In this document: positions 1 to 64,000 of the stretch, in pieces
Numbering within the stretch: position 1 is the stretch's first letter
Layout: the number at the start of each line of letters is the position of its first letter
Assembly (NCBI GenBank): GCA_043821365.1
Contig: JBDRCX010000006.1
Coordinates: 128,001-192,000, forward strand
Source of the DNA: Candidatus Micrarchaeota archaeon
GTDB lineage: Archaea > Micrarchaeota > Micrarchaeia > Anstonellales > Bilamarchaeaceae
Reading direction: 5' to 3'
DNA: 64,000 bases
Position numbers and translations under genes: made by a program
The notes under the pieces: model-generated
Database searches by the model: none
The model's input: only the letters and a program-made list of their open reading frames with translations
What the model was told of the DNA's origin: nothing

Positions 1-132
1 AATCCACAGCCAGATCCGCCTAAAGAACAGGAAATACCACTTTTATACATTATTGGTGGTGTATTTGTATTAGTTTTGGCTGTTTATTTGGTAATTCGCA
101 TAAAATCTAAAGCAACAGATGGTGATTCGTAG
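1..132 (+). CDS. 3' end of a gene encoding a C-terminally membrane-anchored protein (5'-truncated by window edge)
   Basis: Manual translation of frame 1 gives NPQPDPPKEQEIPLLYIIGGVFVLVLAVYLVIRIKSKATDGDS*: Pro-rich linker, TM helix, basic tail. Confidence 0.7.
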   Translation, partial: NPQPDPPKEQEIPLLYIIGGVFVLVLAVYLVIRIKSKATDGDS

Positions 133-213
133 GGGTTATCTTTATAAATTGTGTGTACTATAGTATTAACACGTGCGTTCATAAATTATAATAAAATAAA
201 ATGGTGGTAAATA

Positions 214-945
214 ATGCCTCGAGGAAAGAAAATTATTATCGAAACAGAAGTGAATGATGACTTTGTGGACAGATTTAAGTCTATCAACTTAGATGAAATA
301 AAAAAAGACCGTGAACAAACTGAGGATGGATTATCTTCTTCAGTTGCAAGTGTTTTCAAAGTTGCACAAAATCTTTATCGTCAAAAAGCAAGCGAAGACG
401 AATTAGAAGGAAAACACAAATTATATTCTGTTAGAGTTGCTTATGATTTCTTAAAAGACAATGGCGTTTTCATATCTTTCAGGGCATTTGGGGGTAGAAT
501 AGAAAGAGGCACTATTCCATTCGTCAAAGTCGGAAGAAAAAGATACATACCAATCAGTGTTCTTAGTGATATCACACAAACAAAAACTGAATTTTACACT
601 GTAAAAGAGGCATTTGAAGAATACAAAAAATCAAACCAAAAAATCAACTTCAGGGCATTTATTGGGAGAATAGAAAAAGGTTCCATCCCATCAGTTAAAT
701 TTGGTACACGAAGATTGGTACCAAGGGAAGCAGTTGAATCTTTGACTCATATTAGCTCAAATTATTACACAGTAAGTCAGGCAATCAAAGAGCTTTACAA
801 AAACGGCATTAGAATTAAGAGAAATGCTTTTGAAAGAAGGCTTGACCGTGGCAGAATACCACACTCAAAAGTTGGTGGAAGACGATTCATCCACGAAGAT
901 GTTATGAAAGAGCTAGTTGACAAAGAAGTTGCTCTTAAAAAATAA
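214..945 (+). CDS. DNA-binding protein with three tandem excisionase-like (HTH_17) domains
   Basis: Three 57-aa repeats of pattern Y[ST]V..A........I...AF..RI.RG.IP..K.G.RR.I; GGTGGT SD upstream. Confidence 0.8.
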   Translation: MPRGKKIIIETEVNDDFVDRFKSINLDEIKKDREQTEDGLSSSVASVFKVAQNLYRQKASEDELEGKHKLYSVRVAYDFLKDNGVFISFRAFGGRIERGTIPFVKVGRKRYIPISVLSDITQTKTEFYTVKEAFEEYKKSNQKINFRAFIGRIEKGSIPSVKFGTRRLVPREAVESLTHISSNYYTVSQAIKELYKNGIRIKRNAFERRLDRGRIPHSKVGGRRFIHEDVMKELVDKEVALKK

Positions 946-988
946 TTTTTCTTATTAAATTTTATTACTTTTCTTTTAGATTAACCTA

Positions 989-3355
989 ATGGTTAAAAAA
1001 CACGCAATTTTCATTGATGCTAGTTATATAATAAAAAATAACAAAACTTACGTAGCCCTATTACTAAAAGGTAAGAAAACAGCCAAACTCTACTATCAGT
1101 ATAACCCATACTTCTATGTAGACGCACCAAAGGATATGAGTGAACAGATCCTTAATATGAAAATTTACAAAGAAGATGGGGGATTGGTAAGCCCTGTTGA
1201 AGTGGAGGAATGTGAGAGAAATATAGGACTTGAAAAAAAGAAGATGCTTAAGATATCATGCAAAGAACCTTCCCACGTACCAATAATAAAGGCCAGCATA
1301 CCATACCCATCTTATGAATATAATATCCCATTCGCAAGAAGATTCATTTTTGATATGAATATAACTCCGCTCTCAAGAATAGAATACGAAAGAAAAGGGA
1401 AAATACTCAAAAAAATAATCTCAATAACTCCTGGAGACAAAAAACTATCCACGATGAGTTTTGATATTGAAACATACAATCCAGTTGGTAGTCCAAGAGA
1501 AGACAAGGATCCAGTGATTATGATTAGCTATTGTGGAAAGACAACAGGTGTGATAACATCAAAAAAATCAACCAGGGATTTTGTTGAAACTGTTGTTAAT
1601 GAAAAGGCAATATTGGAAAAATTAAATGAAATCATAAAAAAAGAGGATCCAGACGTGCTTTTTGGATATAATTCTGCAAACTTTGATCTTCCATACCTAA
1701 AAGCACGAGCTGCTGCATTAAAAACAAAACTTAATCTTGGAAGGTATGGAGATGAACTTCGAGAGGTAAAAAGAGGATTAATTAAGGGAATTAAACTAAA
1801 GGGAAGAGTTCATTTTGATCTTTATCCGATGGCAAAATTTTTTGGTTTTATTGGAGTTATAAAAAGCCAGAGATTCACCCTAGACGCTGTTGCTGAAGAT
1901 GTTCTTGGAAGCAACAAACTCAAGATAAAGAAGGATGATATTTGGCAGATGTGGGATAGTGGAGATATTGACAAACTTTGCGACTATTCACTAGTTGATG
2001 CTGAATTAACACTGGCACTTGGAGAACGATTTTTGCCAATAGACATAGAACTTTCAAGTGTTGCAAAGATGCCTCTTTTTGATACTACAATATCAACAAG
2101 TGGGCAGCTGGTGGAGAACTTACTTATGTTCCATGCAACTGAAAGAAAAGAAGTGATACCATCAAAACCACTTGGAAATGTAGTCAGCGAAAGGATAAAT
2201 GCACCAATACAGGGGGCATTTGTTAAGTTACCTGAACCGGGTATTTATGAGAATGTTGCTGTATTGGACTTTAGAGGGCTGTATCCTTCCATAATAGTGT
2301 CCTATAACATAGATCCAGGAACTTTGGTAATAGATGACGATGATGTAAATGAATCACCAACTGGGGCAAAATTTTCAAAAAAACAAATTGGTCTGATACC
2401 ATTTGTACTTGATTATCTGATAGACATGAGGATGATCTTGAAAAAAACCATCAAAACACTTGATAAATCAAGCGAAGAACACGTAAAAATCAGTGCACGA
2501 TCCCAGGCTCTGAAAATTCTTGCAAACAGCTTTTATGGGTATATGGGATATGCAAGGTCAAGATGGTATTCCAGGCAGTGTGCAGAAAGTGTCACTGCTT
2601 GGGGAAGAAAACACATCATGGAAACAATAGAAACTGCAGAAAAATCAGGATTCCAGGTGCTTTATGCAGATACGGATTCTGTATTTATTCTTTACAAAGA
2701 CAAGCAAGATGTTCTAAATTTTATGGAAAATATAAACAAGACCTTACCTCAGAAAATGGAGCTTGAACTTGAAGGGTTTTATCCACGTGGAGTTTTTGTA
2801 AGTAAAAAAGGCAGTGGAGAGAGAGGAGCAAAAAAGAAGTATGCCCTGCTTGCAGAAGACGGAAGGATCAAGATAAGAGGATTTGAACTTGTAAGAAGAG
2901 ATTGGTCAAAAATAGCAAAAGACACTCAACTCAAAGTTCTTGAGGCAATACTGAAAGATGGAAGCAAGGAAAAAGCAGTTAAGATAATTAGGGACGTTGT
3001 AAAAAGATTACAAGAAGGCAAAGTCCCTTTGGAATTGTTAGCCATAAGCACTCAACTCAATAAAAACCCAGATAATTATGAAGTTGCAAGCCCAGAACTT
3101 TCAGCAGCAAAAAAACTGATAAAATCTGGAGCAATTGCTGAGAAAGGAACAATGATATCTTATGTGATTGGAAAACGTGGGAAAAGCATATCTGAGAAAG
3201 CAGAACCACTTGAACTTGCTAAAGATTATGATTCGGATTACTATATAAACAACCAGATCTTACCTGCAGTTATGAAGATAATGAAAGAACTTGGTTATGA
3301 TGAACATAGTATGAAGTTTGGTGGAAGACAGGAAAGCCTTGATTCATTTTTCTAG
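989..3355 (+). CDS. polB: Family B DNA polymerase (archaeal PolB3-like)
   Basis: ExoI FDIETY, ExoII YNSANFD, ExoIII YSLVD; polymerase motifs DFRGLYPSII, KILANSFYGY, YADTDS; C-terminal PIP box QESLDSFF. Confidence 0.97.
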   Translation: MVKKHAIFIDASYIIKNNKTYVALLLKGKKTAKLYYQYNPYFYVDAPKDMSEQILNMKIYKEDGGLVSPVEVEECERNIGLEKKKMLKISCKEPSHVPIIKASIPYPSYEYNIPFARRFIFDMNITPLSRIEYERKGKILKKIISITPGDKKLSTMSFDIETYNPVGSPREDKDPVIMISYCGKTTGVITSKKSTRDFVETVVNEKAILEKLNEIIKKEDPDVLFGYNSANFDLPYLKARAAALKTKLNLGRYGDELREVKRGLIKGIKLKGRVHFDLYPMAKFFGFIGVIKSQRFTLDAVAEDVLGSNKLKIKKDDIWQMWDSGDIDKLCDYSLVDAELTLALGERFLPIDIELSSVAKMPLFDTTISTSGQLVENLLMFHATERKEVIPSKPLGNVVSERINAPIQGAFVKLPEPGIYENVAVLDFRGLYPSIIVSYNIDPGTLVIDDDDVNESPTGAKFSKKQIGLIPFVLDYLIDMRMILKKTIKTLDKSSEEHVKISARSQALKILANSFYGYMGYARSRWYSRQCAESVTAWGRKHIMETIETAEKSGFQVLYADTDSVFILYKDKQDVLNFMENINKTLPQKMELELEGFYPRGVFVSKKGSGERGAKKKYALLAEDGRIKIRGFELVRRDWSKIAKDTQLKVLEAILKDGSKEKAVKIIRDVVKRLQEGKVPLELLAISTQLNKNPDNYEVASPELSAAKKLIKSGAIAEKGTMISYVIGKRGKSISEKAEPLELAKDYDSDYYINNQILPAVMKIMKELGYDEHSMKFGGRQESLDSFF

Positions 3356-3372
3356 GTAGAATTTTATATTAA

Positions 3373-3903
3373 ATGGAACTAAATATTTACATGGCAGAAA
3401 GACAACGAGAAGAAGCTTCTCCACCAACAGTATTAGATCTAACAAAACCAATACCCCTAAGCAAGGAAACACAGATAAGATTGCTAAAGCAAAGTTTTGA
3501 AAAACAAACAACTCCCATGGACATACGATTGTATGACATACGCGAATTGGCACGATTAGGAGAAACCAATTATCTAACAGGTGTAAAGATGAGGTATGGC
3601 ACCGCACTTACAGCTGCAAGAAAAAGGCTGGACACGCTTAATAGTGAACGGCTTGGAATTAGTCTTAATTTAGGATCACGAGCATATGGCGAACTCAGAA
3701 AAGGGATATCAAACGAAGAATGGGAAAAACTACCAAAAAGAAAACAAGACGAACTTGCAATGGAAGCCGAGATTAGATTAGTTGGTCCTGTAATGGCTCG
3801 TTACGATGCTGATATAAAAAGACAAGAACAAGCCATAGAAAGAATGGAAAGGATAGTGGCAGAAATTGGAAAGGTAGTACCTGCAATAAAAATAGACTTC
3901 TGA
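3373..3903 (+). CDS. Hypothetical helical protein
   Basis: 176-aa ORF filling the gap, charged and helical composition; no motif recognised. Confidence 0.6.
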   Translation: MELNIYMAERQREEASPPTVLDLTKPIPLSKETQIRLLKQSFEKQTTPMDIRLYDIRELARLGETNYLTGVKMRYGTALTAARKRLDTLNSERLGISLNLGSRAYGELRKGISNEEWEKLPKRKQDELAMEAEIRLVGPVMARYDADIKRQEQAIERMERIVAEIGKVVPAIKIDF

Positions 3904-3921
3904 AACACTTAAAAACTATGT

Positions 3922-4275
3922 ATGAGATATGATTTTATGGGCGCCAAACCAGTTGAGAAAGAAAAAAAAGTGGAATTCAAGGAATGGTTCACACACATAA
4001 TTGAACGTGCAATGGATACGCGCAGAGGATTTAATCCAGATACATTAAGAGAATTTGAAGAACCAGCCCATAGAAAAGCAACTCCACGAAGAAAATTAGA
4101 TGTAGCAGTGGCTACCAGAGTTGAGCACAACCAAGAACTTCTTGATCCACAATTACAAAAATTACTTGAAAGAGAACCAAAGGCAGTTATAGCTGCAGAA
4201 CAATTAGGAACACTTCTGACAAACAACGTTAACGGAAAGAAATTTAGGTATGCTAGAGATTGGGTAGAGGCGTGA
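3922..4275 (+). CDS. Hypothetical protein
   Basis: 117-aa ORF co-oriented and tightly spaced with neighbours. Confidence 0.55.
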   Translation: MRYDFMGAKPVEKEKKVEFKEWFTHIIERAMDTRRGFNPDTLREFEEPAHRKATPRRKLDVAVATRVEHNQELLDPQLQKLLEREPKAVIAAEQLGTLLTNNVNGKKFRYARDWVEA

Positions 4276-4279
4276 GGAT

Positions 4280-4627
4280 ATGGTTGCATTAGATATTATT
4301 GATGAAGAAAATAAGGCAAAAATAGTTACCATGTGGAAGAACATGAGTGAGATGGACAAAGCACATTTCATTAACCAGGTTGCCTTGGCACTTAGCATAT
4401 GGGGAAGTGATGAAAAAGGTAAAAAACTAGTTGTAGAGGTACTTAGATACTTATCAAATAATGGTACAAGTACGCTTGCTGATTTTGGACTTTATATAGA
4501 AAAAGTAGCATCAACAAAAGATGCACAGGGTATGGCTGATAAAATAAAAAGAGCATCTAAAATAATTGAAAATTATAGGATAAAGAACTCGCTTTCCTCA
4601 GAACCACACCGAGAATTGGACTTCTAG
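4280..4627 (+). CDS. Hypothetical protein
   Basis: 115-aa ORF with GAGG SD, 4 nt after the previous stop. Confidence 0.65.
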   Translation: MVALDIIDEENKAKIVTMWKNMSEMDKAHFINQVALALSIWGSDEKGKKLVVEVLRYLSNNGTSTLADFGLYIEKVASTKDAQGMADKIKRASKIIENYRIKNSLSSEPHRELDF

Positions 4628-4635
4628 GTTTTAGC

Positions 4636-5742
4636 ATGCAACTTTGTAAATTTTGCAATGAAACCAATGGTTCAGCTTTTGAAATAGGTAATTGCTATAT
4701 TTGTGAAGATAATGTAATGGAAACAGACAATATGATAGAAAGAGGAACAGAATTACTTTCAAAGGAAAAAATATCTAGTTTTTCGATTTCAACGATTATA
4801 TCAAAAGACTGGCAAACAAGAGAAGAAAAAATCTGGGATATCAAAACAAGCAAAGCAGAAAGCATCAAGAATGCATTAAATAGAAAGATAGTTGCTGAAA
4901 TTAGGAAAAAAATCAAGTTAAGTTATGAACCAGACGGGGAGATTAGAGTTGTTTTTGATTATAAAACCAAGGAAGTTTACATAAAGAAAAATGAGTTGTT
5001 TATTTTTGGAAGATATAGAAAAATCAATCCAGGATTGTCGCAAAGCCGCTGGACGTGCCCTAAATGCAAAGGAGACGGTTGCGCGCAATGTGAAAATAAA
5101 GGAAAATATTACGAATCAGTGGAAGAGAGAATTGGAGAACCTCTAAAAACCATAACAACTGCTAAAGATTACGTGATGCATGCATCTGGGAGAGAAGATG
5201 TTGATGCAACAAATAGTGCAGGTAGAGGATTTGTTATAGAATTAAAAGAACCAGAAATAAGAGAGATTGATCTGGCCAACATAAAATCAAAAATAGCAGA
5301 GAGCAAAGATGTTGAAGTAGATGATTTAAAGATAGTAAGAAGAGGCTTCATGGAAATAGTTACAGAATCACATTTTGATAAATCATACGAAGCAGAAGTT
5401 GAATTCGGCAGAGAAGTTAGTGAAAATGATCTAAAAAAGATTAGAGAATTAGAAGGAAAAACTATTCTCCAACAAACCCCAAATAGAGTTGCGCACAGAA
5501 GAGCAAATTTAGTAAGACATCGAAAGATCAAATCAATAACTATGGAAAGATTAGAAGGTAACAGAGCAACTATAACTGTTATGGCTGAGGCTGGAACATA
5601 CATAAAAGAACTTATTTCAGGAGATAAAGGGAGAACAAAACCAAATATTGCAGAACTTTTTGAGACAATTGCTGTTTGTAAGAAATTAGAAGTTACAAAA
5701 ATAGACGATGGGTTCCTAGATTTTTGTTTAGCCACTCAATAA
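4636..5742 (+). CDS. pus10: tRNA pseudouridine(54/55) synthase Pus10
   Basis: GRYRK...SQSRW.C..C...GC..C, HASGRED catalytic Asp, QQTPNRVAHRR, AEAGTYIKELISGD.GRT.P. Confidence 0.95.
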   Translation: MQLCKFCNETNGSAFEIGNCYICEDNVMETDNMIERGTELLSKEKISSFSISTIISKDWQTREEKIWDIKTSKAESIKNALNRKIVAEIRKKIKLSYEPDGEIRVVFDYKTKEVYIKKNELFIFGRYRKINPGLSQSRWTCPKCKGDGCAQCENKGKYYESVEERIGEPLKTITTAKDYVMHASGREDVDATNSAGRGFVIELKEPEIREIDLANIKSKIAESKDVEVDDLKIVRRGFMEIVTESHFDKSYEAEVEFGREVSENDLKKIRELEGKTILQQTPNRVAHRRANLVRHRKIKSITMERLEGNRATITVMAEAGTYIKELISGDKGRTKPNIAELFETIAVCKKLEVTKIDDGFLDFCLATQ

Positions 5743-5833
5743 GAATTTTCACCGGTGAAGCAGATTATTGTTATAAAAGAAGGACAATAATGTTTAAAAA
5801 GTGTTTGGTGGAACTTATACATGAGGGATAAAA

Positions 5834-6142
5834 TTGACATTAAATCAGACTCAAAAATGCCGCTTAAGAAGAATATATGACTCGGCAGTTCAAACTGCAA
5901 AAAAACCATTTGCAATGCTAAAAATAAGAGGTCTTCTTGATAGAAATGATATAGAAGAAGCACGAAAAGTGCAACTTGCAGCTGGATTGAGTGATAGAAC
6001 AATGGATGGACAGATATCTGCTGCATTAACAAGATTCCAAATTGACACTATCAGCCCAAGACACCCATTACAAAGATTTTATTTTAGCACTGACTTGAAA
6101 CAGAGATTAAAAGCATTAAAAGGCACATTAGAAATTGAATAA
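5834..6142 (+). CDS. Hypothetical protein (TTG start)
   Basis: 102-aa ORF with GAGGGA SD before the TTG. Confidence 0.5.
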   Translation: MTLNQTQKCRLRRIYDSAVQTAKKPFAMLKIRGLLDRNDIEEARKVQLAAGLSDRTMDGQISAALTRFQIDTISPRHPLQRFYFSTDLKQRLKALKGTLEIE

Positions 6143-6146
6143 CGAA

Positions 6147-6845
6147 TTATTTGAGTGCCAGTCTTTTTTGTACAGATTCCCCCTTTAATTCTCTTAGAGC
6201 GTCATTTGAAATCCATTTAGCAGATTTTGTTTTTTGTTTATTAATTTTCTCAGCCAAAAGAATGGCTTTTTTATTCAAATTTTTGTTTCTTTTTCCAATC
6301 TGCCTTAACGCCCAATTCACTGCTTTTCTGACGAAATTTCTACTATCGAAAGAATACTTTTCAATAAAAGGTAGGAATCGTTCGAAATCAGCATCATTTG
6401 CTTTTTTATCATGAAATGCAAGTGCAGCCATCAAAGCAAATCCTGCCCTGCGGACAAATTCTTCTTCTCTTTCTGTCCACTCCACTGCTTTTTTATGTGC
6501 CGCCACAGTTTTGTCAAATAAATTCATACAGACCTGATCACAAACATCCCATGAATCAAAATCATTTACCCATTTTTCCATCTCTTTCTCAGTCAAAAGA
6601 GCAGGATCTGCTATCAGTCCTGCTAAAATTCTTGCCTCGTGTATTTCTGAATCCCAAAGTTCATTTGCCAGTTTGTGGTTTTTTCCTATTTGTTTACCTA
6701 GTTTTCTAAGAATAGGCATGGACACCCCTAAAGTATTAGTTGTACTTATACCAAAACGTGCCATCCCAGCAATGTTTTTGGGATTTGAATGAGATTTTAA
6801 TTTTGCAAGAACTGATTTACAATCAAAATTTTTGTGGGACACCAT
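6147..6845 (-). CDS. DNA alkylation repair protein (AlkD-like HEAT-repeat glycosylase)
   Basis: MARFGI...LGV.MP.LR, LW.S..HEARILA, FDSWDVCD, FVRKAVNWALRQIGKRN. Confidence 0.9.
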   Translation of the reverse strand: MVSHKNFDCKSVLAKLKSHSNPKNIAGMARFGISTTNTLGVSMPILRKLGKQIGKNHKLANELWDSEIHEARILAGLIADPALLTEKEMEKWVNDFDSWDVCDQVCMNLFDKTVAAHKKAVEWTEREEEFVRRAGFALMAALAFHDKKANDADFERFLPFIEKYSFDSRNFVRKAVNWALRQIGKRNKNLNKKAILLAEKINKQKTKSAKWISNDALRELKGESVQKRLALK

Positions 6846-7500
6846 ATTGCTTCATATACTCCTGATACTTTTGGTATGTTTTTTCATTAACGTAGGTTTT
6901 CCCTTCAATATCTTTGCCATTAAGATAATTGAAGATATTTGAGATGTTTTCAATTGCATGAACTGGAACACTTGTTTCTTTCGTAAATTCAGATAGTGCA
7001 CTTTCCCGCTTACCAATCTCCATTCTATCAACTGCAATAACAATTCCAATAACATCTGCATTGAGAGCTTTTTGAAGTTTTTCTATTGCCTCAAATTTTG
7101 TGCCACCAGTAGTCATAACATCGTCAACAATCACCACTTTCTGACCAGTATCCATGTTCTGGCTTCCAACAAAAACACTGTTTGCATCTGCTCCGTGGAT
7201 CTTTTTTTCTTTTCTGTCAAAGAGCCATTTTTTCCTTGCACCAGAATTATGTAATGAAAGAGTAGTTGATATTGCAAGTGGAATTGCTTTATATGCAGGA
7301 CCAAAAATAACATCAAAATCATTTTTGAATGTCTCTGTTATTTTATTTGCATAATACTTGCCGAGTTCAGCAGTTACTGCACCATCACTAAGAACACCCA
7401 TATCAATGAAATATGGCGAAGACCTTCCACTCTTGAGAGTAAATTCACCAAACCTAATGGCATTATTCTTAGCTAAAAATTCTATGAATGAAGTATTCAG
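6823..7500 (-). CDS. pyrE: Orotate phosphoribosyltransferase; start extended from the track's 7401 to a CTG at 7500
   Basis: FGEFTLKSGR.SPYF lies upstream of the track's start; FGPAYKAIP, DRKEKK.HG, PRPP motif VVIVDDVMTTG. No in-frame ATG/GTG/TTG before the upstream stop; GGTGA SD precedes the CTG. Confidence 0.92.
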   Translation of the reverse strand: MNTSFIEFLAKNNAIRFGEFTLKSGRSSPYFIDMGVLSDGAVTAELGKYYANKITETFKNDFDVIFGPAYKAIPLAISTTLSLHNSGARKKWLFDRKEKKIHGADANSVFVGSQNMDTGQKVVIVDDVMTTGGTKFEAIEKLQKALNADVIGIVIAVDRMEIGKRESALSEFTKETSVPVHAIENISNIFNYLNGKDIEGKTYVNEKTYQKYQEYMKQYGVPQKF

Positions 7501-7553
7501 AAAATCACCAAATACTCTTCACCGTAATTGTTTTTTAACTTAGGTGAGATTGA

Positions 7554-8189
7554 ATGCTTATGAAAATCAAAAGCATACTGGCAATTATCATTATATTGGT
7601 GGGATTTACAGTCAGTGCATTTGTGTACAACAATACACCTGAAAAAATGATAATGAGATGGGGGTTTGATGGTGAACCAACTGCATATTGGACAAAGGAT
7701 TTTGGATTATTTTTCCTTCCAGTTTTAAGCATTGCTATTTTTGGTTTAATGACAATAATACCATCTTTAGACCCATTGAAAAAGAACATCACAAAATTTA
7801 ACAAAGAATATCAGAATTTTGTACTAATAGTTGTAGGTTTCATGGTATATTTGCATATTGGCACTATAGTAATGAATTTTACAAATGAATTTCAGATTGG
7901 CCAAATACTAGCTCCGGGATTTGCACTGCTTCTCTACAGTGTTGGAAATCTTTTAGAGAAGGCAAAGAGGAATTGGTTTATTGGAATAAGAACACCATGG
8001 ACATTAAGCAGTGATAGGGTTTGGAAAAAAACACATGAATTAGGTGCAACATTATTCAGAGGATGTGGGGTGGTATCATTACTTGGACTAGTTTTGCCTC
8101 AAGCATCTTTTTTCATCATAATTGTTCCTATTTTGATTGCCACAATAGTGCTTTTTGTTTATTCTTACTTAGAATTTAGAAAAAATTAG
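7554..8189 (+). CDS. SdpI/DUF1648 family membrane protein
   Basis: P......W...G.P, KRNWFIGIRTPWTLSSDRVWKKTH motif, multiple TM helices. Confidence 0.88.
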   Translation: MLMKIKSILAIIIILVGFTVSAFVYNNTPEKMIMRWGFDGEPTAYWTKDFGLFFLPVLSIAIFGLMTIIPSLDPLKKNITKFNKEYQNFVLIVVGFMVYLHIGTIVMNFTNEFQIGQILAPGFALLLYSVGNLLEKAKRNWFIGIRTPWTLSSDRVWKKTHELGATLFRGCGVVSLLGLVLPQASFFIIIVPILIATIVLFVYSYLEFRKN

Positions 8190-8950
8190 CGTCCTTTGGC
8201 CCCCTCTCTCACTGCTTTGACCATTTCTTTTATTTTCGAAATGGAACTTTCTTTTTCAAATGCAGTACCAACTTGGATGATATCAGCACCAGCTTTAACT
8301 ATTGCTTTGGCCTGATCTGGTGTTTTGATTCCACCCGCAGTTATATATGGAATAGATATGGATGATTTTACTGCCTTAACCATATCCAATGGGACAGGAC
8401 CAATATTGGGATTGCTTCCTGCGTCAGTGATGAAGAATCTAAACCCCATATATTCTGCAGCCATACCAAATGCAGCTGCGATTTTTGGTTTGCTCCTGGG
8501 TAATCTTTTAGCATCCCCAACCCAGCCAACTGTGCCGCCTGGTTCAACAACAACATAGGCAATTGGCAATGGTTCGATTTTGTAATGCTTGACCATTGGA
8601 GCAGCAAGCATTTGTGCTTCGCTTATCCAATAGGTATTTCGAGAATTAAGCATAGACATGAAATAAACAGCATCAGCATATTTTGTCAATGTACCTATAT
8701 TGCCTGGAAAAAGAACAACTGGTTTTGAAACATTTTCTTTGATTGTTTTTGTAATTAGATCAAGATCTTCTCCTTGAACACCAGTACTTCCACCAATGAG
8801 AATTACATCTGCATCTGCTTCGTCAGCATTTTTAGCAGTTTTTAAGGCATCCTGTGGTGACTTATAATCCAAAGGATCAATAAGAGCAAAAAGGAGTCCT
8901 TTTTTTGATTCAAGTTCTTCGAGAATATGTTTTTCGATTTTTCCAATCAT
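8186..8950 (-). CDS. Geranylgeranylglyceryl phosphate synthase (group II)
   Basis: LIDP, IGGSTG, LFPG, S.LNSRN.YWI, DAGS, GGI motifs; ATG at 8950 abuts the GGR stop. Confidence 0.93.
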   Translation of the reverse strand: MIGKIEKHILEELESKKGLLFALIDPLDYKSPQDALKTAKNADEADADVILIGGSTGVQGEDLDLITKTIKENVSKPVVLFPGNIGTLTKYADAVYFMSMLNSRNTYWISEAQMLAAPMVKHYKIEPLPIAYVVVEPGGTVGWVGDAKRLPRSKPKIAAAFGMAAEYMGFRFFITDAGSNPNIGPVPLDMVKAVKSSISIPYITAGGIKTPDQAKAIVKAGADIIQVGTAFEKESSISKIKEMVKAVREGAKGR

Positions 8951-8951
8951 T

Positions 8952-10022
8952 TTAAGCACCCATGATTGATTTTAACATATGAACAACAATATTTGGATGT
9001 ATCATTTTTGTTGGTTTGTCCATATGCCCATTTTTTGATAGATAAACATCCATTTTCAGTCTTTTAAGCCTTTTGCCGAGAACAGAAAGCGATTCATCTG
9101 ACTGACTAGCAAGATATTCATGCAAGATTTTATGAATGGCAAGGTCTGTGCCAAATTTAAGTCTCCATTCATTTTCATACCTTTCGGGCTTTGTAATATT
9201 TTTGCCAATCAACGCAGCACAATTACCTCCAAAAATCACACCACCACCAGTAGTTGATTTGACTTGGCCAGCAGCATCGCCAACAAGTAGAATGTTTTTA
9301 TCATACATTTTTTTGGCTGTTTTTGAACGAGTTTCTAGTGGGATTATTGATCCGCTTGGTTTTGGTGCAGAATCTATTTTCATTAATTTGAGTAGATTTT
9401 TCCACCCGGTTATGGCACGGGATGGTGCTCCAACACCAACACCAAATTCTGCTTCTTCTTCATTATGTGGGATTATCCATGCAAAAAAACCTGGGAATTT
9501 TGAATTTGAAACAAATATTTCAACAGCATGTTTATCCTCGCACTTAAACTTTACATCTGCTTGAAGAGTGGCTGCAAATTTTTTTATTGAAGGAAAAGAA
9601 AAATGCCTTGCAACATGTGAAAATGGACCATCTGCACCCACAATATTATCAGTATGAAACCTTCCATTAACTTTCTCACCATAGTTTATTCTGGCTCCTT
9701 CAGATTCTGCATTAGATGCCAGGGATGAATCAAGAGTAGAACGGCTGCAGACATAGGCAACAGGAGTTTCACGACGAACAGAAAGGGTTGTACCGTTTAT
9801 GTGTATATTTGCTCCATTTATTTCGTTCATAATTGACATTCGATAATCAACAAAATTTTTTAGTGAGTCTAAACCGTCAATTGAAAATAGACCGGAACAG
9901 TTTTCTGGTAGGCCTGAGAGTTTATGATCCTCGGAAATAACAACATTGTGACCATGACGAATAGCACTTAATGCTGAAATGCAACCAGTTGGACCGGCAC
10001 CCACAATATGAACATCTGCCAT
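8952..10022 (-). CDS. Geranylgeranyl reductase family FAD oxidoreductase
   Basis: IVGAGPTG Rossmann motif, CSG, GADG, FAWIIP, LLVGDAAGQVK.TTGGG; true start is MADVHIV at 10022. Confidence 0.9.
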   Translation of the reverse strand: MADVHIVGAGPTGCISALSAIRHGHNVVISEDHKLSGLPENCSGLFSIDGLDSLKNFVDYRMSIMNEINGANIHINGTTLSVRRETPVAYVCSRSTLDSSLASNAESEGARINYGEKVNGRFHTDNIVGADGPFSHVARHFSFPSIKKFAATLQADVKFKCEDKHAVEIFVSNSKFPGFFAWIIPHNEEEAEFGVGVGAPSRAITGWKNLLKLMKIDSAPKPSGSIIPLETRSKTAKKMYDKNILLVGDAAGQVKSTTGGGVIFGGNCAALIGKNITKPERYENEWRLKFGTDLAIHKILHEYLASQSDESLSVLGKRLKRLKMDVYLSKNGHMDKPTKMIHPNIVVHMLKSIMGA

Positions 10023-10083
10023 TGGCAGATAAATAATAAGAAGATTTTTTAAACATAAAAAGAAAGATTGAATTTGATAAAAA

Positions 10084-11289
10084 ATGTACGAGATTTGTGG
10101 TGGCTGGGCAATTCTCCCCAATGGGATAAAAAAAGGAATATCTGTCGCAGTAGAAGGAGATAGGATAATTGATATTGGCAAAACAACGGAAATTAGAAAA
10201 AAATACAAATTTTCAAATTCCATAGGATCAGACAAGTATGTAATCTCACCTGGGTTTGTGGATAGTCATTTGCACAGTTTTCAAGTAGCAATGAGAAATA
10301 AACCAACCAACAAAGGACTTCTTCCATGGCTTAAAAAGTATATCTGGAAATGGGAGGGTGAGATGACCAAAAAAGATGCAGAAAAATGTGCAAGAATTAG
10401 TTATAAAGAATTAATAGAAAATGGAGTTACTTCATTTGTAGATTATACATCAGTGAGACACACTGATGAGGCATTTAAAGTTGCAAAGAAATTTGGTCTG
10501 CGCGCAACAATTGGAAAAACAATGATGGATAGGAACTCCCCTTCTGAATTAATTGAGGACACTGATCAGTCATTAATAGAAACAGAAAAATTAATCAAAA
10601 AATGGCATGGAAAAGAAAAAGGCCGCCTTAGGTATGCAGTAACTCCAAGATTCGGAATAACCTGTAGCGATGATCTTTTGATCGAAGCAATAAAATTATC
10701 AAAAAAATACAAAACAATGATCACAACACATGCACACGAGAACAAGGATGAGATGGATTTTGATAAGAAAAATTACAAAAAATCAGCCATAAAGCATTTT
10801 CACGATATTGGATTTCTAGGAGATAACACCATCCTCGCACATAGTATACATCTTAGTAATGATGAGATGAGAAGAATAGCAAAAACAAAAACAAAAATCT
10901 CCCACTGCCCAGGTTCAAATTTGGCATTGCGAAGTGGGTATGCACCAATACCAGAAATGAGAAAGCTCGGAATAGATATTGGGTTGGGGAGTGACGTTGC
11001 TGCATATAATAATTTCAGTCCATTTGACCAGATGAGATTGAGCATTAAGATACAAAAACTACGTGGAAAGAAATTAAACGAACACGATGCATACATGCTT
11101 GCAACTCTGGGAGGTGCGAATGCAATTGGACTGGGAACTGAAATAGGCAGCTTAGAAAAAGGAAAAAAAGCAGATATTGTTTTACTTGAAGTGGATAGTA
11201 GAGACACCATACCTTACATAGTTAGGTATGGGAAAAATAAAATGGTAAAGAAAGTAATTATAGATGGGAAATTAGTGCTTGACAAATAA
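10084..11289 (+). CDS. Amidohydrolase family nucleoside/purine deaminase (guanine, MTA/SAH or 5'-deoxyadenosine type)
   Basis: DSHLH, YAVTPRF, HAHE, LAHSIHL, HCPGSN, GLGSD, GSLEKGKKAD. Confidence 0.88.
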   Translation: MYEICGGWAILPNGIKKGISVAVEGDRIIDIGKTTEIRKKYKFSNSIGSDKYVISPGFVDSHLHSFQVAMRNKPTNKGLLPWLKKYIWKWEGEMTKKDAEKCARISYKELIENGVTSFVDYTSVRHTDEAFKVAKKFGLRATIGKTMMDRNSPSELIEDTDQSLIETEKLIKKWHGKEKGRLRYAVTPRFGITCSDDLLIEAIKLSKKYKTMITTHAHENKDEMDFDKKNYKKSAIKHFHDIGFLGDNTILAHSIHLSNDEMRRIAKTKTKISHCPGSNLALRSGYAPIPEMRKLGIDIGLGSDVAAYNNFSPFDQMRLSIKIQKLRGKKLNEHDAYMLATLGGANAIGLGTEIGSLEKGKKADIVLLEVDSRDTIPYIVRYGKNKMVKKVIIDGKLVLDK

Positions 11290-12438
11290 GAATAATAATG
11301 CCAAAACAAAAACTGAGAGGCAAGTTTGAGGTTGCCAGTCTTCTTGTTCTTTTTTTATCTGGAATGTTGCACTAGCTTCTGCATCATTAAACACTCCAAT
11401 AACAGGCACGTTATAGACATAGTTATCATCAAAAAGTGAATCATCCAACTGTCTAGTTAGGATGATTTTTTCATTTGGGCCTAGAAGAAGAAGTTTTTCT
11501 TCCTGAGTATTGAGCATTGATGAAACAAATGTTCCATATGTATAGAATGGTCTGGTATTTGTTATTTCAAATAAAACTGTCCTATTTTCAAGATAGATGT
11601 CAAGCTCTATTCCTTTTGGATCCTCTGTTGCAAAATTTGTAGACACCTCATCCTCAACAGTGAGAGATGCCTTTGTATCCATCGTCAGTATGCTATCGAA
11701 TATAGATAACTGATCTTCACCATAGGCAATGGCAATATGAGTATTATCAAGTAATCCCACTTGATTAAATGTTGGATCAACAGGAAGCCAACCATATCCA
11801 GGAAGATAGACCTCCACCCATGCATGAGGTTGCCATGCGGTAGTAAAAACATAACCAGTAACATAACGTGCCTTAAAACCAAGTGTTTGAATCATTGACA
11901 TAAATAAATGAGAATATTCAACACAAACTCCGCGCCCCTCTGCAAAAACTTCCTTTGCAGTTTTAGACTTGCCCCAGTAAGTAAGATCGTATGTCAGATA
12001 GCTGTGTACCCATTCAGTCACGTCACGGATAGTTTTGAGTGATGATGAATTTGAAACTTTTGCTGCTTGATATGATATGCCATCGTTTGGTTCAGTAAGA
12101 TTTGTAAATATAATTATGTTTTTGGGTTGGGTTGTGTCTCCTGTTATATTTGCTTCATAATTGACATCAACTATTACTATTGCACTAAGTTTAGCATTGC
12201 CAGTCCCAGAATAATTTAACCAGATTGTACCATCATCATCAGTGTTTACACCCATCTCAGGATCTGTAATTACTGAAAGAACTTTCTGGTTGCTGTTATT
12301 TACAATTAGTGAACCATTAAACTCAAAAGGGCCAGTATTTATTATTGTCCAACTTCTTTCAACAACTTGTCTCGAAAGACCAAAATGAATTGCAAATGAA
12401 ATAGACAGAATAAATAAAAAAAGAAAACTAAGTTTCAT
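11272..12438 (-). CDS. Secreted, membrane-anchored transglutaminase-like protein
   Basis: GVCVEYS (Cys), HAWVE (His), VDPT (Asp) triad; N-terminal signal and C-terminal hydrophobic tail. Confidence 0.88.
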   Translation of the reverse strand: MKLSFLFLFILSISFAIHFGLSRQVVERSWTIINTGPFEFNGSLIVNNSNQKVLSVITDPEMGVNTDDDGTIWLNYSGTGNAKLSAIVIVDVNYEANITGDTTQPKNIIIFTNLTEPNDGISYQAAKVSNSSSLKTIRDVTEWVHSYLTYDLTYWGKSKTAKEVFAEGRGVCVEYSHLFMSMIQTLGFKARYVTGYVFTTAWQPHAWVEVYLPGYGWLPVDPTFNQVGLLDNTHIAIAYGEDQLSIFDSILTMDTKASLTVEDEVSTNFATEDPKGIELDIYLENRTVLFEITNTRPFYTYGTFVSSMLNTQEEKLLLLGPNEKIILTRQLDDSLFDDNYVYNVPVIGVFNDAEASATFQIKKEQEDWQPQTCLSVFVLALLFLFVKH

Positions 12439-13736
12439 GGTTTATCCCGTAGTTTCAATACTCTATCTATTTTAGTATTGACAAATTCTTTTGTCCCTAT
12501 GTCTTTTCTGTGCCAAACAGGGCCAGACACATAATCGCATCCTTTTTCGGCTATTTTTTCCGCATCATCTAATGTTTTTGCTTTTCCTATAATCCCGAAT
12601 GCCCTTGACCCAGTAGTAAAGATCTTGCCTGTTGACTCATAAACAGATGCATAATATACTTGCGCTCCAGAAAGTTCAAGATTCTTAGAATCAACAGAAA
12701 CTTCTTTGTCTCTGAGAGGATTATCAGGATAACCTTCAGGAACAAGATATTTCACAACAGTGGAATTGGTTGAGAATTTTGCAGATGTTAATTGTCCCTC
12801 TGCCATTGATAGGAATATATTGCTAAGTGGGTCTTCAAGAAGAGAAAGAACATTCATTGCTTCTGGATCACCGAAACGTGCATTGAATTCTATAACTTTT
12901 GGTCCTTTTTTAGTGATTATAAATTGGCCATACAATACACCTTTGAAAGGCGCACCATCTTTTTTCAAAGCATATATAATTCCCTGCATTATTTTTTTTG
13001 CTATCTCAAGATCAGAGTTTGTCAAAAATGGAAGGAGATCCCCTGTTGAGTAACTACCCATACCACCAGTATTTGGACCTTTGTCTTGTTCAAATGCTCT
13101 TTTATGATCTTGTACAGGTGGCATAAACACCATCTTAGAACCATCACAAAATGCCTGGAAAGTAAATTCTTCCCCGATTAATTTTTCTTCAATAAGAGCA
13201 ATACCGTCTTTTTTTATCAGTGAATATGCGTATTCTGCACCATCTTGAATTTCAGTGAAATGGTCTCCAGTAACCTTAACTCCTTTTCCTCCAGTAAGGC
13301 CAAGAGGTTTTATTGCAACTGCATCATAATCTTTCAGTACACGCAGGGCATCTGATTCTGTTTTAACTAATTCATAGGCAGGAGAACCTTCGATACCATA
13401 CTTTTTCATAATATTGCGCATGTATGATTTGTCCCATTCTATCCTAGATGCTGCTTTTGAAGGCGAGGCAACAAGCATGCCAGTACTAGCTAATGCATCA
13501 CTAACACCAGCCGCAAGTGTTGCATCTGGACTGGAAAAACCAAGTTCAAATGAATGTCCGGATATGGCTTTAAGAACTGCATCTGGATTTTCAATATCAC
13601 ATATCCAGTATTCTTTAGAAAGTTGAGCGATTGCAGGGTTTTTTTTAGACATTACTGAGTATAGTTCGCAATCCTGAGCAAGTTTCTCTGCAATTGCATG
13701 TTCTCTAGCACCATTGCCTACAAGTAAAATTCTCAT
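12435..13736 (-). CDS. purD: Phosphoribosylamine--glycine ligase
   Basis: GNGAREHA, GGKGV, QDHKR, GPNTGGMG, EFNARFGDPE. Confidence 0.96.
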   Translation of the reverse strand: MRILLVGNGAREHAIAEKLAQDCELYSVMSKKNPAIAQLSKEYWICDIENPDAVLKAISGHSFELGFSSPDATLAAGVSDALASTGMLVASPSKAASRIEWDKSYMRNIMKKYGIEGSPAYELVKTESDALRVLKDYDAVAIKPLGLTGGKGVKVTGDHFTEIQDGAEYAYSLIKKDGIALIEEKLIGEEFTFQAFCDGSKMVFMPPVQDHKRAFEQDKGPNTGGMGSYSTGDLLPFLTNSDLEIAKKIMQGIIYALKKDGAPFKGVLYGQFIITKKGPKVIEFNARFGDPEAMNVLSLLEDPLSNIFLSMAEGQLTSAKFSTNSTVVKYLVPEGYPDNPLRDKEVSVDSKNLELSGAQVYYASVYESTGKIFTTGSRAFGIIGKAKTLDDAEKIAEKGCDYVSGPVWHRKDIGTKEFVNTKIDRVLKLRDKP

Positions 13737-13754
13737 ATAAAAACCTCACTGATG

Positions 13755-14030
13755 TTATCTAGATCCAAAAAGCTCAAAAAATGAATCTTTGAATGATTTT
13801 TTTAACGGTTTTTTGAGCAAATATGCCCGGGTTGTTGGGTATTGACGAGTAAGTTCAAAATTAAAAATATAATCGCTAAGTATGTTTGTTTGTAGTTTCT
13901 CCTCATGAATTATTTTAACTTTGGTTTTTCTTGGTCTTTTATAATGCACTGTTTTTTTTGGTTTTGTAATTTTTTTTTGTTTAATTGGTTTGGAGGATTT
14001 TTTTGTATTTTTTAATTTCTTTTTCTTCAC
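13755..14030 (-). CDS. Lys-rich hypothetical protein, last gene of the VirB4-like operon
   Basis: ATGA overlap with the upstream gene; low-complexity basic N-terminus. Confidence 0.45.
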   Translation of the reverse strand: MKKKKLKNTKKSSKPIKQKKITKPKKTVHYKRPRKTKVKIIHEEKLQTNILSDYIFNFELTRQYPTTRAYLLKKPLKKSFKDSFFELFGSR

Positions 14031-14731
14031 TCGAACCGCCTCTTGATATAGCCCTCTCGTATAAGCATGTTCAGACCTTCTTCAACCCTTGACACTGCAA
14101 CTGAATTCGCTTTGGAAAAGTCCCTAACATCAATTGTCCCCCCATGAACTTTTATCCAATTATACAATGACTCCTTGAGAAGATCGTCACTCATACCACT
14201 CATCTGGCTTAGTTTTTTCTGAAGTTCATCCCTTTTCCTTTCACATTCAAGTAAAAGTCTGGTATTGCCTTCTCCAGATCTTACTAGATCATCATATTTT
14301 GCAGACAAATCATCATATTTAGATTCAAGTTCTGTTAGTTCAGTAGAGAATTCCATTGCATCCCGATCAATGATCTTCGAAGTTTCTGATAGGGCTGCAG
14401 TAACATGAGAAAAGATGCTTGTTGGTTTTACATCATAATAATCCTCAGCAACTTGAAGAATATTTAGGAATGTAGGCATTAGATCTAGAAGTCTTGCAGT
14501 TTTTCCCCTATTTGCTGAATAACTATATAAAAATTCTATCTCTGCTGGTTTAAATTCAACTTTATATTCTAGATATGGTTTCCCCTGAAGGTCAGATCCT
14601 TTTATTTTTTCAACAGATAAAACATTTTTCAAAAATGATATTTTAGTAAAACCAAGACCGCTCAAAAGTGCAGCAAGGTGTTTGAGTTGTTTTTTCTGTT
14701 TTGCAATAACAATTATTTTTTCTTCAGACAT
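14027..14731 (-). CDS. Coiled-coil protein with C-terminal winged-helix-like domain
   Basis: Heptad region ELTELESKYDDLSAKYDDL; C-terminus LYNWIKVHGGTIDVRDFSK...RVEEGLNMLIREGYIK; GGAGG SD. Confidence 0.75.
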   Translation of the reverse strand: MSEEKIIVIAKQKKQLKHLAALLSGLGFTKISFLKNVLSVEKIKGSDLQGKPYLEYKVEFKPAEIEFLYSYSANRGKTARLLDLMPTFLNILQVAEDYYDVKPTSIFSHVTAALSETSKIIDRDAMEFSTELTELESKYDDLSAKYDDLVRSGEGNTRLLLECERKRDELQKKLSQMSGMSDDLLKESLYNWIKVHGGTIDVRDFSKANSVAVSRVEEGLNMLIREGYIKRRFE

Positions 14732-16214
14732 TGTCTTCCTCCAAAACGACGTTCACAACGCCTTTTGTTGCCTTTCTCATCCTCACTAATGAAAAGACTC
14801 TTATGAGGTTCTTTTCATCAATACCAAGCTGACGCAAGAAAGATATTATGGATGGTCTTGCATATCCAAATTTTTCTAAAACTGAAACAAGCTGTTCACC
14901 GTCAAGTAGCCCGTCGCCCTTTGAAAATTCATTTTTTATTAGATTAAGCTGGCCTTCATTAAGTCCAATCTCATAAAGCATCCTAACAAATTGTTCGCGT
15001 TCAATCTCAACAATCATATCCCCACCTTTAATTTTATATATAAGAAGTGGTTCTTCACCATCAATCTTTTCCATTAAAAATGTCATAACTTTTGACTGGC
15101 GTTCTGCGAATATCATATTAACTGCAGCATCACCAACACCGAACTTTGATATTTCGCCATCTATGAAATCAGAATAACCAATTGAACTCCTAACATAATC
15201 TCTGAATTCTTTGAGAATCATCCTAAGTACAAATACACTACCAATATTGCTGAATATTGTTTTGTGCATGTCAGTCGGATTCTGAGTGGCGATAACAAGT
15301 GAAAAATTATACTTACGCCCTTCCCGAACAATTGCAATAACATCACTACGTTCGTCCTGAGCTATCTTCCAGGCTTCATCAAGAACAACAAAAAGTTTCA
15401 CTTTTGTATTGTCTGATTGCATACCCTCTGCACGCATAAGCTCTTTGATATACTGAAGGATAGTCAAACCTGCAAGGCTTCTAACTTCCTCACTTGGGAG
15501 ACCATGAAGATCGATACAAACAAGACCGCTTGATGTTAGCTTTTTGAGGTCCATAGTAGATGTTCCTGCAAAAAAGTCAGTTCCTTCTGCAGTGAATCTT
15601 TTCAATAATCTTGCTGCTTTTTTCCTTCCAGAATGCTCAAGAACAGTAACAACATCAACAAGTGTTGGTTTTACCTTATTTGGGCCTCTATCAACCTTTG
15701 CTGATTTTGCATTCTTTTTGCTCCCATAATAAACTTTTTCCAAAGCTTCTTCTATCTCGTCCCTTTCATTTGGATAGCTTTTCAAATCAAGGAGAATATC
15801 TAAAGCAGAGATGATCTGTTTTATTCTGCTTCTTTTCGGAAGCCCGGCCAAATCAAGAATATTTAGTTTTTCCTTAGCTAGATTTATTGTATGTCCCCCA
15901 GCTTGTTTTACCCAGGGTTCATATTCACCAACCCAATCAAGAATTATGGCATTTGTATTCCATATAAGCGATGCTCTTGTTAGAAATGTTTTCACAGTAT
16001 AGCTCTTACCAGAACCAGTAATTCCAATTACTGCGATGTGAGGATTGATGAGTTTGCTTGGATCCCAAAAAACCGGAGTCCTTAGGAATCTTGTTTTGCC
16101 AATATACACACCATGAGAAGGAGTAGAAAGAAGAAGTTCTTTGCGAGGTTCTGGTGGATGAACCAGAATCATTTTTCTTGCAACTTCTTTTGATAGCATG
16201 TAGGATGGTTTCAT
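14724..16214 (-). CDS. VirB4/HerA/CedB-like P-loop ATPase with C-terminal extension
   Basis: NPHIAVIGITGSGKS Walker A, ILDWVGEY, VVLDEAW Walker B, REGRKY, ATQ; likely start MKPSY at 16214. Confidence 0.88.
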   Translation of the reverse strand: MKPSYMLSKEVARKMILVHPPEPRKELLLSTPSHGVYIGKTRFLRTPVFWDPSKLINPHIAVIGITGSGKSYTVKTFLTRASLIWNTNAIILDWVGEYEPWVKQAGGHTINLAKEKLNILDLAGLPKRSRIKQIISALDILLDLKSYPNERDEIEEALEKVYYGSKKNAKSAKVDRGPNKVKPTLVDVVTVLEHSGRKKAARLLKRFTAEGTDFFAGTSTMDLKKLTSSGLVCIDLHGLPSEEVRSLAGLTILQYIKELMRAEGMQSDNTKVKLFVVLDEAWKIAQDERSDVIAIVREGRKYNFSLVIATQNPTDMHKTIFSNIGSVFVLRMILKEFRDYVRSSIGYSDFIDGEISKFGVGDAAVNMIFAERQSKVMTFLMEKIDGEEPLLIYKIKGGDMIVEIEREQFVRMLYEIGLNEGQLNLIKNEFSKGDGLLDGEQLVSVLEKFGYARPSIISFLRQLGIDEKNLIRVFSLVRMRKATKGVVNVVLEEDNV

Positions 16215-16283
16215 ATTAATGAGCTTCCTCCGGTGTACACATATTCGTAAGCTTACAGAATATATAAAGCTTAGCATCCGAGG

Positions 16284-17138
16284 TTATTCCTCAATGAATG
16301 TGGTTATTCTATCTGCAACAATATCACTTTTAGGCATCTGACTTAGAATACTGTTGTGGTTTCTATTTTCAACTATGAGAGTCTCCACAGGAACATTCTT
16401 TGAATTAAGAGCAGTTTCAAACGATGTGAGCTGAGATAAAGGGACAAGCTCATCGTCCATACCATGTACAAGTAGATAGTTGGTTGTTTCATTATCTTTG
16501 ATTTGCCAGACTGGGGATGCATCTTTCTTTGATGTTTGGCCTAGGAATAGGTTCAAAGCAAAACTAACTGACTTCTGATTTTCAAGAACAACAAAATCAT
16601 ATGGTCCTGCAATACCCACAATTTTATCAACATTTCTAGTTCCAAATTCTGATTCTTTTAGACCATAAAGTGTGGAGATGTGTGCACCTGCAGAATGCCC
16701 GATTAGAATTATTTGGTAATTATCTTGGAGTTTAAACTTTGTTTTGTTTGTTTCGATATAATTGATCACCATTGCAAGATCTTCCAATGGTGCAGGATAC
16801 TTTTCCACCAATGCCAGTCGATAATTCATATTCACAACACTATATCCTTCATCAGCAAAATATTGTGCGATTTCAGACATATAATTTTTATCACCGGCAA
16901 TCCATGCACCACCATGAACCAGTATTACTAGTGTGTTTGATGCATTAGTTGGAGCATAGAAATCGAACACTTGTTGCCGATGGCTCCCATAATGGATGTT
17001 TTTTCCATCACCAACTTCATTAGTTGATTCTGACATAGAATTATGGGAAATAAATATCACACCAAGAAGAGCAACTGCAGAAATTGCTAGAATTAAAGTA
17101 ACTAGAAAAACCACAGCAACTTTTCTTATTAGCATCAA
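16284..17138 (-). CDS. Secreted alpha/beta hydrolase (HSL-like esterase)
   Basis: HGGAW oxyanion motif, NYRL, GHSAG nucleophile, HG.DDELVP; N-terminal TM. Confidence 0.9.
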   Translation of the reverse strand: MMLIRKVAVVFLVTLILAISAVALLGVIFISHNSMSESTNEVGDGKNIHYGSHRQQVFDFYAPTNASNTLVILVHGGAWIAGDKNYMSEIAQYFADEGYSVVNMNYRLALVEKYPAPLEDLAMVINYIETNKTKFKLQDNYQIILIGHSAGAHISTLYGLKESEFGTRNVDKIVGIAGPYDFVVLENQKSVSFALNLFLGQTSKKDASPVWQIKDNETTNYLLVHGMDDELVPLSQLTSFETALNSKNVPVETLIVENRNHNSILSQMPKSDIVADRITTFIEE

Positions 17139-17169
17139 TTAGGCTTTAGTGTTGAAGTTTAAATGTTTT

Positions 17170-17952
17170 TCAGAAAAGTGCATCTTTTATTTCTTCCGGT
17201 GATGTTGGGAAAAAGTAGTCCCATTCAAAACATTTTAACATCTCAAGATCAGAAAGATCTCTAACATCGCAGCCTAATGAACTTGAAAGAATTGTTTTTA
17301 ATTCTTTAGCCTGTCTTGTTGCTCTGCTAACAGCTTCTTCCCTTGTAAGACCAAACGCAGTTGTTGATGCGAATGCAATAATTTCAACTGGTCTTTCACC
17401 TTGAGTAATACGATCTAGAAGACGATTCCAATAGGCAAGTTCACGATCCATACGCATCGATTCATCAGCAGCAAGTTTCACTTCCTTGGCCTTCTTTGAT
17501 TCAACTGCCCCTCTTTTTGTTTTTATTTCATCAATATGTTTTGAAAGATCCAGAGTACTGATCATCAATGAAATTTTCACAATATACTTAAGAGAACTTA
17601 TTGCCTTCTCAAAAGACTCAAACATGTTCTTTTTTTCTTCATTGTCTTTATCCATTGAACTTTCATAAAATCTCACTTCAAGAAATTTAGAAACATAATA
17701 ACCTGCTTCATTTTTCTTCACAATATACTCTCTTGAAGGTGGGACTTCATAACCACCATGAACCTCGATTATTCTAGCTGCTTTAGTAAAAAATGGAATT
17801 ATCAAATACCCGTATTTCCACAACAGTAGACTTAGACAAAAGAATGCTGCTGAGACTACTGGAAGAATAGGATTACCATAAAGAAGAGATAGAATAGTCG
17901 CAACAATGCCGCCAATAAGAACAACTGCTGTGACTGCACGGTTCAGAAACAT
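17170..17952 (-). CDS. Membrane protein with two N-terminal TMs and a soluble domain resembling VirB3/VirB4 N-terminal regions
   Basis: TM hairpin, then beta-rich segment, coiled coil and terminal LGCDVRDL...LKCFEW; fold assignment is inference. Confidence 0.6.
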   Translation of the reverse strand: MFLNRAVTAVVLIGGIVATILSLLYGNPILPVVSAAFFCLSLLLWKYGYLIIPFFTKAARIIEVHGGYEVPPSREYIVKKNEAGYYVSKFLEVRFYESSMDKDNEEKKNMFESFEKAISSLKYIVKISLMISTLDLSKHIDEIKTKRGAVESKKAKEVKLAADESMRMDRELAYWNRLLDRITQGERPVEIIAFASTTAFGLTREEAVSRATRQAKELKTILSSSLGCDVRDLSDLEMLKCFEWDYFFPTSPEEIKDALF

Positions 17953-18021
17953 GTTAGGAGATACACTTGTATTATTTAAAAAGTATGGCTCTGTTCACAC
18001 AGAATTGGTTCATACAAGACA

Positions 18022-19128
18022 CTAGATAGAAGCAAATGACTTTATTCCGATCTCACTTCCAAGAATACTTGCAAGTTCTTTCACAAACACTATCGTAACT
18101 ATAAGGGAGAAGATCGGTGCAAGGACATTATAAAGTGTGGATTGGGCAATTGCATGATCATTAGCCTGTGCGATAATTGTTAGATCACCGCTTAGATCTA
18201 CAGAAAGATTTTGGGTGTGGTTTTGTTGTGAGTATAGGAAAAGATCGCATGATGTACCATTTTCTTCTAATGTAAAGTTAACAAGAGTTTCATTGACTAA
18301 TATGGTTGTGTAATTTCGCATAGTGCCATTAATATAAAATAAACTATTATCAAAACTGCACCTTCCGCTCATTAAATCTAATTTTGCTGCAAGTGCATAG
18401 TTATCATTAAGATCAATAACAGGAACTGTTGCGTAGTAGGTATTATTTGTAAAATTTTCCATAATTGCAGTAGAAGTGTTTATTGTTTCAGTTGGATTTG
18501 GGAAAATGAGTATGAATGTTGGATAGAATATATACAAACCAATTGCAAGTGCAATCAAAAATCCACCAAGTTTCCTTGTTGCAAAAAGAGTTCTTAGTAC
18601 AAGACCCAGAGGGAATATAAGTCCAAGTGCATTCTGACCGATAAATGTTGCCACCTGAGTGTTCAGTTGACTAAGCATCATGATGATATTAAGTGCAAGA
18701 AGTTGTCCTGAAAAAAGATCGGAAACCGAAGCAAGATTAACAAATGGAGATATTGCAAATGCACCAAAATCAAGTGAAATGCTTTGATAATAACCAATAA
18801 TATTAAGTGTTTGGACAAGTTGTTGGAATAAAAAGAAGAGTGATGTGTTTACTGAATCAAGCGTACATATGAGCTGAGTTACCACGTTCCCAGCAGAACA
18901 TGATTCAACTACTGCAGTTGAACTTATTGTTCCCACCAATTCAACAACAACAGCAAAAGAACCTATGATTGCAGCATTTACGACGGATTGGATAAGTTCT
19001 TCTAATCCAAATTGCTCTATTCTTTTACTTTCAATAGCACGTCCGATGCCAACAAGTATACCAGCTAAAACAATAGAAGCAGTAACTACAATAACTGCTA
19101 TTTCAATTCCAACAAATTCCTCAGCCAT
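18022..19128 (-). CDS. Polytopic membrane protein, VirB6/CedA-like
   Basis: Several TM segments, G.EELIQS..NA motif, FPLGLVLRTLF.TRKLGGFLIALAIGLYIFYP, sequon-rich external loop. Confidence 0.6.
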   Translation of the reverse strand: MAEEFVGIEIAVIVVTASIVLAGILVGIGRAIESKRIEQFGLEELIQSVVNAAIIGSFAVVVELVGTISSTAVVESCSAGNVVTQLICTLDSVNTSLFFLFQQLVQTLNIIGYYQSISLDFGAFAISPFVNLASVSDLFSGQLLALNIIMMLSQLNTQVATFIGQNALGLIFPLGLVLRTLFATRKLGGFLIALAIGLYIFYPTFILIFPNPTETINTSTAIMENFTNNTYYATVPVIDLNDNYALAAKLDLMSGRCSFDNSLFYINGTMRNYTTILVNETLVNFTLEENGTSCDLFLYSQQNHTQNLSVDLSGDLTIIAQANDHAIAQSTLYNVLAPIFSLIVTIVFVKELASILGSEIGIKSFASI

Positions 19129-19164
19129 TGCTTTGAATAAATTGTTCTAATATTAAATAGATTT

Positions 19165-19653
19165 CTATTTTGGTTTTGGTATACTTATTTTTAGATAACG
19201 TAAAAGAAAAGCGATACCAAAATAGGAAATCAAACTAAAGATAGCGAGAATAACTGATGTGAATGGCACAACAAAAAGATTGATGAGAAAACGGATAACA
19301 AATACAGTAAATGTACACGTTGTTCCTTGGAATAAGGATGGAAGGATGACAATGAGATTTGACATTATGGCAGGAAGTAAATTAGAAAGATAAAGGTCCT
19401 TAAGAAAAGAATATGGCATCTCTTTCAAAAATAACAAATCATGATTTTTGTATGAGAATGATATGGTAGACTTAAGATAAAAGAGATACGCAATAAGAAA
19501 CCAGATATCAACATGAGTGAAGTAGGATTGAATACCGCACCCAGCCATAAACATACCGGAGGAACTAATTAGGACCCCCAAACCAACATAAGAGACTAAG
19601 CAAACTACCAAGATAACAATCAAAGCGATCGGAAGTTTCCAAATACTTAGCAT
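19165..19653 (-). CDS. Hypothetical integral membrane protein
   Basis: 162-aa ORF with about 4 hydrophobic segments. Confidence 0.55.
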   Translation of the reverse strand: MLSIWKLPIALIVILVVCLVSYVGLGVLISSSGMFMAGCGIQSYFTHVDIWFLIAYLFYLKSTISFSYKNHDLLFLKEMPYSFLKDLYLSNLLPAIMSNLIVILPSLFQGTTCTFTVFVIRFLINLFVVPFTSVILAIFSLISYFGIAFLLRYLKISIPKPK

Positions 19654-19683
19654 GAAATTTTTTAGTAGTGGATGTTTAAGATA

Positions 19684-20325
19684 CTAGAGTTTCAATAGTT
19701 TTTTTCCCAAGTAAATAAATTTAGTCGTCCCTCTTGCATAAATAGGCCCTTTTTTAGTTACAAATTTTGCTTTCGAGAGAGTTTTGAGAAGGGATTTTGG
19801 ATTATCAATATCAAAATCCGGAAGCATATTATAAGTATTTCCAAATTCAAAAAGAAAATGACTATCACTTCCAACTGCTTTTGTGATTTTATTCTTAGTA
19901 GCAAATAGATCTGCTTTTTCATTAAATTTTAGATCCAAGCAACGAGCATTAAAAACTTCTATAATGTCCACTTTTTTTGCTTCTTTAGTGCTTACATGTG
20001 CACCAGATCTACCATAATCATACATATGTGGAAGGTAGGCAAGACCACCTTGTTCATGTACCTTATCAATTGCTTCAAGAAACGAGGTTTTTTTTGGAAT
20101 TAACTCATTTACATAAAGACCAACGAGATCTCCCCTATCAGTGGAGATTTCCTCACCTGGAATAAACTTGGCTCCGATGGAAACTAGGTCATTGTGGGCC
20201 TTTATTGAATTATGATCAGTAATTGCTGGTATGATTCCTAGCTTCTTTGCTTTTGCTGCAAGATCCTTTGGTTGGGTTAAAGAATCAGGAGAATATTTTG
20301 TATGTGTATGGAAATCAATTTTCAT
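19684..20325 (-). CDS. PHP-domain metal-dependent phosphoesterase
   Basis: DFHTHT.YS.D, ITDHN, GEEI, PH, EVFN, GSDSH; start MKIDF at 20325. Confidence 0.92.
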   Translation of the reverse strand: MKIDFHTHTKYSPDSLTQPKDLAAKAKKLGIIPAITDHNSIKAHNDLVSIGAKFIPGEEISTDRGDLVGLYVNELIPKKTSFLEAIDKVHEQGGLAYLPHMYDYGRSGAHVSTKEAKKVDIIEVFNARCLDLKFNEKADLFATKNKITKAVGSDSHFLFEFGNTYNMLPDFDIDNPKSLLKTLSKAKFVTKKGPIYARGTTKFIYLGKKLLKL

Positions 20326-20326
20326 A

Positions 20327-20608
20327 TTAATCAACAATTGCGTGGTTTTTTTCAAGAAGATCGATTAACTTCTTAGCTAATTTTTCGCCAACCTTACTAC
20401 TTATTTTTTTATTTCCTTTTATCATAATTCTTCCACTTGCATAAAGACTAACAGAGTAGTTTTGAAATTTTGAAAGTATAACAACAGAACTGGTGCCAAC
20501 AGATGGTAATGCATTCTCAGCTTTTTTCAAATCAATTTTCTTTCCATTAAGCTTTACTTCGATCCCGTTGGATGAACTGCATGGCTCGACTACGAAAAAA
20601 TCCATCAT
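20327..20608 (-). CDS. Small hypothetical protein resembling the C-terminal domain of long ThiF/MoeB proteins
   Basis: ATGA overlap with the ThiF stop; SLYASGRIMIK motif. Confidence 0.6.
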   Translation of the reverse strand: MMDFFVVEPCSSSNGIEVKLNGKKIDLKKAENALPSVGTSSVVILSKFQNYSVSLYASGRIMIKGNKKISSKVGEKLAKKLIDLLEKNHAIVD

Positions 20609-21282
20609 CCGAGCTTCGCCCTCCAAAAGATGTCTTTTTTATCGAGATCAAAAAACAGTGCGTCTGGTGCACAGACATATGGTTTTTTTAGTAAGAAATT
20701 AACTGCCTGTGATGCTGCAAGTGAACCAGCAAGAGATGCTGCAGGGCAGATTATTGATGAGCAAGTCTGGTAGTGCTTTAATTCAAGGTTTTTTGGCAAT
20801 TGAAATGCATCTTCAAACTTATAATTAGTAAATGTTGTCACCATACCCCTTGTGCCTAATACCGAACAGAAAATGAATGGTATTTTTTTCTTACGGGCCA
20901 TTTGAGCAATGATAAGTTTTGATTTAATATTGTCAGTACCATCAAGAAGTATTGATGAACTGACCTTAGTGTGTTCGTCAAAATGACTGAATACTGATAT
21001 TTTGATATTTTTGTTTATTATTTTCGCTCTTGCCAAAGCAGCATGCACTTTTGGCATATCAAGAAAATCATCAGTTGCTAGAGTCTGTCGGTTAAAATTT
21101 GAAAGTTCAAACCGATCATGATCAAAAACAGTTAAATTCTCTGCTCCCAATCTCAGTAAATTTTCTAAAATAAATCCGCCAGTGCCACCAAGTCCAATTA
21201 CTGTGAATTTTGTTTTTCGGATTAGTTCCTGTTGTAGCTTAGAGAATGGATTTTTCAAGAATTTTTGTTCGTAGAAGTTCAT
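20605..21282 (-). CDS. ThiF/MoeB/HesA family adenylyltransferase (E1-like)
   Basis: VIGLGGTG, D.DRFELSNFNRQ, KVHAA, LDGTDN. Confidence 0.9.
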   Translation of the reverse strand: MNFYEQKFLKNPFSKLQQELIRKTKFTVIGLGGTGGFILENLLRLGAENLTVFDHDRFELSNFNRQTLATDDFLDMPKVHAALARAKIINKNIKISVFSHFDEHTKVSSSILLDGTDNIKSKLIIAQMARKKKIPFIFCSVLGTRGMVTTFTNYKFEDAFQLPKNLELKHYQTCSSIICPAASLAGSLAASQAVNFLLKKPYVCAPDALFFDLDKKDIFWRAKLG

Positions 21283-21707
21283 TGTTTCAGATGCTCTTTC
21301 GATATACGTCTGAGTTTGTCTTTTATCAAACGCACTTCTTCTTTCCTAACATTGCCACCATGAAGCTCAGTTAGATGTTTCAAAACGGCAAATCTTTTTT
21401 GCACATGTGGATCGATTGTGTGTTCCCTGAGTATCCCGAAATGGGTCACATGGTAGAAGAATATTGAAACACCTGAAAACAGAACAAGAATTGTAAATAC
21501 TTTTCCAATGTCAGTCTGCGGAGCCAGATCACCATAACCCACAGTTGTTATCGTGGTTGAGATAAAATAAATTGAATCAACAAAACTGAATTCTTCTACT
21601 TTCATATAAAATGGAACTGCAATTGCATAAATTATCAGAATCATCAATGCTGCATTAAAAAGATGTTTCTTTACCTGGTCTAAAGATGCCATGGAAAGGA
21701 TAGGCAA
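21279..21707 (-). CDS. Two-TM potassium channel pore subunit
   Basis: Selectivity filter TTITTVGYGDLAP between two TM helices. Confidence 0.92.
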   Translation of the reverse strand: MPILSMASLDQVKKHLFNAALMILIIYAIAVPFYMKVEEFSFVDSIYFISTTITTVGYGDLAPQTDIGKVFTILVLFSGVSIFFYHVTHFGILREHTIDPHVQKRFAVLKHLTELHGGNVRKEEVRLIKDKLRRISKEHLKQ

Positions 21708-23507
21708 TTAACTATTATAACGGTTCTTTTTTTGTTTTGGTTTTTTACTAGACGCAACAATCACCAAGTCTTTTGGACGGGTTTTGGCTGTTTGATAATG
21801 TATTGACAATGGTTTTCGTCCACTTAGGAAAAACCAGGTTGAAGATGCTCTTATGGCACTCCAAAAGAAGAATAAAGAAATCAGCCCAAAAACCAGTGAA
21901 AACCAATTGAACACTTGTGGCATGGAAAGAGATTCCACAAATAAGGAATAATTTACGAATACTATAAAAGATATGGCAGATATTAGTAAATTACGAACTA
22001 TAGTATTTTGTTTTGCACCAGATGTGCTTTGTGAAAACACTATTGATAAAACATCAAGTAGATGTTTTGAAGAACGCAGAACACGATAGATGGGTATCAC
22101 TGAAAGCATTGTAAGAATGGTCAGGAAAAGAGTGTGTGCAGTGGTTTCTATTTCCCACACAGAAACAGTAAATTGCAAAGAAGAAACAGAGAACCATAAA
22201 ATCAATATTATTCCTGCGATATATGTAATGTCCCATTTTACTGATTGCACTTCTTTTACAAAATGGGTGCGGAAATAACCATGTGGTTCAAACGCAGTTA
22301 GGACGTTTCTCGAATAACCAGATGCATTTTTCAGAGTATCTAGTACTTTATGAGGAATTGTTTTCTTTAGGAAAAGATAGACATTATTATAACTTCTTAA
22401 TACTGATGACGAAAGAACTGAACTTATCAGAACCCCTATTGAGACTATACTGATTAAGTTTAGCGGCACTAACCCAACACCTTCCCTAGCTATCAATAAT
22501 GAGAATTCACCTAGTGGAATCATTGCTAAGCCTGCGAAAACAGAAGACCTGCCATCTGAACTTATTAAATAAAACGCAACGGTTGTTGCTAGAAAAACAG
22601 TTATGATAAAACTGAAAACAAGGATGAGTGTGATGTCCAATGAAACAAGTAGAGCAACTGGGTCAATAAACATACCAATTGATAGGAAGAAAAATGATGA
22701 GAAAACCACGCTGAATGGTCGGATCCCTTTTTCAAAATCTTTGCCATTTGGAAGCCCTGCAATTATACTTCCTGCTAAAAAAGCTCCAATTGCAGGCGTA
22801 AGACCAAGCATTGATGCGAATGCACTTAATCCAATTCCAAGAGTGAGTGAAAATAATATCAATGTATCCTCGGTCTGATAACGAAAGAAGATGACAGAAA
22901 GTTTTCTAATTACACGAAGCAGTAACACATATGCGAATACTAGAATACCAATTGAAATCAATAACGCACTTATGATACCTTCTGCATCATAGTTTCCAAT
23001 TTTTAGATTTGAAAAGAAAGTAAGCAGAAAAACTGCAACAATATCCTCGATTACAAGTATTGTTATCAAAAACGGGATCTCTTTTCTTTCTACAAATTTT
23101 TTCTGTTCAAGAATCTTCATCATTATTGCTGTGCTGCTCATTGAAAAAACAGAAGCAAGAAAAATAGAGCTTAATGAATCGAACCCCATTAGAATTGCAA
23201 TTTCATGCATTATTGCAAAAGTAACTAAAATAAGCAGAAAACCACATAAAACTGCCCTTAAACCTACTGAGAACAGCTTTGCAATACTAAACTCTATACC
23301 AACCATAAAAAGAAGAAGTATTGCACCTATTTCTGCGATTATTTCAATTGAATTTGATTCCAGAAGGTTTAGGAAATTAGGTCCTATTAACATTCCTGCA
23401 AAAAGCAGACCAACAACTGGCGGGACCTTAAAACGCACTGATAATACTCCAGCAACTGCTGCAAGGAGTAATACCCAGCCAAAATCAAACATATCAATGC
23501 CGTTCAT
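21708..23507 (-). CDS. CPA2 cation:proton antiporter
   Basis: P.VVG...AG..IGP, LLFMVG.E, SSTAI, ILVIEDI, GAFLAG, GEFS; extra C-terminal TMs. Confidence 0.9.
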   Translation of the reverse strand: MNGIDMFDFGWVLLLAAVAGVLSVRFKVPPVVGLLFAGMLIGPNFLNLLESNSIEIIAEIGAILLLFMVGIEFSIAKLFSVGLRAVLCGFLLILVTFAIMHEIAILMGFDSLSSIFLASVFSMSSTAIMMKILEQKKFVERKEIPFLITILVIEDIVAVFLLTFFSNLKIGNYDAEGIISALLISIGILVFAYVLLLRVIRKLSVIFFRYQTEDTLILFSLTLGIGLSAFASMLGLTPAIGAFLAGSIIAGLPNGKDFEKGIRPFSVVFSSFFFLSIGMFIDPVALLVSLDITLILVFSFIITVFLATTVAFYLISSDGRSSVFAGLAMIPLGEFSLLIAREGVGLVPLNLISIVSIGVLISSVLSSSVLRSYNNVYLFLKKTIPHKVLDTLKNASGYSRNVLTAFEPHGYFRTHFVKEVQSVKWDITYIAGIILILWFSVSSLQFTVSVWEIETTAHTLFLTILTMLSVIPIYRVLRSSKHLLDVLSIVFSQSTSGAKQNTIVRNLLISAISFIVFVNYSLFVESLSMPQVFNWFSLVFGLISLFFFWSAIRASSTWFFLSGRKPLSIHYQTAKTRPKDLVIVASSKKPKQKKNRYNS

Positions 23508-23557
23508 ATGGGAGCTAAATGTTAAACTGCGGGAATCTATTAAAACCTTCTAGGTGA

Positions 23558-24826
23558 TTGCATACTATGGAATTTTTCGTCGACTGCTTAGGGGCATCTA
23601 GGGAAGTCGGACGAAGTGCATTCATGCTTCGTACAGATAAGAACGTAATGATTGATTATGGAATAAAAATTTTTGATCAAAGTGGACTTCCAAAATTTCC
23701 TTTAGATACTTCTTTTGACCCTGATCTTGCAATAATATCCCATGCCCATCTGGACCATAGTGGATGTCTTCCATCACTTTATCGTGAAAACAAAATAACA
23801 TGGTACTCCACACCACCAACAAAAGATATTTGTGAGATTCTGTGGCTTGATTCGATGAAGATAATGGGGGATGGACTCCCATATAGACTTGGACATTTAA
23901 ACAAAGCATTCAAACACTGGAACCCCCTACTATACAAGAAACCAATACAAACAGGAGAAACAAGAATCGAATTATTTGATGCTGGACATATAAATGGAGC
24001 TGCGATGGTTGATGTTGAATACAAAGGAAAGAGTTTCTTTTATACTGGCGATTTCAAATGTGAAGAAACAATGTTGCACAAAGGAGCAAAATTCATAGAT
24101 GGTGTTGATATTTTAATGACAGAAAGCACCTATGCAAAGAAAGAACACCCTCCGAGAAAAGAAGTTGAACAAAGATTAATTGAGGAGATTTATGACACAC
24201 TTGAAAGCGGGGGAAACATACTTTTACCATCATTTGCACTTGGTAGAACACAGGAATTGATCGCATTGATTAGAAAATATGATGAACATGTCCCTGTTTA
24301 TGTTGATGGTATGGGCAAGGCAATTACGCAGATTTATCTTCAATATCCGAATTACATAAAAGATCCAGAAAAATTTAAAAAAGCAGTAAGAAGCGTAAAT
24401 ATGGTTGCTGGAATTCCTGATAAAAAAGCAGCAACCAGAGAACCATCAGTAATAATTACAAGTTCAGGTATGATGAACGGTGGACCTGTTTTGAATTATT
24501 TGTTTAATTTGAATAGTAATTCAAAAATCATCCTAACTGGCTATTGTGTCGAAGGAACCAATGGAGATACGTTATTGAGAGAGGGATATATAACACAGGA
24601 TGGGGAGCAGTTGCATGTTGATTTGCCTGTTGAATATATGGATTTGTCTGCACATGCTGGAAGAACAGAAATTCTAAACTTCATAAAAAAAGCAAGTCCA
24701 GAGAAAGTTTTGCTTGTTCATGGTGATGCACCTGAAGAATTTGCAAAAGAATTGAAAGAAGATCATGGATTTGATGCCCTTGCACCTTTACCTGGTGAGA
24801 GAGTAATGTTTGGTGAAGAAAAATAA
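23558..24826 (+). CDS. Beta-CASP metallo-beta-lactamase ribonuclease (aCPSF-like)
   Basis: GASREVGRS, SHAHLDHSG, AGHING, YTGD, ESTY, ALGRTQE, SAHAG, VHGD. Confidence 0.93.
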   Translation: MHTMEFFVDCLGASREVGRSAFMLRTDKNVMIDYGIKIFDQSGLPKFPLDTSFDPDLAIISHAHLDHSGCLPSLYRENKITWYSTPPTKDICEILWLDSMKIMGDGLPYRLGHLNKAFKHWNPLLYKKPIQTGETRIELFDAGHINGAAMVDVEYKGKSFFYTGDFKCEETMLHKGAKFIDGVDILMTESTYAKKEHPPRKEVEQRLIEEIYDTLESGGNILLPSFALGRTQELIALIRKYDEHVPVYVDGMGKAITQIYLQYPNYIKDPEKFKKAVRSVNMVAGIPDKKAATREPSVIITSSGMMNGGPVLNYLFNLNSNSKIILTGYCVEGTNGDTLLREGYITQDGEQLHVDLPVEYMDLSAHAGRTEILNFIKKASPEKVLLVHGDAPEEFAKELKEDHGFDALAPLPGERVMFGEEK

Positions 24827-24830
24827 AAGA

Positions 24831-25631
24831 TTATTCTGAATTGCAATAGGAAATTTCTATTTCAGCCCATTTTGCACCAAAACTATAACCAGGAGCAATA
24901 GTTTTCACAGTTATTAGATAGGTTTGGCCATCTATAGATATCATAGCAGACGCACCTTCTTTAATTTTAAGTTTAGCTAGTGTGTTTTCTCCTTGAGTGA
25001 TTGATAAAAAGGCATAATTACCATCATTCTGAACCCCAAGATCATCTAACAGAAAAGCCAGTGAACCAAGAAGTAGTGATTCCCCTTGATTTATTATACC
25101 CATTGCAGCAAGACCACTAGTTGAACATACATCTGAAATAGATGGACAATTTGATTCCACCTGTAAAACTGCACCATGAACGCCATCATCTGGAATGTAA
25201 ATACCAATTAATGAAACCTTGAGATTGCCAAAAACAGAATTAAGTTCTTGAGATTCACCACGATAAACTCTTAGTTGTGCAGTTTCGTTGCAATCAGGAT
25301 CTTGTATGGATATTAAAACAAAATGATTGCCATTACGATCTTCACCAACTTCAAGAACTTTGAAATGCGTTTCATCAACATCAAGTGTTTCACCAACTCT
25401 AACATATGAATGAATTGGTTTATCGCCACATAGCAATCGTGGACCAGATTGGCAAGAAACCACATCTGAAGGTCCAGTTGAATCATGACCATAATGATTG
25501 TAAGTGTCTCCACAAGCACCAAGTGCACCTGCTAAAACAGTTGTAGTTAGAATAACTTTTCCCTTAAAGGCATTTCTTCCTGCATCAGTACCGATATTTC
25601 TTGGTCTAACATTCTCTCTTGATAATCTCAT
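24831..25631 (-). CDS. Putative lipoprotein/surface protein with an internal S-layer-like beta repeat
   Basis: Long basic leader, lipobox-like ALGA-C, two related GE....F.....G......A.L.I modules. Confidence 0.65.
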   Translation of the reverse strand: MRLSRENVRPRNIGTDAGRNAFKGKVILTTTVLAGALGACGDTYNHYGHDSTGPSDVVSCQSGPRLLCGDKPIHSYVRVGETLDVDETHFKVLEVGEDRNGNHFVLISIQDPDCNETAQLRVYRGESQELNSVFGNLKVSLIGIYIPDDGVHGAVLQVESNCPSISDVCSTSGLAAMGIINQGESLLLGSLAFLLDDLGVQNDGNYAFLSITQGENTLAKLKIKEGASAMISIDGQTYLITVKTIAPGYSFGAKWAEIEISYCNSE

Positions 25632-25697
25632 TTTTACACCTGCATATTGATTGATTAAGTTACAAAAAGAGATAATAAGGGAGTAGGTTTAAAAGTG

Positions 25698-26972
25698 TTA
25701 TTTTTTGGATTTGTACGGATTAAACAGCTCTATTATAACTAATTCTTCACTACATGCAAGATGAGATGGGGAGTTTCTGAATTCCTTGAAAAAGTCGTGA
25801 ATTGCATCTCTTAACCTTATAACTGGGCGTTTCACCTGGGCATAAATTTTCTTGTTTTTGATTATGAATTTGGCTTTTCGATGTGATAATTTGAATTTCA
25901 TAAGATGATCTTCCATTTCTATCGGAGGGCCCTCTACCAACATTTTAACAGGCATTTTATCATCAGCAACAATAACAGCTAAACGCACAAGGTGCTTATG
26001 ATCATCTGCAATTATTTTTGGATCATATTCCTCAAGATGATTAGTTAGTTGGTGGATCATTTTGTAGATCTGCCCCCACAAAACATCGTCGACTATATCT
26101 GGCCGTGGCATGGAAATTAAATATGTTTTTTTATTTTTGGATGAAGAAATTATTTTTTGCTCGAATGTTGGTATTTGTTTAAAGAAAAAAGATTCAGATG
26201 GTTTCTTTAGGAATTTTTGACATGTTTTCATGAATAAACGTAGATTTTCCTTAGAAACCGCAGCTGCAACATTTCTGTTCTTATCGGTTGGATCTATAAT
26301 AACAAAATCACCAAATTTCTCAAAAACATGATTAAACTCATTTTTCTTATAATATTTTTTCAGATCTATTAGGATGTGTTCTTTCCATTTTGACACAGCC
26401 TTCAGAAGTTTTTGGAAATTTCCATATTTGATAATTAAAAGTTCGCATAAATATCCTGAAAATCCCTTAATCTTTATCTCTGCACCATAGAGTGAATTTG
26501 CATGAAGGAATTTTTTCAAAAGTAAAACATCATCAATATTGGTTTTTTTGAGATGAGACTTTACAAATTCTGTATGTAGAACAGATCGATCAACTGCACT
26601 TAATCTTTCTGATGCATCTGATATTTTATATGCTGGAACAAGATCTATGCTCCTGCCCTCGTACTTGAATCTTGCATATGGATGTTCAGCATAACTAAAT
26701 TGATAGTGAATATTTGGGAAACATGATAGCATGATTTTTTTCAAGGTTGGCTCAAATGAGCTTTTGGAAGCTGATTTTGGAAACAACACAAAAATATCAA
26801 CATCTTTTTTATCATGAAGAAATGTCTTTTTTGCCATTGAACCAGTCAAAACCACCTCACATTTACGCGGAACATGTGCCTTAATACGAAATAAAAGAAT
26901 ATTGCAAAAATTGATTTCACGTTCTAGTTCATGGGGAGATGGCTTGATTTTTGCTAAAACTCTAGAAAGCAT
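25698..26972 (-). CDS. cca: Archaeal class I CCA tRNA nucleotidyltransferase
   Basis: TGSMAKKTF...KDVDIF, YAEHPY, DLVP, SAVDRS..HT, YGAEIK..GFSGYLCELL, DPTD..RNVAAAVS; start MLSRV at 26972. Confidence 0.95.
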   Translation of the reverse strand: MLSRVLAKIKPSPHELEREINFCNILLFRIKAHVPRKCEVVLTGSMAKKTFLHDKKDVDIFVLFPKSASKSSFEPTLKKIMLSCFPNIHYQFSYAEHPYARFKYEGRSIDLVPAYKISDASERLSAVDRSVLHTEFVKSHLKKTNIDDVLLLKKFLHANSLYGAEIKIKGFSGYLCELLIIKYGNFQKLLKAVSKWKEHILIDLKKYYKKNEFNHVFEKFGDFVIIDPTDKNRNVAAAVSKENLRLFMKTCQKFLKKPSESFFFKQIPTFEQKIISSSKNKKTYLISMPRPDIVDDVLWGQIYKMIHQLTNHLEEYDPKIIADDHKHLVRLAVIVADDKMPVKMLVEGPPIEMEDHLMKFKLSHRKAKFIIKNKKIYAQVKRPVIRLRDAIHDFFKEFRNSPSHLACSEELVIIELFNPYKSKK

Positions 26973-27024
26973 ATAATAGGCTAACCTCGCAAAGATTTTA
27001 AAAGAACAATATGGAAACACAATC

Positions 27025-29283
27025 ATGCGCAGACTGATGGTACTAGTACTACTGTTTTTCCTAGGATTTGGGTGTCTTGAAGAACATAACTTCCCAAGTG
27101 ACAAAGCTGAACAATTGATTTCCCTGCATGCAGTTGATTTAGATAGCGATGGCAATGTTGATTATTCTGTTTATGATTATTCTCCATTCTCAATCAACGG
27201 AATGGTAGTGGAAAGGCAAGTAACTGTTTCTGTTAGGACAAGTGCAAGTTATGTTTCTTATAATCCTGCATTAACCGACGTCAGTTTACTACAAGCAGAT
27301 CAAAGTTTAGAAGAATTTACCAAATCAAGAAGCCAGGCAGATCTTGAATGCGGAAATAACTTAGGTGTAAGTAATGTTGTCTGTTCTAACACACCCACAT
27401 GTAAAGAACTTTGTTCTGCCGCATCATTAAAATGTAAAAAAATCGCAGCTTATTATGAAGAACCTTTAGCAGATTCCATATTATCTTATATTAAGGATAA
27501 TAATGACCTGAGAACTCTGATTATGAGTACACGGAAAAATGTACTTACATTGAGAGTGGCAAGCGATGAGGATAGGAACGAATTTTTACAGGATACGAGA
27601 GAGATTGTTGCGAGGATAGCAGACATAAATGCAAATCCAGTTTATACTAATGAGAATTTTGATCTTTGTAGTTATTCTGATTTTGGTGTATTGTATGTGC
27701 TTGAAGCAGCAAAACAAATAGGAGATTATGAAACACAAAATGAAGAATACACCTATCGAGTTATCATATCAATAAAACCAACAGAAAACAATGAGGATGA
27801 CCTTACACTTGGAGGTGTGGGCATAGTTGACAATATCCCCACAAGCGTCATCCTCAATCAAGAGAACATATCTTCAAGACAAAGTATAGTTACAAACGTA
27901 GAAGGAAATAACGTTGTCATACACTGGGATTCAAGCAAAAGTTCACAGGAGGGGTATGTTGTACTTTATAGTTTTATTTCAACTGCACCACCAGAAACTG
28001 CACTTGCTAGTTTGAAAGTACCAGAGGTAAAAACGAAAAAAATCAGTTTGATTATACTTGCTCCAACAAATGCAGCATTATTGAGTTTGGCAGGTCTTTT
28101 GGGTAATTATTATGTTTCATATGGTTTAGCAACAGGCTTCACACTTTCTGCATTATTTTTCCTATACACAATAACTGTACTGATACTAACCACATTAAAT
28201 GAAAAAGCAGGGGGAGCCACTTTCCTTACTGGATTTAGAAAAGCATTTGGAAGAACAGACATAAGATGGAAAACAGACGTGGTTATTGCATTTATACTGT
28301 TGGCAGCTGGATATTATATAGCAGCTGTTATGACAACACCACCTCAAACAATATATGGCATCCTAGAATCAATAGATTTCTTACTTAGAAACGATATGGG
28401 GATGATAAGCATCACATTGATTTTCATGGGAGTTGTGATGACTTATATGGCAATTGAAAACTTCATAAAAATAATAATACTTGAACGTGCCTATGGTATG
28501 GTCATACGACAAGAAAAAGACCTTTATCTTGCTAAAACAGCAACATTAAAAGATAAGATAAAGGAGCTTGGAAAACTTATAGATGACGACATAAAAGAAG
28601 ATTTCGATGTAAGTAAGGAATATGATGTTTATTCTTCAGTGAAAGTTGAAAGGGTAGATGAATTAGCAAAAGATTCCAATGCACGTAACAGAGCACTTAT
28701 AGAAGAACAACTTGTGCATGTTGAAAATGCCATAGGAAGCTTAAAGGAGAGAAAGAAAATAGCTGATGACAACTGGGTAAAATGGAAGGAGAATATTGCA
28801 AAATTGCTTGATGAACATGGAGAAGTATATGCTGCATCATTAGTAACTGTCCCGGCATCATTAAGGCCATGGGCACTTAGTAAGTATGTAAAAGAATCTG
28901 CTGCAGAAGGAGTATTCTTTGAGAGAGATGCATTGAAAAAACGCCACCTAACCCCAGGCCAACTTGCAGAAGAGATGGTGGAAAAGGGATTATTGAATGG
29001 AGCAGTTGTTCTGAAACAAGGGAAAGTGATTGTTTCGGAATTTGCCAAACAAAACGCAACAGTACAAACAGCACTTACGATAAAATTAATGACCTACCTA
29101 GGTTCATTAGCCAAAAACCTGGGGCAGCATGAACAACAGAGTTTTGTTTCCATAGGTGAAAAAGAAGTTATTGTGATGATGAAATATAATAACAATGATG
29201 CGATTCTTTTCATGAGTAAAGACAAATTCAAAGATGCTGTAGAACATTGGAAAGCAAAAACAAAGATAATTGAGAATAGCTAG
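27025..29283 (+). CDS. Multi-domain membrane protein: Cys-rich ectodomain, about 4 TMs, coiled coil, C-terminal Roadblock-like domain
   Basis: Lipobox-like LGFG-C, DLDSDG loop, six-Cys cluster, TMs, C-terminal alpha-beta-beta-alpha-beta-beta-beta-alpha pattern. Confidence 0.75.
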   Translation: MRRLMVLVLLFFLGFGCLEEHNFPSDKAEQLISLHAVDLDSDGNVDYSVYDYSPFSINGMVVERQVTVSVRTSASYVSYNPALTDVSLLQADQSLEEFTKSRSQADLECGNNLGVSNVVCSNTPTCKELCSAASLKCKKIAAYYEEPLADSILSYIKDNNDLRTLIMSTRKNVLTLRVASDEDRNEFLQDTREIVARIADINANPVYTNENFDLCSYSDFGVLYVLEAAKQIGDYETQNEEYTYRVIISIKPTENNEDDLTLGGVGIVDNIPTSVILNQENISSRQSIVTNVEGNNVVIHWDSSKSSQEGYVVLYSFISTAPPETALASLKVPEVKTKKISLIILAPTNAALLSLAGLLGNYYVSYGLATGFTLSALFFLYTITVLILTTLNEKAGGATFLTGFRKAFGRTDIRWKTDVVIAFILLAAGYYIAAVMTTPPQTIYGILESIDFLLRNDMGMISITLIFMGVVMTYMAIENFIKIIILERAYGMVIRQEKDLYLAKTATLKDKIKELGKLIDDDIKEDFDVSKEYDVYSSVKVERVDELAKDSNARNRALIEEQLVHVENAIGSLKERKKIADDNWVKWKENIAKLLDEHGEVYAASLVTVPASLRPWALSKYVKESAAEGVFFERDALKKRHLTPGQLAEEMVEKGLLNGAVVLKQGKVIVSEFAKQNATVQTALTIKLMTYLGSLAKNLGQHEQQSFVSIGEKEVIVMMKYNNNDAILFMSKDKFKDAVEHWKAKTKIIENS

Positions 29284-29366
29284 TTTTTTGCTATGGGAGA
29301 CATACCCACAATGAAATATTTTTAAACACCTGTCCATATTAGTCAGTACCAATACGGTGATTAGAT

Positions 29367-29978
29367 ATGAGTAGAGGCGGAGAAAGAAGAAATGATCCAT
29401 TAGTAACTAAAAGCAATCTAACTTGTGTTGAAGTAGGTGGATCTAGATATTTATGTATTTTTTCAGGACAAAAAGGAAGGAAACGGATTCTAGAAATAGC
29501 AAGAGTCATTAACCCCATGGGCGACAGAAACGGAGCAAATCTAGCTGCAAGAAAGTTGTGTGAAAAAGGTACAAAAGCATTTGTTGGACTTGACACTGAA
29601 GGGGGGGTTTATGTTGCAGAAGAACTTAACCTACGTAAAAGTGCAGATGTAGCTGAGACGATACTTGCAGAAAGAAATGGAAATGGTCAAAGAAGGGAAT
29701 TTACACAGCACCATGGTGCATATGGGTGTGGACCTGAGATGGTAGTTGACCATACCAATTGGGCAGAAGAAGTGGCATTGAGATATTTAGATATGCCACC
29801 AGACACTGTAAGAATTAATGCAGTAGACCAATTGCCAGGATTATGTGGTAGTGATAGAGCAAAAAGAGCAGCATTGGTTACTGCATTGCACACAGTTGCA
29901 GATTTGGTTGAACAAGGTCATGCCACAGTAATTAGATTGGTTGCCGGTGAATTGGAACAGGGAACCTTACATCTTTAA
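29367..29978 (+). CDS. Hypothetical protein
   Basis: 203-aa orphan ORF with a TTTAAA box upstream. Confidence 0.55.
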   Translation: MSRGGERRNDPLVTKSNLTCVEVGGSRYLCIFSGQKGRKRILEIARVINPMGDRNGANLAARKLCEKGTKAFVGLDTEGGVYVAEELNLRKSADVAETILAERNGNGQRREFTQHHGAYGCGPEMVVDHTNWAEEVALRYLDMPPDTVRINAVDQLPGLCGSDRAKRAALVTALHTVADLVEQGHATVIRLVAGELEQGTLHL

Positions 29979-30071
29979 TTTTTTCAATAAAATCCATCCC
30001 TTTTTAAAGGCTTTTTTGCAATAATTCTATAGTTAAAAATAGGCTTAGAAATCATATTCTCTACGACGTGA

Positions 30072-31988
<1,917 letters not shown>

Positions 31989-32018
31989 AATTGATGAAAT
32001 AATGGGAGCAAGATTTCA

Positions 32019-34445
32019 ATGACAGAAAATATTGTGGAAAGAACAATTGAATCAGACATGAAAGAGAGTTATCTTGATTACGCAATGTCAGTGATTATTG
32101 GCAGAGCAATACCAGATGCAAGAGACGGACTTAAGCCAGTTCATAGAAGAATATTATATGCCATGCATGAACTTGGTAATGTTTATGGAAAGGCATACAA
32201 AAAAAGTGCCCGTATAGTCGGTGAAGTTTTAGGTAAGTACCACCCACATGGAGATAGTGCTGTTTACGATTCATTAGTCAGAATGGCACAGAATTTTTCA
32301 CTTAGATATACTTTAGTTGATGGTCAGGGAAACTTTGGTTCTATAGATGGTGATAATGCAGCTGCCATGAGATATACAGAAGTTCGTATGTCAAAGATAG
32401 CTGCAGATCTTCTTATGGATATTGAAAAGGAAACTGTGAAATTTGGGGATAATTTCGATGGTACACTCAAAGAACCTCTTGTATTGCCTTCAAGAGTACC
32501 GAATCTTCTGGTAAATGGTTCATCTGGAATAGCAGTTGGAATGGCAACTAACATGCCACCACACAATCTTGGTGAAATAGTTGATGCAACAATAGCATTC
32601 GTAAACGGTAGTCAAGAAGATGATATAATAAAAATGATTCAAGGACCAGATTTTCCAACAGGGGGAATAATTGTTGGGAGATCAGGGATACTTAAGGCTT
32701 ACAAAACTGGTCGTGGATCCATCAAGATAAGGGCAAGAGTAGAAAAAGATCTTCAGAAGCACACTTTAGTAATAAAAGAGATACCCTACCAGGTCAGTAA
32801 AAGTATTTTGATAGAAACAATTGTAGATGCAGTAAGAGATAAGAAAATAGATGGAATAAGCGGGGTTCATGATAGATCAGATAAGGACGGTATGGAAGTC
32901 ATTATTGATCTGAAGAAAAGTGCAGACCCAGATATTGTATTAAACCAATTATATACTCACACCCAATTACAAGGATCTTTTGGGATTATAAATTTGGCAA
33001 TTGTCAACCAACAGCCAAAAGTAATGGGCATATATGAAATGATAAATGTATTCGTTGAATTCAGAAAAGAAGTCATCAGAAAAAGAAGTGAATTTGAGCT
33101 TAAGGAAGCACAAGCAAGGGCACATATACTTGAAGGTCTCAAAATAGCACTTGATAATATTGATCCTATTGTTGATTTTTTAAGAAAATCAAAGAATATG
33201 GAGGAAGCACGAACAGGACTTATGAACAACTACTCACTCAGTGAAATCCAGGCAAATGCCGTGCTGGATATGAAAATATCAAAATTGATTGCATTGGAAA
33301 GAGAAAAAATCGAAAATGAATACCTGGAGCTCAAGAAAAAGATTACCTGGCTTACTGATGTACTTGGAGATGTTCAAAAGATACTTGAGATCATCAAAAA
33401 TGAACTACAAGAAGTAAGAGACAGATATGCAGACGAAAGAAAAACAGAGGTCATAGAGGGTGAAGATGACTTGGATATTGAATCCCTTATTCCAAATGAT
33501 GATGTGGTTGTTGTCATAAGCAACAGAGGCTATGTAAAGAGAGTAGGACTTGATGAATATCGTGCACAGAATCGTGGTGGAAAGGGAGTAATAGGAACAG
33601 AGACAAAAGAAAAAGACTTTGTACAAGACGTAATAATAACCAAAAACCACAATTATTTGTTGTTATTTACTGATAAAGGAAGAATGTTCTGGCTGAAAAC
33701 ATATAGAGTGCCAGAAGGTAGCAGGTACGCTACAGGAAGGACACTAGTCAGTATACTTGATCTGAAGGAAGAGAAAGTAACTTCTTGGATTAGTGTTGAA
33801 AAATTCGACACTGGTGAGTATCTGTCTATGATAACCAGAAACGGAATCATCAAAAGAACCACACTTGAAAACTTCAGTAATGTTAGAAGAGGAGGTATAA
33901 TTGCCATAACACTCAAGGAAAAAGATAGTTTGGTAGAAGTATTGAAAACAGATGGTAAGCATGACCTTATCATTGCAACAAAGAAAGGCCAGGCAATAAG
34001 ATTCAAAGAAGAAGAAGCAAGAGAATTAGGAAGAACTGGCCAAGGGGTTATTGGTATAAGATTGAAAGAAGATAATGATGAAGTTGTGGGCATTGCAACA
34101 AGCATAAGACCAACTGTCCTTACAATAACTGAGAATGGTTTTGGAAAAAGAACCGCCATTGATGAATATAGAGTTCAAGGAAGAGGAGGAACTGGTGTCA
34201 TAAACATAAAAACCGAAGGAAGAAATGGTGATGTTATTGGCATAAGAACAGTTGAAGATGACGATGAGATAATCGTTATGAGCTCTAGGGGACAAACAAT
34301 CAGAACGCCAGTAAGTGGAATTTCAACCATTGGTAGGAACACACAGGGAGTTACCATAATAAGAATGGACGAAGGAGAAACGGTTGCAAGTTTTGCAGTT
34401 GTGAGAAAAAACGAAACAGAAGAAATTACTCCTGAACAGCCTTAA
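32019..34445 (+). CDS. gyrA: DNA gyrase subunit A
   Basis: [22 protein letters not shown] catalytic Tyr, GyrA-box QNRGGKG, C-terminal pinwheel repeats. Confidence 0.97.
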
Positions 34446-34914
34446 GCAAAAACTTCAACAAATGTTTTTTTGTCCCTGGTTTTTTATTCCATTTTTTTAC
34501 TAATTTTTTATGTTCTTCTAATTCTTTTATAAGTTGATTCGAATCCATATCAGGACCATTGATTCTGAATAGAAGTTGGGATGTTAGAGGACAAAAACGT
34601 GTGTTTAGTTTGCCAACAACATTATAGGGATATCTACGGCAGGAAAGTGGAGTTGTTTTGTGAATCCTGCATTTGTGATTTTTTGTATTTAGAAAATAAC
34701 AGGGGTGAGACTTTAGTCCAAGAAGAAAATAGCCTTCTTTTGTATCAAAAACACAATCAGGATCATAGCTCAAAAGGCGTGGTTCAAGAAGTGTAACATA
34801 TGACTCTGGAGTTGTTTTTGTTTTTTTTATAATTCTTGCAAGATCGAATACAGAAATTGTAATGGTGTAGGTCCTACAACATTCGGATTTGCAGAATATA
34901 CACGGATTGACCAT
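34426..34914 (-). CDS. YkgJ-family Cys-cluster protein
   Basis: C..C.S.CC, PC.FL......C.IH...P..CR.YP. Confidence 0.85.
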
Positions 34915-34966
34915 AAAGTTGTTTGAATACAGGATTTTAAAATAATGCTGATGATAAAAAACAGAG

Positions 34967-36157
34967 ATGACCAGTAAAGTAGAAGCATCTGAGATGTGGT
35001 TGATTGCTCGGCATCATTCAGAAGAACCCATAAGAATTGAGGCTGGTTTACGGGCAATAAAAGGACTTAATGAGGAAGAACTTATACAAGTTCTCTCTGA
35101 TAAGGGATTACCATTTCAAGTTAGACTTGCAGCAGCCAAACAAATTACATCTGATTTAGTAAACTATGAGGACCATAGAAAACTGGAATTGGTCGTAAAA
35201 ATAACAGAAAACCAGATGATTGCACAGATAGCAAGGAATGGATTGCGTGACCTTGCACTTATTGATGGTTATTTTCTTATGGAAGATGGATTTGGGGCTG
35301 GAGGAAAACTTGAGGAAGACCAGTTTGATAGTTTGGTAAGGTTATCACGAGTGGTATTAAATCATCCTGAAAAAGCATACAAAAATATTGCAACAAGATT
35401 ATTACTGGAATTTTGCAACGAAAGAAAAGGTTGTGAAACAGCAGAAACTGCTGAACTATTGATACAGATGGCAGAAGATGAGAGATTCTCTTTAGAATTA
35501 CGAAATGGTTTTGGTATTAGTGCCATGAGATATTACGTTGAAGAGGGCGGAAAAAATCAAATGCTCAAGTTACTTGGAGAAAACCAAAATGTTCCGGAAA
35601 GTGTCTGTGCTGAAGCAAATAATATACAAAATCATGAGAACGCAGATATGAACTACTTGAGAAATATTGATTTTATGCTTGATAATGAACAATTAAAACC
35701 AGAAGAAGCAGGTTTTATGTATATTGAATTCAGCAGAAGAGAGAGAACAACAGAAAAAGGAATAGCAGAGTCAATGAAGCGATTTAGGCACCTGAGACCG
35801 TGGGTTAGAGAAAAAGCAATGCGAGATTTTGAACAGGAGACAACTGCAATGGCGATAATAAATGAAAGTGTAGTAAGGCCAGATGAAGTATCTTCAATGA
35901 CAGACATTCTAATAGATTATGTCAGATGTTGTGTTGGTAGAAACAGAAACATAAGTAAATTCCTCAGAGCACTTGAGGATGGAAGAGTGCCAGAAGACCT
36001 AAGAGAAAAAGCAATTGATATTGCCAAAAGAACTGCCATAGCAGCTGCAGAAAGATATGGTTTGGGGATATTTGGTAGGCAGGAAGCACCGAGAACAAGG
36101 ATTAGAAGTGAAGGAAAAAGCATACTAAGAAGAATAAGACCAGTTGGTCATGCATAA
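34967..36157 (+). CDS. Hypothetical helical-repeat protein
   Basis: 396-aa helical ORF; no family recognised. Confidence 0.65.
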   Translation: MTSKVEASEMWLIARHHSEEPIRIEAGLRAIKGLNEEELIQVLSDKGLPFQVRLAAAKQITSDLVNYEDHRKLELVVKITENQMIAQIARNGLRDLALIDGYFLMEDGFGAGGKLEEDQFDSLVRLSRVVLNHPEKAYKNIATRLLLEFCNERKGCETAETAELLIQMAEDERFSLELRNGFGISAMRYYVEEGGKNQMLKLLGENQNVPESVCAEANNIQNHENADMNYLRNIDFMLDNEQLKPEEAGFMYIEFSRRERTTEKGIAESMKRFRHLRPWVREKAMRDFEQETTAMAIINESVVRPDEVSSMTDILIDYVRCCVGRNRNISKFLRALEDGRVPEDLREKAIDIAKRTAIAAAERYGLGIFGRQEAPRTRIRSEGKSILRRIRPVGHA

Positions 36158-37941
36158 CTAGAATCGTGTTTTCTTTTTTTGATTATGGGAGCAACTTCTG
36201 CAGCATCAACTTGCAAACGATATTTTTGCATAATTTGCTTTAGATCAAAGTCGTTGTCAGCAACAAGTTTTTCAAGAGCGTCTCCTGTAATTTTTTGGAA
36301 TCTGAACACTTTCAGCACTGCGTCTACCCTTGCTCCTTTTGCCATTCCTTTTAGGATCTCAGGTATTGCAGCTTTCACAAATGTTCCTTTGTTATATTCA
36401 GAAAAAAGTTCGCTGAGTGTTTTTTCAAGATCAGTAAATTCCACACCTTCACGCCTCAGAGAAATAATTGTATCTTCAATTGTAGTTGCAATAAGCATTG
36501 GATCAGTTCCATCTGATATTAACCTATCAAATAAGTGAAGATGTCTTGATTTTAATATTCTTTTTGCCATTTCTTTATTTAGGAGTTTACCCAAGCGTGT
36601 TTTCTTCTCCTCTAGTGATTCACTTTTTTCAACAGATTCTAGTATTGATTTATCTATTAGAATAGGAGGGATATCAGTTTCTGGATACAATCTTGCCCTT
36701 CCTGGGAGTGGCCTCATATAGGTCGAAGTACCATCTTGATTTGCTTTTCTTGTTTCTTTAGGTACGTAGTCCATATTTGCACGTTCAGTAGCATATTTAA
36801 GTGAAAGTTCTGCTTGAACTAGAGGTGCAACAACCAGAACAAATGCATCTTGATCTTCCATTTGTAAAAGTTTTCTGAGTTGTGTTTCCTCCTCTGTAGA
36901 GATGGAATATTTTTTCAGATCTTCGTCACTATGAATTAAACCTTTTACTCCAGCTTTTTTTGCATAATCACTTAATTCAGTACCATATCTTCTTCCTTTC
37001 TGTATTTCAGCACCCAATATACCCTTGTGTTTGGATAATTTTTGTGCTAAAACCACACTTCCGGATTTTAGACCTTGAGCGATGAGTTTAGCATTGGTTT
37101 TTTGAAAAATAGAACTGGCATCAACAACACCTAGCTTGATTGGAAGTGCATTAAGTCTGCGCAAATCCAGAAGAATTTTGATGAGATTGGTTTGTCGTTT
37201 AACTTCATTCTCAACATAACTAGAAAGCATCTTTAGATCCTGTGCTCCTTTGATTTCCACTCTTGCTCCGCCTTCAGTAGATATATTAACATCCTGTCTG
37301 ATGGTTCCTAGACCGCGGGCAACTTTCCCAGTTGTCCTAAGTATAAGGCCTATTTTTTCTGCAACTTCAACCAAATGTTCACCGTCTTTAATATCTGGTG
37401 TTGTATTTATCTCAATAAGTGGAATGCCAAGTCTATCAAGCCTATAAACTGCTTTTGAATCTGAACTTGAGACAATACCTGCACTTTCTTCCTCTAATGC
37501 AATCAAAGGGATACCAATTGTACCCTTGGAAGTATGAAGATGACCATTCATGGCAATAATTGTAGTGCGTTGGAAACCAGAGGTATTGCTGCCATCTATA
37601 ACCATTTTTCTCATTATGTGAATTTGGTTGAGTATAACAGCATTAAATTGAAGAGCAATTTGGAGGGTTGTTCTAAGTGCTTCTGGGTTTAGTGAATGTG
37701 GTGGTTCTTCATCAGTTTCAACAAGGCAATTATTAGATGAGAAAACTTGGTATTCGAAAATACGATCTTTTGCAGATTCAACTTGAGATGCTGCATCAAT
37801 CTCACCAAGTTCACTAAGAACAGGATGAAGCCTTCTGTGAATTGAAAGTAGTGGTTTCTCATCATCTGTCATTGATGATGAACAATTACAAAATAATTTT
37901 TTCGTATCAAGACGTTGATGAATTTCAAGACCGATTTTCAT
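36148..37941 (-). CDS. gatE: Glu-tRNA(Gln) amidotransferase subunit E
   Basis: KIGLEIHQRL, RKMVIDGSNTSGFQRT, LEEE, RLDRLGIPLIE, GLGTIRQD, RLYPETDIP. Confidence 0.97.
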   Translation of the reverse strand: MKIGLEIHQRLDTKKLFCNCSSSMTDDEKPLLSIHRRLHPVLSELGEIDAASQVESAKDRIFEYQVFSSNNCLVETDEEPPHSLNPEALRTTLQIALQFNAVILNQIHIMRKMVIDGSNTSGFQRTTIIAMNGHLHTSKGTIGIPLIALEEESAGIVSSSDSKAVYRLDRLGIPLIEINTTPDIKDGEHLVEVAEKIGLILRTTGKVARGLGTIRQDVNISTEGGARVEIKGAQDLKMLSSYVENEVKRQTNLIKILLDLRRLNALPIKLGVVDASSIFQKTNAKLIAQGLKSGSVVLAQKLSKHKGILGAEIQKGRRYGTELSDYAKKAGVKGLIHSDEDLKKYSISTEEETQLRKLLQMEDQDAFVLVVAPLVQAELSLKYATERANMDYVPKETRKANQDGTSTYMRPLPGRARLYPETDIPPILIDKSILESVEKSESLEEKKTRLGKLLNKEMAKRILKSRHLHLFDRLISDGTDPMLIATTIEDTIISLRREGVEFTDLEKTLSELFSEYNKGTFVKAAIPEILKGMAKGARVDAVLKVFRFQKITGDALEKLVADNDFDLKQIMQKYRLQVDAAEVAPIIKKRKHDSSYA

Positions 37942-37995
37942 ATAATATCACCTGGGGGCTTGAAAGATTTGAACGAATCGCCATTCAAACAGATT

Positions 37996-39312
37996 TCAAG
38001 ACCTATCTTCATAATACCCCTCAAGACTAGACCGTTCGCTTATTTCACCTGCAATGTTTGTGAGCATAAGTTTTTCAACTTCTTTCATGTCTTTTGTTTG
38101 ACCAAGTGCCCAGCAAAGTTTTGCATATGCTGTTTCTGGTGTCCAATCTGCTCCATCCCCAATAACACCAGCATCAATAAGCATTCTTCCAGTTGTATAA
38201 ACACGCATGCATATCCTTCCGGAAATACATTGTGAACTCATAACAACAGGAATACCAGAACTGACAAGCTCTTTTATTGGTTTGTAAACGCTTTCGACAG
38301 ATTTATCGTGGAATGCATTAGCAGCAACGTGCCCCAATCCAGTTCCCATTAGCACAACACCATCATAATCACTGAGTTTTCTGATAAATTCTGGTTTCAT
38401 ACCAGGATGAGAATAAACAAGTGCAACATTATGATTAAGTGATTTTTTTACTATCAGACCGTTTTTATTGCGTGGCATATACTCGGACAGTTTTTCAAAC
38501 TTGTTGGTTTTGTGGTCAACTTTAAAGAGAGGTGCAGAATCTATCGAACGGAATGCATCTCTTGATGATGTGTGCATTTTCCTAACCTTGTTACCACGAT
38601 GAAGATAGCAAAAATCATCATTAGTTGATGAATGCATACAAACAGTTACCTCACCCACATCTTGTGATGCAGAAAAAACAGAATTAAGCATATTCATCTC
38701 ATTTTCACTTGAAGGACGATCAGAACTTCTCTGAGATCCAACAAAAACAATAGGAACTGGTAGTTGTTGTAGCATAAAACTCATGGCAGCAGATGTATAG
38801 GTCATTGTATCAGTACCATGCATGACAACAATCCCTTCACTCCCATCTTTGATTTCAGCTTCAATAGTGTCTGCAAGATGTTTCCAATGTGATGTATTCA
38901 TATCTTCTGACAATAATGAAAATATCTGTTTTGAATGAATATTCCACTTATTAAGATTTGGGAAGATCATCCTCAAATCTTTTGCTGTTATTGAGGGAAA
39001 AACTGCACCAGTTTTATACTCTATTTTTGAAGCAATTGTTCCACCACAACCAAGTATGGCAATGCCTCCTTTTTTTTCTTCAACCAGATCATCCTGAGGC
39101 TTACGAGGCATTGATTTTGAAACAAGTTCAATTGAATTGGTTTTTATTCCAGTGTTATAACCACTGTCTAATTTCAGAACTACCACATGTGGATCTCCTG
39201 ATGATGGCATAATCAAACCTTCAAACACACCAGCATCAGAAATAAGCTTAACCCTATCTCCAATTGATATGTTTTTTGTCTTTAGTTCTTTTTCAATTGC
39301 GTGAGAATACAT
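37996..39312 (-). CDS. gatD: Glu-tRNA(Gln) amidotransferase subunit D
   Basis: KLDSGYN, GGTIAS, HGTDTM, GSQRSSDRPSS, RKMHTSSRDAF, GTGLGH. Confidence 0.97.
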   Translation of the reverse strand: MYSHAIEKELKTKNISIGDRVKLISDAGVFEGLIMPSSGDPHVVVLKLDSGYNTGIKTNSIELVSKSMPRKPQDDLVEEKKGGIAILGCGGTIASKIEYKTGAVFPSITAKDLRMIFPNLNKWNIHSKQIFSLLSEDMNTSHWKHLADTIEAEIKDGSEGIVVMHGTDTMTYTSAAMSFMLQQLPVPIVFVGSQRSSDRPSSENEMNMLNSVFSASQDVGEVTVCMHSSTNDDFCYLHRGNKVRKMHTSSRDAFRSIDSAPLFKVDHKTNKFEKLSEYMPRNKNGLIVKKSLNHNVALVYSHPGMKPEFIRKLSDYDGVVLMGTGLGHVAANAFHDKSVESVYKPIKELVSSGIPVVMSSQCISGRICMRVYTTGRMLIDAGVIGDGADWTPETAYAKLCWALGQTKDMKEVEKLMLTNIAGEISERSSLEGYYEDRS

Positions 39313-39410
39313 AACTACCCCTAATTAGATAGACTTAGATGATTATAATTATTAAGACCTATGGGGGCATGAACAGAGATAATTAAGGACAATCGCAATT
39401 CTGGCTGGAA

Positions 39411-42400
39411 TCAATCAATTTTGAAAATTCTTACTGCCCCATCAGATGAACTGTAAACAAGTGTGAACCCAGGTATTTCCCCAAGGAACATTGCTCGATA
39501 AAGGTTTGAATCATAGAATTTGCCTTTTCTATCTTCATAACCAGCTTTTATAACTCCATTATCCAGCCACACTAGATCATTAGTATAGAAGAGGGTTACT
39601 TGGGTCACTTGTCCAAAATGTGCAGTCGAACCAACCTGTCCTGCCAAACCAAGCTGGGCTTTATTTATTTTAAGATCTCCATTTGAGTAGGTTTCGTTTA
39701 GATAATATGTAGCAGGAACTGTCTGACCAGTTACCAAAGTAGCATCACCAACACAGTAGGTTGGCACTGATTGATAAACTGCCTTACAATAGTCAATTAC
39801 CTGTTGATCTGTTTGTCCAATACATTGTGATGGATAAAATGGAATGGTTGTGTCACCAACTGAAAGTTTATACGCTGTATAGCCAGTTTTTCCAGTTAGA
39901 TCAGAGATAGTACATGGTATTTGAGAGACGAAAATTGTTTCCCATAGATGTTCTGCTTCACATTCAGACTCTCCTGGAGACTTTAATACAGTAGTTTCAT
40001 TGTTATACGCACATGAAAGATAGTTCAATGCACCATATTTACCGCCAAGAGAATTTCCACCAGCAACAAGTTCAATATCAAAAAGTGCATACTCGCTACC
40101 ATATGATTTCATTATTTCAATTAATTCTTCTGGAGTAGAATCAAGATAACCATTTGCAACATTACCTATCATCTCATGGGAAAGATGTTCATTTCTAACT
40201 ACTGCATTTCTCTCACCAAAATAGTTCAACCAGTGACCATAATCCCACCAGGAAATTACTCTAGCATCCGTATCAAGATTAACCTTTATCCATTCCATTG
40301 AGTCGACCCAATAGGTGGCAAGCCTAGTGCAACGTAAATATGCAGCCGGAGGTTCCCAGGGTGGAGCTTTAGAAGGATCTTGTAGATAAGTTGGGCTTGA
40401 AAATATAGAAAGCATGCATAGTTTTTGGCTATACTGATAATTTGTTCCCAAACTTGCATAACCAAGTGGGTCAGATGCAGCAGCACAAACTTCACTATCT
40501 TTTGTTGCAGCACAAAGTTGTGTGAATTTACTTGCAAGTGCATTTGGATCATTTTGGTAAAGTGTTTGGAAAGAACCCCAGAGAAAAGATGGGGCAAGCC
40601 CCATATGAGCAAACTGTAGAACAACAAATGCAAAACCGATACCAATCACAAATGGGGCATATGATTTCAATGCATGTTGCTCAGACTCCATCAATACCTT
40701 CCCCGCCTGCCCAATCGTAACTCCAATTGCTATGGCAAAAAGAACTGCAGCATAGATAGTGTATTTTGCTTTCAACAAACCAACAATAAACGGTGGTAGT
40801 AGGATTGCCAAAAAGAACAAGAATAGACCATCATCTTTTTTCTGTATAAATCTCCAAAGTGAATAAACAGATGATAAGATAAATAATAAAAACCAGAAAA
40901 GCAGGAGACTTGTTGTTTTTTCATTATATGGTATCGACGTGCCTAGGACAAGATTAATTATTGAAACGAAGATACTTAAGATCAGATTTGAAAGTATTGA
41001 AAATGGGACTAAAACAAGAAATGCAAGGCTGTCAAAAATAGATGAGTTTTGAGATAGAGAATACTCTTGAGCAATAAAACCAATTTGGCTTCCGAAGACA
41101 GTTGATGCGATACCTTGCTCTGCAATTGTTCTGTCTAATGGGGCATTATACTGGGCTATTTGGAACACTGATCTCCCAAGATCTTTTATATTGGCTCCAA
41201 ATGGTGAAAGATAGATGAGAAGACCTAATATTAGAATAATACCTAGAGCAATTGTTTGTTGTTGTTTTGGAAGTTTTTGTTTGACAAGATAAAGAATGCC
41301 AACAAATAAAATTGGGATCAAAAATGTCACTGCATTGCCTAGATAGATTGAACCAGTTTCGAAAAATGATTTGATTATTGTTGAACCAAGTAAAACACCA
41401 ATAACGTAAATAATAACGTTAATTTGCAACAGGTGTTTAAGCATACTTTCATCTTCATCCCTTAGAAACACGAGTATAGAATAGCTGATTGTGAATAATA
41501 AAACTCCAACCAACGCAACTATTTGTGAACTGCTTCCTAAGGCTAATGCAACCCATGCCAAACTTGCAAGCAGGGGATAAGTTAGTTCTTTCTTTTTAAT
41601 TGAAAGGAAATACATGGCATAGAAAAATAACAGTGCAAAAAAGGCATATGGTTGAACTTCTTGTTCTCCTGCTGCCAATTTGTATACAAAAACAGGTATG
41701 AATGTTGTAAGTCCTGCTGCAATTAAACCAAATTCTCTTTTGGTTGCTGTTGAAACAAGCAAATATACGAAAAATACTGCCAGAACTGCTGCCAGTGGTG
41801 GGTAGGTAGATGCAATAGCTGCTAAAAGCATATTGTTGTATTCTCCACCGCCAGTGTACAAAGAATACCAAACTGACTCCAAATATGAAATTGCAGGAAT
41901 TCCCCTATGATCAACTTCAGATATTGGATACCATGCTGTTGAATCATTAAATGGATTTTCACCTACTGAAAGAATCTGTGTTGCTGAGTATGTATAGAAA
42001 TATGGATCTAATTCCATAAATATTGGGCCGTAGGAACCGATTCTTATCAAATAGGTCACAACTAAAACCAACAAAAGACCAAGAGATATTAAATGTTCAG
42101 TTTGAATTTCGAAATTTTTGCCATGTGTTTTTAGAATAGACACATCCGGCAGTGTTATGTTCTCGTGAAGTTTATTTTTAACAAATAATGCAATCGAAAT
42201 AATGTAAAGTAGACCAACTGATAGTAGAGCTAATTCATAGGTATATTTTATGCCAAGAAGTAGATAGAGAAGGAATGGAATTAATGGTAATAAAACAAAA
42301 CCAATTGCAAAACCAACCATTAGTTTTTCCAAGAAATTGAATTCGGATTTATGAAGAATGGAAAATGATAGAATTGCTCCAGGTAAAAATGCAGAAACAA

Positions 42401-42443
42401 ATACCCATGCCAAAAGTAATACTAGATCAAAAGATAGAAACAC
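39411..42443 (-). CDS. aglB: STT3/AglB oligosaccharyltransferase
   Basis: ELDPY, TIAEQ, SWWDYGHW, many TMs; probable GTG start at 42443 after GGTGA. Confidence 0.85.
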   Translation of the reverse strand: MFLSFDLVLLLAWVFVSAFLPGAILSFSILHKSEFNFLEKLMVGFAIGFVLLPLIPFLLYLLLGIKYTYELALLSVGLLYIISIALFVKNKLHENITLPDVSILKTHGKNFEIQTEHLISLGLLLVLVVTYLIRIGSYGPIFMELDPYFYTYSATQILSVGENPFNDSTAWYPISEVDHRGIPAISYLESVWYSLYTGGGEYNNMLLAAIASTYPPLAAVLAVFFVYLLVSTATKREFGLIAAGLTTFIPVFVYKLAAGEQEVQPYAFFALLFFYAMYFLSIKKKELTYPLLASLAWVALALGSSSQIVALVGVLLFTISYSILVFLRDEDESMLKHLLQINVIIYVIGVLLGSTIIKSFFETGSIYLGNAVTFLIPILFVGILYLVKQKLPKQQQTIALGIILILGLLIYLSPFGANIKDLGRSVFQIAQYNAPLDRTIAEQGIASTVFGSQIGFIAQEYSLSQNSSIFDSLAFLVLVPFSILSNLILSIFVSIINLVLGTSIPYNEKTTSLLLFWFLLFILSSVYSLWRFIQKKDDGLFLFFLAILLPPFIVGLLKAKYTIYAAVLFAIAIGVTIGQAGKVLMESEQHALKSYAPFVIGIGFAFVVLQFAHMGLAPSFLWGSFQTLYQNDPNALASKFTQLCAATKDSEVCAAASDPLGYASLGTNYQYSQKLCMLSIFSSPTYLQDPSKAPPWEPPAAYLRCTRLATYWVDSMEWIKVNLDTDARVISWWDYGHWLNYFGERNAVVRNEHLSHEMIGNVANGYLDSTPEELIEIMKSYGSEYALFDIELVAGGNSLGGKYGALNYLSCAYNNETTVLKSPGESECEAEHLWETIFVSQIPCTISDLTGKTGYTAYKLSVGDTTIPFYPSQCIGQTDQQVIDYCKAVYQSVPTYCVGDATLVTGQTVPATYYLNETYSNGDLKINKAQLGLAGQVGSTAHFGQVTQVTLFYTNDLVWLDNGVIKAGYEDRKGKFYDSNLYRAMFLGEIPGFTLVYSSSDGAVRIFKID

Positions 42444-42457
42444 AAAATTCACCAAAT

Positions 42458-43504
42458 TCAAAGATATTCAAAATCATTACTACTTCTTACTTCATCAGGA
42501 TCTGGACCCTTACCAAGAATATAAGGAGACTTTACACCAGTGATTATTGCAGTCACACTCAATGAATCTTTCATTGTTGGGCTTACCCTTGCACCTACCT
42601 TTATACTTGCATTTTCATCAAAGCTTTGAGTTATTAGTTCTCCTGCTTTAATTGCATCACCAAGAGATAGATCTGGCCCACCTTCAAGATGTAGAAGGCA
42701 TCCTTTTGCACCCTCATAATTCACATCAAGAAGAGGATGTTCAAGAGTGTCTTTTGCAACATCTTCTATTTTATTATGCCCGGCACCATGGCCAAGTGAG
42801 ATCATTGATAGACCACCACCTTGCATAACTGTTTTGATATCAGCATAATCAACATTCATCAAACTTGGAAATATGATTGTATCAGAGATTCCAGTTACTG
42901 CCCTCGTAGTTATTGAATCAGCAAGTTCGAATGCCTTATTAACTGGAAGATTAGGAGCATATGCTGCCAGTCGATTATTATCAATTACAACAACAGTATC
43001 ACAAACTTTAACTAATTCTTGGAGTGATTGTTGGGCCTTTTTTATCCTCACTCTTTCCAAAGCAAATGGATAGGTAACCATTGCAACAACAATTGCTCCT
43101 TGTTCTTTTGCAATCTCTGCAATTACTGGTGATGCACCACCACCAGTACCACCACCCATACCAGCACAGAGGAAAACAAGTTCGTTTTCACCAATTTGTT
43201 TTTTCAAAAGATCTCTGTCAGCATCTGCACATTTTTTTGCAACAGTGATGTCACCACCAGCCCCAAGGCCGCGTGTGATTGTTTTTCCAAGAAGCATTTT
43301 TGTGTGAGCTCCGGTCATATTAAGGTGTTTTCCATCTGTGTTTATTGCAATTGTCTTGGCACTTTTTATGTCTCCATTGTAAATTCTATTTACGCAATTA
43401 CAACCTGCACCACCAACACCCAAAACAGAAATACGGACCTGAGATGGATCAGCATCTGGCTGCTGATTACCTTCCTTAGCGGCTTTAATTATATCATCGA
43501 ACAT
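42458..43504 (-). CDS. ftsZ: Cell division GTPase FtsZ
   Basis: GVGGAGCN, NTD, GLGAGG, GMGGGTG, PF..E...R, T7 loop NVDYAD; start at ATG 43504 or GTG 43513. Confidence 0.96.
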   Translation of the reverse strand: MFDDIIKAAKEGNQQPDADPSQVRISVLGVGGAGCNCVNRIYNGDIKSAKTIAINTDGKHLNMTGAHTKMLLGKTITRGLGAGGDITVAKKCADADRDLLKKQIGENELVFLCAGMGGGTGGGASPVIAEIAKEQGAIVVAMVTYPFALERVRIKKAQQSLQELVKVCDTVVVIDNNRLAAYAPNLPVNKAFELADSITTRAVTGISDTIIFPSLMNVDYADIKTVMQGGGLSMISLGHGAGHNKIEDVAKDTLEHPLLDVNYEGAKGCLLHLEGGPDLSLGDAIKAGELITQSFDENASIKVGARVSPTMKDSLSVTAIITGVKSPYILGKGPDPDEVRSSNDFEYL

Positions 43505-43639
43505 TGAAACCAACCACCATTCACAAGTAGAACATATAGAATAGGTAAGTAACTTTTATATACCTGATTTTATTTTGGTTTGGTTAGGGGGTGCACCTTC
43601 GAATTTCTAACTCGTCTAGAATAGGTTTATTTAACAAAA

Positions 43640-43691
43640 CGGGTAGCCACCAACCAGAAGGAGGGATGGGTGGGTGGAATGGTGGCTCCCG
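43640..43691 (-). terminator. GC-rich stem-loop directly after the lipoprotein stop, followed on the minus strand by TTTTGTT; possible terminator or structured RNA
   Basis: Arms CGGG(T)AGCCACCA and TGGTGGCTCCCG pair over 12 bp with one bulge. Confidence 0.4.
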
Positions 43692-44294
43692 TCATGAGTA
43701 CGTTGACAAATTCATCAGATCATTCATATCACAAACCTTACCTGATGGAACAAACTTTGAAGGGTCATAGATCCATGGTTTGCAGTCGATTTGAGAGGAT
43801 GGAACACTTGAAAAATCAGGTTGGGAAGAAGTGGATGCAGTATAGGAATATGGATCAGGATCTGTTGTGTAATTAGATGGTTCAACAGTTATTGAATACC
43901 AATTACAGTCGGCAAATATGAATCCTGTTTCACAGCCCATATAGAATGTATTTCCTTTTGCTATATAGGCCATTTTTTCACAATCGCCAGGTGCATCAAT
44001 CTGAGTTCTCATTTCATCTTCGCCTTTCATATAAAGCTTCATAGTTGTGGGGGTTCCTTCATAGGTGGTAGTTATATCACATTCCAATGGAACGCCAAGA
44101 GCAGCCAGAACAGAAAATGTTTGCCCAGAAAGATCATTTTGAGAGGGTTGAATTGGAGTTGATTGATTTGGTTGAGAAGAATAATTCGGAACTACCCCAG
44201 GCATATACGGAGTTGAATCTCCAGTTAGAGAACAACAACCAAACATAAAAAATGCAAAAGTACCTAATATCAGTAAAATTTTCACTCCGTTCAT
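43692..44294 (-). CDS. Putative lipoprotein
   Basis: Signal with FMFG-CC; Pro/Gln/Ser linker. Confidence 0.75.
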   Translation of the reverse strand: MNGVKILLILGTFAFFMFGCCSLTGDSTPYMPGVVPNYSSQPNQSTPIQPSQNDLSGQTFSVLAALGVPLECDITTTYEGTPTTMKLYMKGEDEMRTQIDAPGDCEKMAYIAKGNTFYMGCETGFIFADCNWYSITVEPSNYTTDPDPYSYTASTSSQPDFSSVPSSQIDCKPWIYDPSKFVPSGKVCDMNDLMNLSTYS

Positions 44295-44376
44295 GCTATT
44301 GAAACATATCTAATGTTTAAAAATGTGATGTGGCTGTAACCACCTATTTTTTATTTATTGCAAACTGTAATGAATT

Positions 44377-45297
44377 ATGTTAGAAACCAAATTTTTCGAT
44401 AAAAAAATCAAAAATCCCATTTTTCTTGCTTCTGGAATTCTGGGAATGACCAAGGCGAGTCTTGAAACTGTATGTGATAATGGTTGTGGTGGAGTAATTG
44501 CAAAATCACTTACACTGGAACCAAGAAAAGGACATGAAGGCCCCAATATTGTAGAGGTCGAATGTGGAATATTAAATGCAATGGGATATCCAAACCCAGG
44601 CATAGATTATGGATTAACGGAATTTGGAAACTGGAAAAGAAAAGAAGCATTAGTAATTAGTGTTGTTGGTAAGGATGCTGAAGAATTTGGTATCCTTGCA
44701 GAAAAAACAGAAGCAGTAAAAGAAACTTTAGGTGCCAGTGCAATTGAAGCAGTTATTTCATGTCCACACACACCAGGATATGGTACTATGGCAGGACAAG
44801 GAACACCAGAAGCAATTGTGGAGATAGTTGGTGCAATAAAAGATAAATGCAAACTTCCTTTGATAATAAAATTATCCCCGTCAATTCCAGGAGAAGGAAA
44901 GGCTGCAGAAGCTGCAGAAAAAGCAGGAGCAGATGCGATAAATATGGGAAATTCACTTGGACCTGGAATGAAAATAGACATTAACAGAAAAAAACCAGTT
45001 CTTGGATTTGGTGTTGGTGGATTAACTGGCCCTGCAATAAAACCAATAATATTACGATGTGTTTATGATATTTACAAAACAGTGAAAATCCCGATAATTG
45101 CAACTGGAGGAATCACAAAAGGTGAAGATGCAATAGAAATGATTATGGCTGGTGCTAATTGGGTAAGTGTTGGTAGTGCAGTATATTATAGAGGACCACA
45201 TACTTTCAATCATATTGCAAAAGAAATTGAAGACTGGCTAAAGAATAATGAATGTGAATTAAATCAGATAAAAGGTGTTGCCCATGAAACGATTTGA
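44377..45297 (+). CDS. pyrD: Dihydroorotate dehydrogenase, family 1B catalytic subunit
   Basis: NPIFLASG, KSLT..PR.G..GP, NAMG..NPG, SCPH, IKLSP, GGLTGPAIKP, GGI. Confidence 0.93.
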   Translation: MLETKFFDKKIKNPIFLASGILGMTKASLETVCDNGCGGVIAKSLTLEPRKGHEGPNIVEVECGILNAMGYPNPGIDYGLTEFGNWKRKEALVISVVGKDAEEFGILAEKTEAVKETLGASAIEAVISCPHTPGYGTMAGQGTPEAIVEIVGAIKDKCKLPLIIKLSPSIPGEGKAAEAAEKAGADAINMGNSLGPGMKIDINRKKPVLGFGVGGLTGPAIKPIILRCVYDIYKTVKIPIIATGGITKGEDAIEMIMAGANWVSVGSAVYYRGPHTFNHIAKEIEDWLKNNECELNQIKGVAHETI

Positions 45298-46087
45298 TGT
45301 TAGTAATAAAATCCACACAAATAAAATAAAAAAAATAATAGATGAGAATTATCGAGTGAGGACAATAGAGATAGACTGCAAACTGCCAACGGCAATGCCA
45401 GGGCAATTCATAATGATATGGATACCTGGAATTGGTGAACGGCCAATGAGTATTGGGAATAATAATCCATTAACTATATCAGTTGCCAATGTTGGAAAAT
45501 TTTCTGGTGAGTTAACTAAACTAAAAGCAGGAGATACTATTTCTTACCGTGGACCTTTCGGCAGGCCATTTGACATACCAGAAAATGCAGAACAAATTCT
45601 AGTTGTTGGTGGTGGATATGGTGTAGTTCCAATGTACTTTCTTGCAAAAACAGCAAAAGAAGCAAAGATTGAACCATATGCCATAGTGGGAGGTAAAACC
45701 GAAGGTGATATTGTCTATCACAAATATCTTTTTGCTGTTTGTAAGGAAGTTTTTATCACAACTGACGATGGAACAAAAGGCAGAAAAGGAAATGTGATGA
45801 CTGAAATTGAAGAATTATTTTTAAAGAAAAAATTTGATTGTGTTTATGCTTGCGGACCAGAAAAAATGATGTATGCAATTGCACATGCATGTAAACAGAA
45901 GAATATAATGTGTCAGGTTTCTTTGGAAAGATACATGAAATGTGGAACTGGTGTTTGTGGTTCCTGTGCAATAAACGGGAAATTCACATGTGTTGACGGA
46001 CCTGTTTTTTCAGCTGAAGAAGCATTTGCACTTTCAGATTTTGGTAAAAAACATAGGGATGCAACTGGACAGACAAAAGAATGGTGA
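45284..46087 (+). CDS. pyrK: Dihydroorotate dehydrogenase electron transfer subunit
   Basis: PGQF, RGPFG, GGGYG..P, CGPE.MM, ERYMKCG.GVCGSC, CVDGPVF. Confidence 0.93.
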   Translation: MKRFDVSNKIHTNKIKKIIDENYRVRTIEIDCKLPTAMPGQFIMIWIPGIGERPMSIGNNNPLTISVANVGKFSGELTKLKAGDTISYRGPFGRPFDIPENAEQILVVGGGYGVVPMYFLAKTAKEAKIEPYAIVGGKTEGDIVYHKYLFAVCKEVFITTDDGTKGRKGNVMTEIEELFLKKKFDCVYACGPEKMMYAIAHACKQKNIMCQVSLERYMKCGTGVCGSCAINGKFTCVDGPVFSAEEAFALSDFGKKHRDATGQTKEW

Positions 46088-46145
46088 GTTCTATTTTCCA
46101 GAATAAATTAGCAATGTGGTGAGAATTGTACCAAAAAATTAGTAG

Positions 46146-46163
46146 CTACCTATATATAGGTAG
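46146..46163. promoter_or_regulatory. Perfect 18-bp palindrome over the ribB TATA box; candidate RbkR operator
   Basis: CTACCTATATATAGGTAG ends 15 nt before the ribB ATG. Confidence 0.65.
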
Positions 46164-46178
46164 AGCTACCACATCACT

Positions 46179-46805
46179 ATGAATTTTATGATTACAAATG
46201 CATTAGCCAAACTTAAGAAAGGCAAATTCGTCATAGTTTATGATGGAGATGAAAGAGAAGGAGAAGCAGATCTTGTCCTCCCGGCAAAATATATTACACC
46301 GGAAAAAATACGAATAATGAGAAAGGATGGTGGGGGACTTGTATGCACTGCAATAGAGAAAAAAGATGCGGATAAAATTGGCTTGCCTTTTTTCACTGAC
46401 CTTATAGAGAAAATTAAATTATCAAAAATGACTTGTAAAAAAACAGCATATGGCGACAAACCAGCATTTTCAATACCTGTGAATCATTGCAGGGTTTATA
46501 CTGGAATAACAGATAATGATAGGGCCCTTACAATAAAACAATTAGACGAAATTATAACAAAAAAACCAGAAAGATTCAAACGTGAATTTTACACACCAGG
46601 CCATGTGTTTTTGTTAATTGGACGGGGATTGAAAAATCGAAGAGGACACACCGAACTTGCTTTAGAATTAGGTAAACGTACAGGGTTTAGAGTGATGGTT
46701 CTTTGTGAAATGCTTGGAAACGGCAAAGCACTTTCCAAAAAGGATGTGAAAGCTTATGCAAAAGAACATGGAATTGATTTTATCGAGGGAAAGGATGTGG
46801 TTTGA
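46179..46805 (+). CDS. ribB: 3,4-dihydroxy-2-butanone 4-phosphate synthase (archaeal type)
   Basis: D...REGEADL, GGGLVC, AFSIPVNH, TGITDNDRALT, PGHV, R.GHTE, CEM. Confidence 0.95.
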   Translation: MNFMITNALAKLKKGKFVIVYDGDEREGEADLVLPAKYITPEKIRIMRKDGGGLVCTAIEKKDADKIGLPFFTDLIEKIKLSKMTCKKTAYGDKPAFSIPVNHCRVYTGITDNDRALTIKQLDEIITKKPERFKREFYTPGHVFLLIGRGLKNRRGHTELALELGKRTGFRVMVLCEMLGNGKALSKKDVKAYAKEHGIDFIEGKDVV

Positions 46806-47692
46806 TGGTAAAAATTGCAATAATTGATACGACATTTTCAAGAGTAGATATGGGTGAAATCGCGATAGATGAATTGAAAAAACATCCAAACATGGAAGTA
46901 GAACGAAAAACTGTCCCTGGAATAAAGGATCTCCCAGTAGAATGCAAAAAACTTCTTGAGTCTGGTTGTGATATTGCAATGGCACTTGGGATGGTTGGTG
47001 GTGCAGACATAGATACACAATGCGGTCATGAAGCTTCAATTGGAATCCAGCAAGCCAAACTAATGACAAATAAGCACATAATAGAGGTTTTTATTCATGA
47101 AAACGAAAGCTGGAGTGAGGATGGATTAAAGGAGATTTTTGAAAATAGAATCAGAAAACACGTCCAAAATGCAGTGATACTTGCAACAAATCCAGAAGAA
47201 CTTGAAAAGAATGCGGGAAAAGGAATTAGACAAGGCAAAAATGATGAAGGTAGTTTGTCAAATAAAAAACAGATAATCTTGGGGGTTGTTGTGTCTGAGT
47301 TTAATGATGAGATAACTGAACAAATGGAAGAGAAGGCAATTGGATTGTTAAATGAAGAGGGGATTTCAGCTAAGATAGTTCATGTCCCAGGTGTATACGA
47401 CATGCCACTTGTGGTGAAAAAACTTCTTATGGAGAAAAAAATTGATGGAGTTGTTACTTTAGGTGCTGTTGTAAAAGGAGAAACAGGGCATGATGAAGTG
47501 ATAACAAAAGATGTTGCAAAAAGATTGGGAGACCTTTCATTAGAATTCAGAAAACCAGTGACTCTCGGCATAATAGGGCATAATGCAGAATTAGAAATGG
47601 CAGAAGAAAGAGCAGAAGACTACACAGAACGTGCGATTAGATCAGCGATATATTTGATCAAAATACTTAGGGATGATATTAATGATAACTAA
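46802..47692 (+). CDS. ribC-ribH: Fusion of archaeal riboflavin synthase (N-terminal) and lumazine synthase (C-terminal)
   Basis: N-half IIDTTFSRVDM, TVPGIKDLPV, MTNKHIIEVF.HE; C-half VVSEFN, VPGVYDMP, LGAVVKGETGHD, PVTLGI; single reading frame. Confidence 0.9.
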   Translation: MMVKIAIIDTTFSRVDMGEIAIDELKKHPNMEVERKTVPGIKDLPVECKKLLESGCDIAMALGMVGGADIDTQCGHEASIGIQQAKLMTNKHIIEVFIHENESWSEDGLKEIFENRIRKHVQNAVILATNPEELEKNAGKGIRQGKNDEGSLSNKKQIILGVVVSEFNDEITEQMEEKAIGLLNEEGISAKIVHVPGVYDMPLVVKKLLMEKKIDGVVTLGAVVKGETGHDEVITKDVAKRLGDLSLEFRKPVTLGIIGHNAELEMAEERAEDYTERAIRSAIYLIKILRDDINDN

Positions 47693-48260
47693 AGCAGCTG
47701 AAGCTTCATTACCAACACAGTATGGAAATTTTAGAGTGCATGCATTTGTAGACAAAGACGGGAGAGAACATTTAGCTCTTGTTAGATGTGAACACAAGTC
47801 ACACAATGGATTACCAGTTAGAGTCCATTCAAAATGTCTGACTGGAGACACACTCACATCCCTCAAATGCGATTGTCGTGCGCAACTAAAAGCATCAATG
47901 AAATACATAGAAAGAAACAAATGTGGGATACTTATTTACCTTGACCAGGAAGGGAGAGGTATAGGACTTGTAAATAAAATAAAGGCTTATGCTTTGCAAG
48001 AGAAGGGGATGGATACTGTCGAAGCAAATGTTCACCTTGGATTTCAAGAAGACATGAGAGACTTTTCTATTGCATCAGACATACTAGAATGTTTTGGGAT
48101 AACTGAAATTGCACTTATGACAAATAATCCAGAAAAAATACAACAGATTGAAAAACATGGTATAAAAGTAATAAAGAGGATCCCGATCATAATCAAAGCA
48201 AACAAGCACAATAAAAAATATCTTGAAACTAAAAAACAAAAAATGAAGCATATGTTGTGA
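47673..48260 (+). CDS. ribA: GTP cyclohydrolase II (bacterial type)
   Basis: RVHS.CLTGD...S.KCDC, QEGRGIGL.NKI.AY, D.EAN, MTNNP.K. Confidence 0.95.
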   Translation: MILMITKAAEASLPTQYGNFRVHAFVDKDGREHLALVRCEHKSHNGLPVRVHSKCLTGDTLTSLKCDCRAQLKASMKYIERNKCGILIYLDQEGRGIGLVNKIKAYALQEKGMDTVEANVHLGFQEDMRDFSIASDILECFGITEIALMTNNPEKIQQIEKHGIKVIKRIPIIIKANKHNKKYLETKKQKMKHML

Positions 48261-48264
48261 TTTT

Positions 48265-49359
48265 ATGAATGATTATATGGAATTGGCAATATCATTGGCA
48301 AAAAAAGCCAGTCCATCACCCAATCCGCAAGTTGGGGCAGTTTTAGTAAGGAAAGATGAAATAATAGGGCAGGGTGTTCACAAAAAAGCAGGAACCCCAC
48401 ACGCAGAAATAGAAGCAATCAAAGATGCCATCAGAAGAAAACATGACACCGTTGGATCGGTATTGTATGTAAATTTAGAACCATGTCCACACAACGACAA
48501 AAGGACTCCGCCTTGTGTTCCTACAATAATAAAAGCAGGCATACGAAAAGTTGTTTGTGCGATGAAAGATCCAAACCCAAAAGTAAACGGGAAGGGGATA
48601 GATGCTCTGAGAAATGCAGGAATTTTGGTTACTGTTGGAGTGATGGAAAACGAAGCAAGAACACTGAACGAAATCTACATTAAACAAATAACAAAGAATC
48701 TCCCATTCATAACAATGAAAGTTGCTATGAGCCTTGATGGTAAAATCGCCACAAGAACTGGGGACTCGAAATGGATATCCTGTGAAGCATCACGAAGATT
48801 GGTTGCAGAGATTAGAAACAGATATGATGGAGTTATGGTAGGTATAGGAACAATATTGAAAGATAATCCCAGGCTTACTTGTAGAATGAAAGGTGGTAAG
48901 GACCCAGTAAGAATCATTATTGATTCGAAACTTAGAATCCCGCTTGACGCAAATGTTCTGAAACGGGCAAATGAGATGGTAGTAATTGGCTGTGGAAATG
49001 AATTCGACAAAAAGAAGAAAATCAAATTAGAAAAAATGGGTGTTAAAGTTTTTGTAAATCCTCAGGAAGATAATGAAGTTGATTTGAAAAAATTAATGGA
49101 AAAACTAGCAAAGATAAATGTGAGATCAGTATTGCTTGAGGGCGGAAGTGCACTTGACGGTGCAATGGTTGATGCTAAATTGGTAGATAAATTTTCGATT
49201 TTTGTTGCCCCTAAAATAATTGGAGGGCAAGATGCAAAAGGACCAATAGGCGGAATAGGAACAGCATTAGTAAAAAACTCAATTAGATTAAAAAATCTAA
49301 AAGTTGAACAAATTGGTTCTGATTATTTTTTTGAAGGGTATGCAGAATATAAAAATTAA
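48265..49359 (+). CDS. ribD: Bifunctional pyrimidine deaminase/reductase (bacterial type)
   Basis: PNPQVGA, HAE, LEPC...TPPC, SLDGKIA, WIS, LLEGG. Confidence 0.96.
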   Translation: MNDYMELAISLAKKASPSPNPQVGAVLVRKDEIIGQGVHKKAGTPHAEIEAIKDAIRRKHDTVGSVLYVNLEPCPHNDKRTPPCVPTIIKAGIRKVVCAMKDPNPKVNGKGIDALRNAGILVTVGVMENEARTLNEIYIKQITKNLPFITMKVAMSLDGKIATRTGDSKWISCEASRRLVAEIRNRYDGVMVGIGTILKDNPRLTCRMKGGKDPVRIIIDSKLRIPLDANVLKRANEMVVIGCGNEFDKKKKIKLEKMGVKVFVNPQEDNEVDLKKLMEKLAKINVRSVLLEGGSALDGAMVDAKLVDKFSIFVAPKIIGGQDAKGPIGGIGTALVKNSIRLKNLKVEQIGSDYFFEGYAEYKN

Positions 49360-50510
49360 CCAATCTCATAGAATGTTGTGTTCAGCATATCATAGTTTCT
49401 TAAAATATGCCAGCCATCAGATTCAATTGAATTGTTCTGGCTTTGCCACACCACATCAAAATTGGAATATATAGAAACCTCTGGAGATAATAGCAATGAT
49501 GGAATTTTGGTAAGATTATATTTTTTTATTAGGGTGGCTGCTTCAGTTGAATTTGATTCGTAATATGTCTCATTTTTAAGATAAAATCCAGCAGCTTGAG
49601 AGAAATATGCCCCTAGTTCTTTAGGATCAAAACAAGCATCGCAACTCACATTACCAATATAAATCGCATCTACAATACCACGAACTTGATTGTCAGGAAG
49701 TTGTTTGAATGGTGGTTTTATAGTACGTAAAACAAACCACCCATCATCCTCAAATGTTCCTAAGGAAACAAAATACTGAGAAATTGGATACACAAAGAAG
49801 TCCTCATCAAGCAAAAGAACTGGTAATTTAGTAATGTTGTACTTAGAGATAAGTTCTTGGGCCATGCTATCATTTTCATCTAAAATAGTTTTATTTGAGA
49901 ATATAACACCAACTGATATATCTTCCAGTGGTGGCATAAATTCACTGGCATCCATACAATCATTACAATCAGAGGCATGGATTGCGATTCCACTGACAAG
50001 TCCGAAAGATTTCCCAAGCGCAATGTCATAATATGGTGGATAAATGCCCCTGGAAACCAAAGTGCCATCAGATTCTTGCGAACCAACATTTTGTAACCAG
50101 ATTGAGACAAGATTTTCATCTGCCTCCGGGCTGCCAGACACAATAATCACTGGAAGTTCTGTGATATTATATTGTGATATAAAATGGTCTGCATCTTCTG
50201 AAGTATAACTGAGATTTTGTACAGAATCCAAGTACACATATTCGGATTCAGACAGGAAAATATTTACTTGCTGTATTGCGAGTTCACCATAATTACACTC
50301 TACACAGGGAGATTCTATGACAGTGAGTGTAACTGCTTTTTTCTGAGTATCATTACCTAGTTGTAAAGTATTGTTTGGAAGTGATGTATTGAAACTCTGG
50401 TTTGGTAGGTTGGGTTTTACCTCAGTTGAAGGCTGGACTAATGCGTATATGATAAGCCCTATAACAACTCCAAAAATGACCCAAATAAGCAGATTGAGGT
50501 AGGGTTTCAT
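49356..50510 (-). CDS. Membrane-anchored protein with three tandem CxxC thioredoxin-like domains
   Basis: CVEC, CNDC and CDAC, each followed by LI.KYN[IL]T.[LI]P; N-terminal TM. Confidence 0.75.
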   Translation of the reverse strand: MKPYLNLLIWVIFGVVIGLIIYALVQPSTEVKPNLPNQSFNTSLPNNTLQLGNDTQKKAVTLTVIESPCVECNYGELAIQQVNIFLSESEYVYLDSVQNLSYTSEDADHFISQYNITELPVIIVSGSPEADENLVSIWLQNVGSQESDGTLVSRGIYPPYYDIALGKSFGLVSGIAIHASDCNDCMDASEFMPPLEDISVGVIFSNKTILDENDSMAQELISKYNITKLPVLLLDEDFFVYPISQYFVSLGTFEDDGWFVLRTIKPPFKQLPDNQVRGIVDAIYIGNVSCDACFDPKELGAYFSQAAGFYLKNETYYESNSTEAATLIKKYNLTKIPSLLLSPEVSIYSNFDVVWQSQNNSIESDGWHILRNYDMLNTTFYEIG

Positions 50511-50598
50511 GAAATAAACTGGCAGAGCTATATTTTTAAATTAATGACTATAATAAAAGAAAACACAATCAAAGACTCATTTTTATTTTCGTGATTTT

Positions 50599-51117
50599 AT
50601 GGACGAGGAAACGCTGAGGGCAACGGTCGAAGAACTTGAAAAAAAGAAGTCAGAGCTGATTGATAGAATAAAACAGCTCAACCGCAGGATTAGATATAAG
50701 AAGTATGAACAGAAAGCACTTCAGCCTTTCCTAGAACAAACAAAGAATGTCCAAGTTGCTTCTTATAGAAAACAAAAAAGAGCACTTGAATTCAGAATTT
50801 CAACTGCAGCTTATACTCCTAAGATGGAAAAAGATTTACTTAAACACTTGAAAAAAGTTGATGATCAGCTTGACAAAGTAAAAGAAGTTGAGAGAGCACG
50901 AAGAAAAATAAAGTACGTGGAAAGCGATATATTTGAAGGAGAAAATGAGATTGCAAAAATAGAAGTAGAGCTCAAAACAATTAGAGAAGAGCTCAAGAAA
51001 CATTACGACGAGATGAAAACCATGCGCATAAGTGCAAGGAAACATGCTGCTGCACAAGCAAGAGCAGAAGAAGACCTTGTTGCACTTGGTGACCTGGCTT
51101 TTATTGAAAAAGACTGA
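50599..51117 (+). CDS. Archaeal coiled-coil protein
   Basis: Continuous E/K-rich heptads. Confidence 0.7.
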   Translation: MDEETLRATVEELEKKKSELIDRIKQLNRRIRYKKYEQKALQPFLEQTKNVQVASYRKQKRALEFRISTAAYTPKMEKDLLKHLKKVDDQLDKVKEVERARRKIKYVESDIFEGENEIAKIEVELKTIREELKKHYDEMKTMRISARKHAAAQARAEEDLVALGDLAFIEKD

Positions 51118-51146
51118 AATGTTTGTGGAACCACACACATTTTTTT

Positions 51147-51527
51147 CTATTGTTTAATTGCATCAGCCACTATTTTCCCATGGTCACTACATAATTTTGG
51201 CAGATTAGATAGATCGTACCATTGCGCTTCATCTGCATCATCCCCTGCTTTCAACTCACCATTGATTTCTTTCACTAAAAAAGCACCAACTATTATGCCT
51301 CTTGGATCTCTTTTTGGATCAGAATATAAACCAATTAATTTGATTATTTCGATATCAATACCAGTTTCTTCTTTCATTTCTCTTTTGGCACATTCTTCAG
51401 CAGTTTCATTATCTTCTATTCTCCCACCAGGAACTGCCCATTCTCCTTTAAATGGTTCTTTCCCCCTTTTGATAAGTAGAACTTTCCCATTTTCAATTAA
51501 AACCATATCACAGGCAAACGGTCTCAT
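51147..51527 (-). CDS. NUDIX hydrolase
   Basis: Nudix box GGRIEDNETAEECAKREMKEETG; RDPRG, AGDDA. Confidence 0.93.
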   Translation of the reverse strand: MRPFACDMVLIENGKVLLIKRGKEPFKGEWAVPGGRIEDNETAEECAKREMKEETGIDIEIIKLIGLYSDPKRDPRGIIVGAFLVKEINGELKAGDDADEAQWYDLSNLPKLCSDHGKIVADAIKQ

Positions 51528-51549
51528 GATAGGATAATAAAACCAAAGT

Positions 51550-51804
51550 TTAAGATTTGTTGACTTTTATGTCCCAGATGTATTTGTTTCTTGTTGGTAT
51601 TGAATCAACCTTTACACTAATGCCATAATTGTGTTTTTTTATCAAGTTATCCAAATCACGAAGCAGATTATCATTAATTTCATCAGTATTTATCCAAGAG
51701 CATGATTTCCTTGTAACAATACAATCAGCAATAACCAGTGCATCATGCTCGGTAATTCCAATATTTGTTAGTTCTACAATGATTTCTTCCGACTGGTCTG
51801 CCAT
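51550..51804 (-). CDS. Small hypothetical protein
   Basis: 84-aa ORF co-oriented with neighbours. Confidence 0.6.
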   Translation of the reverse strand: MADQSEEIIVELTNIGITEHDALVIADCIVTRKSCSWINTDEINDNLLRDLDNLIKKHNYGISVKVDSIPTRNKYIWDIKVNKS

Positions 51805-51837
51805 GTTTTGTTTTTACCGAGAAAGTTTAATAATTAG

Positions 51838-52293
51838 TTACAAAAGAGTTTTTTGAAAAATACTTGGATCAATATTAAACATAACATCAATGGTGGCCTT
51901 CCAACTAGCGTCTGAATCAGATGGAGGTAATTCGCCTTTGAAAAATGCATTTGAAACACGCACCATAGTGGTACTTGTTGCAGATGGAGGTTCTGGTACT
52001 GCTTCTCTTACTTCTTTAACTAGGTCCAACAATCTTTGGGCATCATCTTGAGAAAGAACACCTTTCCCACTATAATTACGGCCTAGAGTAAATGCAATTG
52101 AAAGTAGATCACGTTGCCTTTGATCAGTAGCTTCCCTAAGCTTTCGAAAGTGTGCGACTCTGCCAGGCGCTGCAAGGATACTGAGCCCCTCTGTGAGCAC
52201 AGAAATAGCTGTACCTGTCCTTGCCCAACGATCAACTACCCCTGCCATTTCTTGTTTCCTGTCAGGGGGAAGACCACGATAATTAAAACCCAT
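51838..52293 (-). CDS. Hypothetical protein
   Basis: 151-aa orphan ORF with a TTTATA box upstream on the minus strand. Confidence 0.55.
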   Translation of the reverse strand: MGFNYRGLPPDRKQEMAGVVDRWARTGTAISVLTEGLSILAAPGRVAHFRKLREATDQRQRDLLSIAFTLGRNYSGKGVLSQDDAQRLLDLVKEVREAVPEPPSATSTTMVRVSNAFFKGELPPSDSDASWKATIDVMFNIDPSIFQKTLL

Positions 52294-52453
52294 GTTAAGG
52301 ATATAGATAATAAGTTATAAAAAGGTTCATTTTGTGGATGAGAGTCAAGTTTGAAGATGGGAATGATAGTACAACGAGAAAATACAGAGATAAGAATAGA
52401 ACCAACTGAAGTTTGATTAAACATTAACATCAGTATGTAAGGAGGAAAGTTTA

Positions 52454-52507
52454 GGTCAGACGCTGTTGACTTCATCATAGATCAGAGGTTGTTCAGGTCA
52501 TCATCCC
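52454..52507 (-). ncRNA. Archaeal C/D-box methylation guide sRNA
   Basis: Minus strand reads GGG-AUGAUGA(C)-CCUGAACAACCU-CUGA(D')-UCU-AUGAUGA(C')-AGUCAACAGCGU-CUGA(D)-CC: four perfect boxes, two 12-nt guides, short terminal stem. Confidence 0.9.
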
Positions 52508-52531
52508 GAATAGAATAGAATAAGATTAAGA

Positions 52532-52537
52532 TATAAA
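52532..52537 (-). promoter_or_regulatory. TATA box for the C/D sRNA
   Basis: TTTATA on the minus strand about 25 nt upstream of the sRNA 5' end. Confidence 0.55.
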
Positions 52538-52538
52538 C

Positions 52539-53126
52539 CTAAGGTTTGGTTGCTTTGAGTACTGATAACTTCTCAAAGAAGAAACTTTCTGTTTTCAATA
52601 CCTCAACAACATATTTGAGTTTTTTTAATTTTGAGATTGTTTTTTTCTCGTTATTTAGTGAACTTTGAACAAGAAATAAAGACCCGCCTGGCCTTAAAAA
52701 ACCATCAAATTCTCCCAAAAACATATCAAGAACTTTGCGTCCTGATCTGCCACCATCAAAAGCATGATTTACGTTGCCAGTTAGTTTTTCTTCTTTTGAC
52801 GTTGGTAAATATGGTGGATTGAATAGTATGAAATCAAACTTTTGTTTTGGGATTTTTGAAAACAAATTACTTTCGATAAATTTTACATTTTTAATCTTAT
52901 TGATTTTGGCGTTTCTAACTGCACATTCCACTGCTTCGGGATTTGTATCAACACCAAGAACTGTTTTTGCAGATTTAGAACAAACCAGACAAATTAAACC
53001 ACTACCACATCCGATTTCAAGAATATTTCCCTTTAATTTTTCAATAGAACCTGCGAGTAGAAATGAGTCTTCTGCTGGCTCATAAACTGAAGATGGAATA
53101 ACAATATCAAAACCTAAAAAGTTCAC
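52539..53126 (-). CDS. HemK2/N6AMT1-like SAM-dependent methyltransferase
   Basis: VYEPAEDSFLL, LEIGCGSG, FNPPY, GG..GR. Confidence 0.9.
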   Translation of the reverse strand: MNFLGFDIVIPSSVYEPAEDSFLLAGSIEKLKGNILEIGCGSGLICLVCSKSAKTVLGVDTNPEAVECAVRNAKINKIKNVKFIESNLFSKIPKQKFDFILFNPPYLPTSKEEKLTGNVNHAFDGGRSGRKVLDMFLGEFDGFLRPGGSLFLVQSSLNNEKKTISKLKKLKYVVEVLKTESFFFEKLSVLKATKP

Positions 53127-53157
53127 AGAAATTAATTGGATTTTGTCATTAAAAACC

Positions 53158-53175
53158 TTACCAATTAATTTGTAG
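53158..53175. promoter_or_regulatory. Imperfect copy of the ribB palindrome directly before rbkR; candidate autoregulatory operator
   Basis: TTACCAATTAATTTGTAG versus CTACCTATATATAGGTAG. Confidence 0.5.
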
Positions 53176-53177
53176 GT

Positions 53178-53804
53178 ATGGATGAGCTAATTTTCACTTT
53201 GTTAAAACATGGAGCACATTTAAGACCAGTCAGAATTACAACAACTGATTTGGGGAAGATACTTGGGATGTCCCAACAAAATGCATCACATCGATTAAGA
53301 TCACTGCAAATGGAGGGATTGGTAGAAAAAACAAACAACGGAATAATATTAACAAAAAAAGCAAAGGATGAGATTGCAACTATTTATGCAGATTTAAAAG
53401 TAATGTTTGAAGGAAAAAAACTTGAAATACAGGGAAGAATAACAAAGGGGCTTGGTGAGGGAAAATATTACCTTTCATTAGAAGAATATCGAAAACAAAT
53501 AAAGGAAAAATTTGGGTTTTATCCATTCCCAGGAACATTAAATATTGAGATAGAAGAAAAAGATATGTGGAAAAAACAACAAGTGATAAGAGCCGAACCA
53601 ATTATTATTTCTGGTTTTAGAGATAAAAAAAGGGCATATGGAGATTTGTTCTCATATCGATGTAAAATTGGTAATGTTGATTGTATTTTGGTAGTACCAA
53701 TAAGGACGCACCATGGACCAAAAATTATGGAGATAGTAAGTAAATTAGACTTAAAGAAGATACTTAGAAAAAAAGATAATGACGATATAAAGGTGATATT
53801 CTGA
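53178..53804 (+). CDS. ribK: CTP-dependent riboflavin kinase with N-terminal wHTH (RbkR-type)
   Basis: HTH TT.DLG..LGMSQQ.AS..L; G.GEG.YY, YPFPGTLN, P.RTHH, E. Confidence 0.92.
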   Translation: MDELIFTLLKHGAHLRPVRITTTDLGKILGMSQQNASHRLRSLQMEGLVEKTNNGIILTKKAKDEIATIYADLKVMFEGKKLEIQGRITKGLGEGKYYLSLEEYRKQIKEKFGFYPFPGTLNIEIEEKDMWKKQQVIRAEPIIISGFRDKKRAYGDLFSYRCKIGNVDCILVVPIRTHHGPKIMEIVSKLDLKKILRKKDNDDIKVIF

Positions 53805-55135
53805 TCGAGATAGAGGGGATAGTAAGTAAAATGAGATATAATTATGGAAAAAAAGAATATTTGATTACTGATGGAAATTCTGATTTTAATATTAGAAGTG
53901 AAGAACCACTTGTACAGGGATCGATAGTAAAGATAGTCGGCGAAATAGATCAGACAGGCAATATAACTGCAACAAATATAGTAAAAATTGATGATGGCCA
54001 GCAACAAAAAATTCTAGAGAAAATCAAAATGCAGATAAAAACTAAAATTCCAATAGCAAATGAACCATACCTTGTAACTGATGAACTGACAAAAAAAATC
54101 TGGCCGCAATTAAAATGGGTTGCTGAAGAGATTTTTTGTGCAAAAAAACTAGGAAGAGGAATTTTACTTCGTTTCCATGGAGATGCAGACGGAGTTTGCG
54201 GTGCATTTGCACTTACAGAAATAGTATATTGTAAAGCATTTCAGCAAAACTCAGCAATGTATAATGTGAAAGATGCTTTCAGAGACATATCAACAATTGG
54301 ACAGGAGAATAGACCACTAATAATTTTGTTGGATTTCGGTTCCAGTGATTCTTGTAAAGAAGCCCTTGAACTTGTCTCTGCTGCAGGAATAGAATATATT
54401 ATAATAGATCACCACCCATACCAGGCAAAGGAGAATACAAAAATAGTAAATCCTTTTAGCATTCAGGAAAATGCTTCAAAATACACCGCTGGTTATCTTG
54501 CATGTGAAATAGCAATTGCATGTGGATTGGACAAAGAAAAAGGAAAAGAACTTGCAAAAGTTGCATGTGCGGGAGATAAAAGCAACATACTTGAAAGTGA
54601 CGAAGATGATGGGAAAAAGGCGATGGTTCTTGATTTTCTCACCAATCACGTTCCTTTTGGGAATAATCTAGAATTCTATAAAAAAGTCATGCGAACTCCG
54701 GATCTTTTTTCTTCAATTACCCAACAGGCAAATGATTCCATAGAAGAAGCAGCAGGAAAAGCACTGGCCAAGGCTAAAAGAACACAGGAAAATAGCGTAG
54801 AGATTTGTGTTTTTCCTCTTGACTCAATTGTGGTGAAAGGAGAATGGCCATCATCAAGCAAAATCACAACCAGAGTATATGATAAAATCAGAGATAGTGT
54901 GCCGCTTATGTGTATTGGACATACTGAATATTCAGTGATAATGAGGATAAACGACGAGGGAATTGCAAAGGGCCTTAATGCAAACAATTTGGCAGAAGAA
55001 GTAAAGAAAACAATGGGGGACTTTGTAAAAGGTGGTGGAGGTCATGCAAAGGCAGGGGCCATATCAGTAAGACCAGGATTTACTAGGGAAGTGTTAGGAG
55101 AACTTCTGAGGCAAATATCAACAAAACTGGCCTAG
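53801..55135 (+). CDS. DHH/DHHA1 phosphoesterase (RecJ-like) with N-terminal OB-like segment; probable CTG start
   Basis: HGDADG, LLDFGS, IIDHH, GGGH..AG; frame open to a CTG at 53801 that overlaps the ribK TGA and follows GGTGA. Confidence 0.85.
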   Translation: MIEIEGIVSKMRYNYGKKEYLITDGNSDFNIRSEEPLVQGSIVKIVGEIDQTGNITATNIVKIDDGQQQKILEKIKMQIKTKIPIANEPYLVTDELTKKIWPQLKWVAEEIFCAKKLGRGILLRFHGDADGVCGAFALTEIVYCKAFQQNSAMYNVKDAFRDISTIGQENRPLIILLDFGSSDSCKEALELVSAAGIEYIIIDHHPYQAKENTKIVNPFSIQENASKYTAGYLACEIAIACGLDKEKGKELAKVACAGDKSNILESDEDDGKKAMVLDFLTNHVPFGNNLEFYKKVMRTPDLFSSITQQANDSIEEAAGKALAKAKRTQENSVEICVFPLDSIVVKGEWPSSSKITTRVYDKIRDSVPLMCIGHTEYSVIMRINDEGIAKGLNANNLAEEVKKTMGDFVKGGGGHAKAGAISVRPGFTREVLGELLRQISTKLA

Positions 55136-55215
55136 GAAAAGTTTAATAGATTAAGGATGGATAGTAAGGATACTACTTACTAGAGACGATATTTTTACTA
55201 ACTTAAGGTGGCATT

Positions 55216-56217
55216 ATGAAAGTTGCTATAAGTGGATTTGGCAGAATAGGAAAATCTTTTTTGAAAGCTGCAATAAAGCAGGGAGCTCTTGGAAAAACAT
55301 TCGACATAGTTGCAATAAACACAAAAAGCGCAGTTGAACAGCATGTTCATCTATTCAAATATGATTCAGTTTATGGTAGATTTGATGGCGAAGTAAAAGC
55401 AGATGATGGTAACTTTGTAGTTAATGGTTACAAAATAAAATGGATAAATGAAACTGATCCACTAAAATTACCATGGAGAGAGATGGAAGTTGATCTTGTT
55501 CTTGAGAGCACCGGAACGTTTAGAGGAAGAGACGATAGCGAAAAACACATTAAAGCAGGTGCAAAAAGAGTTTTGATATCTGCACCAGGAGAGGGAGTTG
55601 ATGGAACAATTGTTCCTGGTGTTAATGACCATTTATTGAACAAAGAAATGACCGTATTATCTTTAGCGTCCTGTACCACAAACTGCCTTGCACCAGTATT
55701 GAAAGTAATTGAAGAAAAATTCGGGATTGAAAGTGGATTTCTTAGTACCATTCATGCTTACACCAACGATCAGAACATACTTGATGCAAGCCACAAAGAC
55801 CTGAGAAGGGCAAGGGCAGGTGCAGTCAGCATTATACCAACAAGCACTGGCGCAGCAAAGGCAATTGGAGAGGTTCTACCGCAATTGAATGGAAAGATGG
55901 ATGGTGTTGCTTTCAGAGTTCCTGTGCCTGATGGATCAATGAATGACATGACACTTCTATTGAAGAAAGAGACCAACAAAGACGAAGTTAATGAAGAATT
56001 GAAGCGAGCATCAAATGAAGAACTAAAGGGGATTCTAGGCTACACTGATGAACCACTTGTGTCTATTGACATTGTTGGAACTACACAATCAGCAATTATT
56101 GATTCTAAATTAACAAAAGTAAAAGGAAAATTAGCTAAGATATCTGCGTGGTATGATAATGAGTTTGGATACTCTAATAGGCTTGTTGATTTTGTTAAAA
56201 AAATAGGGCAGCTCTAA
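55216..56217 (+). CDS. gap: Class I glyceraldehyde-3-phosphate dehydrogenase
   Basis: GFGRIG, ESTG, ASCTTNCLAP, TIHAYT.DQ, RRAR, STGAAKA, RVP, WYDNE. Confidence 0.96.
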   Translation: MKVAISGFGRIGKSFLKAAIKQGALGKTFDIVAINTKSAVEQHVHLFKYDSVYGRFDGEVKADDGNFVVNGYKIKWINETDPLKLPWREMEVDLVLESTGTFRGRDDSEKHIKAGAKRVLISAPGEGVDGTIVPGVNDHLLNKEMTVLSLASCTTNCLAPVLKVIEEKFGIESGFLSTIHAYTNDQNILDASHKDLRRARAGAVSIIPTSTGAAKAIGEVLPQLNGKMDGVAFRVPVPDGSMNDMTLLLKKETNKDEVNEELKRASNEELKGILGYTDEPLVSIDIVGTTQSAIIDSKLTKVKGKLAKISAWYDNEFGYSNRLVDFVKKIGQL

Positions 56218-56280
56218 CTAGTAATTTGCTTACAGTAGAATTACAGAGGCTTTTTAAATTTCACTTTGTATAGATTTTCG

Positions 56281-56535
56281 ATGGCAATAGGAGCAGAAGT
56301 AGTCGCAGCTGGAATCGCAGCATTTCTTACAACAATAGCACCAATAATTTCAATAATACTTCTAGTTCTAGGTGGAATTACCTATGGTATAGCGCAAACC
56401 CAACCAGCAGAAGTTAGAGGAAAATGGCAAACAGCTGCAATAAGTATGTTTGTGGGTGGAGTTATTGTAGCACTGGTAGCTGGTGCTGCAAGTGTAATAC
56501 AAACAACTTCTTCAGGATTGTTGAAACCAGCATAA
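56281..56535 (+). CDS. VirB2/TrbC-like (CedA1/TedC-like) pilin
   Basis: 84 aa with two hydrophobic helices joined by the basic loop QPAEVRGKW; small-residue rich. Confidence 0.6.
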   Translation: MAIGAEVVAAGIAAFLTTIAPIISIILLVLGGITYGIAQTQPAEVRGKWQTAAISMFVGGVIVALVAGAASVIQTTSSGLLKPA

Positions 56536-56566
56536 AATTATTAACTTATTTTACTTAAGAAAATAC

Positions 56567-57739
56567 ATGAAATTAGTTTATTTATTTTTGGTGGTCTGTC
56601 TAGCATCTAGTTTTGCATATATACAAGTATCAACAATCAACGGAGAACAAATACAATACACAGAATTAACTAAGAACCAAGAGAACTCATTTGATGATTC
56701 CATAGACAATTATAATCAAAATGTCAAAACAATGCCACCCCTAATAACTGATTTTCTAGGAGATGAAACAGTACGTACTCACGTAAAGTTATCTGATGGA
56801 AGCACTGCCATAGCTGGTTCAAATTGTAAAGCCGGGCAGATAGAATCAAGCGAATTAATAGGAAATGTTGACAGCGAAAATGAGATGTTGATAAGCAAGA
56901 ATGAGCTTCTCATCAATAACCAGAAAAAAGAATACACAGTTGCACTTTACATAGATGAGGATACCATAGAAAGAATAGCAAATTCAAAAAACCCACAAAA
57001 AGAATTCGTAAATGCATGGGGAACAGAAATACGATATGAAGGGTTAAACATTTTCAGCGGTACAAAAACATTCTTCATAGGAATCACATTATTTTTCTAC
57101 TCATTTTTCATACCAGAAATAGAAAGTTGCTCAATTACTGATGTAGTGACAGCATACACGTGTAAAATGGGATCAGCCAATCTGAGTGCACATTATGAAT
57201 TAACTAGTGAAGACTTCTCTGAACTCGGTGAGGAACTAGATGAAAAGGGCCCGAATGGATATGCTGCCATAACACGTGCCGAATATGAGTACACCTATTG
57301 TCCAGATGTATCAACCACAGTAGATCAAGAAGAGTGTAACTGTACTTGCAATGCTACCATAGGAACCCTAAATGTTTCTGTTGTTATTACCCAAGATCTT
57401 CCAACCTGGACTGGTGATGGGTATGCAAATGCAACTGCAAACCAAAAAGCAGAATGGGATAGATTCATGGAAAAATTAAGGTTACATGAAGATGGTCATA
57501 GTAGTCTATACACTGCCGGTAAAAGTAAGATAGAAAATAGCATTGATTCTCCCTCAAAAACAGCAACCGCCGCAACATGCCAGAAAGCATGCGAAGATGC
57601 AGTTGGAGAATTAGACCAAGCAATCTATGAGGGTTTTGAAGCAGGAATAACTGAAGTTGATAATGATAATAAAGAATATGATGACAATACAACACATGGT
57701 GCAACCCAAGGAGCAGTACTTGATTATGGGGTAAGATAA
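56567..57739 (+). CDS. Secreted protein with C-terminal DUF922-like zincin domain
   Basis: Signal peptide; LRLHEDGH (HExxH); Cys pairs. Confidence 0.65.
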   Translation: MKLVYLFLVVCLASSFAYIQVSTINGEQIQYTELTKNQENSFDDSIDNYNQNVKTMPPLITDFLGDETVRTHVKLSDGSTAIAGSNCKAGQIESSELIGNVDSENEMLISKNELLINNQKKEYTVALYIDEDTIERIANSKNPQKEFVNAWGTEIRYEGLNIFSGTKTFFIGITLFFYSFFIPEIESCSITDVVTAYTCKMGSANLSAHYELTSEDFSELGEELDEKGPNGYAAITRAEYEYTYCPDVSTTVDQEECNCTCNATIGTLNVSVVITQDLPTWTGDGYANATANQKAEWDRFMEKLRLHEDGHSSLYTAGKSKIENSIDSPSKTATAATCQKACEDAVGELDQAIYEGFEAGITEVDNDNKEYDDNTTHGATQGAVLDYGVR

Positions 57740-57769
57740 TTATTTAAACAAATAAAGCTAACGAACTAC

Positions 57770-58855
57770 ATGCATAAAAAAATCATAGTACCATTGATTC
57801 TTCTTTTAGTTATTTTTATGGCTGGGTGTAGTGAGAGTAAACCAAAAACAGTTTGTGGCGACGGTGTCTGCGAAAATAGTGAGATTGGAAAATGTACACA
57901 AGACTGTGAAGAAATTAACATAGAAAAAAACTTGACCCCATTTACTTCACCATTATACTTCACCGTAGTGATACACACAGAAGAAGATACAGGACATTGC
58001 ACTTCACCAAAACCACAAATACCAGACTATGACGGAGATGAGGAGGTATTATTGCATTTCACAATGGTTATGAGAGAGTTTGCTAGGATGGTTGCTTCGC
58101 ACAACGCCACTATTAATTTTGGTACAGATTGGACATTTGCAAAAGGAGTTGAACTTTATGATCCTAGTTTTTTCACAGATTTGCAAACAATGGGACATGA
58201 AATTGATGCCCATGGACATCAATCATGCATATTGTACCATGAATTAAGGCAATACATACTAGCTACAAACACCAGTCCAACAACTGTTGCATCAGGTTTA
58301 GAAGAGAACAACGTTTATACTCAAATGAGTTATTTTGATAATTATTATCCTGAATTTCAGATATTTTGGGGTGTTGCCATTGCCGGACATGAACAAGGAG
58401 AAGAGACTTCTGGTTGGGTATGGAGACCATCAAGAGATAATTGGCTAGAAAATGATCCAGATGGAAAATACATATACATAGGACATGGAAACCAGATAAA
58501 CAATATTACTTACATCCAAACGGCAATTGACAATAGAGTACCTAATTATATTAACACATATGCAGTTTTTACAAATCCTAGAGAATTTAAAGCATCAAAA
58601 GAAACTTCAGGAATTCCTGATGAATGGACTGCCAAACCAGAAGATCCTGATTATTGGGAGAATAGACTACTTTGGTGGGATGAGTTCCTGACTGAAATAG
58701 ATAAAATGAAAGGGGTGGAGTATGCTTCGTTAACTGAGATAGCAGATATATTTATTCAAAATGAAGACAATTTAGATTTTAATTTCAGCACATCAGACCA
58801 TCCACGATCAGACATTCCAATGCCTCAAAAACAAAAACAAGCTGGATATCCATAA
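57770..58855 (+). CDS. Lipoprotein with Cys-rich motif and polysaccharide deacetylase-like domain
   Basis: FMAG-C; CGDGVCE.SE..KC.QDC; IHTEED; GHEIDAHGH. Confidence 0.65.
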   Translation: MHKKIIVPLILLLVIFMAGCSESKPKTVCGDGVCENSEIGKCTQDCEEINIEKNLTPFTSPLYFTVVIHTEEDTGHCTSPKPQIPDYDGDEEVLLHFTMVMREFARMVASHNATINFGTDWTFAKGVELYDPSFFTDLQTMGHEIDAHGHQSCILYHELRQYILATNTSPTTVASGLEENNVYTQMSYFDNYYPEFQIFWGVAIAGHEQGEETSGWVWRPSRDNWLENDPDGKYIYIGHGNQINNITYIQTAIDNRVPNYINTYAVFTNPREFKASKETSGIPDEWTAKPEDPDYWENRLLWWDEFLTEIDKMKGVEYASLTEIADIFIQNEDNLDFNFSTSDHPRSDIPMPQKQKQAGYP

Positions 58856-58923
58856 ATTTTAGTTTTTTGAAATATGCTAGTTTTTAGTCCCACCTTTCTC
58901 CTAAATAGCAATTCGGTTTTTGG

Positions 58924-58946
58924 GTACCTTTTTACCAAAAAGGTAC
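58924..58946. repeat. Perfect 10-bp inverted repeat with 3-nt loop
   Basis: GTACCTTTTT-ACC-AAAAAGGTAC. Confidence 0.6.
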
Positions 58947-59015
58947 TGCGGAAATGACCTCCCAAAATCTATTTAAATAAAAAAATAGTTAATCTCATTA
59001 GTATATACATATAAT

Positions 59016-59031
59016 ATAAGTATATACTTAT
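59016..59031. promoter_or_regulatory. 16-bp perfect palindrome upstream of the DUF736-like/radA unit
   Basis: ATAAGTATATACTTAT; second GTATATAC core at 59001-59008; TTTAAATA box near 58972. Confidence 0.5.
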
Positions 59032-59042
59032 GGGGGATAACC

Positions 59043-59303
59043 ATGAAAACAACAGAAGAAAAATTAGATGATGAAGGTTTTGAAGAAGTAGAATCAAAAG
59101 GGCAGGATAATGGTGAGCAACGAAGCACTGGCAACAGACCAGATTTTAGAATAGTACAAACTGATAGAGATAGGGAAGGGAATGTTATTTACAGTAATAT
59201 AGGTGGAATGTGGAAAAATATTTCAAAGAATGGAAAAACATTCTACACATTAAGAATTGGTCAATTAAAACTACTTGTTTTCCCAAATGACAAGAAATCC
59301 TAA
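59043..59303 (+). CDS. Small DUF736-like beta protein with acidic N-terminus
   Basis: RPDFRI...IGGMW...SKNGK.FY.L pattern; GGGGGA SD. Confidence 0.65.
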   Translation: MKTTEEKLDDEGFEEVESKGQDNGEQRSTGNRPDFRIVQTDRDREGNVIYSNIGGMWKNISKNGKTFYTLRIGQLKLLVFPNDKKS

Positions 59304-59367
59304 GGAATTTCTTGACTATCTTGAACGCTCTGCGTTCAAGCACATGAAAGAAAATAGAGGCGACATT

Positions 59368-60327
59368 ATGACAGACGATAAAAAGAAAAAATATTATAAG
59401 GATTTGGAAGATTTACCAGGAATTGGAGAAGTAACAGCTGAAAAATTAAGAGCAGCTGGATATGGAGAATTCTCACCAATTGCAACAGCAAATCCACACG
59501 AACTTGCGGAAGCAGGTGGAATGGGAGTAGAATCTGCAAAAAAAGCAATAGAAGCTGCAAAGTCCATGGTGGAAATTGGATTTGAAACTGCAGAATCAGT
59601 ACTTGAACGAAGAAAAGATATTGGCAAAATAAAAACAGGTTCAGAAAATCTTGATGATTTACTTGGTGGCGGAGTAGAAACCATGTCTATAACTGAAATG
59701 TATGGAAAATTTTCAAGTGGAAAAAGCCAGCTTGGTTTTCAACTTATTGTAAATGTACAAAAACCACTAGATCAGGGTGGTCTTGGGGGTGGGGCATTAT
59801 TTGTTGATTCTGAAGCTACTTTTAGACCAGAAAGGATTGCTCAGCTCGCTGAAGCGCAAGAAATGGATCCACAAACAGTATTGAAGAACATACATATTGC
59901 ACGAGCAGAAAACAGTGACCATCAAATAATTTTATTAGAAAGAGCAGAGGAAAAAATAGAACAAGAAAACATAAAACTTATTGTTGTTGATTCCCTTACC
60001 TCTCATTTTAGAGCAGATTATCTTGGGAGGGGTGCCTTAGGTGAACGACAACAAAAACTAAACAAACATGTACACACATTACAAAAACTATCTGAAAAAT
60101 ACAATCTTGCAGTTTACGTTACAAATCAGGTCATGGATAATCCAGGTATTCTTTTTGGTGACCCAACAACACCAATTGGAGGCCATGTGCTTGCACACAT
60201 GTCAACATATCGACTGTATGTTAGAAAGAGTAAAGATGATAAGAGAATAGCAAGACTAGTTGATTCACCAAATTTACCAGAAGGAGAAGCAGTATTTAAG
60301 GTGACGTCAAAGGGACTTACTGACTAA
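59368..60327 (+). CDS. radA: DNA repair and recombination protein RadA
   Basis: N-terminal HhH DLPGIG, Walker A GKFSSGKSQ, DSE.TFRPER, Walker B VVDS, LGERQQKL, VTNQV, GGHVLAH; start MTDD at 59368. Confidence 0.97.
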   Translation: MTDDKKKKYYKDLEDLPGIGEVTAEKLRAAGYGEFSPIATANPHELAEAGGMGVESAKKAIEAAKSMVEIGFETAESVLERRKDIGKIKTGSENLDDLLGGGVETMSITEMYGKFSSGKSQLGFQLIVNVQKPLDQGGLGGGALFVDSEATFRPERIAQLAEAQEMDPQTVLKNIHIARAENSDHQIILLERAEEKIEQENIKLIVVDSLTSHFRADYLGRGALGERQQKLNKHVHTLQKLSEKYNLAVYVTNQVMDNPGILFGDPTTPIGGHVLAHMSTYRLYVRKSKDDKRIARLVDSPNLPEGEAVFKVTSKGLTD

Positions 60328-60339
60328 TTTTTTCTATTT

Positions 60340-61062
60340 TTATTTTGGAAAAAATTCTGCAACTTTTTGAAGCCACAATTGCTTAGCTGCTTCACCAGTA
60401 ACATCTGATCGAACAAACCACACATAGCTCACGTCTGGTTCTTTGGAACGGTATTTTGTACCTACTCCGCCTTTACCATCACAAACAGTTTCTAATTTGT
60501 CAAGGTTGTCTGGACCAAGTGTCATGACAACACGATTCTTGCAAACTATCTCTGCTCTAGTAAGAACAGCAGATCTAACTGTGAACCCTTTTACTTGAAC
60601 TTCAGCAGCAAAAAATCTTTCTTTTTTATTCCCAATACCTTCCCACAAAAGAGAAGGCTCTTTAGGTGCAGTTTTACCTGCAAATTTCGGAGGCTCTGCC
60701 CACCATGGTGAAAATTCACGAGAGGTAAAAACAAATATGTGATAGGTTCCACCTTCAGAACAATCAACCTTTAGAACAGGATGTTGTGTGAAATCAAATG
60801 GACCATTGTTATTTCCAAATGAACAGCTACTAACACAAACTGAATCATGAGATACTTCTGCTTTGTCTATATCGCAAGAATAGGAACTGCCGGCAACTGA
60901 AGTAGCACCTGGAATTATGGGTTGTATAACTGGTTTTGGATCACCACAACCAGCTAGCACAACAAGTGCACCAGCACCTAAGGCAACCTTAGTAAAAGTT
61001 GAGGACCGCTTTGCTTCGGCACCAGTTGGCCTGGTCTGAATATTAGATCTGTGAAGTCTCAT
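60340..61062 (-). CDS. Putative lipoprotein with long basic leader
   Basis: MRLHRSN...VVLAG-CGD; start at 61062. Confidence 0.6.
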   Translation of the reverse strand: MRLHRSNIQTRPTGAEAKRSSTFTKVALGAGALVVLAGCGDPKPVIQPIIPGATSVAGSSYSCDIDKAEVSHDSVCVSSCSFGNNNGPFDFTQHPVLKVDCSEGGTYHIFVFTSREFSPWWAEPPKFAGKTAPKEPSLLWEGIGNKKERFFAAEVQVKGFTVRSAVLTRAEIVCKNRVVMTLGPDNLDKLETVCDGKGGVGTKYRSKEPDVSYVWFVRSDVTGEAAKQLWLQKVAEFFPK

Positions 61063-61157
61063 AACAATAATATCACAAGAAAGGTTTAAAAAGTTACATT
61101 TCTTTACATTTATTACAATATTATACAATTATAAAAGTGAGATACAAGTAGAAAGAC

Positions 61158-61751
61158 ATGGATTTGCAAAAGCTAGAGATATCAAGTGGGGTATTGATTG
61201 CAGCTAACCTACTCACAATAATTTTAGCCATTGTTTTACAATATGATTTTGGAGTGATTGTTTGGGCATACCTTATAGAGAGTATAATCATTGGGATATT
61301 TATAATTCCGAAAATGATTTTAACCGGAATTAGATCGCAAGAAGCTGGCACAATTATAACATCTTTATTCCTTAGTGGATTTTTTTGCATCCATTATGGG
61401 GGATTTCATGCTGCATACCTATTTTTCCTGACCATAATACCAATATTTGATATTGGAAATTTTGATGAATTGATTTTGATGAGTGGAATTTTATTTACCA
61501 GTCATCTTTTTTCTTTTATTCATAACATAAACAAAGAAAATAACTTGAATTCGCACTTCTTTTCTCCATATATAAGAATTATACCAATGCATATCACAAT
61601 AATATTATCTGGTTTTATAATAACGATTTTCCCAAATTTGGAAGCAATGCAGAAAACTGCCATAGTGGCTATTTTTATGCTGTTGAAAACAGTTGCTGAC
61701 CTGGATACCCATCAGAAAAAACACAATATCAATGATTCCTTAACCAATTGA
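61158..61751 (+). CDS. DUF6498-like membrane protein
   Basis: LIAANL, Y..ES.IIG, FF..HYGGF...YL, PY.RIIPMHITII, LLKT.ADL..H. Confidence 0.8.
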   Translation: MDLQKLEISSGVLIAANLLTIILAIVLQYDFGVIVWAYLIESIIIGIFIIPKMILTGIRSQEAGTIITSLFLSGFFCIHYGGFHAAYLFFLTIIPIFDIGNFDELILMSGILFTSHLFSFIHNINKENNLNSHFFSPYIRIIPMHITIILSGFIITIFPNLEAMQKTAIVAIFMLLKTVADLDTHQKKHNINDSLTN

Positions 61752-62637
61752 CATATTGTTTGACTCCGTCTGCAAAATTGAGTTTTTGTTTCCATCCAAG
61801 TTTCTCTAATTTTGAAACATCAAGAAGCATAAGGGGAACATCGCCCACCCAACCTTGCTTAGAACCAGTATATTTGAAGAGAGGATCAATTCCAAGATTA
61901 TTACAAACTAATTTAGCAAGATGATTGACAGTTGTTTTCTCTTGGCTTCCAACATTGTAAACATCAGATGTTTTTTTCTGTTTTTTAAATGCAGTCAGAA
62001 TCGCAGAAACACAATCAGAAACATGAAGATAGGACTTATCTTGCTTTCCATCTCCAAGTATTTCAAGTTCATTTGGATTTTTTTTCAATTTATTGTAAAA
62101 ATCAAACATTACACCATGTGTACTTCTTTCGCCAAAAATATTTGCAAATCTAAGGCAGGTTGATTTTATACCATAGGAACTTGAATAAGAGGAGAAATAT
62201 GCTTCACATGCCAGTTTACTTGCACCATAATTGCTTATTGGAGAACACATATTATCTTCGGGGGTTGGAATAGTTTCAGAGTATCCATAAACAGTAGATG
62301 TTGATGCCAAGATAATATGTTTAACTTTCGATGTCCTGCATGCCTCCAAAACACTCATAGTCCCAACAACATTAATATCAAAACCATTTGTTGGTGCAGT
62401 TGCACTTGATCGGACTTCAGGATCAGCTGCGAAATGAAAAACTGCTTCAATATCTTTGAATTCATTCGAAAGATTTTGTCGTATATCTTTTTTTATAAAA
62501 GTAGCTTTGGTATCAACATGTTCCTGTTTCCCTGCACATAGATTATCTATCACAGTAACTGTGTTTTTCTCTTCTATTAGTTTATCAACTAGATGCGAAC
62601 CTATGAACCCGGCACCGCCAGTGACTGCAACTTTCAT
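61729..62637 (-). CDS. NAD-dependent epimerase/dehydratase (GalE-like)
   Basis: TGGAGFIGSH, HFAA, ASTSTVYG, YGASK, RFANIFG. Confidence 0.94.
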   Translation of the reverse strand: MKVAVTGGAGFIGSHLVDKLIEEKNTVTVIDNLCAGKQEHVDTKATFIKKDIRQNLSNEFKDIEAVFHFAADPEVRSSATAPTNGFDINVVGTMSVLEACRTSKVKHIILASTSTVYGYSETIPTPEDNMCSPISNYGASKLACEAYFSSYSSSYGIKSTCLRFANIFGERSTHGVMFDFYNKLKKNPNELEILGDGKQDKSYLHVSDCVSAILTAFKKQKKTSDVYNVGSQEKTTVNHLAKLVCNNLGIDPLFKYTGSKQGWVGDVPLMLLDVSKLEKLGWKQKLNFADGVKQYVNWLRNH

Positions 62638-62691
62638 GAAGTCACTAAGGTAGGTAGGATTATAAAAATGAACTGAGAGGGCATTTGGGGG

Positions 62692-64000
62692 ATGAATATG
62701 CTAGGTTGGCGAGTATTAGACCACGGCGAGTACAAACTTAATACTCCGATTCTGAGTAATCAAGAAAAAGAACTAATCCTTGCAAGTTACGACTATGCAA
62801 AAGATATGGCAAGAACAGATAATAGTAGTAAAACAATAGTTCTGAATGCAGTGAAACTAAGTGCAAGAAAACTGGGGTTCTACCTAACCCCTCCTCAGTT
62901 AGAATACTTAAATAAGATAGCATTCATGCACATTTGTGGTTTTGGATTTCTTGAACAGCTTATAGAGGATAACGAAATAGAAGAGATAAGTATTATCGGA
63001 CCAAATAAACCGGCTTATGTTTACATACGAAAAAATGGCTGGAAAAGTGTTAATGGTTGTTTTGAAACTAGTGATGATATTGCAGATGTCATAAATAAAA
63101 TGGCTAAGGGACTTGGAAGGCATATAACAATACAAAACCCACGGCTAGATGCCATACTCCCAGATGGTTCAAGATTACATGCATCGTTACCTCCGATTTC
63201 AAATGGAGAAATAACAATTAGGAAATTTAGACAACGCCCGTTTTCACCAAAGGAGTTGTGTGGGATTGTTTCGGTAGATGCTATTGCATTGCTTTCAATG
63301 GTAATGCAATGTGATTTTTCAGTGTTGATAGCAGGGAATACCGCAAGTGGAAAAACAACAACAATGAATGCACTTTTCTCTTTTGTACCGTTTGATGAAA
63401 GAATTTTGATAACTGAAGAAACACCGGAGATAAATGTTCCACACACTCACCAACTAAGATTAATAGCAAATAAAGAGATGGGGATTGGTTTGAAGAATTT
63501 AGTTTATGATTCATTGAGAATGCGACCAGATAGAATAATTGTTGGAGAAGTAAGGAATAAGGAGGAAACAGAAGCTTTATTTGATGTTTTGTTAGCTGGA
63601 CAAGCAAGAGGTAGTTATGCAACTTTCCATGCACAAAGTGCTGATGAAGTAGTGACAAGGCTAACCACTTTTGGAATAGAACGAAACGACATAAAGTGCA
63701 TAGATTGTATAATAATACAAAGAAGAATTCTCGAGTATGATAGTAAGAAGAGAGAGAATAGTGAAAAAAGAGAAATAACTGAAATTGCGGAAGTAATAGA
63801 CGGAAAAGTAAACTCATTCTATGAAAATGGTAAACTCTTACTTGAGAACTCCCAGATATTAGAGAAGATATGCCGGCATTTTAAACTAAGTAAAAACGAC
63901 TTTGAAAATGAAATGAAAAAACGAATAGACATCATTGAAAATGCAGATTCAGGATATGAAGAATTCTTTTCATATATACAAAAAGAACTTTTTGGACGGG
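62692..64000 (+). CDS. CpaF/TadA/VirB11-family secretion ATPase (3'-truncated; absent from the ORF track)
   Basis: Manual translation from ATG 62692 (GGGGG SD): IEEI.I.G, NPRLDAILPDGSRLHA, TIRKF, Walker A AGNTASGKTT, EETPE, LRMRPDRIIVGEVR, TFHA; no stop before the window end. Confidence 0.93.
   Translation, partial: MNMLGWRVLDHGEYKLNTPILSNQEKELILASYDYAKDMARTDNSSKTIVLNAVKLSARKLGFYLTPPQLEYLNKIAFMHICGFGFLEQLIEDNEIEEISIIGPNKPAYVYIRKNGWKSVNGCFETSDDIADVINKMAKGLGRHITIQNPRLDAILPDGSRLHASLPPISNGEITIRKFRQRPFSPKELCGIVSVDAIALLSMVMQCDFSVLIAGNTASGKTTTMNALFSFVPFDERILITEETPEINVPHTHQLRLIANKEMGIGLKNLVYDSLRMRPDRIIVGEVRNKEETEALFDVLLAGQARGSYATFHAQSADEVVTRLTTFGIERNDIKCIDCIIIQRRILEYDSKKRENSEKREITEIAEVIDGKVNSFYENGKLLLENSQILEKICRHFKLSKNDFENEMKKRIDIIENADSGYEEFFSYIQKELFGR

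Follow-up and report, generated by a model that had tools for sequence, protein, structure and literature searches.

A conserved dual-guide box C/D sRNA of Micrarchaeia predicted to target U2552 and U2504 of 23S rRNA

Introduction

U2552, an A-loop nucleotide in the catalytic centre of the ribosome, is modified universally and can be methylated by two kinds of machinery. The protein enzyme RlmE acts on late assembly intermediates. In yeast and human, the nucleotide equivalent to U2552 is methylated by an RNA-guided fibrillarin/Nop1 RNP, with snR52 as the guide for Um2921 in yeast and corresponding guides for Um4498 in human. These guides are longer eukaryotic snoRNAs with asymmetric C′/D′ boxes, and the yeast protein Spb1 acts on the G that neighbours Um2921.

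In archaea, C/D-guided methylation of the first A-loop nucleotide has been predicted in five of the seven species studied, including sR10 of the DPANN archaeon Nanoarchaeum equitans (PMC4644070). G2251 is a predicted target in three of the same archaea (PMC4644070; reviewed in PMC7994747). Half of archaeal C/D sRNAs are "double guides", which address two sites within 100 nt with one mismatch tolerated and are thought to assist local folding as well (PMC4644070).

Our literature search returned no paper that links Micrarchaeota with C/D sRNAs. Here, we describe a locus in a Micrarchaeota genome that very probably encodes a functional dual-guide archaeal box C/D sRNA, with one guide predicted to target A-loop U2552 and the other, less certainly, U2504 in the peptidyl-transferase centre (PTC), as judged from its sequence, its relatives and the host's own rRNA. 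Since Um2552 guides have already been predicted in archaea, it belongs to a known kind of RNA, newly seen in this lineage.

Results

Anatomy of the sRNA gene

The window, that is, the whole 64,000-nt stretch of DNA analysed here, carries a 54-nt box C/D sRNA (GGG ... CC) at 52454–52507 on the minus strand. A preliminary description made from the same DNA had proposed a C/D sRNA with four perfect boxes and two 12-nt guides at this place, and both its coordinates and its layout proved exact. Read on the minus strand, the RNA opens with GGG (52507–52505) and continues with the C box AUGAUGA (52498–52504), the 12-nt D′ guide CCUGAACAACCU (52486–52497), the D′ box CUGA (52482–52485), a UCU spacer (52481–52479), the C′ box AUGAUGA (52472–52478), the 12-nt D guide AGUCAACAGCGU (52460–52471), the D box CUGA (52456–52459) and the 3′ CC (52455–52454). 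The terminal stem comprises only 2–3 bp (GG(G)/CC), compared with 2–5 bp in relatives, where some compensatory changes are visible by eye.

The TATA box previously noted at about 25 nt upstream reads TTTATAT (52531–52537, minus strand), and its centre lies ~27 nt upstream of the first G. We read this element as the sRNA's own promoter. It sits directly downstream of the TAG stop (52541–52539) of the preceding gene, and AGGTTTAWAT is kept at the corresponding position in same-genus loci. The preceding gene (52539–53126, minus strand) encodes a HemK2/MTQ2-family protein methyltransferase of 195 aa. This synteny is conserved within the genus, in which the HemK2/MTQ2 gene always precedes the sRNA, and tblastn matches end beside the sRNA in 14 same-genus loci.

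A default Rfam scan of the window gave no match at all. In a permissive scan of the locus, several archaeal C/D families matched the sRNA end to end, among them sR9 (RF01312) with 35.9 bits (E 2e-6) and snoPyro_CD (RF00095) with 31.6 bits. The sR9 score falls 0.1 bit under the gathering score of 36, which explains the blank default scan; Rfam C/D families are guide-specific, and a new guide set is expected to miss the gathering score.

An 80-aa ATG-initiated open reading frame (52236–52478, minus strand) has the AUG of the C′ box as its start codon and extends into the next gene, and could be taken to mean that there is no RNA gene here, only motifs that cluster by chance or the 5′ part of this reading frame. 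A search with the strict four-box pattern gave one match in the 1.2-Mb genome and none in 20 shuffles. The ORF has no family match, and similarity in relatives is found only where it overlaps the sRNA or the next gene, so it is likely a false gene call that would mask the sRNA. The class-wide conservation of the RNA described below effectively refutes the coding or chance explanation, to which we assign next to no probability.

The 3-nt spacer between the D′ and C′ boxes is replaced in many relatives by a hairpin of 11–42 nt (loci include L011, L013, L016, L017, L018, L021, L126 and L128). A UCCUAC/UCCUAU loop motif recurs in several of these hairpins, whose stems are unrelated; others are plain UUCG hairpins. 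Pairing of the hairpin with helix 91 (GUAGGAG, between the two targets) was considered and set aside after an unbiased longest-match test gave no significant result.

Conservation across the order and class

To follow the sRNA beyond this genome, we used a profile (R1) built from 36 homologues (alignment A1), which scores 58.9 bits (E 1.5e-16) at the window locus. The UGAUGA core of the C box and the D′ and D boxes are invariant in the alignment. Of 41 relatives, 21 contain the string made of the C box, D′ guide and D′ box, each exactly one time, and the reversed control is found in none. The profile detects one sRNA copy per genome in 139 of the order's 150 genomes; among high-quality genomes the figure is 61 of 62, and among genera 44 of 45. 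In the class, it was present in 120 of 150 genomes and in nearly every family but two, f13 and f14; the profile matches in f14 are weak and carry different guides.

A separate observation concerns family f21, in which a homologous guide lies inside the 23S gene, on the same strand (L186:1689–1804 and L187:1703–1776, both minus; relatives G083 and G123). The insertion, 114 nt long, occupies the apical loop of a domain V hairpin at Rfam model position ~2403, ~370–420 nt upstream of the guide's own targets, and the boxes of this guide are degenerate (C box AUGAUAU, D box AUGA). Coordinates suggest a 23S-embedded guide in four more f21 genomes and perhaps in family f16. The embedded guide could be an excised element or a cis-acting guide kept in the rRNA.

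The D′ guide and A-loop U2552

The preliminary description had paired the D′ guide with the A-loop of the 23S consensus. The pairing stands with the organism's own A-loop, encoded on contig C4; the sequence differs in detail, since it reads GGGUUGUUCAUC and not AGGUUGUUC, with a G·U pair at guide position 1. Counted from the D′ box, this U faces G2548, positions 2–10 form nine Watson–Crick pairs with G2549–A2557, and positions 11–12 are unpaired. The D′ guide thus contacts E. coli positions 2548–2557 with position 5 opposite U2552 (C4:18546). The E. coli numbering was set by the Rfam LSU alignment and consensus, and leans also on the standard E. coli sequence around Um2552. Archaeal C/D guides are expected to pair with rRNA or tRNA over about 9 bp or more and to have position 5 at the target; the D′ guide does so through nine Watson–Crick pairs and one G·U.

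Own rRNA was searched with wobble-aware scoring. An exact or two-mismatch search for the guide complements missed the A-loop because G·U pairs and the unpaired guide 5′ end were counted as mismatches. The D′ match scores 16, a value that 24% of random window 12-mers reach somewhere in 4.5 kb of rRNA; taken in this single genome, the match is not significant and is weak evidence by itself. Across relatives the picture is clearer. The A-loop is the top-scoring site of the own D′ guide in all 11 genomes in which the relevant 23S region is assembled, the D′ guide core GAACAACC is conserved, and most relatives form 10 Watson–Crick pairs, for a score of 20 that just 0.36% of random 12-mers attain at any rRNA site. 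It is this conserved match between D′ guide and A-loop in relatives, and not the match in one genome, that supports the target. Consistent with the assignment of Um2552 by the D+5 rule in the preliminary description, U2552 is, with high probability, the predicted methylation target of the D′ guide.

In family f21, the A-loop carries the variant G2550U, which the f21 guide does not compensate; covariation between guide and A-loop was looked for at this position in f21 and none was observed.

The D guide and peptidyl-transferase strand U2504

The best site of the D guide in its own genome is the peptidyl-transferase strand UCGCUGUCGGCU (E. coli 2500–2511), 48 nt upstream of the A-loop target, a spacing that fits the double-guide pattern. 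Positions 2–7 are Watson–Crick paired, position 8 is an A·C mismatch, and positions 9–12 are paired, including one G·U. Position 5 lies opposite U2504 (C4:18498), with the mismatch three nucleotides away from it. With 10 of 12 positions paired and one mismatch, the D guide falls within the complementarity rule only in its relaxed form for double guides. Its score of 15 is reached by 46% of random 12-mers, and the match in one genome alone is not significant.

The D guide was left unconstrained by the search pattern, yet it is conserved. Among 20 distinct D guide variants, the peptidyl-transferase strand is the best common target, with a mean score of 14.1 compared with 9.2 for the next site. 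The A–U pair at position 5 and positions 2–7 are invariant, and positions 9–10, which face G2508 and G2509, are with few exceptions C or U. Position 8, opposite C2507, is A or G: 13 of the 20 variants have the A·C mismatch seen here and 7 have G, and in most other families of the class G at this position gives uninterrupted pairing over positions 2–11.

These data bear on whether the D guide methylates at all. The sRNA may be a genuine U2552 guide whose D guide makes no Um2504 and serves instead as an RNP anchor or a folding chaperone for the peptidyl-transferase strand, or whose second function is decaying in the order. The A·C at position 8 here and in the 13 variants, together with the non-significant score in the single genome, would suit such a role, and double guides with only one methylating arm have been described (PMC4644070). 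The invariant A–U pair at position 5 and invariant positions 2–7 argue against it, as does the uninterrupted pairing in the 7 variants and most other families with G at position 8. This invariance and the G-at-8 pairing look like selection on the full guide duplex. An anchoring or chaperone D guide is possible though somewhat doubtful, and we regard U2504 as the predicted methylation target of the D guide, an assignment that is likely, not secure.

The strand has a peculiarity of its own. At C4:18497 (E. coli 2503), adjoining the predicted Um2504, the 23S gene reads C in place of the A that is highly conserved in the Rfam archaeal consensus; in E. coli this nucleotide, A2503, lies at the tunnel entrance. 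Nearly all assembled 23S genes of the order share the motif AUCGCUGUCGGCU, as do several other families; in some families, position 2503 is U. The G at D guide position 4 pairs with the lineage's C.

Search for competing targets

The guides were compared with the organism's own 16S, 23S and tRNAs, as the preliminary description had proposed, and the 23S sites came out best. No competitive 16S or tRNA target was found in the own partial 16S, the complete 16S of two relatives or the eight tRNAs that could be parsed. A third of archaeal C/D sRNAs lack an rRNA target (PMC4644070), and a tRNA-Leu matches the D guide over 7 bp, so the true targets might be other RNAs (a tRNA, the missing 3′ half of 16S or an mRNA) with coincidental complementarity to rRNA. 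The best guide score in the complete 16S of the two relatives is nevertheless no higher than 12, and every relative shows both 23S sites again, as the best common targets of the guides. We therefore consider coincidental rRNA pairing extremely unlikely and retain the two 23S sites.

Host genome, RNP proteins and further guides

The assembly consists of 6 contigs (1.2 Mb, 36% G+C) and is 87% complete. For a neighbouring protein, the nearest named relatives come from Candidatus Micrarchaeota/Micrarchaeia MAGs. All three RNP proteins proposed for checking are encoded: fibrillarin (282 bits), Nop5 (183 bits) and L7Ae (94 bits). The proposal of RNA-guided modification in a reduced genome is supported by these genes; RNA-guided Um2552 is not new for archaea, given the five of seven species noted above. 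The 23S gene and a partial 16S gene are both on contig C4, unlinked, on opposite strands and ~14 kb apart. The 23S ends with the contig at model position 2706 of 2987, which still includes domain V, and the 3′ ends of both rRNAs are absent from the assembly. Because of these absent ends and the 87% completeness, an RlmE gene or a better target could sit in the missing sequence. As a side observation, the 23S gene (C4:16589–18045) has ~740 nt extra within model positions 1423–2143, an intron or an expansion.

Including the window locus and candidates, the genome carries at least four C/D sRNAs. An earlier result of a single C/D sRNA in the genome was discarded once further guides were found; it arose because the regular expressions, with their box and stem filters, were over-strict. 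A second C/D sRNA, which emerged from weak generic-model matches, lies at C6:220400–220455 on the plus strand, 28.4 kb past the window end (loci L137/L142). Its boxes are degenerate (C box ACGAUGA, D box UUGA), its terminal stem is 5 bp here and 6 bp (GGCAAC/GUUGCC) in relatives, and of 24 same-genus genomes, 20 have kept it. The D′ guide of this RNA, UACCGUCCCAGG, pairs at 11 positions with the 23S P-loop and places G2251, the RlmB site in E. coli, at position 5. A further candidate, at about C6:228040–228100 on the plus strand, has the C box AUGACGA and a D guide that matches 16S ACCGCCCGUCAA with C1402 at position 5 and a mismatch at position 6; a rival 16S site scores slightly above this one. 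Another candidate, on the minus strand of contig C1, has a D′ guide that forms 11 Watson–Crick pairs with 23S CCUGUCGAACAC in domain II.

FtsJ-domain proteins and the sRNA

The preliminary description had asked whether rlmE is absent, and indeed a search for FtsJ/RlmE domains gave none in this genome, at 87% completeness. Weak FtsJ matches in 30 of 41 relatives were not taken as evidence of RlmE: the strongest of them, the only one examined, is an RsmB/F m5C methyltransferase (173 vs 35 bits). When a stricter FtsJ threshold was applied to the genomes of the class, solid matches were confined to f13 (16 of 20 genomes), f14 (6 of 13) and the single-genome families f28 and f34. None was found in ~115 genomes of the other, sRNA-bearing families, many of them >90% complete.

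These results allow us to weigh whether the sRNA is redundant, with Um2552 made by a protein enzyme, either an RlmE encoded in the unassembled 13% or a divergent methyltransferase. At 87% completeness, the absence of FtsJ in this genome means only "not found", which leaves room for such an enzyme; the lack of any solid match in the ~115 genomes and the RsmB/F cross-match behind the best weak hit in relatives both speak against one. We judge a redundant sRNA to be highly unlikely, and the reading of the sRNA as the U2552 guide is kept.

RlmM is the Cm2498 methyltransferase. In the families without the sRNA, the FtsJ-domain proteins resemble TlyA or, weakly, RlmM/RlmE, and for this reason those of f13 and f14 were rejected as clear RlmE orthologues. 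In f13 and f14 (for example L190 and L191) they measure ~360–420 aa, carry the FtsJ domain at the C-terminus and are candidate protein counterparts of the guide. The complementary distribution of sRNA and FtsJ fits replacement of a protein enzyme by a guide RNA; because these proteins are not clear RlmE, we do not call it proof, and as the sRNA-lacking families probably form one clade, the distribution may reflect one or two events.

Discussion

We infer the following mechanism from the sequence and its conservation. The sRNA would have its own TATA promoter for minus-strand transcription and would assemble with L7Ae, Nop5 and fibrillarin. Its D′ guide would pair with the A-loop (helix 92), so that fibrillarin would 2′-O-methylate U2552, the RlmE/FtsJ site in bacteria. 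The D guide would pair 48 nt upstream with the peptidyl-transferase strand 2500–2511 and bring U2504 to the methylation position. The two pairings jointly would probably aid local rRNA folding as well.

Taken together, the observations may be joined in a broader picture, which we offer tentatively and at somewhat less than even confidence. The sRNA would be a class-wide, single-copy core guide of Micrarchaeia that took over the universally conserved Um2552 from an FtsJ-type enzyme, and it would also make an undescribed Um2504 beside the lineage-specific A2503C. The fibrillarin machinery would be kept for a few guides (A-loop, P-loop and decoding centre), and in one family the guide would have moved into the 23S gene, where it could act in cis.

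The findings indicate that very small DPANN genomes keep RNA-guided methylation and direct a small guide set to the most conserved functional sites of the ribosome. The predicted sites are U2552 in the A-loop and U2504 in the PTC for the sRNA described here, and G2251 in the P-loop and possibly C1402 of 16S for guides elsewhere in the genome. Such a small set would lend itself naturally to a "minimal set" argument about the ribose methylations that rRNA cannot do without. The sRNA would also offer, within one class, an example in which guide RNA and protein enzyme take each other's place, for which the distribution is not proof of replacement. For annotation, sRNA genes of this kind are invisible to ORF-based methods, and here a spurious ORF begins inside the RNA itself; many Micrarchaeota genomes would be corrected if this sRNA family were added to RNA annotation resources.

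Compared with described systems, the features that we consider modestly new are that the sRNA is conserved almost throughout a DPANN class, that it has U2504 as a predicted partner site and that it is anticorrelated with FtsJ-type proteins. RlmE/FtsJ (RrmJ), of bacteria and many archaea, has the same predicted product, Um2552 in helix 92. It is a protein-only enzyme, whereas here specificity would come from a guide RNA and catalysis from fibrillarin, in a genome in which no FtsJ gene was found. The window sRNA resembles Rfam sR9 and snoPyro_CD in that all four boxes and their spacing align over the full length. Its guides are unrelated to theirs, and with an sR9 score just short of gathering it falls outside both families.

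The host is a low-G+C Micrarchaeota archaeon with a handful of guides, unlike the archaea surveyed previously, which have 26–128 (PMC4644070). The closest counterpart is sR10 of N. equitans. Both are dual-guide RNAs of ~55 nt with 12-nt guides, both place U2552 at position 5 of one guide and send the second guide to a nearby domain V site, and both belong to DPANN archaea with reduced genomes. They differ in sequence family and in the second target, which lies at the base of helix 93 (E. coli C2606) for sR10 and is predicted to be U2504, in the peptidyl-transferase strand, for the sRNA of Micrarchaeia.
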